64,000 bases of DNA from positions 5,146,001 to 5,210,000 of the forward strand of contig CAIIXF020000001.1 in the NCBI GenBank assembly GCA_903813345.2, given 5' to 3'. This document shows positions 1 through 64,000 of the stretch, one piece after another. Numbering within the stretch: position 1 is the stretch's first letter; the number at the start of each line of letters is the position of its first letter. Source of the DNA: Owenia fusiformis. Taxonomy: Eukaryota. The notes below the pieces were generated by a model, which saw nothing but the letters and a program-made list of their open reading frames with translations, was not told where the DNA came from and did no database searches. The position numbers and the translations under genes were made by a program.

Positions 1-257
1 CTGGCTATAAATTCCCAATTTGTAACAATGATATCCTTCAAATCGTGCCTATTTACTCACAACAGATGGAGCACGAATCCAATTCTAAATTTTGTGCAAC
101 ATCTTCACTTTGGTACATTATCTGTCTAATAAAGCCTGCAGTTTGAGGTTACAAAAACACAATTCTCCCAGCATGCCTAAAACATGTATATGCCAACAAG
201 GCAACATTTTACCCTTTTTTCTTTATACAAAAATCTTTACGCACTTCTGGTAAATCA

Positions 258-572
258 TACCCTTTGCATTCGTTTGACTTCACTTCTTAAAAGAGAGCTT
301 GGTCTTCACTCTTTCAAACTAAAATAAACCTGTGAACTCACCGCGCCAATCAGTGTTCGTCGGCCAAATTTGACCGACGTCCTATATATGGCCATTCCTT
401 CTGACGTCATCGTTGAGCCCAGAATTGACCAATGACATGTGAACATTTAATTAGAACGCATTTGGCGTACGTTTATTTATGTGTGATTTATTACCCAAAC
501 TGTCACCGGTACCCGTCGTGGGGGCGGGGCTACTAAACTGCAATATGGTCTCTACTAGGCACACGCAGGGTA
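258..572. mobile_element. Non-autonomous DNA element, TACCCT...AGGGTA termini, 9-bp TSD (family A, copy 1)
   Basis: GGTAAATCA flanks both ends (249-257, 573-581); near-identical to 24932-25309. Confidence 0.85.
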
Positions 573-871
573 GGTAAATCAATAACATACATTTCAAATA
601 AATAAAAATTTCGTGAGATCTCGATCCATCCAGAGACGGACATATAGCTAAAACAGATCCATGCGAGAAGAAAAAATGTGGCTTCCACCTTAATCAGAAA
701 TAAGAGCAAATAAACAACAAGGTGTCGAAGTTATACCCCATGCATCGAAGTTAGAATACCTCAAATTGAAACAAAATGTTGTCTATGTTAGAGTACAGGG
801 AGGCAATGACGTCCATGTAGGTAGTTGTCCGACACTCAGTGTATGCAGGCATTTGTCCAACAATTACACCC

Positions 872-954
872 TTACTCACGTCGAGAGCTACCATGTTAGA
901 TTTTGAAAGTATAGCTTATACTTTCAAAATCTAAGTAGCTCTCGACGGGAGTAA
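872..954. repeat. ~80-bp near-perfect palindrome (mini-MITE)
   Basis: TTACTCACGTCGAGAGCTAC..TTAGATTTTGAAAGTATA is mirrored by TATACTTTCAAAATCTAAGTAGCTCTCGACGGGAGTAA; diverged copy at 9443-9515. Confidence 0.75.
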
Positions 955-1782
955 TTACAGTACACCCCTTCTTGAATTTGAAAGTCCATGATGATCTAAA
1001 CATGTCTTTGAAATGGAAAGAAAGAACGTTATAAACATACTCACTTTTTGGACACCTATCACGAATGCATAAAAATAGAAGGCAATCTGCCAGAATGTTG
1101 TTGTAAAGCCACTTTGTCCATTCTCATTTTGTAATTTGGTGAAGTAAAAGTATAAACAAATCCAGGATCAAATGTCAATTGTGTTGGTAAAAATTTTCTT
1201 TTGCCTCATTTTGGTCCTCGATTTATTGCTCATTTTCGCTTTCGTTTTATATAAAAATACGCTATAATCACCCTCATAAAATACCACGATTCTGTTAAAA
1301 TGCCTAATCAGATAACTATTGCCAATTAGGCATATATTGTAGCTTATCATAAATCATAAAACATTATGAAAATTATTGAGACACCATTATGATAACTTCC
1401 GGGGTCAGTACAAACTTCACGAAAACACAGAGACATGTAGCACTATGATATGAGATGAGCACTATGATAGGCCCTGTAGTATATTAAAGTAGTATATAAA
1501 GCATATCAGTCTCCCATATCAGGCAGCCTCATATCAGTCATCATAAACGTGCTACAAGATCCTGTGCACGAAAACATCATTTTAAAGAGTTTTATGAAGA
1601 AATTGCATGTTCCACATTGTAAAAGTACATCAGTTTTATACATTATTCTAATAGTGCATGGTCTTATTGAGTTGAACGTTTGAACAACTAAACAATAACA
1701 TCTACCAATTTTTTTACATTTATTGTGGGCTATAATAGATGATAAAATACCATATTTAAGGTTCAGCTGGAAAGTAACATTT

Positions 1783-2220
1783 TGGTAAAAAATTGCTATA
1801 CCTGCACATGTTATTTTCTGGTACATAATTAAGTATGAAGGCATGTGTGTATTTCCTTGCTTTTTTCAGGAAAGTAGCATTACACTGTCTACTTTTAGTA
1901 AACCTGGAAACAGGTCAATGGTAGATCTAGCTCCTGTGTTGTCTGGAAACTTTGAAAGAAAATTTGGAAAAACAGGAAGTGTGAAATATCAGAATTCCCT
2001 GGAGTTCCCTTTGAACGCCTACCAGATATTCTAAAAGAAGACAATGTAATGATACTTTCCTGAAAAAAGCAAGGAAATTGATACATGCCTTCATACTTTA
2101 TTTTGAAAAAAAAAATTTTATTGTAAAAAATTGCTATACCTGCACATGTTATTTTCTGGTACAAAATAAAGTATGAAGGCATGTGTCAATTGCCTTCCTT
2201 TTTTCAGGAAAGTATCATTA
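1783..2220. repeat. Direct/inverted/direct triplication of a ~100-bp segment (foldback element remnant)
   Basis: 1783-1898 recurs inverted at ~2031-2100 and direct at ~2121-2220. Confidence 0.7.
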
Positions 2221-2393
2221 TGTAATGACCCGAGGGCGCCCCAGGGGAATGACTAATTAACTAACAACTAACGAGCATAGTGTAACAAGCCAGATAAAGA
2301 AATTGAAAGAAAGTGTGCTAAATTCAATGCCCCGCATGGGAATCGAACCTACAGCTGGGCCGTAGTAGCAACTTGCTATCAAGGGTCGTTACA
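2221..2393 (-). mobile_element. Diverged solo LTR of the tRNA-containing TRIM family
   Basis: TGTAATGACCC...GGGTCGTTACA termini; shares core GTGCTAAATTCAATGCCCC..GGGAATCGAACC with 3326-3534; no matching TSD. Confidence 0.7.
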
Positions 2394-3325
2394 AATGTCC
2401 TAAATATCAAAAATCCTCAAAATAACCCCACATTTATGGGGGTAAGTTTTACTTACCTTAGATTCTTAGTAATCTATTTAGTATAATATTGTTTCCAAAA
2501 TTATTGTCATTTGTGATAATTAGTACTAAAAGTATTTTGAACAGGTCAGCTGCCATTTGCTTGGCCCAATCGTACCAGTCCACAAAAACAGTGAAATCAT
2601 ATTGAAAATACCAATAAAACTTTAAATTGAGGCAGATGCGATACAAAGTTACAGTCACCAAGATGAGCTAATTTCAGGCGAGATTCGGGAAATAAAAAGG
2701 TAGGTCATTCTTGTTTCCAGTCCTCTTAAATAATCTATGCTCCGGCTTTCGCCAGAAACTTACTTGACGTCCGTGATATTTGGGGGATTTTTACGGGACA
2801 TTTCCACAGACAAATGCTCTTATTTAATACAATTGGAAAATATTGAAATCTTTGGATTGATTATGAAAAAACAAGGATTTTCGGTGCATAACCCCATATA
2901 CCAAGGGATAGCTCCATATGTCCCCTTTAAAACTGAAAATGTTTTTGCATAGAAAGGCCATTGAAATAAAAAGATATGACCGCTTTTTCCGCCATCTATC
3001 CGAATTTTAAAAAATTTTCAATAGATTTCGAACTCAAGACCACCGCCACAAAAACTCAAATATTTGAAGTGAACCGAATCATTTCTTTATACTTTTTGTA
3101 AAATTATATACACACAAGATAAACAAAATAAAATATAAAATCTGTACATTTTCAGTTTTCACTAGTATTTTCACTATATATTTTCACTATATTGTAGGTC
3201 ATTCAAGACTTTCGAGGGGTGTAAAAAAATCTCAAAAATAATATGTTGTTTTTTTATCCAGAAAAGGGTACTTAATGTGTTAGTCAAATGTCTATAGTAT
3301 CTACCTTTTTAGGGCAAAAGACCTT

Positions 3326-3534
3326 TGTAACGACCCTTGGGCACGCTCGTCGGGGAGCTGTAGTGTACCGAGCCAGATACTAGACTCGAAAGAGAATGTG
3401 CTAAATTCAATGCCCCATGCGGGAATCGAACCCAGGACCTTCCGCTCTCGAGTCAGACGCTCTACCCCTGAGCCATAAAGGCTAGCCGCTATAGCTGAGA
3501 CTGTAGTAGCGACTTGCTATCGAAGGTCATTGCA
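3326..3534 (-). mobile_element. Solo LTR (209 bp) of the tRNA-containing TRIM, 4-bp TSD
   Basis: TG...CA ends, CCTT on both sides; matches the LTRs at 32580-32782 and 32851-33032; tRNA-like segment at 3411-3482 on the minus strand. Confidence 0.9.
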
Positions 3535-4015
3535 CCTTGGATAAATACCGTTCCTAGCTCCAGAGAGGTGATTTAGTCAAAAATTTGACGAAATGAGATA
3601 TCGAAAACTGGGGGGATAGGAAACAAATCTCACCCGGGACCTAAGATACTAAATAGATAATGATTTTTTTTAAATAAGTGTATTTGAGTTATAAAAATAG
3701 TTTTTCTTGGTAGAGAAGTTCCAGGGAAAAATCCAGAGGGGGGGGTCATCCGATCCAATTGCTTGAAAAATAGAAATCACGCATCAATTTAGGGTGTACT
3801 GTATGATAAAATGACACTCAAATCACGCAATATGTTCATATATTTAAAAAAATCTTTTTATTAAAATGCCAATACGGTAAAAATACATATGATACTTTTT
3901 CAATTTTAGCCAATATTTTTTCCATTAGAAAACACCTTGTGCCACTAGTACTTGCTGTGAACCCCCCCCCCCCCCCATTTCAATAATTTATAACTTAGTT
4001 TATTCATTTAGGACC

Positions 4016-5070
4016 ATGGGGCGCAGATATGTTAGTAAGAATGTGTGAAGGCAGTACTCACAAGAACAGCTGCAAGCTGCCATTGATGAGGTGAAACATG
4101 GGCGTTCCATACATAAGGCTATAGAGGAGCATGGTGTCCCCACTATAACACTGTCTGATGGAAGGTAAGCTTTAGGTATTGTATATTCATTCTTATTTCT
4201 ATATGTATATTCTTTTTGATTGTATGCGCCAATTTTAATTTTAGGTGATGGAAACAAATGGGTTAATGGAAGGCTCGGTGGCAAAATGCTAGATACATTA
4301 TGCAACCCGGAAAGGTAATATATAACATTGTGGTTAAAATTAATTTCAATGCAAGATTACCAGATGTATTTGAACAGTTAATCTGTGAACCCCCCCCCCC
4401 TCAATGCTGTGGGAAATGTTGATGCGAAATTCACTATTTTAAGTTAATGACCCACTGTCCCACTCCCCTCTGCTGTTCAAATACAGATAGCTTTCCAATA
4501 TTTATATTTTGAAATGCTCCCTTAATTGAGTTCAGTTGATTTCAAATTTATCTTCATTAGTCTTTTGGAATTTCAAATTACATTTCCACTACAGATTTAG
4601 TCTTGCAACAAGTCTCTGGTTGCCCCATGATACTATTTACCCAATGGAAAGTTGGTATGAAAGGAAATGAGAAACTTGAGCTTGATGCAAGACCTGTTTA
4701 ATATTTACAGTTTTGTTATTTACATATGTTTGTACCCGTTCTTTTAGTGTAATGGATAGCACGTTTTGCCTAAAGGTGAGAAGGTGTTGGTTCGAATCCA
4801 ACAAGGAACTACAATTAGTAATAAAACAAAACTGTTAATTTTTGTTGAACTGAAATAAAGTTATTGTATCAAATCACCATTTGCTAAAATATTTTTGAAT
4901 CAACTGAACTTCTATGTTATTTCACATGTGGCTAATATTTCCTTAAAATTATTATTAAATTGCATGATCTGATATTGTCTTCAGGATTGGTTTGAAGGCT
5001 TGAAGAAGCGCCATAAGAATATTTTGATCAGAAAGGCCGAAGCATTGACCTCAAACAGGGCAAAAACCTT
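4016..5070 (+). pseudogene. pogo/Tigger-like transposase N-terminus relic (psq HTH + CENP-B HTH), apparently intron-split
   Basis: 4016-4164 reads MGRRYVSKNV*RQYSQEQLQAAIDEVKHGRSIHKAIEEHGVPTITLSD then GTAAG; from 4985, after AG, DWFEGLKKRHKNILIRKAEALTSNRAK; in-frame TGA at 4046. Confidence 0.65.
4738..4810 (+). tRNA. tRNA-like sequence (pseudo-tRNA or TE-borne); anticodon not assignable
   Basis: Acceptor stem GTTCTTT/AAGGAAC, D arm GTGT-AATGGATA-GCAC, T arm GTTGG-TTCGAAT-CCAAC; irregular anticodon arm. Confidence 0.55.
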
Positions 5071-6270
5071 GAAATTGAAGAGGCACTTAACAGATTCCGC
5101 CTTTGGAGCACTGATGACTAGAAGCCAAAGTTCTTCATGACAGACTATGATGAAAGTAGAAATTCGTGCTATAGAAAATGGTACCATAAAAGTCTTACAC
5201 TAGCTTTAGTTAAATCTAGGGGAGCATCTAAAATTAAATGTAGTATTACTAACTTTATTTGAACAGTTAATCTATGACCCAATAACTGTGTTTTAGAAAT
5301 GTATAATACATTATTTCGAATGTCACACTATATATAAATCTATATCTTTTAAGGCTCATGACCCCCTCTCCCTTGCTGTCACAACTAACATGTCTATGTC
5401 AATGCATACAAATTAGCATTTTTGCTTTAAATTAACATTTCATTCAGAAAACAACAATATGTTGCAAATGGAATGCCTCTGTTCCAAATTAATTTGTGAT
5501 TCAATCATTTTTTCTTCAGTTGATCTGATTATCCCATCGAACGAATTTGTTAAGGAGCGTTATATCTTAACGTACTTTTATCATCCCGAACTCAAACATT
5601 TTGAATACTTATTTCGCGAACGCTTTGTTGAGAATGGATTCAAGATGAACTCAAAATTAATACGTTGAAATGTGTTCTATCATCTTAATGACCACCTCAC
5701 AAATTACTTTGGAAATCAAAGGTGTACGATTTTTGAGACTTTTAATTTTGAATGTTGACTTAGTTACTCGACTTGACTGTTTATCGTGCCATTAAAAAGT
5801 TAAAAAAGAAATTTTAGTACATTTTAGAGTGTGATACTCCGGCGTCGTTTTCAATAGCTTTACTCTTAGCGGTCTGGACTTCAAAGAGAAGTGAAGGTTA
5901 TCCGCAAATGATCATTGCACTTTGGCAACATGCTCCCCCAAGCTGGACAAATATTTCGATGACACCCCGTGAGTACATGTATTTTTATATGGGCGATTTA
6001 TACGTAAACGTTGCCATTTCAATTCATATACTTACTCAACTCTCCACTATTTTACAAATCAGTGTTGTTGAATCAAGTAAATGAGAACCCGATGTCAAAT
6101 CACCTGGTGCCATTCAGAATATATTAATTAAAAAAATTATACAACTGCAATACATTGCCCTGTTGCCACACATGTTCCATTACATATTCATCCACCCTAA
6201 TTAAAATACAGACTGCTAAAGAGTTCAAATTAATTTACAAATATTTCTTATATTTTCTGTTATATAATTA

Positions 6271-6677
6271 CAGGGTGGTAAAAAACGGCAACCATGTATT
6301 TTCCTCATATTTCTGACATTTAAAGAAATTACAACCTGTTATTTGGCATATTTGTACAACAAGTTCCTACCACCCTACCATTATTCATGACCATCAGACT
6401 GAAAGTCGCAATGTTGCAACACTTTGAACAACATGCCCCAGATGTGGCCATCATCGCGCAGGTTTGCCTACAGTGCAATATTGGCAACTGGAACATGTTG
6501 TTTAAAGTGCTGTAGCATTGTGACTATCAGTCTGAAAGATGAAATATGGTAGGCAAGTGGAAAATTGAATAATGTACATATGTGCCAAATATCAGGGAGT
6601 AATTCCCTAAAATGACAAAGATGATGGTATATATGTATGGGGAAAATAGTGACAGGGCTGCCGTTTTTACCACCCTG
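6271..6677. mobile_element. Tc1/mariner-type MITE
   Basis: TA-flanked CAGGGTGGTAAAAA..CGGCA TIRs; imperfectly palindromic through the interior. Confidence 0.85.
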
Positions 6678-6805
6678 TACATAAATGTTACGAATGAAAT
6701 AAGTATCTATTTATAACATGCGACTGAGAAGAAGATAACTTAATTGAACTACGTAATGAACTCAGTTGGTATTCAAGTCATAATGGACAAACACTGAATA
6801 AGAAC

Positions 6806-8601
6806 ATGAAAGCCATCTCGTTTCTCTGGAAATCAAAGAAGAACAGAAAGTAAGTATTCTTTAATTTGTTCGTTTTTTGGGTCAAAAATACTCATACTCA
6901 AACCAAACAATTAATTATTAAAATTACTCATACTCAAACCAAACAATTAATTAATTAAAACATTGCAATATCGATCATATATATAATTAAATCATTAAAA
7001 AATATTCTTTTGGAAATTATTTTAGGAAATCGAAAATACAGGAAACAGCAGTTGACGGGTTTGGTGCCACGCTTTGTCAATCTATAAATAAGTACGACAA
7101 TACCAGTTGTGTTGATGCTTTGACAATCTATGAGAACGATACACCAACAAATACACTGAAGTATCGTGGGGATGCTATCAATCCAAATGTGAGCCAGAAG
7201 TCATCATTAAGAGAAGATCCAAAATTTACTACTAGATTTAGTTTAACACACAAAAGGAAAAGGACTATCAGTAATAACGAATCAAGTATAAGTGTTCGTT
7301 TTGAGGACTTTGACTTCCTAGATGACGAAGACTGTGGACCGTGTAGCACACTTAATGTCGAAGAGAACAACATAATAAGTGAGCGTACACGAGTAAGTTT
7401 CCCGGATCAGGACTTGAATGCAATAATGAATCCATATTATGGTAATCCAGCCTCGGCGGTTCATTATGGTCCACAGCAATCGCTAACGGTATACAATTAT
7501 GGGGGACAAGAACAGCTAGCACCATATCCACAGTGGCAGTATACCCAGGGACAAGGTAGAACACAGGCCAACATGCAACAGTGGTTAGGATGGCGGCAGC
7601 AAATGAACGATCGGTTGGCTACGCAAAGTGTTTCTCGACAGACCATCGGATCAACAATTGAAGATGGATTCGGTGTCCCTCCTATGAATTCTGTTTTAAG
7701 TCAAGTATATCACAAGAATGTAATGCAAACCCCTCTCAGCAAAAAGGATTACTTGATGTATGGACTGCCACGGGTTGCGTTACAAAATCATAATTACTAT
7801 GGAAACAACTATCAATACAACAACAACGCTAAGAAAACACAATATAAACCCCAATGTACTGCAGACATCATTAATCACGAGGTACCCCCAACCACCATGC
7901 ACCCATTGAACGAGGAGGATTCCGACGATGAGTATTCAGGCGGTAGTGAACAGAGCCTCCATATAGGCAGAGCTCCAGCTGTACAGTCCCGATTATTTTC
8001 CAAAACTAGCAGAGCCGCAGCTCGACAACGCCGTGAGGTCCAACCTTCGGCCATCTTTGGAAAACTAGATGCCGATATAAATGATAGAAAACCAATTTCA
8101 CGTTCATCAAGCAAAGTCAGTGAGCTCGCTAAAAGGTTTGATGGCCATCAAAGCGCCATGCCCCGTCGAAGAGGACCTTCAACGAGCACGTGTACATCAA
8201 ATATTGTCCCACAAGGGCCTCCACTTCCCCCGATATTAAGAAGTCACCAGATTCAACATGAAACCAATACAAAAGTGTCATATTCCGACGACGAATCATC
8301 AGAGGATGATAGCATCAGTGACAAACGTGGACAGTCCGTATTCCGCGGAAGGAATTTCAATATTCCCACAATTTCCTCATCCCCCAAGCTCAGACGCCTC
8401 CCTGAACCAAACACAACCCCCGGTGAACCTGAACCAGTATATTTAAAACAACCAAAACGAAATTTTGTCATAGAGAAACCTCGTTTAGAAAAAAAATACC
8501 CACGGATTCCAAGTCCAAATGCGTCTCCTCCGGCAGAGAATGGGAAGAATGATGGCGATGGTTCTATCAAATCACTCACAAACCCATTTGGATGGATGTG
8601 A
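6806..8601 (+). CDS. Uncharacterised low-complexity/disordered protein, ~539 aa, 2 coding exons (6806-6849, 7026-8601)
   Basis: Long open frame in AT-rich DNA extends upstream to a TTTTAG acceptor at 7025; upstream ATG exon ends in phase 2 at GTAAGT and joins in frame (MKAISFLWKSKKNRKKSKIQ...). Confidence 0.75.
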
Positions 8602-10310
8602 TTCTGAAATATATTGGAATAATTTTTCGTAACATCAGCTAATATTCAAATTTTTAACATGCTGTTGCACCAAGTCGTTCTAATTAGAATTGAAGTTTAT
8701 AAAATCTGTCACCAGTCTTTGACATACTATAATTGAGTCATTTTCTCCACAATAAGATATTGTTGGGTCTCTACGAAACGATGACGCCAATATGATAGGA
8801 CAAACTTCAGAGTTCAGAGTAACATACGATACTTTATTATAAGTCCAACTATACTATCTATTTACAAGCTGTACATTACTGAGCTACTGTACTGACTAAG
8901 AGACCCAAATGTAACTTCGCATCGTAACTCACTAGAAACTACTCAAAAACTACTATTGTTGGCATGTTGCCAAACCACGATTGGCAACCTGCCAATGACC
9001 AATTTGGCAAAGTGCCAATGAAACTTAATGATCAAATTATTCTAAGTTCTTACTGACATGTCACTGAAAATGGTTAAGTCCAACTGTATGAATGATTAAA
9101 ATTGTCTAAGTCATGAACCACTGGTGTTGAAAAATGACAAAGTCCAGCCCCTTTGGTTGGATGTAAAATGTTTAAGTATTGAGATACAGGCTCGTGAAAA
9201 TAACAGAGTCCAGCTAGTCTGGTTATGAGAAATGACCAAGTGTTGCCTATATGATGAGTGAAAAGAACAGAGTTGTGGCTTTTGGCTTCACTGATTTTGT
9301 TAAGTCTTGATGGACAGCTATTCTGCCATCTTTAGGTAAGAATTGAAACCTAGCATGACTTAGAAAAACCAAACACTATCCTCTAACCGATCCTTCTTTA
9401 AGTCAATGATAATTTTTTTGATCCTAGTAATGTGAAATTTAGTTACTCACTTCGAGAGCCATGTTAGATTTTGAAACTATTATATCAAAATCCAAATAGC
9501 TTTCGCAGGAAGTAAAAATTTAGGATTTCTGATTTTTGAACGGTTCGATATTCTATTTTTAATATTTATTTGACAGACGCCTTAGAACCGGCGGCACACT
9601 AACATAGGTGCGTCACATTTAAAACAATAATTTGTACTAAAAACATTTATACAAGAACTTTTATTTATTTCAAAGGACACTTTAAAAGCCTTATTTGACA
9701 AAATTGTCAAAATTAATTCCATTAGCTTGCCCCCAGTCCATATAAATATATAACATCACCTTACAGGCAATCGGCCGTCATCTGCGCCAAGCCCTATTTA
9801 GAGAGATTTCTTTTCCAAATCTCTTTAAAATTTGGCACATCTCGCGCCTTCGCGATACTTTTCGAGATCTCGACCCCGACCTCTTTCTAGTCAAAAGGGG
9901 ATCCCCTCCATGTAGAATGAATATGGCGACCTGAATTTTCTAAAAGGTAAGAAATTCTTCTTCAATTTGGTGTATAGAACGTTGCGATGCTTTGAAAAGA
10001 AGTATGTTTTTGGAGGGTCCGAACAACGAACATAAATTTTGAGTCGATGAGACCAGAGTACGCTGCAAACCATATCTTCAGCGGGCCATTAAACTTTGGT
10101 GTTCAAAATGGTTGAAATTCGTTTCAAAACATATCGTTTTTCGTTAATTTCAAGTAGTTTTGACGGGGCATCAGGTATCTTTCGAGATATATACGAAATA
10201 AAACCGATAATATGACTTCCGGTTTACCAATTTATCGAATAAATTGAAGGAGTTTGTACTAAAAGCCAAAGTTCTTGATCCGATTTTCAACAAAATTGGA
10301 GACCCTATCT

Positions 10311-11134
10311 GTTGCAAGACTTATGCCTGGCACAACCGTCAAAATTTGAGACCTTATCTGTTGCAAGACTTATGCTTGGCACAGCCGTCACCATGTTATA
10401 GTGTTTTTATTAAGTTTCGCAAGGATCCTACCAGGACCGTAGTACCACCCCCATAAATGTGGGGTTATTTTGATGTTTTTTTATATTTAGGACATTTGTT
10501 TGTCAAAATAATTATTTTGAGAAACAAATGTCTTAAATTTAAAAAAAACTCAATATAACCCCACATTTATGGGGGTAGGGATACCGACAATGCTATATTA
10601 TATTGCAAGGCCTGTCGTGACCGTGGTAATGTTAAAGCCTGATATGACCGTGACATTGATATATTATATTGCAAGGCCTGTCATTACCATGGTAATGTAA
10701 AAGCCTTGTATGACTGAGGCAATGGTTGTAAAACCTGTCATGACCGTGGTAATGAGGTTAAAGCACAGTATGACCGTAACAATGGTTATATTAAATTACA
10801 TTTAGTAGCATGAGAATACTGTAATGAAAATTTTCATCGTTTATCTACCTTAAATATGTAAATCTAGACAACTACTACATGTACTACTACTTTAACTCAT
10901 AATTCATTTCAACAAAATGAAATTCTAATTTCATTCAAGAATGTGAACATTGTCACTGTAAAAATAAGGCTTTTACATTACCACGGTCATGATATGCATT
11001 GCAATATAATATAGCATTGTCACGTTTATACCAGCGCTTTCATGATAACAATACCACAGTCATGGCAGGATCCTTGCGAAACTTAAAAACACTTAATAAC
11101 ATGGTGACGGTTGTGCCAGGCATAAGTCTTGCAA
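10311..11134. mobile_element. Foldback/MITE with long TIRs and internal ~30-bp repeats
   Basis: TTGCAAGACTTATGCCTGGCACAACCGTCA.. is inverted at 11068-11134; internal AAGGCCTGTCATGACCGTGGTAATG-like units. Confidence 0.7.
10447..10577. mobile_element. Palindromic MITE nested in the foldback element
   Basis: CCCCCATAAATGTGGGGTTAT.. / ..ATAACCCCACATTTATGGGGG; one arm also present at ~2391-2444. Confidence 0.75.
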
Positions 11135-14100
11135 TAAATAGCATGTGCAAAATTGAAAGTTTCATGTGTTTTTTAGGTGTGGTCTTCAGATATACTACCA
11201 TATAGTTATGTGATACGAGATGCAGCTATCGATCACTCATCACCATCAAAGGTAATTATCATACTTTTTAAATTGTCTCTCATCAGTCAAACATTCACAC
11301 TTAAGCCAACACATATGTAGGCTTATTTGATTTTAATCATAAGCCTATGTAGATATATTGGCCTAGCCTAATTCATAAATACAATGCTCTTTTGGTAGTA
11401 TGAGTTGGTCCTCAAAAGGGCCATTTTTTGTTGTTGCTCGGCTGGCTTATCTTCTGTATCCACATACATCAGGGGCGGATCTGGGAAACATCAAGGGGGC
11501 GGGCCAAATTTCCAGTCAGAGAAAAAAAATTCTGTGCTCGTGCGGGAAAAATTTTTGGGCCCCTGAAACCTTAAAGCCCAAATTTTGAGGGCCATTTTCT
11601 TCAGAATTTAGTCTTGAATTCAAAAATAATGCCTCAAGGCCCACTTTTTTGGGCCTTAAGGCCTTCTTCGGGCCCAAAATTTTTTTGAGCCCAAAAAATC
11701 TTTGATGATGCCCCCTTCTCGAAATGCTGGGAATGGCGCACATATGTTATATGCCAGGCTATGGAAATATTTGTTCATGTAATCAATTTCTTATTTCAAA
11801 TTATTACTATTTTTCTTTTTTTCAGGTGGGCCTCAATCCTATTATCATTCATTTGACCAGTGGATGTTGAGAAAAGGCAATGCTGTATTATCACTCTAGG
11901 TGCTATACAAGGTATGTTATTTCTATGCATTTTAAGTGGTGAATCCAAGAATGATAAAATTGCAAACAAGCAAAGGTATTCTAGAGTCATTGTAGAAACA
12001 TATTGGTTTTCAACTCATACACAGAGGTTTCACTAGAATTTCCCACAGCAGGCTGTAAATGAAAACAACAGGCTAAATTAATGGAAATCATAAAGGATGA
12101 GTCTGGGAATGAGTCTGGGTATCGACTTAGAAAATATTGAAAATTGTAATGTCTGCAAAACCAACTCAATCACACATATTACTAAACTTCAATATCTTAT
12201 CCTTCTTCTGAGATTACTAAAATATCAATTTGTATCACAATTGATAAAGAATATTGGCATCAAAGACAGTGCATATCACTTTGTCAGAATTGAAAAAAAA
12301 TCAATGGCAAATATTAAATGAATTATTTATACAAAAAGTTTGAAACATATCCTCCAAAACATTGCTTATTTTCTTTGTATAGACATTGAATGGTATTTCT
12401 GGATAAGTGACTTTGTGTTTATCTGGGTAATCAAGGGATTATAGTCGCTCAAAGTTACTGAGCATCCAGTTTTGAGACTTCAATTGTGTTGGTGAAGTTA
12501 CACATATTTCAGTCAAATTCATGCTGAGCACAACATTTTGGTTTCAATTTTATAATCCGTATACATGACCCTGGTGATGAAGAGTCAGATTCAGTCAAAA
12601 AACCCAAACCGGAAAACTGTGCTCATTGTGAAAACTAAAAGTGAAGCAACTTTTTTTCTGATATTTCTTACATCAAATGGCAGCCATCTTGTTTTTCCCT
12701 CTTCAAATTAAACTGGCGGGAAATTCAAAAATTTGAAAAAAATTTTAATCCTTAAATATATTTCAAAAATATGATTTTCTTTTTAATTCTTCATGGGTCT
12801 TAAGTTATTTCTTCTTTGTATGTCATACATGTTGCCATTGGTGTTTTTTTCTATGATAATGACTATTTTTTGTTTGTTAGTCTACTTATTCTGACTCTCA
12901 GCAGGGGGCTTATTATGCATCAAAACTCATGAAAAAGTAAATATTCTTATCAAATATAACTAGGACAGTAATAAAAACCATATTTCACATACATTTGACT
13001 GAGGGACCAAAAGGGCATATACCCAGACACATCCTTTAACATGGAAAACTTGAAAAAACAAAAGGCGACTTTGTGAAAATAACTGGTGAAAATATAAAAT
13101 TGTAATTGAGTTTTACATATAATCCAACCTTAGATTATCAAGCTCACTTAAAACATGAACATGTGATTCTTAATAGCCTATATGATTTTGATGTTAAAAC
13201 TTGCTGAAGAATATGAAATCAAAATACACATTTATATGTATATACCAGTATACACCTTTCAGTTTTTCAAATTATAAATATGAAATATACAGTAGTATGG
13301 TCTAGTTTAGGGTCTAGTTTTCAGTTATATGTAATGTTGATAGGGAAAAGCTTGGTGGTAGAGCAATCGCCTTGGAAGGGAGGGGTCTGATCAGCCCTTA
13401 GCACAGGATTTCATTCTTTGTTTTCTTTAACTGTACTCTTGTCTTGCTAGGTCCTTAAACATTTTAGGTAAAATATCCAATGTGAGCCCTTCTGGCTTCA
13501 TTTGAATCAGAGCTTAAAAAGGGAGAATATCTAGTTTGTTTTTTGCAATGTTATTATCATTCTTTTTTGTTTGTTTAAGGTTGGATGGACTTTCCTGTTG
13601 TTATGCTGTGCTGGAGAAGCTGATCAGTAATTCATACTGGACTTGGAGGTGATTATATTCTTAAAACATAATAATAAAATCCTGCTAAGATATACCTGTA
13701 CCTGTTTGTTGGCAATTCTAGCATCACCCCTGAATACTATGTGACAGAATACAGTTTTTACTCTAAAATACTGAAAAAATATAAGGATTGATTGTTTTTG
13801 TATTAACCAGGACTATGCATCATAGGAAAAATAACATTGTGTCAACCTGTATACTTCAGTATACTTCTGTGTTCAAGTCACCTGTTTATCAGTTGCACAT
13901 ATTTACTACAGATTTTAAGGTTGTGTACTATAGATATCAAAAGCATGCATTCCATTTTTAAACTTAAGTAACATATTTTCTGTTAAATTTAGGTTTTGGA
14001 AGGCGGGTAACAGGTGGGCATGGACTAACCGAAGATGGGGACCACACATGGACCAGCAGGAAGCAGGGGGTGAGAAGCAGTGGAAATAGATGGGATGCAG

Positions 14101-17100
14101 TGGTGATAGGCAGGATCTATTGGGGTTTGCTGATTGTTTAGTGCCACATATTCATTGATGATTAATGGTATGTAGTTATTTGTTAAGTATGTGAATATAG
14201 TAAAACCTGTGCACAATGAATATTTGTTAACTGTCTACAGGGGTTCAATAGAGAGGTGTTCATTAGCGCAGGTTTTACTGTATTAAAATTAATAAGTTTT
14301 AATATGGGACTCAATGGGAGAAAAAGCTTTTGCCAAATATAAATGTTAACTGATGGAATGGATTTGACAGAGAAGTGTTCGCTTGCTAACTAGAAAGGTT
14401 AACTGTTGGTAGGGATTCAATAGGACATGTTTACTAGTAAAGGTTCTACTGTATTAAAGTGTATGAATTTTAATTTTGTGTATGGGGGTCAGAAAACAGG
14501 AATTTTTGTCAATTTTGAGATCTTTCTGAAGTATAGCTTTATTATACTCAAATTAGAAAAAATCTAAAGTATATTGCAAAAATTAATAATTTTTCTGTCT
14601 CAGGCCTCGTAAAATTCAAAATGGCCGCTTAATGTGGGATCTAGCAAAAAATTTCCGATCAACATAATACTTATTAGAAAATAATAAATATTGTATTGTC
14701 TTTATGATTTGTGCCTTTGAAACTCATCAGTGGTCCCACCAATGCTTAAACTGGTAATTTTGGTTGGTAATTTTCTAATGTATGACTTATATCTGCCAAT
14801 TTAATTCAACTTTTACAAGTTGTTTTATTATAGTTTTCAAAAAAGAATAGCCCGTGGCTTGTTAATGCCCGTAATAACTAGTAATAACAATACATACAAT
14901 TAACACATTATTGTCATGTATATTGCATTATTATTTAAAAACTTTTTTCTTTCAGTTGTTGTAATGCCTGAATGCTGGACAATGAAACAACCCACAGCAG
15001 TCATGTGCTTCACTACAACTCAACACTGGACTGTGTAATTGTGGGTAATTACTAATTAGCCTAGATCATATTTTACGTGTTTGATATCCCATTGCATAAA
15101 TACAAAGTTATAAGAAAGTTATGTTAAGTAAGAAGTTAAGATTTTATTTTACTAATTTTTTGAAAATGATGAATCTCATTTGAATATGTTTGACCAAATA
15201 AACAAATTTATGTTGATATGACTAAGAGTGTTTATTCTGATATTTTCTTTGTTATTTGATACACATGTAGGTATATCAGGCATATATAAGGCATCCGTCA
15301 ATTAATTAGAGAGTCAGGACTCAGAATCAGCCAAACTAGTCATGGGCTGCTTTTTTATTTTATAAATTGGAATCATTTTTGTCCATGATTTTCAAGTGAA
15401 AAAAACCTTGCCATGTTTGCACATATGTGTACAAGTAAAGTAGAACATATTGTACTGCAGTCTAGTCTAGTGTAAGCTGTCCTAATTTTTTTTACTACTA
15501 GGTTTGCTGTCTAGCTGTCTTTAACAGTCATGAAATTGCAGATTTAATGCACCATGAGAATATATAATGCATTTGTATTTTACAGTAAACTTATATTTGC
15601 AAGTGCAACATATAATTTTGTAAAACAGGAAATGTCATACTTAAAACAGCTCTAATCAAGACAAGAATTCATGTTTATTTGTAAACACTACTGTTATTTG
15701 AAGAATGTGTAAACTGTCCAAACTGTGTCAAACTGTTATACAGGTAAATAATGTTAAAGGTTCCCCAGGTATTAAAAGGTTTTGCAATATAAACAATGTA
15801 TATGTACATATAAATCTAGTATATAAAGATATCACTCTCAAACTTTAAGTAAAATAACATTATATTCAAATCTGTGCAATTACAAAAATATATACCTGAA
15901 TGCAATACATGCATATTCTGCTAAATTTATATGACAGATGATCTTGCTCAGATGATATATATGAACATTTACTCCTTTTTTACAGGCGGTTATTATTATT
16001 AAGCCCTGTGTTATATAACGTGTATTAAATCAATGAAAATATGTAAGCGAGAAAATAAGTTTCAGTAGTTAGAAATAGTCAGAAGTCAATACAAAAATTT
16101 TGAATAACATATTAGTATAACATGAAGCATTAGGTACAAATATATGTAAATTTATGCAATGGTATATCTATGGCTTACAGATATATGGGTATTTACAAGT
16201 AAAGCCATGTTATGCAAGTAAATATAAAGAAAGATGTTCATGTGTGTAACGAATACTGAAGTAAAGTGCAATTCTCTAAACAATCATGGTATTTGAGGCA
16301 ATTCATTATTGCTTTGTACTGTTATTCACATAAGTGTGCCATTGGCTACTATAGTACATTTTACCCAAGTTCTAGCATTTTCTATATTTTGCTTCAAATG
16401 ATGACATTTGACCTATATTTGAACATTTTGGTATTTCTTTTGGGTGAAAATACACTTAACAAGTACTTTGTAAAAATTATTTGGTATGGGAACATGCTAA
16501 TTGGCATTTAGGAAGTTTTTTGTATTGCAAATGTAGTATTGTTTTATTTTTTGCTTTATACAGGTTTCAAATAGCTCATGAACATTTGTATGAAAGGTGC
16601 TATGTTTTGTGTGTACATTTGAGCCCAAAAGAATCAACTGCTTTTTTATTTTGCATTAATGATATATGAATCTGTATACTATTCAGTATTCACAAAGATT
16701 TTACAAATACTGAAATATGTAACTTTTTACCAGTTTCACTGCAGTATATCACAATATATAATGATAACATTCCATGAAATAAAGCTTAGCAAAGACATGG
16801 AAATCATGATCTTTTGATAAATATATATAACTTTGTATATGAACTAAGCAAATACTTTATTCTGTTATAATATCCATGTAGGATAGCATTTCAGTATTGT
16901 ACGCATACATAGATAGAGAAATATTTTTGAATTTGAATCCCCTTGCTTTCTTAGTGCACAATATGCTGATAATATGAAATGCTAGTTTAGTCTTCACACT
17001 ACTGCACTAGCCCCATATGTCTATGTCAAGAAAACATTAACTTTTTGATGGAAAGAGTAGCCCTTGGTGTCCAAATCGATTGTTTTGTCGTTATTATTTG

Positions 17101-18504
17101 GTTCAGTTCTTGGTCTCTAGCCTTTACCCACTCTGTGGTGTACATGACTCCCAGTCAGTTTTGACTTTTCTACTTTCTGTTCACCCATGGCCTACCACCA
17201 TCTGGAACCCATGGTTCACCTGAAAACTCTACATATAGAACTTTTTTATAGTGTACGATAACCGTTTTCAAAACACTAATTGAAGAATAACAATATATCA
17301 TTTGACAATTTTAGTCTTTTGATGGTATGACATGTACGAAGCGGATAATGACAAAAACATTCTAAAAAAATTCTTGAAAAATTGAAATAATCAATCATGG
17401 ACGATTTTTACACGATTCACGAACCTAGGCATTCGTCTGGTGCTGGAATAGAAGTTATAAACATTATATTTAGTAATTATAACCTCGAAAAATTGAATAC
17501 GACTCTGTTTATGTTAGTATCAAAGAAAATATATTCTGAATTGGACTTTTCGAAAAATTATTTCGGCCGCCATCTTGTTTTTTTCGATAAATCTACAAAA
17601 CTGAAAAAGAAAAAGTGTATCTTCATCGGGCCACTCAAGGCTCACTTGTGGTTTTACGTTATTTGGAAACATGACATTAATGGCAATCGTTTAGTTAAAA
17701 AATAAAATCGGGGCAGAGTCGGCGTTTAGTCAAAATCTACGAAAAAGGGAAGATCAATTTTTCGAAAAAAAATTCAATCGGCAAGTTATACTCGATATAA
17801 TTGATCAATTTCCACGAATTCGGTCTTAAAATGTTCTTCAATAAGTTCGCCAGACGTAGGTTACGAGTACTTTGATAGTTGGAGAGTATTTCGGGATGAA
17901 AATAGCCTAAATGTTTCAGCCGAAAGAAGATGCGCAGAAAACCTGCGCAGAAAACAAATATTGGTCTTTTTCACCCAGTGGCTCACTGCCTGCTTACATG
18001 TCCTGAAATCTGAGGATAACAACATGGAGTTTAATTCTCTATGACAATGGCGATATTAGGCTACTATCAATATTCTAATATTTCTTTAATAAATAAAGTG
18101 CATTCTAAAGGCTATGTGTGTTATCATCTTTACATTTACAATCCCACATCTTTCAAACCCCGTCACTTTTACCCCATAAAACCTGGTTGAAGGTTAATAA
18201 GAATGAGCATTCCATGTATTTAGCCCTTTATTTTCTTTCAAAAGTTAAATGTACTCTACATTCTTACACGTGCAAAACAGAACTCTCAGCAAAGTTATCC
18301 GTTTGAGATACAACATGGTAGCAATTTTCTATGACAGAAACATTGTATTAAAATAATGGTTACTTGCTCATGAACGGCCGTTATGTATGCTACGTTGGCA
18401 CCCTTAGATAAGATAATACCATTATGTCAAATAAAGATAAGAAACACTGATAATAAAACAGTGTGGCCATCATATGCTAAGACCTAAGAAACATATGCGA
18501 CACC

Positions 18505-30160
<11,656 letters not shown>

Positions 30161-30290
30161 GGCTATCCAGAGGAGGAACTTGCTTGGGACAACCATCCTC
30201 ATGAAATAATTTCCTTGACTTCTTTGTTTGTTTGTTTTAAGAAGGCAATATAAATTAAATAGTGAGTGCCAAACTAATACTTAGAATAAA

Positions 30291-31474
30291 TAGTCTTTAA
30301 TACGTTCTTAATCAGTTTAAACCCGTTTGCAATTGGTTCTACAGTACCTCGTTCTCAATACGTCCTCAGACAGTTCAACTCGTTGTAAAAACGTCCCTAG
30401 TAGGATTGAAGTACGACAGTTCCGTTCGTAGTACGTTCAGCTCGTCGTCAGTACGTTGTCACTCGTTCTAATTGTAGAACGTATCGACCACGAGAACATT
30501 TTGAGCATGTTCTAAGTTCTAGAGGACCTACCCGTTCGAGTACGTTCGATGAAGTTTGTAAATAGACCCCAAACGGTTCTAAGTACGTCCAGTCCCTTCG
30601 TACTCAGTTGAAGCCCGTTTTCGAGAACGTAGTGAAAACTAGTTTGGTGTGATAGTAGGGTTACCCCCCTATCACACCAAACTAGTTCTTACCCGTTCTT
30701 GCCAGTCCTACGAAAACGTCGTAAAACGGGCTCAATCTGGCTGTGGTCGGGAAATAAGTCTAAAATAATTAGCTACTTCGTTCATAAACAGTCTTCAATA
30801 CGTCCATCTCGTTCGCAGTTCGTTCAGGTCGCACCACGTCGACGTGCAACGTAGTAGAACGCGTCCCTTAGTCTAGTAGGTCAACATGACCTGATTACAG
30901 AACGGTATGGTCACCATCGAATTTTGAATCAATTCAAAGTTCTAAAATCACATTCCCGTCTGAGAACGATCATAAAGTTCGTAAATAGACCTTAGAAAGT
31001 TGCAGCTACGTTCGTTCCGTTCGCACACAGTTTAAAACCAGTTTTGAAGAACGCAGTGGCAACTTGTTTGGTGTGATAGGTATATTTTTGCTAACTCGTT
31101 CATAAGCAGTGTTAAATACGTTCTTAATCAGTTTAAACCCGTTTGCAATTAGTTCTACCTCGTTCTCAACACGTCCTCAGACAGTTCAACTCGTTGTTAA
31201 AACGTCCCTAGTAGGATTGAAGTACGACGGTTCCGTTCGTAGTACGTCCAGCTCGTCGTTAGTACGTTGTCACTCGTTCTAATTGTAGAACGTGACGACC
31301 ACGAGAACATTTTGAGCATTGTCTAAGTTCTAGAGGACCTACCCGTCCGAGTACGTTCGATGACGTTTGTAAATAGATCCCAAACGGTTCTTAGTAGGTC
31401 CAGTCCGTTCGTACACAGTTGAAGCCCGTTTTCGAGAACGTAGTGAGAACTAGTTTGGTGTGATAGTAGGGTTA
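30291..31474. repeat. Three related 310-390-bp CpG-rich units ending GTTTGGTGTGATAG; the middle one is bounded by inverted CTATCACACCAAAC
   Basis: 30295-30664 near-identical to 31110-31474; diverged middle copy 30668-31081. Confidence 0.75.
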
Positions 31475-32139
31475 CTGACAACATAACGTACGTTTTTATG
31501 ATTTGAAATAGCTAGCTACATATATAACGCTCAACGCACCATTGATTAGCTTATCTTGTCTTCTTTAATCTCCTTTGCATCAGAAGTAAATCATTCGTTA
31601 AGCATTGAACTTTATTTGAAGACATTTTGTTGACTGACAACACTACAAATCATTTAATATAGCTAGCAACATATACAGCACACCTTGGGAAAGCTCATTT
31701 AGAGTTCTTTAATCTCGTTCATAAAAAAATCGAGTCAGGCCCTAGGAAAGTGTTACGCAAAGAACTTTAATAATAAATCACGAAATATCTTCGCAGCTTA
31801 ACAGCATTATTTGCAGCTTTTGTATAACTACGTACCCCATACATTCCGCACACCATTTGAAAGCTTACATTGTATTCTTAAATCTATTTTGTTCCGAACT
31901 AAACTTTGATAATAAATAAGTGACATATTTTCGCAGACTATCAGTATGTTCATGAAGGTTTGACTTGGGCTGTGATATTAGGATGTTTGCAGTTTTGAGT
32001 TTCCCTTCCTTGACGAAGCCTATACTAGTATCCTGTTGCTATTTCTTGCCCGGTCTTCCTGACTAAATGTGGATGATTTTCAGTGACTTACTATATTCTT
32101 CTATTCTTATCATACATCTTCCACTGCAATCCTTTTTAC

Positions 32140-33150
32140 ATCACAAAATCATGATGTCGCTGAAGTTTCAGCGTATGTTGAGTCAGCTGTGGAAACCAAG
32201 CCAGTGTCAAATGACAAACTTGATAAGATTCGTGTGGCGACACTTTCCGATGATACGTTGTAGGTTGTAATGCATTATATCATACATGGGTGGCCTAGTG
32301 GTATATCGAGCGTAAAAATGTGTGCAAAATCATATTTTGTGTATTGTGATTCTGTTAGCACTGTCCAGGATTTGATACTTTTTGGAAGTCGTATTGTTGT
32401 CCCTGAAAGTATGCATACTGAAATTCTAGAGAGAATTCATGATGTCACTTGGGTATGAATAAATGTAGAGAGTGTGCTCGCATGTCCGTGTAGTATAAAT
32501 GAACAAATACAGGATAAAGTTAAATCTTGCTCTGAATGTCAAATTGAGAAACCTAAACAGAATAAAGAACCATTAATAATGTAACGACCCTTGGTCACGC
32601 TCGTCGGGGAGCTGTAATGTACCGAGCCAGATACTAGACTCGAAAGAGAATGTACTAAATTCAATGCCCCGTACGGGAATCGAACCCAGGACCTTCCGCT
32701 CTCGAGTCAGACGCCCTGAGCCATAAAGGCTAGCCACTGCAGCTGAGACTGTAGTAGCGACTTGCTATCGAAGGTCATTACACCATCCCCCCTAGAAGAC
32801 AACGTCCCGTCGTAACTAATTCACAAAGGCAATCCCATTTCTGACACCAATGTAACGACCCTTGGGCACGCTCGTCGGGGAGCTGTAGTGTGCCGAGCCA
32901 GATACTAGACTCGAAAGAGAATGTGCTAAATTCAATGCCCCGTACGGGAATCAAACCAAGGACCTTCCGCTCTCGAGTCAGACGCTCTACCCCTGAGACT
33001 GTAGTAGCGACTTGCTATAGAAGGTCATTACAATAACAACACAATTACCGGAACGACCGTGGTTGAAAATTGTGTGATCTTTGCGATTCAACAGGTGAAC
33101 AGCATCTCATTACTGTAGATTATTTCTCGCGATTTATTAAAATTCAGAAA
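32140..33150 (+). pseudogene. Gypsy/Ty3 pol relic (linker, integrase zinc finger and start of core)
   Basis: ..HYIIHGWP..GSRIVVP..ILERIH..HLGMNKC..CSECQ..KEPLI|TTQLPERPW..ITVDYFSRF; stops and frameshifts; split by the TRIM. Confidence 0.85.
32580..33032 (-). mobile_element. Full-length TRIM with tRNA-derived LTRs (Helenus-like)
   Basis: LTRs 32580-32782 and 32851-33032; 68-bp interior with PBS TGGTGTCAGAAATGGGAT and PPT AGGGGGGATGG on minus strand; TSD ATAA. Confidence 0.92.
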
Positions 33151-35506
33151 TAAGCCCGCACTACTACATTTGAAAAAAACATAGAGATACATGTGCCGTG
33201 CGTTTTTGTGCTACTAGGCATGATGTTTGAGATACGTTAAACGCCAGTGTGTTCACTATTTTATGCTTGTTGGTCAGCAATTATGATGCATTCGACTATA
33301 TGAAAATGAATATGAAAAGAATAAAATTCCACAGCAGTATTATGAACAAATACGGTTCTAATAGATTGCATTCATTTCATGTAAATTACATCTGTGCTTA
33401 CTATTCATTTAACGATGTTTACCACATGAATGGTAAAGTAGTATATCATTCTAGAAAGGATTAAGTCAGGTAAGAGATCGTTTACATTTATACTAAACAA
33501 TTGCAAATGATATCATGAGTTGAACTTGGTTTTGTAGAATGAAAATGTAATATTATGTATTGTATTCCATATGTACTGAGGTTCTAGGTAAAAGCGGGAA
33601 TATATATAGTTAGATCACAAACTTAAACACTACTCTTAAAGTTGTACTAAAACCAATTAAAGAATCTCTCATTATCTTGTTTTTGACAAATAGCATCCCT
33701 TTTGTTATGTTGTCTACAAATCTAAAATTGATCTTATATGACTTTTTAAAATTGTTTTTTACTCTAAAATAAGTCAAAAGAATAAAAAAGTCAGTGTTTG
33801 TGCGAACAATCTTTACTGGTAACTGCCGCACCACCAAACCAGATCGGCACACAAGAATCACCCTTGAAAATTCCTTATCGATCCGCCTGGGTCTTCCCTC
33901 AATTAGCATATATGGTACTCGGGAAACGGCCCGGCGCGACAGTATTTGTCTATGTTATAAGAAATTTCTAGATTGAACAGTTCACACTCGCAAGTGGCAT
34001 CTCCATATATGGCCAAAAAGGTGGAGTTAACAATAAGCAATGCAGGGATTGACACGATTGACACAAAGAAGTCTCGATGAATCTCGCTTAAACTCCGCCC
34101 CTTCTTCGTGAAAAATAACGTGAATTTCGGCTTTTGCTCGGTCATATCCGGGCATCTCGGCTTCGAACCCAATCAGAAGTTTCAATTTTGAATGACATTG
34201 CATAAATTACCTCAAGTCTCACCGAATATATTTATGTATACGTTAACTATGTTGTTTCCTTGTGGTGTATTGTTTTATGTTGTGCAGTATGTTCTGTTCA
34301 ACTATTTTTGCGGTCTTGGTTTATGTTGGGTTATTGATCATATTGTCTTGTGTTATGCCGTTTCTGTTTTATATTCATTATAGTCTTCTGATGTGCTGTG
34401 TTCAGTAGTGTTGTGTAGTGTAACGTTTAGTTGTGTTCTGTTGCATTGCTTTATGTTCTATTTTCCTACCACATACCATGTAACTAGTCTTTACTTTGGA
34501 AATCCAATATTATGAAATAACTGGTTACATCATATCCAGCAGTTAATTACCAAATGTTAAAACCAGAACAACTTGCGATAGTTCATTGAGGAGCGATATA
34601 GGTAAAGGGCTGAAAGCTAAGAGGTGAACGTGAAATTTAGTCGCTGTTCATTTAAGAAGGTCTTTGAACATAGTGTATGAATAAGGGTATGAATCAAGAG
34701 AATGTGTTTATAGTCTTTACAGGATGGACAACATTAAACTGATTATAAGTCAACGCTAACGAAAGCTTAACACGTATTTGAAATTAAAGACATATTAAGT
34801 AAGACGATTTAATCACAACTTAAAATCATTTATGATTGTTTCAGTGGAATGGATTAACAGTACAGCAAAAAAAGGTATGTAGAAACGTGCTTATATTCGT
34901 CACTGTTGTTGACAGTACGGTGAGTACGGGACATTAACCGCTTCTGCATACTTTTGAGTATGAACAAGCCGAATTGAGGGGAAAATATTGGCAAAATGGA
35001 TTTTTTATCATCACATTTCAGAAATATTTCATTGGATGATGTTACTTCAGGAAAGTCATAAACTGTTAATTTGAGAAAGAAAGCATAACAGAAGTTTTCA
35101 AGGTAGTTTACGAAACAAGTCGTTCAGGCTTCAAACAAACACGGGAATAATGTAAAAGATCTGCTAGGTACGATAGCTGAAACCTTGAACTAATTATCGA
35201 GAGCTATGATCATTAAGGCAAATTATTATAACAAGATGGTGCAGCATAATCAGATTCGAACAACAATTAACCTGTATACACTTTGTAGTTCAGTTGTTTC
35301 ATGGGCAAGTTGTTAGCTTTTTAAACTTGATCTATTAGAATGTCATTGAAGACAAAAGGTCCTTTCAACTTGTATTTTTCTTTTAAAAATCGGTTCATGA
35401 TTTTTGGGGCTGCAAAAGTGAGGCCCCGTTTCCCAGACCATCTTTGAATAATCAAGTCTTTTTAAGGATATATACGAAATATTTTGCTACACGTTTGGTG
35501 GCTTCT

Positions 35507-35584
35507 TACCCTGCGTGCAGAGTCTAGTTAAACTACAGACGAAGCTCTCTTTTAAGAAGTGAAGTCAAACGAATGCAAAGGGTA
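35507..35584. mobile_element. 78-bp minimal family A element (inverted)
   Basis: Fused two ends of family A; flanks GTGGCTTCT/GTGACTTCT. Confidence 0.8.
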
Positions 35585-38500
35585 GTGACTTCTTGGAGAA
35601 GCTGGATAAAATAATAGCTAATGTGTTGTCAGCATTGGTAAAAGTTTATGATGAATTGAGTTTAAGCCATCTCTTATGTAATTTGGATACAATACGAAAT
35701 GAAGAGAATCGGTATTATCAGTGTACCAAAAGCTGTCTACTTTACCCCTTTACTTCTACTCACATTCAAATGGTTCTAATAAATTCGTATCTTCGTATAC
35801 ATAATCCTGATGAGGATACCAGGTTACTTGCATGTGATGTATTAAAGATTGCAATGGATGCAATCATTTTCATTGGAATCGATTTAAAAGTATTCTTGCA
35901 CTTTCAATGACTAAGGTGTGCTAGCAACATTTATCAATTCGGGTAAAGGCCAAACATTCATCATAGGGAACGACAAACGGCATTCAAAATATAATATCAT
36001 GAAAAAACACACAATATGTGAAACTGAGCGTGAGACTTATTGTTTCTTGGTTTGGCAATTGCAATGACTCATTCTTTGCTCCTGTAATTTAAATATAAAT
36101 ATAAAAATACGAATACAACTAACTTTTGATTGTACGTGTATATTTCACATAATTTAAAGTCATTTTGTATTTATAAGCAATATTCCAAACAGGTACCTTG
36201 TGGTAATGATTGCTTTAAGTCTGGTTGACAAAAAATAACAAATTGCATGTCCATGAAATCAACATATATGTCGCAGTCTCTAGTACAAGAGATTTTTAAA
36301 ATATCAATGATCGTACATTGTCCCATGGTTAAAATTACCTGGATGGTGACCTGGTTCATGGGACAATATATTACTTGCATGATGACCACCATAGTCTGGT
36401 TGCTCAGATGAGATCAATTGATGGTAATAATGTTAAGACTTTATTCCAATGTCTAGACTTTATTCCAATTGCCAACCTTTCTAGTGTACGATTACACTAG
36501 ATTTCATATATGATACATGTATTAAATTGAAAACGTATATATAACAGTCATTATGTCAAGTCCTATATTCTTGTAATACTGTAATAAGTGAATTAAAGTG
36601 TAATTTAAAGTTTGAAGATGTGTTGAATACATTGATTTGCCTTCTATCAATATATTTCCTAGTTTATGCTGCAAAATAATAAACTGACCATGTCCACGTT
36701 CTTCTATTTTCCAGTGGTAGGGCACTATATAATTGAAATTACAATAAACGTATGACAATATCACACATAGATAGGAAATGTTGTCATAGTACTACGTATA
36801 AATTGATCTATAAAAGCTATCATATTTTTTTGAAGCTACAAATATAAAATTGACAAGACAAAAAAGTGCCAAAAGTTGCATATAATTACCCAGGGGGTAA
36901 ACACACTAAAAATCAGTGTTATGCCTACATCGTTGAGCTGCTATCTTTTAATATCTTTATCAGCATGAAAAACTGATTTAGAAAAAATAGGTTTGTCACT
37001 TTTTCTAAAAAAATGCCTCAAAAACCTTTTACCTTGAGATATTCCGAAATTGGTATCAGATCTGTCTATAATTTATAAAAAAACGAAGTAGGTGGCATTT
37101 AATTTTTTTATTTTGAAATATATTAATGAAATTTAATTTTTTAAACAACATCATATCCACCTGTGGGATCTAGTTAGTTACATTATATCTAGGATGAAGA
37201 AAGGGTTATAACTACTAGTACCTTAATTGCATATAGCCTTTGGACATAATTTGGAATGGACGCTAAATGGACACTATCACGTAATGATTAGTGGGGTAAT
37301 TAAACTGTGACGGGTGTTGAACAGGTTGCAAGTGGATTTTGTTAACACTATGTACTAGCGATACCGGATCAAAGATGAGAAAATTCGAGATCATTACCTG
37401 TAGAGAAAAAAATCTAAAGGACGTACGGGGACCTACCTAATTTGGATGTTATATGCGGTAAAAAGAGCTAATAGGATCGATTTACTAATGGATTAATGCT
37501 TCTATGTATGGACGTTGTTCTAGCTTGTCAATTAGAAATGCGTAAATGATGCAATCAACTAGAATAAAAAGGCGTTGTTATCTTAGTTAATGAATTCTGC
37601 GAGGCAAATGTTTTGTATTGATACAAGAGACGGGCCATTAGTAAGTTCATCAATATTCAAACTAATATTCTATGGAATTATCATGGTCCACAACAATTTT
37701 ATGCTAAGAGGCAAATAAGCTAGATTAGATAGCACCGACAAAGGTAAACGGAGAAGAATGATAATTTATGGTAAGGTTAGTGGAATGTTTATATCTTGTC
37801 ATTTCGAATCTCATTACATATGGCTAGTGACATGTAATGTAACCATTAAATACTTTGGATATTGGTTATCCTGTGGGAAATCGGACATTTTTTAGTATGA
37901 TTTAGGCCGGAAATTTTGTTTTTTTGCTATGAGTTTCGTGATATCAGATAAACAGTTTAAGGCATCGTTTGTATGGTTAATGCATTTATAACAACTAGTT
38001 AGTATAGCTGAACATCTTTTTTCTCAATTTACGGATGCAACATGAACAAATAAGTGAATAAACCTAAAGGCTAGTGCGGCTTGCGAAGCTTAATGACGAA
38101 AAGGTTATCTTTTAATTGATAACATTTGAAGTGTAGGCGCAAATGATGTCAGAGCAGTAATGTGGTGAGTAAAAAATAAGGAACGCGCATGTGTTTTATT
38201 AGTTACTAGCTAAATGTTTAATAATTACTGTATATTCAATCATCTAATTTAGATTTGTGAACATCACCAAAATAAGAGTTATAAAGATCCAAAAATGACA
38301 AATAACCAATGAAAATATTAAGGACATGTATCTATTCTAAAAAACCATAAGCTGGATACCAATGTCAAAAGTCACCCGATTTTTGTGATTATGAGTCAAA
38401 GAAAGCATTTTTGAGTTTCAAATTGACTTCTGTTATAACTTGAAACCATCTAGCTTCTATTTTATTCCACTTACCTTTTATTGTTTCTCCAAATATATTC

Positions 38501-38700
38501 TTTGAAAATCGGATTTGAAGTGTATTAATCAGGGCAATTCTGAGCCATTTTAATCAAAAATATTTTTGCTACCTAGAAACGAGCAATTGCGATCTTGCTG
38601 TTACCTAAAAACCAGCAATTGTGATGTCATGCCACACTCATGTGAATTCTAGAATCACATGGCAGCCATTTTGGAAATTTCAAAAAAATTCCCAATTAAA

Positions 38701-39004
38701 CAAGGAGGATTGGCTCCCAGAGTGCAACATCGATATTCTGCCCCATATATGGGTATGTCGTGCTACAAAATTTGAATTCCAACGACCGCCATTTTGTTCA
38801 CTTCAACATTTGAATCGTGAATTTTGGTCTTATTTCCCAACGAAAAATTCCAAAACTCACAAGAAATGATCGAGATATTGGTTCGAATATTTTGAACTGT
38901 TTATTTTGAATTTATAATCGGTTATAATTTCAGAAAATAACGACATTTCGGCGTTTTCATTGTTGGAAAATATCGACTTCGATTCTGGGAGCCAATCCTC
39001 CTTG
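38701..39004. mobile_element. MITE with 8-bp TSD (P- or hAT-like)
   Basis: TIR CAAGGAGGATTGGCTCCCAGA; TSD CAATTAAA. Confidence 0.85.
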
Positions 39005-39021
39005 CAATTAAAAAGGCTTAA

Positions 39022-39488
39022 GGTATGAGGTTCCATATCCATCCGCCAAAAGGTATGACCCCTATAGTCCATTTAAAAACTCGTGGTATTGTTCTAAATA
39101 ACGCCATAGTTGGCTTCTAGGGTACCTAGTATGCCACTATTTGGTATCAAAATAAAGAGGAGGCGTTCAACTTTCATTTGAATTGCGAAAATAGCGATGT
39201 AGGTCAAAAATAGTTCCGACGTGAGCATGTTTACTACGCGTTTGCCCATCATATCAGAATTGAGGAAGTGGTAGCAAACGCGAGTCACAATAAATGGACG
39301 CTGATATCTAAAAAAGTAACCTGACTCCCCATAATTTGATGTAGATCAATCGAACCCATATATGAACAGGTACATTTTGATATATAACACTATGGGGGGT
39401 AAGCGTTTTATAGTTGGTCACGAACGCCATATGTGCAAAGTATTGCTATGAATTTTCGAATTTGGTGTTGGATTACGGTACTCATACC
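39022..39488. mobile_element. TTAA-flanked Kolobok-like MITE
   Basis: TTAA|GGTATGAG...CTCATACC|TTAA with imperfect ~19-bp TIR. Confidence 0.6.
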
Positions 39489-42400
39489 TTAATATGAGGC
39501 CTAAAATTGTCTGCTAGTTGGCCAGAGACCAATATTCTAGCAGAATTTGAGAACAGAATCGATTTTTTAGTTCTGCGTAGGGCAAACAATGATTTGAAAT
39601 CACTTTCAACCATTCTGTGAGTATAAGAATGGTCATAAGAGGCCCGTGGAGGGTCATGAATGAAAGAAAGCCCTCTGAAATTCCATCAAAATTGCAGGTT
39701 ATTTCTTCATTTTTTGCTAAAATTACATGATTTTCAGGGCCCATATCTCAGTGAAATTGCTACAATGTAGCGATTTTTCATTTTTACAGGCTAGATACAC
39801 GTGTCAGGTCGACAGAAACAGTAAGCATGTGTGATTTTTAAATTGCTACATTGTAGCAATATTTATTTGAAAATACAGGTGTGAGGGAAACTGCAATTTA
39901 GTTAGATTTGGGCGAAAATGGCCAAATTTCAGTCAAAATCCTCGGGACACAGGGCTCTTGTCTTAGATTTAGTCAATGATGCAACTCTTAGTAGAAGGTG
40001 TGCCATATAGGGAATGAAAGCTGTTTGTCAGACGTATCATTTTCTTCAATAAACTCCGAGATAGTCAGGTTAGATTTGTGACGTCACAGTGGCAAAGTTA
40101 GACTAGCATATTTAGACGTATTTGGGGTAGGGCAAATTAACCCTTTCTAGCCTAAATGGATAAATTTTTCACATATTCAGCCAGTTCCGACGTTTTTATG
40201 CATTTTTGAACTAGAAATGATATTTTCTGCCAAAAAAAGTTGCAGAGACAAAAATCAGTGTGATGTCAAAAAACATTAAATGCTGTTTACAAATTGGAAA
40301 TGATTACAGAATTAACAAAAGATTTGTGAAAAATTAGGATAAGGTTTCTAAATTATGCACAGGACAATGTATAGCTACTGTTCTAAATGCAGGCAGAGAC
40401 TTTTAATTGCCAAAAAGTTGAGAATCAAAAACCATTGGTATTAGTGTTAAAAGATGCTATAAAGGTATTTTATGTTGTATCGCCAGTTTTACTAGTAAGT
40501 AGCAGTGTCAAAATAAAATTTATAGAAAAATAGATTTTCAAGAGATCTTCGTAGTAATATTGGAATAATATGAACTTATAATTCCGGGGTGATACTAATA
40601 TAAAAGTAAGTCCAACACACATGCTCTTATGATTTAAAAAAACATTGTCCATATCCTTGTAATATGTTTATTTCTTAAATCGTACGAGTTCATGTATGCT
40701 TTGCGATGGTTAAAAGGGTTGATCTGGATAGTCAAAAATAAAAATCACTGTTCTCAATAGATTGTCTGATACTTGTTCTATTCCTCATGAGAAAGATGCC
40801 GCACTTAAGCTTTGTTAATAACAGATAGATCACCAAGTACCATTTCCATTTTCCATACGTGAAACATAATTCTTGTTTTCAGGCATTTACAACTCATCGT
40901 AAACAATCGATATATGGTACATTGGATGGAAAATTATTTTCTGACTGCATGATGTCTAATGGATTCTGATTAATTTAGGATCATGCAACATTTAGCGGCT
41001 ATGGGTACTTGTAAATTAAAGTTACAGTGTATCAAAAATGATGCGTATTGTCATGATATATTTACACACATCGATAACCTGATAATATAATATGTAAGCC
41101 AAAGGGGAGATTGATCAGTTACTAAATGCTTAGTTGCAAATGGTATTATCTGTAGATCTTTCTTTTTATTTAAAGCTAAGACGAATAAGCAAGTGTGGTG
41201 TATCGTACTATACGACATTTAACTATTAATTAGTCCGCTACACTTAAGTTATTATCTTAGATGATAAAGATTAGCTACATGTATACGAACATCTAACGGA
41301 TATTACGTATTGAAGATCGTCAGGTGCTACACCAACTCTAGTTTGGATGAGTGGCCACTTATATTACGTTACGTTCTATCTTATTTCGATTTTGGATTTA
41401 GCCTTGCCCAAGTCGGTATTAGGTTTTATTTATTCCGCGTCCATGTGAATTTAACCAACATTTTCCAACGGGTCAATTTTGTGGGTGGAATGACCTAGAA
41501 AAGCAATGCTTGTCGCTCGAGCTTGCCAAGAGCATGCACATGAAATTAAACATGAAGTACTAAGATCATATTCCTTAGATAAATCTTTAAAAACCTACAT
41601 CACAATTTTTGCTTCAAACATGACAACCTTTAGCTAAAAAGTGTACACTCGTATATTTTGTCAATGTACGATGCCGATGGCTAGGCGTGTATGTGAGAAA
41701 CGAAAATAGATATGTTGTAACTTAAAGGCAGAATCTGATCTATAGGGGGTGACAAAATGACAAGCAACATGTATAATTGACCTACCAATCTATTCCTTAC
41801 AATATCAAATACAATATCTCCTAAAAGATTCACAACTATAAATTGGTATGAGGTTATAGATGATTCAAAGTGCAAAATTGAGTGAAAGCCTACAATAGAA
41901 ACATACCTTAATATCTACTCTGCTTTAAAATTTGGACACTAAAAGGAGGCCAAAATCTAAGTCAGATTTATAGTTTTTCCCTATTTTTATGATTCTGACA
42001 CTACACTTTAATAATATTCTTCGAAATTTGGTATACACATAGCAAACATTATGCTCAAACTATTTTGACCCATTTTTGAGATATGGTGTCCGGAGAGTAG
42101 GTCAAAACAAAAAAATCTCTAAATTTGACGTGTGAGTTAGGAAATAAGGGTAGAATTTTCTCAGAGTATGAATCTAAAATCTGAAGTGAAATCTGAGTTT
42201 CGGTTTAGATTTTATGACGTATTGAAAACCATATTTATAGGATATCCTCTGATTTTGAGGAATATCATTTTTATCTACGAGGTGCAGTGATATTGATATC
42301 TGCACGAGAGAGCAAAGCGAACGAGTGGATATATCAATATCACCGAGTAGATTAAAATGATATTCTGAAAAAATCATAGGATGTTCTTATTATCCTACAC

Positions 42401-42509
42401 TTACAAGAAGTGTACTAAATGTATAATATCATTTCAAAATGAATTTCATGCCAAATTGAGTCAATTTGGCTGATAGATGAAACATGCGGCTAGTACGATA
42501 AAAATATTA

Positions 42510-42952
42510 TGCGGAGGTACGTTTATGGAGCTCCTCCGCACCCAATATTTAGAGGGGGCTCATATCTGAAAAACATTTCCGAATTTTTATAAATTCACAC
42601 AGATACTGACTGGCTTCCAAGATGCAAAAATAATTTGTATAGATAGTGTACCTTGAACACCATTTTTTTATGAATGCTGGGGACTCAGTATTAAAAGGAT
42701 AATTTCAAAATATATAGGTCTGGGAAAGGTTTAAGGCACACTGCGTCGCTATAGAATGAATTGCGCTACTATTTTCACAATTGTATTGATATTTGGTGTC
42801 AAATACACATATCTTGGTATATTTGAAGTCCCAAAACGGCTTAGTTTCAGAAATATCCCAAATTTAAATTCAAAAATGACCGTTAGCTCCGCACCCTCCG
42901 CTCATTTGCATCCGCACCTAATATTTCCCACAGGCTCTGTCTGCATAGGGTG
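42510..42952. mobile_element. Single arm of the Transib-like palindromic MITE
   Basis: Near-identical to one arm plus centre of 54281-55128. Confidence 0.8.
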
Positions 42953-43139
42953 ACAACGCATAATTGTTGGTGAGCCGACTCAATAATGCTAAACAAAGCT
43001 CTTTCTTACCTCGCTTCATCTTTCGGAAAAATGGCGGTCCAAAATGGCGGAAATTACAACTACGTCTAATGTTTAACAGAAAAATCAGATATGGATTTTG
43101 AACTAATGATTCGCGAATGACGTGGGATAAAAAGCAATG

Positions 43140-43280
43140 GTCGGGATTAAATACGGGTTTATTCCTCGTGACGATATGATATTTCCCGAGGGCCCGGGAG
43201 AAAGGGTTTTTGCTCAGCTGGCCCTCCGGACCCTCAGGAAATATCATATTGTCCCTTGGAATAAAACCCATATTGAATCC
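43140..43280. repeat. Palindromic terminus typical of Crypton-associated non-autonomous repeats
   Basis: GGGTTTATTCC..ATATGATATTTCC..GAGGG / CCCTC..GGAAATATCATAT..GGAATAAAACCC; similar structure near 55900-56010. Confidence 0.45.
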
Positions 43281-43628
43281 CTCCCAGTTAATAATCTTCA
43301 GATAAGTGATTTTGAAGGGGTACATATTGTTCATCCATCGAATTTTCGCGTGTCACTATTTTCTTCAAAACTGTAAAAATGTACCATTATCATGATGACG
43401 TGACCTTCAATGTGCTGAAAATAAAGTATAAATATACATGTCGAATATTTCTGTCGTTTTCCTGTCCTGATCGAGAAATACTACCAGCCTGTTCCCGCAA
43501 CCGCAAAAAGAAGGCCACGTGATCATTTTCCTCATGTTAATCTTATTTTATGATTACAGATCAATGCATCAAGAAACCTGAGGTAAAGCTAAGCGGCGAA
43601 AGGACAAAACAAATACAGGTCTATCACC

Positions 43629-45418
43629 ATGGATTCCCTGTTGGCAAACTGTACTGGTACCCGCACCATGAATATGAAAGTATACATGAACTCGAGTGGC
43701 TGTGGCTCATTTGACCCATTATTAGAGCCCCCAGTCATTGCCACAAACTCAACTTCTACGTCACCCGGGGCAGACCTCAAAAGTGCCGCGCTTATGACAA
43801 ACATCATCATGATATGCTCAGGAATATTTGGTAACAGCTTAGCCTTGGCTGTGCTATATAAAAGTCGTAAAGAAGTGAGAAAGAGTGTGTTTTATATATT
43901 GGTTGCAGCGCTTGCGTGGACGGACCTCACAGGGATTATATTAGTGTCCCCCATCCCATTGTTAGTGTATACTGATACAGTGTTGTTATCCGAAGCCGTG
44001 GCATTGTGCAAGTACCATGCATTTGTAATGATATCATTTGCACTTGCGACTCCACTGATCGTTGGTACAATGGCAGTTGAACGCTTCATGGCACTAAGAT
44101 ATGCGTATGTCTACTCAGTACATGTGACAAAATCAAAAGCACGTATTGTTATAGGAATAATATATTGTATTGTGCTTGTGGTAGCCCTACTGCCCGTTAC
44201 TGGGTTTGGAAGCTATGCCTTACAGTGGCCATATACCTGGTGCTTTCTTAATTTCCATGCCGAAAGCCCTCTGGATACGGCATATGCAGTTACGTTTGCG
44301 GGCATCAGCATGAGCATGATCCTAGTCATCATCACGTGCAATGTAATCGTCATTATTACACTGTTGAGGTTGCGCCACAGGAGACAATCAATGCGCCTTA
44401 ACAGCTCAGGGGAACAGAGGAGGATATGTAGGTCCAGGAAACATAACATGCTTGAACTACAAATGGTATGGCTTCTTTGTGGCATCACATGCGTATTCAC
44501 TATGTGCTGGGCACCCCTCAATGTAAGTATCATTTCAGATTCGTTCTAAATGACACGATTTAAGTGCACCCTAAGTGCACCAACAAATTGCCTAGAAATG
44601 AGGACATCGCCAAACAAAATCCCAATCTCTAGAAAGTTAGAACAGTTGAGAATTAAAATGGCTGTCCCGTTCTTGTCAAATTAACTAACATTTATGGCTG
44701 ATGCTTCACTTAAAGTGATAATGAACGAGTTCCCATCTAAGATTACCTAAGATCATCTAAGATTATCTACTATTTGATTGCCATTTTAATTTGTCCCATA
44801 TGCTCTTTTTAGATCCGCATTTTGATTAATGAGATAACTCAAGTGAGAGACAACAAACAAGATCTAATCTCACTAAGACTGGCCTCGGTGAATCAAATCT
44901 TGGATCCATGGGTCTATATCTTAATGAGGAAGGCTCTTATTGAAAAAGTTCTGGCTTGTATGCGGCGCATTCTCTGCACCAACAGAGTTTGCGGACCTGA
45001 AATGCATTCAAATAGTTCAATCCAAATGCCCGCGCAGACTTTTAAATCATTCACATTCAGAAACACAACATTCAAACAAAATACGACAATTAAACAGACG
45101 AAATTAAATGGTGTAACTATGAGACGGCTTCAACAGAATGGACACCGACGCCAAGTGTATATTACAACTGCTAATACTGCTCTAGAAGGGCAAGCCAAGC
45201 CACAGACGAATCCTTCTCTTGCAATATCACCAACACGCTCTCATTCTAGAAGCCAAGAATCTCTCTGTAAAGACGTACATCCGTGTTTACCCGATGACCC
45301 ATTATTAGATATTCAATATAATGACAGAATCACAAACCTAGATGAACCTAAACCCCCGGACCCAGTGGTAGAAATATACATCGATGGAATGGATAGCTCA
45401 TCTGATAGTTACAATTAA
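43629..45418 (+). CDS. PTGER4-like: Prostanoid receptor, prostaglandin E2 receptor EP4-like class A GPCR, ~499 aa; exons 43629-44522 and 44813-45418
   Basis: 7 TM segments, GN, ERF, ECL2 QWPYTWCF, CWAP, TM7 RLASVNQILDPWVY; phase-0 GT-AG intron at the end of TM6 as in vertebrate prostanoid receptors; AATAAA at 45495. Confidence 0.92.
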
Positions 45419-45969
45419 ACGTGATACTGGATCTGGATCGGGTTGCTTTAACTCTGTCTTATCTCGCAACTCATACTCATCTCCTAGTCGTCCCAATAAA
45501 AGCTTCTAGTCCATGGTATGACTTCCGAATACGAAGGATCCGTAGCACACTATAGCGCAGAAACATTTGAAGCAATATTTATGGAGGTGCATATGTCTTG
45601 ATTCTTTTAAAATACTATTTGCTGAACAAACTTCCGGCTTTCGGGTCGAAAAATGTCTTTCATCATAAGGGGTCAAAAAGTGTAAATATTTTGATTCGAA
45701 CTTTTATGCATTTTATAAGACAGACCGTTATTGTAAGCATAGGAACAAAAAATAGATTATCATAATGTAAAAAATATACTATAATCATTTTCATTTTGTA
45801 AACGTCGGTGTTTAATTAGTATAATTACGCAAGTTAGTTTTTCAGATTTTTGGGGGATTTTTCAAATATGAGCCAAGCAGACTCAACAAAATTGTGTTAA
45901 CTATTTAGGTATTGGAATGTTCATATATTCCAAGGGCATGTCTAATAATCAATTAGAGTCATATGCAAT

Positions 45970-46307
45970 CCCGGGGGGTTCACTCCAATATACTTCTTAA
46001 TACCTATGTGCCGCCCCAAAGGCCCCCTTTTTGAGCATTTTTTCCATGTCAATTTCCTCTCAAAATTCCTCTGAGACTTATAATTGACTAAAAAATCAAC
46101 TTTTCTAGTGATTTGTTCCAGGCCTTAACAACTGATTTAACGAATTTAATACAATTTTTTCTAGTTTGACTTAAAAAGGGTACTTTCATAGACAAGTTTC
46201 CATGTTTTTTTCCTCTCAGATTGGCCAATTTCCATGTTTTATACTCAAAGCCAAAATTGGCCGTGCTGCACATACCTACCCAAATTATTTGGAGTGAACC
46301 CCCCGGG
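45970..46307. mobile_element. MITE, TIR CCCGGGGGGTTCACTCCAA, 8-bp TSD
   Basis: TSD TATGCAAT; empty site visible in family B copy 1 near 24255. Confidence 0.88.
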
Positions 46308-47139
46308 TATGCAATCGAACGCCTTACAATTCTTCCTCGACGTTACTGCTGGCTATCATCAAGTTTTCTGATGGTTGTTTCTTCTTTGACCTTACCGCTG
46401 GATACAATCAAATTTTAGGAAGATAATGATAACGATTTTTCTCAATTATTCATGAATTCGGCCAAGTCTTGATGGTTGTTTTATAAGCAACTGAGCTATA
46501 TCTAACGACGAGAAATACAATTTTAACTGTAGTCCCAATTAGTCAGGAAGAGCAATAGGCCCTCCTTTATTGATAATGTTCACCGCTGATTAAAACTCCA
46601 TATCTCAAAACGTATTTGAGACCCATCTTGTGAAAAACTAGCATAATTTAAATTTGTCATTCTTATATAAAAGTGATTCATTTGTAGCATTTATCTTATC
46701 AATACCTGAGAAACAATACAAAACGTGGATACACTGATTACATAGTTTTTTGGTATTGATAGGAAAAATAACCTCAAACTTGTAGCTTAGAAACCTCAAT
46801 CATACATTTAACATATATTTATTTGTGTACTCCAAATTGTGAAAAAAATCGCCTCATACAGTACCAAGAAACATTCATGGAAAGGGTCTATAACTAATAA
46901 GCCGTAATAACTAGGTATACAAATCTCGTAGTCCTTTGGGGACTTAAATGTTATCTCATACATGTACATGTATTATCAATCTGCACGCAATTTTGCAATC
47001 AAAAACTTGATAGGTATTTAGCTTGTATTCGCGAATACAACGCCTGTAAGCTACCGGAATAAAAGCTTATATTAATAAGAATAAGCATGCCTTCTTTTAG
47101 TTTGCCTACCGGACATCGGATTCAAACTGGGCAAACTAC

Positions 47140-47672
47140 GTTTTCTCCTATTTTCTGGACAATGTTATCATATGCTAACATTTCCCTATCCTGGTCAACA
47201 TCTGAAATATATGTAATGCCCTTTTCAATCCAGTTTTAATTACTCAAGTTATGCAAACCTCTAATTCTATCAAAATCTATGTTTGAATTAAAAATACTGA
47301 GTCCATTACCCATTTTTCCATACATGTACATGGGTAAGCCTCTCCAGTGACCATTGCCTCTTTCTTGCAACTTTTTAACCAATTGTGTTGTATTTAGCTA
47401 TTTGTAAATCTTAAGCATTTATCATTTTTAACCCTCCATATTTATATTCTTGTACCATTACATCACTTTTCACTTTGTCAGGAATCTTTTTCAATTCATC
47501 CTCTTTAAATCTGCCTTTTGCCCAAATAAATTTAATCATCATTGTATTAGTTCTATTCAAAAGTTTGTCAGGGAGGATGAAGGCTTGCATGAGATTGCAG
47601 GAGAATTGTGATAAAAGTAAAGATTTAACTATAACAACCTTTCCCATAATTGTTAAGTACCTTCCAGAGAAA
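47140..47672 (-). pseudogene. L1/Tx1-clade LINE ORF2 fragment (post-RT region)
   Basis: GRYLTIMGKVVIVKSLLLSQF..KFIW..KV..GGLKMIN and WIEKGITYISD motifs. Confidence 0.75.
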
Positions 47673-48351
47673 ACCTAAATCATATATTTGAAATCATTTT
47701 GTATTATTTTCTGTTGCATTGTGTACTCAAAACAAATTGTGAAAAATTGGGATTTTATTTTTTGGTAATTTTTTGACCTCTGTTAATGGCAGGCATAATT
47801 CAGCCAAAAAGCCGAGAGTATATTAAACGGTTAATAAAAATTATTAGGGAACATATGTAGGTATGTTAATGTTAGGTCAAATATCGCTGCCCTATTGTGT
47901 GCTACCAGCTCCTTTATTAGACGTCCTAGAGATTTCATACCATGGACTACAATGAGAGTTTGCAGGGGCATCCGGCAGAAAATTGAACCTCAAGGTATGG
48001 ATGCCATAAATTAACAGAGAGCGATACGCGATAATTTTTTGAAATGGATAGAGAGGCATGGGTCTCTGACTATCTTGAAAGGGTGGCACCCATCACATTT
48101 ACTTTCAATATACAAAATAATGAACCTATCATTATGGTTAAAGAGAGCGAGTAAACGTTGCTTGTGATGAACAACTCCTATTTTTTATAGGTGTACATAT
48201 TATTGCATAGCACTTTTACTCAGAGCATGGTTGTACACTTTGTACCCATGATTTATACATTAATAATATTATGTGTAATATTTTTGTTATCCTGTTGTTG
48301 TAAATTAAATACATGTTTTCCGAACTTCTCAGTGGTATTTTCTTTATTCCT

Positions 48352-48790
48352 TTTTATGTACCCCCCCCCCCACATAGTGTGGGGCCATATTGTCGGCCAA
48401 GGCGCGTCAGTCTGTCCGTCCGTCCGTCCGTTCGTCTGGCAGTTTTCTCTCAAACCGCTACAGATATCACCATCAAATTTTCAGGGATAATTACGAGTGC
48501 ATACCGATGAAGACGAAAAAAATCGGCTCGATACCTACTTCCTGTCGGTCATTTTGAACTCAAATTCTAAAAGGCCTTGCAAACGGCTACACACTACTTT
48601 TAAAACTTTAACATCTTGTGAACCGTTTGGTAGATCAATTTCAAATTTTTAGGGATGATTTTCAGTACGAAATTATCAAACTCATTAGTTTTTCGGCATT
48701 CCGGGAAAATGTCAAGGCAGCCATTTTGGATTTTCCGTCCTAAAATCTTGTCTGTGTAACAGCTCTGGTCAATCAATCTATTAACCAATA
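48352..48790 (+). mobile_element. HINE/DINE-1-like (Helentron-associated) element 5' end
   Basis: T-run, CCCCACA..TGTGGGG hairpin, (GTCC)n microsatellite, then repeats TTCAAATTTTCAGGGATGATT that resume at ~51120-51430. Confidence 0.6.
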
Positions 48791-49841
48791 CTACAACAAA
48801 GCAACCCGTACAAACAAACAAACAGGACAAGCAAACAAATGGTAGCGTGGTAAGCTGAACGGTCATGGCAACGTAGTGAATCTTTATGTAAGGTACTGCC
48901 ATCTTTGAATAGACACAAAAGTTAGAAACACTAATTGAAAAAGAATGATTTGGAACAGAATGATGACAGTGATCAGAATATGGCGGGCTTTTTCAAATAT
49001 AAGAGTACTTTACTGTTGTTTCATCTTAAGCATCAATCAACGACTACAAACAAAAAACACGACAAGTCGAGTAAAGTTTAAAAGTTTAATCGTAAATAAA
49101 TAATTAGATTGGGTTTTACATCAGTTTTATCTATCAAATGAAAATCACAGGAAATTACATGGCAGAAAGATTACAAATGGCTTAAGTAAGATGGCGGCTA
49201 AATGAGCGCTTACAATTAAAACAACATAAATTTCAACCTTCAAAAGCGAGTGTGAAAAGGTGGCGCTCTGTAAGTCCAAAAATACTTGTCGAAGTCACAT
49301 ATAAAATCTCACCTGCGCGCTGAGTATATCAAAATCAGACAAGCTTTACCAGCCAACAATGACATTATTCTATCAAAGAAAATCAACCAAAATAGATGTT
49401 CCAAATAACCAAATTAAACCAAATGTCAAACTCGGTTGACTCTCAGAAGTCAAAGACAAAATAAAAATAAATTCAAAATTCACAATATGCTCAGCACAGC
49501 ACTTGAGTTAAAATATAACCTCACTTCCGCAGCCACACTGGTCTCTCCTTCCCTTTGGCTAATTCCATTGCAATCGTTTGGTGCATACAAAGTGTCGGAA
49601 GTAAAATTCATCAATTTAGAACAGATTATGCATTGTAATCTAAATAGCTAATTTGTAAATTGGTTCCAACTTGGAGCCAGTTTGGAAAAATGAATGTTGC
49701 GTTTTTATGAAACAGAAATGCAATGCATAATCTATTTTGAATTGATGAAGGATGTCTAATTCATCGATATTCATGCTTAGAATGCAATTTACACGTACAG
49801 TTTTGGCATAAAATGACGTCTTGCAAAAAATCTTAAAACAT

Positions 49842-51098
49842 CACGATGCCCATGTCAAGCAGCGTGCCTACTAGGCACGCAGTTTGAAACTCTGACAAAC
49901 TGCGCGCATATTTCAAAATCGAAGACGGGGAGGACACGACTCCCAAAAAGAGCCAGAATACGAAAAATACAAGGTTAGTCTCGTTCTAAAGACAGTACCA
50001 TTCTGTGAAGATGAACTTAATTTACTCATAGTACTCAATGTTGTTCCCGATGTAAACCTAGTTATCTCAATATAAGGGTCTTAAGTAGCTTCTGTGTTCA
50101 AAATTCACAGTGTTAAGTTATATCTATGTCTTTTTATCGTCATTTGCCGTTTATTCAGCCATTGTGTCTGTGTATGCTAGAATATATAGGATCACTCCAT
50201 CTGATTAAAGCAGCATAGTTTGTGTTCAAAACGATAATACGCCATAAACGTGATTTAAACATTTTTCTTGTCAAACTGCGCGCCTATATTCACATGTATT
50301 TCCCAAACTGCGTGCCTAATATTTTCAAGCTGCTTACCTACCCAAGCTTGTTTTGTATTATCAGAAAACGTAAGCGCCATATGTAAGGCACATATGTGTC
50401 TAATAGTAGAACCCCATACGTGAAACACTATGAGAGTCCATCCACCAAGATGGTGATCTGAAAATAAAAGTTTTTCGTTCCCAACTTAATTGTCACTTCT
50501 ATTATACATTTTGACTTTCAGTACGAAAATCTCATAAAATCTGACGATTAAGCAAAATTTCCAAAGCTATATGAAAAACACCTACACGTGCCTCTGTAGA
50601 AATTCCAATGATAATATGAATTGTTAATAGTGTATGCGCACAGTTGTAATTTCTTGCTAAAATAGGCGCGCAGTTTGTGCTTTATTTCTTTTTAATCTCC
50701 TGATTATCTGTTTTATCTCGAAATATTTTGAATTATACATGATAAATGCGTAAAGAATTAAATATAAAACGAGTCTAAAGTATTTGTCATTTATGTTTAA
50801 AGGGCTAGATCGATTTAGGTATAAATTCCCGTTAAATCAGTGACGAAAATGCCATTAATCTGCTTATGTTTTAAAACTTAGATTCATTTGCACATAGTTT
50901 TTGCTAGTATTTGCAATATTCGTATATTCGCCACAGAATGAACGCATTGAACAAGAAAACAATGTAGGATAAATTTCTTTAAATTACGTTTTAAAATACA
51001 GACTCCAACTTAAATGATGCAATGTTGCCAGGCACGCAGTTTGTGATCGAAACAAACTGCGCGCCTAAGTAGGCGCGCAGCTTGACATGGGCACCGTG
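49842..51098. mobile_element. Non-autonomous element, CAC...GTG termini, 6-bp TSD
   Basis: TIR CACG(A/G)TGCCCATGTCAAGC; AAACAT on both sides; repeated AAACTGCGCGC motifs; diverged copy ~52055-52600. Confidence 0.8.
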
Positions 51099-51590
51099 AA
51101 ACATGTCTTAAAAAGATTTTAAAATCGTGTTTGTGAAGGCTTGTCTACTCATTTTCAGGATAACAATTTGACGGATCGATTTCAAATTTTCAGGGATGAT
51201 TCTTAGCATGAAAACGATTTCTTTTTCGGCATTGTAGGTAAATTGTAAGATGGCCATTTTGGATTTTCCGTGCTAAAATCGTGTCTGTAAAGTCCTTGTC
51301 TATTTTTCAGGATAACTATCTGACGGATCGATTTCAAACTTTCAGGGGTGATTCTAAGTATGAAAATCTAGAACTGATTAGTTTTTCGGCATTATGGGTA
51401 AACTTTTAGGTGGTCATTGGGGAGAAATTTGGGGTGATTTGTAGGTTGTAACTTCCGCGTAGACTAGTTATGAATGACGAAGCTTTCATGTAAGAAGCAA
51501 AGTCGAACGAATGCAAAGGATGAATATCGGTGAAAATAAGTTTTTTTGTAGATAATGAATGTAGATAACTTTGATGAAACTTTCAAAATA

Positions 51591-51888
51591 CAGAGTGTCT
51601 CAATAAAAATGCACAAAAACTAGATGACTATTCTGCTGGTGTTGGAATCTTAGAATGCCATTCAGGAAAGATACGACATGTTCAACCGCTGAGAAGGTGG
51701 TGCAAGTCAGATTTCACATGAGTTTATAAAAGCTGTCCTGTGCAATTAACCATGGAGGGATTTTGAAACTACTGATTTCAAATTAATCGAGAGTACTTCC
51801 TCTTCAAGAACCCAAGTATATTTTAGGGTAAACGCCAAAATTATAAAAAAAAATATTGACGTTTTTTGTTATTTATTGAGCCACACTG
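51591..51888. mobile_element. Degenerate Tc1/mariner-type MITE
   Basis: TA|CAGAGTGTCTCAATAAA ... TTTATTGAGCCACACTG|TG. Confidence 0.55.
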
Positions 51889-54013
51889 TGGGAATGGCTC
51901 GACGGTAGTTGTCGCCACTTAAACGCATTGAAATGCTCTAAGCTGATTAGCTGAAATCAACTTGGTATGTTTTAATGATATATGAGACATGACTAGTGTA
52001 AAATTATTGCTTCGACAGTTATCCCTAAAAAATATCACTTTTGGGTATCCAAATGCGTGCATACTATGCACACAGTTTGAATCTCTGACAAACTGCGCGC
52101 ATATTTAAAAATGGCAGACGGGAGGACACGAATCCCATAAGGATGAAAAGTACTGGAAATACAAAGTTAATTTTGTTTATCAGGCATTACCATTATGTGG
52201 AGACTAGCTTACTACAAGTTGCACTCGATTTTTTTCCTGGTGTAAACGTAGTTATCTCTATATCCTAAGGAGCTTTTGTGTTCAAAATATACATTGTTGT
52301 GTCGTATAATGTCTGTTTGTCGTAGTTTAAAGTTTATTCAGCCCTTGTGTTTGCATATACTGAAAGATACAGGATTGTTGCATATAGTTTAAGTAATATA
52401 GTATTTTCTATTTCTGTGAAAAGTGCGACATCTTAATTTATTTTTTACAATTTTTTATTAATCTGCTTATATTTTAAAATTAAACCTACGTTCATCTAGA
52501 CATAACTTTCGCTATCACATGGTAGAATCAAATAATCGCCACCGAGTGGACGTATGAAACCATGGAACAATGCAGAATAAATGTCTTAAAATGACGTTTG
52601 AAAACACTTGTATGATCACTTGTATCATCATCAAAATATCTAAAATCTATGTATCAAAAAGTCATCGCCAAGCTGCAATTTGTTTCATGTGCGTGATGCA
52701 TCCATCTTAAACCATTTCAGAATATTTGTCTAAGCATCCTTACATTTTTAGGATGAATTATTGAATATGAATATGAATCACCATTATTTTTGCGATAAAA
52801 AGTTGAGTATTAAAATCAACTGCAAAATAAATACATCTTTAATTTTGCAAACAGTTATCAATTTCAAACAATTAAATTACTAGACCGATATAGAATAATT
52901 TATGTGTGAACAAATAATAATGCTTTTTAACCACGTTCAAAAAATGACCATAAAGGACCCTCCCATAACCTTTGGGGGGTTAATGGCCACCTCTCATGAA
53001 GAACAAACATAATTGGAGTGAGATAGGAAGATGAGCATCAAAAATATGTTAGTGTCACTTCGATCGTTTTTAATTAAAACACAAATCAATGAATCAACGG
53101 CTACTAGTTATTTGTACAACTCGCTAGTTATCATCGCTATTAATGTATAATTTCAATTAAAATAAGATACTTGTGTGTTTTCCTCGATCTGATCGCATGA
53201 ATTCCTGTCATTTTGGAGATATTTACGAAGAGTAGGATTATATATTAAGATCATTTTCAACTTTGTTCAAGGAGCAATAATTGCAAACCAATGAAATAAA
53301 TTAACGTCAGCTGACACGTAAAACTGGCATGATAGATATACACATTATTTTAGTTATTGTAATTTTAGCTTGGCGATTGTTTTCATGTAACTATAGTCTA
53401 GTTGTCGATTGCATCCTTCGCCGTCTTCCTTGGCTTAAGATTCTATAAAACTGCATTGATTTGCGGTATGTTTACCATTAGACTATATATCATAGGATTT
53501 ACTGTTGTAATCCCCTTATCTCGTCTCTCCACATTGTAGGGCCGTCAGAGCATGACTGCTGCAAGTACAGATTACCTCTCTGTGGACTTTCATAAATCGC
53601 CGTATTGCAGTACCAAATTAAATGATTCCCTCAAGGTACAGTATAATTACCGTAATAATCATAGGCGTCATGTTTTTAGATGTCGGGAGAAATCTAATTA
53701 TGTTATTCGGTTTCTGTTTTTTATTCTTATTAACGAAACAATGACTGTCATCTCCACTGACATTGCGTTTCGTTATTTAACATTACAATACATATGAAAC
53801 ATATTTTTGTACATAAAGCCTACGTATATGGACATTTATCCAATGAAAGTAAAATTTCTAGCGACTTGATTTAGTATCCTTAGTACATTGCACTGACGTC
53901 AACGTGCCCCACGTTTCGGAGTCGAAATCGTCATCCTTTTCAAAAGATTAACACATTTAATGAACAAAACAGCATTGCATGAAATCGCCATTGAATAATT
54001 CTCTCATAAAAGG

Positions 54014-55560
54014 AGTGGTATCGATATGGAGAACTTTTTGAACACACGTTTCTCTTAAACCAGTCATAAAAAATCTAAAAATTTAACACATCGTCAATTT
54101 AATGGTCATCTTTTGAATGGGAACAATATAATTTGAAATATATATATATATACTTTCATCTGTATTGTTTTAGAAAACACACCAAACACTAGTTTTGTTC
54201 TTGGTATCATGTTTCCAGTGTGAAATGAAACATCTTTCCGAACCTCATTGGAACAAAACGACATAAACACAACATGTTTACACCCTATGCAGACAGAGCC
54301 TGTGGAAAATATTGGGTGCGGAGCAAATGAGCGGAGGGTGCGGAGCTAACGGTCATTTTTGAATTTAAATTTGGGATATTTCTGAAACTAAGCCGTTTTG
54401 GGACTTCAAATATACCAAGATATGTGTATTTGACACCGAATATCAATACAATTGTGAAAATAGTAGCGCAATTCATTCTATAGCGACGCAGTGTGCCTTA
54501 AACCTTTCCCAGACCTATATATTTTGAATTTATCTTTTTAATACTGAGTCCCCAGCATTCATAAAAATGGTGTTCAAGGTACACTATCTATACAAATTAT
54601 TTTTGCATCTTGGAAGCCAGGCAGTATCTGTGTGATTTTATGAAAATTCGGAAATGTTTTTCAGATATGAGCCCCCTCTAAATATTGGGTGCGGAGGAGC
54701 TCCATAAACGTACCTCCGCACCCAATATTTAGAGGGGCTCATATCTGAAGAACATTTCCGAATTTTTATAAAATCACACAGATACTGCCTGGCTTCCAAG
54801 ATGCAAAAATAATTTGCATGGGTAGTGTATCTTGAACACCATTTTTATGAATGCTGGGGACGCAGTATTAAAAGAATAGTCTCAAACCATATAGGTCTGG
54901 GAAATGTTTAAGGCATACTGCGTCGCTATAAAATGAATTGCACTACTATTTTCACAATTTTATTGATATTTGGTGTCAAATACACATGTCTTGGTATATT
55001 TGAAGTCCCAAAACGGTTTAGTTTCAGAAATGTCCCAATTTTAAATTCAAAAATGACCGTTAGCTCCGCACCCTCCGCTCATTTGCGCCGCACCCAATAT
55101 TTCCCACAGGCTCTGTCTGCATAGGGTGGTTTAGGTCTCTCAATATTGTAATTGTACAAAGGAAATTTTGGTTGGTTTTAAAAAAGTATCTTGATTTTTA
55201 TCTATTTTTGGGGGATTTTGTTTTAATTTTTTTTAAATCAACCAAAAATTCCTTTGTATAATATAACTACAAGTATAATATTGAGAGGTCTAAAAACATG
55301 TTGTTTATGCTATTTTGTTCCAACAAGGTTCGGAAAGACATTTTATTTCATTCTCAAGAATTGGTAGAGAGGAGCAAAAACAATTGCAATAAAATTTTTT
55401 TTAACAAAAACAGTTATATAAAATATTTCTAAATAATTTTCGCATTAAATTGTTGTCAATCAGTCAACATTACATAAAATACCGTGTTTTTTACAGAATG
55501 TTTTCAATGATTGGTTTAAGAGAAAACATTGTTGAATGCAGTTCTCCATATCGATACCAT
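54014..55560. mobile_element. Older palindromic MITE hosting the Transib-like MITE
   Basis: TGGTATCGATATGGAGAACT / AGTTCTCCATATCGATACCA; arms continue across the insertion, centre ~55215. Confidence 0.7.
54281..55128. mobile_element. Transib-like palindromic MITE (848 bp)
   Basis: CAC...GTG ends, 5-bp TSD GTTTA, ~415-bp near-perfect arms. Confidence 0.88.
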
Positions 55561-58500
55561 GAATAACTCGTATTATTCCATCATAACATGTTTTCCCTGG
55601 GAAATAAACAGGAAATAGAACGGATATTCAAAAAAAGCCCGTATCAGCCAAAATCCCGTATCAGATCCCGTATTGGCTCCCGTATAAGATCCCGTATCAG
55701 AAATATTCCCGGGGATTTCTATTGCTCTTTACACGTTTCGTTCTATTTTAAAACGTATTAATAAAACCTGAAAAATTTTATATGATAAATCAAATTGTAT
55801 CATTTTAAGTCACCATCATCGGATGATGACAAATCGAACTTGAAAATGAATAAGTTTCAGAAAAATCATTACGGAATAAATAGGTTATTGATGGTCGTGA
55901 TGGAAATGGAATATGAATTTTTCCTCGAGAAAATATAATATTAGCCTCGGAAAATATCATATTGACACTCGGCCTGTCGCCCTCGGTCAATATGACATTT
56001 TCCTTAGCCATATAAAGTCTTTAATTATTTTTTACTTTTGATTTTCATTCTATATCTCACCATATTACGCAATCAGCGAGACCATATGAGATGATGACCA
56101 TCATCTGACCAGCACTTGTTGACCGACTTCTAGGCCATGCACAGCTAGCTACTTAGATAAGGATATTAAGTACCTAGAAATTTTAACAATACTTCTTCCA
56201 GGAATTGGATATCTAAATTAAGCATTTGCCTCATAGTTTTAGATATATATTACAAACATTTGAGAGAAAAAATGTCAGAAATGAATGAAAAAATGGAAAA
56301 AAACTTTTAGACGAGGATGAAGAATGCCAACAATCAGTCCAGGGTGACATAATAAGAAGTGGAGATGAACAACCAGTCGGTCCAGAAAGATTCATGGATG
56401 CTCTGATGGAACGGTTGGATCGAATAGAGAAAAGGCAGGCTGAGACGCACCCCTCTACTTCAAAGCGTTTCAAGCGTACAATGGATTCTAATACTCCAAA
56501 TACTATTGCATTACATAGCAAAACTGTTTATTTTCACGCGATTGTTTAACTACATCTGTCAGCAGAGATTTATGATTCTAATATCTCATTAAGTCATCTC
56601 AATAAGTCATTAAATTATAGAATTATGTAAGCATTATCATTCTTGGAAAATGCGCAAATTTACATATCTTAAATAGAATTTAGCATTTGACACAAAGAGA
56701 ACAAAACATTACGGCAATTTAATTGATCACATTTCTACACAGATATGGTTTTAATACGTAATAAAATTGTGAAAAATTGAGAAGAATTAAATTAATGCGA
56801 ATTGTGGTGACGATTTGATGCTCAACTCGTGCAAGTGTAAGACATTGTACAATGCAAGGAACATAAAATCGCAAGTCTGAATAATTAACAGGATTCAACT
56901 ATAGGGAGTTTATAGCAAATTTAATAACTTCAAAGAGTTGTAAAACAAAGCCAATGATGCCGTCCACAGAAATTATGTTTTGAATCTCTGAACAAATAAG
57001 ACACTCTTCGCGGGTGACTTTGACAAATCTGTACTTTTCGTTTATCTGGTCTTTGTTGAAACGTCTGGGTGGAGTCAATAGCTATTGTGTGTGATCATGA
57101 TTAAATACGCTACAATTTCAATCTTTTCATAGTTGATTTACTTACAATAGAACGCTAATACGGACATCTATTAAAATAATCTGAGACAACACAATGATTG
57201 ATAATTTATGTTTAATTATTGTTTAATGGAACTATCATCACCACAGCAGGGTGCTCATTAATTTTGGTCAAGTTATTAATGTCTAATGTCAAATTGATGG
57301 CCACACAAGAAATTGAAATTCGAGACAGACTACCAGAAAAAAAACATGGTTTTCTCGCTTGTTAGATTGACCAAAACTTTGTATCGTTTTTTCTTGTTGA
57401 ATTTGAGAGATATATCATAGAGGCTATTTCTGCAAGTAACAGAATAAAACAGTCTTCTATTGGGGTAATAATTGGGTGTTGTGGTTGATTTTGTATACTT
57501 TCTACATTCAACATTTATTTTATTATACGTTACTCACGAGTAGTATCTTAAAATCATGGAAGTTCAATTATCAGAGTAACAATTCCATATTCGCAAGAGC
57601 ATACATTATGTAATATGCAATAAGAAACAAATTCAATGGTTACAAATAATCTAAATATCAAGTATGTTAGTTTGACGTGGAAATCATTCCGATGACATGT
57701 TATAAGCAGTAATTAGAATGCACGAGCACACCTCGGATCGACTTCCAAGAGCAGAATGAAATGTTTTAATCTTTATTTCCCAATTCAGGTAGAATGATGC
57801 TATCTTTACTACCAGAACCATGGGCTAAGGCATCATATTATGGGACTTGGGCCTTAAGAAACGGCAATAACTGGACATAAGGCATAGAAATTGTTGAAAT
57901 TATCAAAAATAATTGGATGGATTATTATATTTGTGGCTTCGGCGGATATTGCAACTATCAGCTATTACTATAGTCTTTAGAATATCGTCGTATGCCATTT
58001 CCGTAATTATTTATGGCCACCTAAATTTAGTTCAGTCAAAATCAGATGGTCGAACCGAAGTTTTGTGGATTATAACAGTCCCAACTACATATTTTTCCCT
58101 GTGCAACTTCTCCAAGATGGTTGAGGGGACACCTTATGGCAGTCTAGGCCCAGATTCTATGGGAGAGAAACAGCCCGAAATAACAAATGTCTCTGAAATC
58201 CCAACACGTGTGGGTCTCTTCACAGAGCAGTTAACACTTCTTACGTTTAGTTAAAAAGCATCAATTAGCACGGAATCAGCATGATTCTACTCGAAACAAA
58301 AGCAGTCAAAAAGCTAACAAATTTTAAAATGATAGTGTATAGATTTACCACTGCGATGACTTCGGGTTTATCATAAAAAATCACGTTGGTTTTGAAAAAG
58401 AGGAGGCATGCCAGCGCTGGGTGCGAACAATGGAGTCGATATGTCAGACTGTAATTATAATGACAGTGCGCTAAAGGAACACACCGCAAATAGGATCGTA

Positions 58501-60439
58501 TGTGTTTTAAAGCATGTTCTCTTTAATTGAGATCGCATATGAATTTAACATGATTCATTAAAAACATCTTAACATGTGAAAATTTGTTTAAGTTGCAGCC
58601 CGTCCGGACCTAAATTGGCCAAATGCAAGGGCTCGGCGGTTACATATCACCCTAATCAAAGCTCTACGTCAACGTGTTGACATGAAGTATTGTTCTAATG
58701 GCAAAATTTACAATTTTTATTCTAATTAAAATACTGTTACTGAATTCAGATTTGAGATTTGATTTTCCCGGAAAGCCGACAGAGTATTTAAATGGTGATG
58801 CATAAAATGAATAAAATCAATTTGTAGTATTTGGAAATCATCATATTTTCTTTTTATTGAGATAATTCTCATATTATTTATGAGGTGTATGGGTGAACAG
58901 ATGTGAAACTTAATGTTAATAGTTAAATAATAGTAGGTTGTAGTTAAAAAAGAAGTAAAGCCTTGTTTTTTCGGCGAATGTGTGTTATTATGCACACGTC
59001 ACAAACTTCGTGCGTCTATCTGGAAGAATCACGCACAAACATAAGTTCATTCTTAGCACGTGGTATTGAAACATATCTTCTGAGATATGTAAAATAGTTT
59101 CATTTTCATGTCATAATCGTGACTTAATCAAAGAGACTAGATTTCAAAATTAAATAATTAGCAACGATAACAAGACATGATCTGAATAGACCACATTTCA
59201 AAACGTGTTTAATTTGCAAGTAACATAAAAACTGTCAACTTGTAAAATCAATGCTATGCATTAAAAACTGTTTTTGTTTTATTTTTTCACTTCTTAATAT
59301 AATTAATTCTCTAAGGGGAAAACGAAAGCAACTATATTCCGAAAAGAGAACCGTTAGATTTATCAGCATCCGCAAGATTGTCCTTCCACTCGACACTAGA
59401 TTCATTTTGTAAGTGGGACCACTTAAGATCTTACTCTATCTGTCCACCCACTCACAACGGATTCTTATAACATATAATGAACCAGATAATATTATAATAT
59501 TCTGTTCCTGTATGGGAATCGTCATACATAAACATTTTCTTGAAAATGAAATTTATGCGAATGTGAAGATCCGATAAAATATAAAAACACAAATCAATTT
59601 TTTGCGAGCGTGCATGTATGCGTATATCCATTTGACTGTTAATTTTTTAATAATACTATATGAAATCGTCAACAAATACTTCATGTGCAGTAGCTCAACA
59701 CATGATTCTCGTAAAACGATTGTTATTAAAAGTCCACACTCAACCATTATTAAGAATGGATGCGTCCTGCTTATCAGTGTTAAGTTGCAGCTTTGTGTCA
59801 CTCAGCCATTCCTCATTTGGCTACATCCTAAAACAAACACAATTTATTTTCAATTGAAAAGGCTAAATATATAGTCCCGAGGGTGCAACATTTATGTGCG
59901 TTCTAATTAAATTGGGAATTTAAATGTGTTAACATAACACACTCATTAATTTGTATTCATTACAACAATTGGCTTGATGGAGGTTAATGGATTGTTTAAT
60001 GGCTTTGATCTATAGTCTATGTGGCTCTGTACATGGTGTGTGGGAGAAGGGATGCTCAATTCATTCATGAGTATTTGACATTTATACAAGTATGACCAAA
60101 ATATACAATACTAACAAAATATACATAAATGATATGAACATGTTCAATGATGCAAACGATGTAGGCCAAAATATCACATAGCTATCATTTCTTTAACAAA
60201 AATGTGTCAAATTGTTTTCCTCAAATTACAATATTTAATATTCATCATTGAAATGGTATATTTGTCTTAACCAATTAAACCAAATGAAGCCTCTCAGAGA
60301 CATATGATATTAGCTCCAAAATTTATATTGAAGCAATTCAATTGAAGTAAAACATACAATATAGGAATAATAGCATAAAATACTCAAATTAATAAATCTC
60401 AGTAGAGAGGTGGATCGTGATTCTGTAATTAGATGAGAG

Positions 60440-60530
60440 AGTATCACGTGTGGTGGGCGGAGGAACAGCGAATAGAAAATTATAAGTATCTATAGTTTGC
60501 AGCCAGCGATCTTCCTATTTAAATAGAATT
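60440..60530 (+). promoter_or_regulatory. Candidate core promoter of the bHLH gene
   Basis: CACGTG 60445, GGGCGG 60455, TATA-like at 60481 and 60516; donor GTAAGT at 60671 and NAGNAG acceptor at 60964-60969 imply a non-coding first exon. Confidence 0.35.
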
Positions 60531-60999
60531 GCGGCATCTTCAGCATCTAATTACAGAACAATTCTTATTTGAGGTGAAATATGAGCACTCAACATTAACC
60601 AGGAAGATAGAACGTAGCAAAGTTCTAAATAAAATATATCTAGTGTTAGTATCTCTACAAATTATATCAAGTAAGTAATTTAATTTTCATTTTAGTTCAG
60701 GATATTGGGCTACAATTATAATGCTTAAAATAAATCAGTGTAATGATCAGTCATCAGTAAATTAAGTGAATTACATAAGAGTAATTAATGCAAGTTCGGC
60801 TTATAAAATAAGTCCCAGAACCAACAGGGTTAATGGTGGTTGGTATATAGAAACATTCAACTGAATTTTTAATGCATATCGACAATAAGTAGGAACAATA
60901 AGTTGATTAATCAAATCGAGTATTCCAACTCTCTCAAAGGCTTTACAAATGCTATTTTCTTTGCAGCAGGGACATATAATCTATACAAAGCTAACACAC

Positions 61000-61713
61000 A
61001 TGATGAACAGGAAAATTTCAACCAGAGATAACCAAGCAGATGACTTCTCCTCAGATGAAGAAAGTGATATAGATTTTGATGATTCGGTGTCGGTGAACAA
61101 TGACAACAATAACAACTCAGAAAAACATTGGCAAGAGGACAGACTTCTATTTAATGGCAAGGAACAATTTGTTAATGACACCAGTGTCGCGGGACCATCG
61201 GGACTGGCATTGGCGACCCGGGAATCATGGACAGGTTCACAGTTTGGCCATTCTTCCTTGTCGCCAAGACTGTCGTTTCTGAGCTATCTTCCAGAACAGA
61301 GGGAGTTTCTTCCAAAACAAATGCTAGATTCTCCACTAATATCGGATGGTTTCCCATCTATACGTAAAGGACATAGGCGGGTATTCACTAATACACGTGA
61401 AAGGTGGCGTCAACAAAACGTAAATGGTGCTTTTGCAGAACTGCGTCGTATTGTACCAACTCATCCGCCGGATAAAAAACTTAGCAAAAATGAGATTTTA
61501 AGACTTGCAATAAAATATATTAAATTGCTCATGAAAATTTTGGAATATCAGGACGGTAAGAGTACTTGTGCAGAAAATAGGGAGTATTCAAATGTAGCAC
61601 ATCAAAATAACGATAAACTTCGGGATCCTAGGAGTTCGCCAATTCTGTCGCCAGATGGCTCTCATAATGAATCTAGTTACTATGGTGATACTAGTGCTGA
61701 TGATTCGAATTGA
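61000..61713 (+). CDS. TAL1-like: SCL/TAL1/LYL1-family bHLH transcription factor, ~237 aa
   Basis: [49 protein letters not shown] is the TAL1-type bHLH; first ATG after the splice acceptor is at 61000. Confidence 0.93.
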
Positions 61714-61869
61714 AGTAAATGAATCCGAATACAGGATTATTCTATTATATAGTTTGGTAACCCTGACTTCCACTCGGAAAGCCCGACAAAGCCGATTTAT
61801 GCTTCGGGTGACTGTTGCTTCCTCTCTCAATATTCCGAATTTCTAGTCTCGGGCGTAAGGGATAGGATA

Positions 61870-62390
61870 TCTTTTCCACTTTTCCACATACAACCGTAAA
61901 CAAGTACGTTTGCGAACAAAATGAAGTATTTATTAATAAACTAGAGTTTATGAGCAAAATAATCATGTATGATTTATTAAAAATTGGTATCGTATTTTTT
62001 GTTTAATGTACACCTGAAAAGTTGAAGGTAACAAAAAATGAGCAAAAAAGGTCACTGTCACAGATTCTATTTTTCAAACTATATGACGTCACAATATGGG
62101 ACGCTTACTAAGAATTCATCCTTTCAAATAACACTTCCATCTACTTTTATCAAAATGATAGTCAAATGTGAGTTATGAGCGTTTAAAGACGAAAAATTGT
62201 TCAAAATGTAACGTGTCGACAGCGGATATTTGCCAGATTTTGGCCGGGGTAAAAAAACTCGTTTTAAAAAAAGAACGCGTAAAAATGGTATATACATTTG
62301 ATTAGAATAATATCTTATATTCCGAAGAATTAAAGTTACATTCATGCAATACCCTAAAAACACAAGTGCGCCACCTTTTTGCGACGTGGC
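61870..62390. mobile_element. Truncated copy of the 20569-21470 element
   Basis: Colinear with ~20900-21470, ending GCGCCACCTTTTTGCGAC. Confidence 0.8.
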
Positions 62391-62571
62391 TATAGGAAAG
62401 CTAGGTAGTCACCAGTGCAAAGGTTGTAGGTTAGTCCCTGAGCTGATTCTTCTAAGAGCTCTTGATAAGGAGTTTGTTGTCCGGGTGTCCGCCTCAAAAA
62501 TCAACTACTGCATACCATAGTGTTCCTATATATGCTCTACACTCACTGGGTTATGGTATATTTATCCGGTA

Positions 62572-63760
62572 CAGGCCCGTAAGACACTTTTCTCCAAGGG
62601 GGGTGCGGTTTTTACTAAAGAGAATATAAAATCGTCAATTTTTTGCCGCGTAAACCAAATCGCATAAGTCAGAGTGGGGGGGGGGGTCGGTCACTCCCCC
62701 TAGAAGATTTTACAGTTTTGAGATGCTATTTGGTGCATTCTGGGCACTTTCAAAGTGTATGAGTCAATAAGAAAAATGTGATTTTTTCAAATTCTTTTGG
62801 GGGTGTCAAAAAGGATGAGAGGGTGAAGTGGGGGAGCAAGGGGTCGTCCCCCAGAAACATTGACCATATCAAGGTGCAATTTGATGAGGTCTGGGCACTT
62901 AAAAAATGTCTGAGACAATACATGAAATTCAGAATATTTTCTTTTGTTTTGTGGGGGATGTTAGGGGTGGCTTACTCTCATAGAAAATTTTACAATTTAA
63001 AGATGATATTTGGTACTTCTGGGCACTTTTAAAGTGTATTAGTCAATAAAAACATTGAAAAACAATCATAATTTTTTTCAAATTTTGGGGGTGTCAAAGG
63101 GGAGGGAGGGGTGCCAGAGGGGGAGGTGGAGTTGGGGTGCCAGAGGGGGAGCAAGTGTTTGTCCCCCATATCTGTCCCCCAGAAACATTTACGATATCTA
63201 GGTGCTATTCGATGAAGTCTGGGCACTTTAAAAGTGTCTGTGCCTATCAGTTCCCAAGAAAATTTTACAATTTTAAGATGCTGTTTGGTGCTTTCTGGGC
63301 ACTTTCAGAGTGTATGAGTCAATAAAAATTTGAAAAATCTTAATTTTTTTTTAATTTTTGGGGGGCAGGGGGTGTGTCAAGGGGGGATGCCAGATTTTAC
63401 GACACTATTTGGTGCTTCCTGGGCACTTTCAAAGTGTATGAGTCAATTAAAGAATTTGAGAAAATCACAACTTTTATCCAATTTTTTTTTTGGGGGGGGG
63501 TCAAGGGGGGGGGGGGCGCCAGAGGGGGAGGTGGTGTGGGGATGAAAGTGCAAGATGCAAGAGGAAAGCAAGTGTTAGTCCCCCAGAAACACTAACTGTA
63601 TCAAGGAGCTATTTGATGATGTCTGTGCACTTTAAAAGTGTCTGGGACAAAACACTGAAATAAATTTAGATTTTTTCCATTGTTTTGTGGGGGGTGTGAG
63701 GGGTGGCAAATACCCCTAGAAAATTTTACAATTTTAAGATGCTATTTGGTGCTTTCACCT
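62572..63760. repeat. G-run-rich tandem repeat array (satellite-bearing MITE-like)
   Basis: Recurring GAAAATTTTACAATTTTAAGATGCTATTTGGTGC..TCTGGGCACTTT units; begins CAGGCCCGTA. Confidence 0.65.
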
Positions 63761-64000
63761 AGAAAATGAGGATTTAGGCAAGGATGTATTGACTTAACAT
63801 GGGCTATATCCACTATGGACATATCTGGACATAGACATAGACATGGACATATCCATGGGGCCTATAATCATATTACCAAGCCATCATAGATATCTATTTG
63901 GGTTTCTGTCGCCCTGTAAATTTTATACATGCCGCATTACCTTTTTGAAGCATTAGACCGGGTTTTTATTGACCAAAACATTGGGTCATGCAGATTTTTT

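Follow-up and report, generated by a model that had tools for sequence, protein, structure and literature searches.

Helenus elements are TRIMs that carry a tRNA-derived sequence in their LTRs and a PBS and a polypurine tract (PPT) between them (Kojima 2024, Biology 13:119, PMC10886601). The described families are 311-1263 bp long. In animals they are characterised by 4-bp duplications and conserved A and B boxes, and their helpers are probably Gypsy elements; tRNA-Leu is found among the primers of the wasp and vertebrate families (PMC10886601). Table 1 in the main text of that paper comprises six animal phyla, and Annelida is absent from it. As for transcription by Pol III, the discussion section of the same paper names no family of the tRNA type with experimental proof and treats Cassandra as the sole validated case.

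Here, a 453-bp element is considered that was found in 64,000 nucleotides of the genome of the annelid Owenia fusiformis (this whole stretch is referred to as the window, and all positions are counted from its first letter). The element is very probably a TRIM of the Helenus type. The whole reading, namely an old and damaged Helenus-type TRIM in Owenia fusiformis together with the mechanism proposed for it below, has in our opinion a probability of about 0.8.

Structure of the element and of a solo LTR

The first-pass annotation, made from the letters alone, had described a minus-strand element with TG..CA direct repeats lying 68 bp apart, an ATAA duplication, a tRNA-Leu-type PBS situated 1 nt past the 5' LTR and a PPT abutting the 3' LTR. 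Inspection of the sequence and a repeat search gave the same boundaries, lengths and placements, and these are collected in Table 1 along with those of the related sequences in the window.

Table 1. Positions in the window of the 453-bp element, its parts and two related sequences
Feature	Positions	Strand	Evidence
453-bp element, whole	32580-33032	minus	two TG..CA direct repeats, 68-bp spacer and ATAA on each side
Target-site duplication ATAA, downstream side in element sense	32576-32579	.	sequence; flank-joining reads keep one copy
3' LTR, 203 bp, TG..CA	32580-32782	minus	repeat comparison; DNA-read ends
tRNA-like remnant in 3' LTR, D-arm short by 6 bp	32665-32730	minus	LTR alignment
Internal region, 68 bp, non-coding	32783-32850	minus	sequence; DNA depth
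Polypurine tract AGGGGGGATGG, 11 nt, purine-rich, touching 3' LTR	32783-32793	minus	direct reading of sequence
PBS TGGTGTCAGAAATGGGAT, 18 nt	32832-32849	minus	17/18 complementary to tRNA-Leu(CAA) 3' end
Single spacer nucleotide between PBS and 5' LTR (T in minus-strand sense)	32850	minus	sequence
5' LTR, 182 bp	32851-33032	minus	repeat comparison; DNA-read ends
tRNA-like remnant in 5' LTR, tRNA-like 5' end lost to 27-bp deletion	32936-32997	minus	LTR alignment
Target-site duplication ATAA, upstream side in element sense	33033-33036	.	sequence
Solo LTR of same family, 209 bp	3326-3534	minus	repeat comparison; CCTT at 3322-3325 and 3535-3538
tRNA-like 72-mer of solo LTR, intact, LTR sense positions 53-124	3411-3482	minus	ARAGORN; Rfam; motif scan
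LTR-like relative, short (173 bp) and more distant	2221-2393	minus	same termini, T-arm, downstream block

The direct repeats between the LTRs comprise 140 nt at 95% identity and 40 nt at 98% identity; owing to the 27 bases missing from the second repeat, the repeat search reported the pair as two repeat families. In the plus-strand reading, both LTRs start with TGTAACG and end with ATTACA, and the TG..CA ends form a terminal inverted repeat with agreement at 9 of 10 positions. Short and non-coding, and with an LTR at either end, the element has the attributes of a TRIM, and the PBS and the purine tract occupy the same places next to the 5' and 3' LTRs, respectively, as in Helenus. Tails of the SINE type and long, variable duplications had been named beforehand as signs that would speak against an LTR element. 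Inspection of the sequence revealed no A-rich or simple-repeat tail on the 453-bp element or on the solo LTR, and in both of the two well-bounded copies the duplications are exact and 4 bp long (ATAA and CCTT), as they are in Helenus. The LTR pair is a real element, beyond chance, because the repeats are long, both well-bounded copies have exact 4-bp duplications and DNA reads exist that skip 457 bases at this place.

The PBS pairs with the tRNA-Leu(CAA) 3' end at all but one of its positions, as the first-pass annotation had supposed for a tRNA of the Leu type. This 3' end is printed for Drosophila genes (PMC4536317), the same 3' end occurs among human-type tRNAs (PMC10359600) and a mouse probe has the complementary sequence (PMC7997516); the identity between fly and mammals suggests that the annelid tRNA-Leu(CAA) would have the same 3' end. 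At the mismatched place, 95 of 100 DNA reads, which come from other copies, differ from the 453-bp copy. A pattern search with up to 3 mismatches gave no second PBS match in the window, nor do its 64 kb contain an autonomous element with this PBS; a tRNA-Leu gene of the host was not seen either. A helper belonging to the Gypsy superfamily is somewhat favoured.

An intact tRNA-like segment of about 72 nt, with both boxes and in the sense of the element, had also been proposed for the solo LTR, and it was recovered by ARAGORN, by Rfam and by a motif scan. ARAGORN calls it tRNA-Ser(cga), and the Rfam tRNA model, with a gathering score of 29, gives it 34.4 bits. Its orientation in the LTR is sense, i.e., the same as the direction from PBS to PPT. 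The box A-like sequence TGGCTCAGGGG agrees with the consensus at all but one of 11 positions and box B GGTTCGATTCC at all 11, and the motif scan places the two boxes 32 nt apart. The forms of the boxes given for Helenus, TRGCY..YGG for box A and GGTTC for box B, are thus both present in the solo LTR. The tRNA-derived LTR sequence that is typical of Helenus is intact there and occurs in deleted versions in the 453-bp copy.

The fold of the segment at 3411-3482 is not more stable than those of shuffled sequences (z 0.26), and its acceptor stem contains several non-standard pairs. The segment of the solo LTR is derived from a tRNA and is unlikely to be a working tRNA. An origin from tRNA-Ser(cga) was set aside, as the segment lacks a long variable arm and several pairs of the acceptor stem are non-standard. 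By a hand count, which serves as a lead only, the anticodon arm agrees at 27 of 35 positions with the complement of a tRNA-Trp probe given in PMC7997516. One more tRNA-like sequence is situated at 4738-4810 of the plus strand (Rfam tRNA, 46.2 bits; no anticodon assigned by ARAGORN); it is not akin to the LTR in sequence and could represent the head of a SINE or a pseudogene of a tRNA.

The 453-bp copy itself is damaged, in agreement with the first-pass annotation, which had reported that the 5' LTR has lost 27 bp between CTGAG repeats and has an altered box B; both changes are real in the LTR alignment. The altered box B reads GGTTTGATTCC, and boxes A and B are both damaged in this LTR. The 6-bp loss in the tRNA-like D-arm of the 3' LTR, which had gone unmentioned, means that the tRNA-like part is broken in both LTRs, and Rfam gives no tRNA score for either of them, detecting the T-loop alone. 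The two LTRs differ from each other at 7 of 176 aligned places (K2P 0.041, or about 4%), and each of them differs from the solo LTR to a similar degree (K2P 0.040 and 0.046). The insertion is old, because the divergence between its LTRs is as large as their divergence from the solo LTR. For the same reason of age this copy, which is very likely inactive, tells little of the present activity of the family.

The element is surrounded by a decayed reading frame of the plus strand (32264-32578 and 33037-33180). A Pfam search of the left flank gave nothing without read-through of the stop; with X placed at its one stop, the left flank matches Integrase_H2C2 with an E-value of 0.0021 and 18.6 bits, below the cutoff of 25.5. 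The insertion site likely lies within the decayed remnant of a retrotransposon integrase, and this remnant is the target of the element and not its partner. The flank is probably an old repeat itself, because its DNA depth is several times the single-copy expectation. To the right of it, positions 33272-33432 have zero DNA depth, and a few RNA reads of one orientation only are found at 33272-33355 in all three RNA runs; the gap in DNA coverage may reflect divergence or a deletion in the sequenced individual.

Several other sequences were observed in the window. To the left of the element, a 300-nt direct repeat with 94% identity, CG-rich for the window, occupies 30345-30644 and 31156-31455 (811 bp apart), and exon-like frames of the plus strand at 29635-29793 and 29996-30160 contain, as seen by eye, the GDSGGP motif of serine proteases. 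To the right, the plus strand bears a frame of a rhodopsin-family GPCR at 43593-44549 (Pfam 7tm_1, E 2.9e-26) and a TAL1/SCL-like bHLH frame at 60907-61713 (Pfam HLH, E 5.9e-20), the latter being 99% identical to an Owenia fusiformis protein. A degenerate array of direct repeats extends over 62684-63754, with units of 60-88 nt that are 64-88% alike and are spaced by 76-328 bp.

Other copies and relatives in public reads

One public DNA run (X19) and three RNA runs, all with the same species label, were matched to positions 32180-33432 at 85% likeness. From the DNA run 1804 reads were placed, 1763 of them fitting in part only. The summed DNA depth was about 405 and 360 in the two bins of the LTR core, about 112 in the purely internal bin and about 18 in the left flank, and the single-copy expectation is about 3.3-fold (1661 million letters read and an assembly of 505.8 Mb). 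Behind position 32782, which is an LTR terminus, 155 DNA reads continue into diverse sequence, and 91 reads come from diverse sequence before 32851, which is another; therefore, the LTR has these same end points in many other copies. Of the 98-114 DNA reads that cover each of four internal places, 93-97 have a letter unlike that of the 453-bp copy, and it follows from these shared differences that the short internal part is present in many other copies. Under the 3.3-fold assumption, rough numbers of about 30 internal parts, 120 LTR ends and 230 core segments, including relatives, were obtained, all of which rest on read depth, on the 85% likeness threshold and on partly fitting reads. Metagenome contigs gave 0 matches to conserved LTR patterns, a result that has no bearing on the distribution of the family.

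The insertion itself is also visible in the reads. Eleven DNA reads with 9 start places join 32574/32579 to 33032/33037 and skip 457 bases, which corresponds to the 453-bp element plus one ATAA duplication. Whichever their source, these reads confirm an insertion with a 4-bp duplication. Their explanation by a present-day presence/absence polymorphism was mostly rejected, because the depth of the flank is about 18 versus the expected 3.3-fold, the flank reads nearly all differ from the window at the same places and the LTRs are 4% apart. More probably the reads stem from a paralogue of the flank repeat that is empty; an allele in a divergent individual is a less likely source.

The shorter LTR-like relative (Table 1) lacks the tRNA 5' half and box A and contains a 22-bp insertion; no clear target-site duplication was found at its ends (ATTA versus AATG). 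Among the RNA reads, loose ends occur that resemble this type. A 112-nt direct repeat with 88% identity (1771-1882 and 2109-2220), which has a partial inverted copy between its units and a MITE-like look, stops exactly at the start of this relative.

Loose ends of DNA reads also occur at 32698 (121 reads), 32623 (56 reads) and 32714 (51 reads). This suggests other families or subfamilies, in which the T-arm and the block behind it are shared and the 5' halves are different. The consensus of the loose ends at 32714 contains a box A with agreement at 11 of 11 positions, in another subfamily, with a read agreement of only 0.63.

Transcription and the proposed mechanism

In the three RNA-seq runs, 269, 257 and 315 reads were placed; the depth over the family amounts to tens, and that of the immediate flanks is zero. 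The ratios of plus to minus first mates over the bins of the element, obtained as hand sums, are 1.35, 1.63 and 1.46 in RNA versus 0.90 in DNA. In none of these runs is there a place where many molecules start or end, and libraries of this kind capture Pol III transcripts poorly. Concerning the hallmark of TRIMp3, a Pol III template RNA made from a small-RNA-derived promoter, the RNA reads come from both strands and have no defined start, in cDNA libraries not designed for Pol III products. Many RNA reads run on into a few very consistent flanks (agreement of 0.87-1.0), which fits a few transcribed loci carrying copies along, that is, passive co-transcription in host transcripts.

Neither a TATA box nor AATAAA or ATTAAA is present in the LTR. 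Runs of four T or four A are also absent from the element on either strand; among mononucleotide shuffles 7% are without such runs, and the window overall contains about 35 of them per kb, so that their lack argues weakly for Pol III. With no run of four T in its sense, the element would let a Pol III transcript that begins at LTR position 53 pass through the entire 3' LTR. Lacking a Pol III terminator, it also leaves the 3' end of such an RNA undefined, a point that speaks against the use of Pol III.

The following mechanism may be proposed. The RNA would begin in the 5' LTR and run into the 3' LTR, and, by precedent and by the motifs found, Pol III would initiate it within the 5' LTR, at the tRNA-like segment. 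The terminal redundancy for strand transfer would in that case come from LTR positions 53-209. For its packaging, the RNA would depend on proteins supplied by an autonomous LTR retrotransposon. As in the established biology of LTR retrotransposons, reverse transcription would be primed by tRNA-Leu(CAA) annealed to the PBS, the purine tract would prime the synthesis of the plus strand and the integrase of the helper would insert the DNA by a 4-bp staggered cut. The tRNA-like segment is probably an internal Pol III promoter, as was proposed for Helenus; as to Pol III actually making the template RNA, we regard the arguments for and against as evenly poised.

According to another explanation, the TRIM is transcribed in a Pol II-type manner or passively, and the tRNA-derived SINE fragment is a mere passenger of the LTR and not the promoter of the template RNA. 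The RNA reads, which show no pile-up of starts, come from both strands and continue into locus-specific flanks, would be expected in this case. It also agrees with the relative at 2221-2393, which has no box A and yet is resembled by the RNA reads, with the sharing of the T-arm and the downstream block alone by the DNA families (121 ends at 32698 and 56 at 32623), which fits a captured SINE module, and with a tRNA-like segment that folds no better than shuffles. Nevertheless, this explanation is rather unlikely, since the LTR is devoid of a TATA box and a polyadenylation signal, whereas it has a perfect box B and an almost perfect box A, with tRNA-like spacing and in the sense orientation. Moreover, cDNA RNA-seq is ill-suited to the detection of Pol III products, and the A and B boxes are conserved in many Helenus families, while Cassandra is transcribed from a Pol III promoter (PMC10886601).

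Much less probable is a one-off derivative that arose by internal deletion from an autonomous LTR retrotransposon with tRNA-like LTRs and does not represent a propagating miniature family. Such an origin would be in line with the 64-kb window, where no second full-length copy was found, but the DNA reads speak against it: the depth of the 68-bp internal part is about six times that of the left flank, about 95 in 100 internal reads share differences from the 453-bp copy, and among the best-supported loose ends listed (279 others exist) none falls in the internal part. That a tRNA-derived SINE was merely duplicated in tandem at this locus, with no LTR element involved, would explain a repeat with a tRNA-like head and the interspersed related sequence, but can practically be dismissed in view of the TG..CA ends with their terminal inverted repeat of 9/10, the PBS 1 nt off and the abutting PPT, the exact 4-bp duplications that border the pair as well as the solo copy, the missing tail and the reads of other copies that stop exactly at the LTR termini.

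The reading of the element as a Helenus-type TRIM leads to a further proposal, which is tentative and more likely wrong than right. This could be the first lineage of Helenus-type TRIMs in Annelida, the seventh animal phylum, that arose independently, by the capture of the head of a resident tRNA-derived SINE into the LTR of a TRIM, and gave subfamilies differing in the tRNA-like 5' half, one of them having lost box A. If this is true, the subfamily without box A is a natural test of whether a Pol III promoter is needed for mobilisation of the LTR type.

Comparison with known systems

SINEs have no LTRs, PBS or PPT; they depend on LINEs and possess tails and variable duplications. The tRNA-derived SINEs (SINE2) are similar to the family considered here in having a head that resembles a tRNA, with boxes A and B, and interspersed copies, and the DNA reads suggest that the T-arm block is common to other families. 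The 453-bp element differs from them, as it has two LTRs and neither a 3' tail nor variable duplications.

Retrozymes, too, are small LTR elements without coding sequence whose LTRs bear a functional RNA motif, but in them this motif is a hammerhead ribozyme (PMC10886601), and in the window neither the hammerhead nor any other ribozyme family scored above the Rfam thresholds. Cassandra (Kalendar et al. 2008, as summarised in PMC10886601) also has a promoter of the Pol III type within the LTRs of a TRIM. It differs in being a plant element with a 5S segment, its own terminator and a terminal redundancy of 18 bp, while the 453-bp element has no terminator. The nemertean TRIMs named Ajax (PMC10886601) share with the 453-bp element an LTR segment derived from a small RNA, a tRNA-Leu PBS and a spiralian host; the differences are that the Ajax segment is 5S-derived, with boxes A, IE and C, and the duplications are 5 bp long, whereas the segment is tRNA-like and the duplications are of 4 bp in the present case. 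The LTR contains no segment derived from 5S rRNA of the kind seen in Cassandra and Ajax, since Rfam gives only tRNA matches and no 5S rRNA match in the window.

A text search of the literature, as distinct from Repbase, Dfam and the supplements of PMC10886601, found no report of Helenus-type elements in annelids. It is plausible that the family is undescribed, because its host is an annelid and Annelida is absent from the main-text table of PMC10886601; it may still be on file in Repbase, in Dfam or in those supplements. Helenus-type elements represent a recently recognised union of a Pol III promoter with retrotransposition of the LTR type, and an annelid family would extend their known range. 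Owenia fusiformis, for which a chromosome-scale assembly exists along with RNA and chromatin data on its development, would be a tractable species for testing the Pol III step. From the practical point of view, LTRs of this kind inflate predictions of tRNA genes; the solo LTR was called a tRNA by both ARAGORN and Rfam, and such sequences should therefore be masked in annotation.

The closest likeness is that to Helenus. With its 453 bp the element is inside the size range of the Helenus families, and the LTRs, the PBS, the PPT, the 4-bp duplication and the tRNA-like LTR segment with its boxes, as well as the presumed priming by tRNA-Leu and a tRNA-like part that is unlikely to be a working tRNA, all have their counterparts there (PMC10886601). 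The parallel with Cassandra and Helenus drawn in the first-pass annotation is borne out by these structural features as they are described in that paper. Summarizing, the 453-bp element possesses every structural feature by which Helenus is defined in its published description, and its kind is thus already known; what we have here is probably a known kind of element in a new host phylum.
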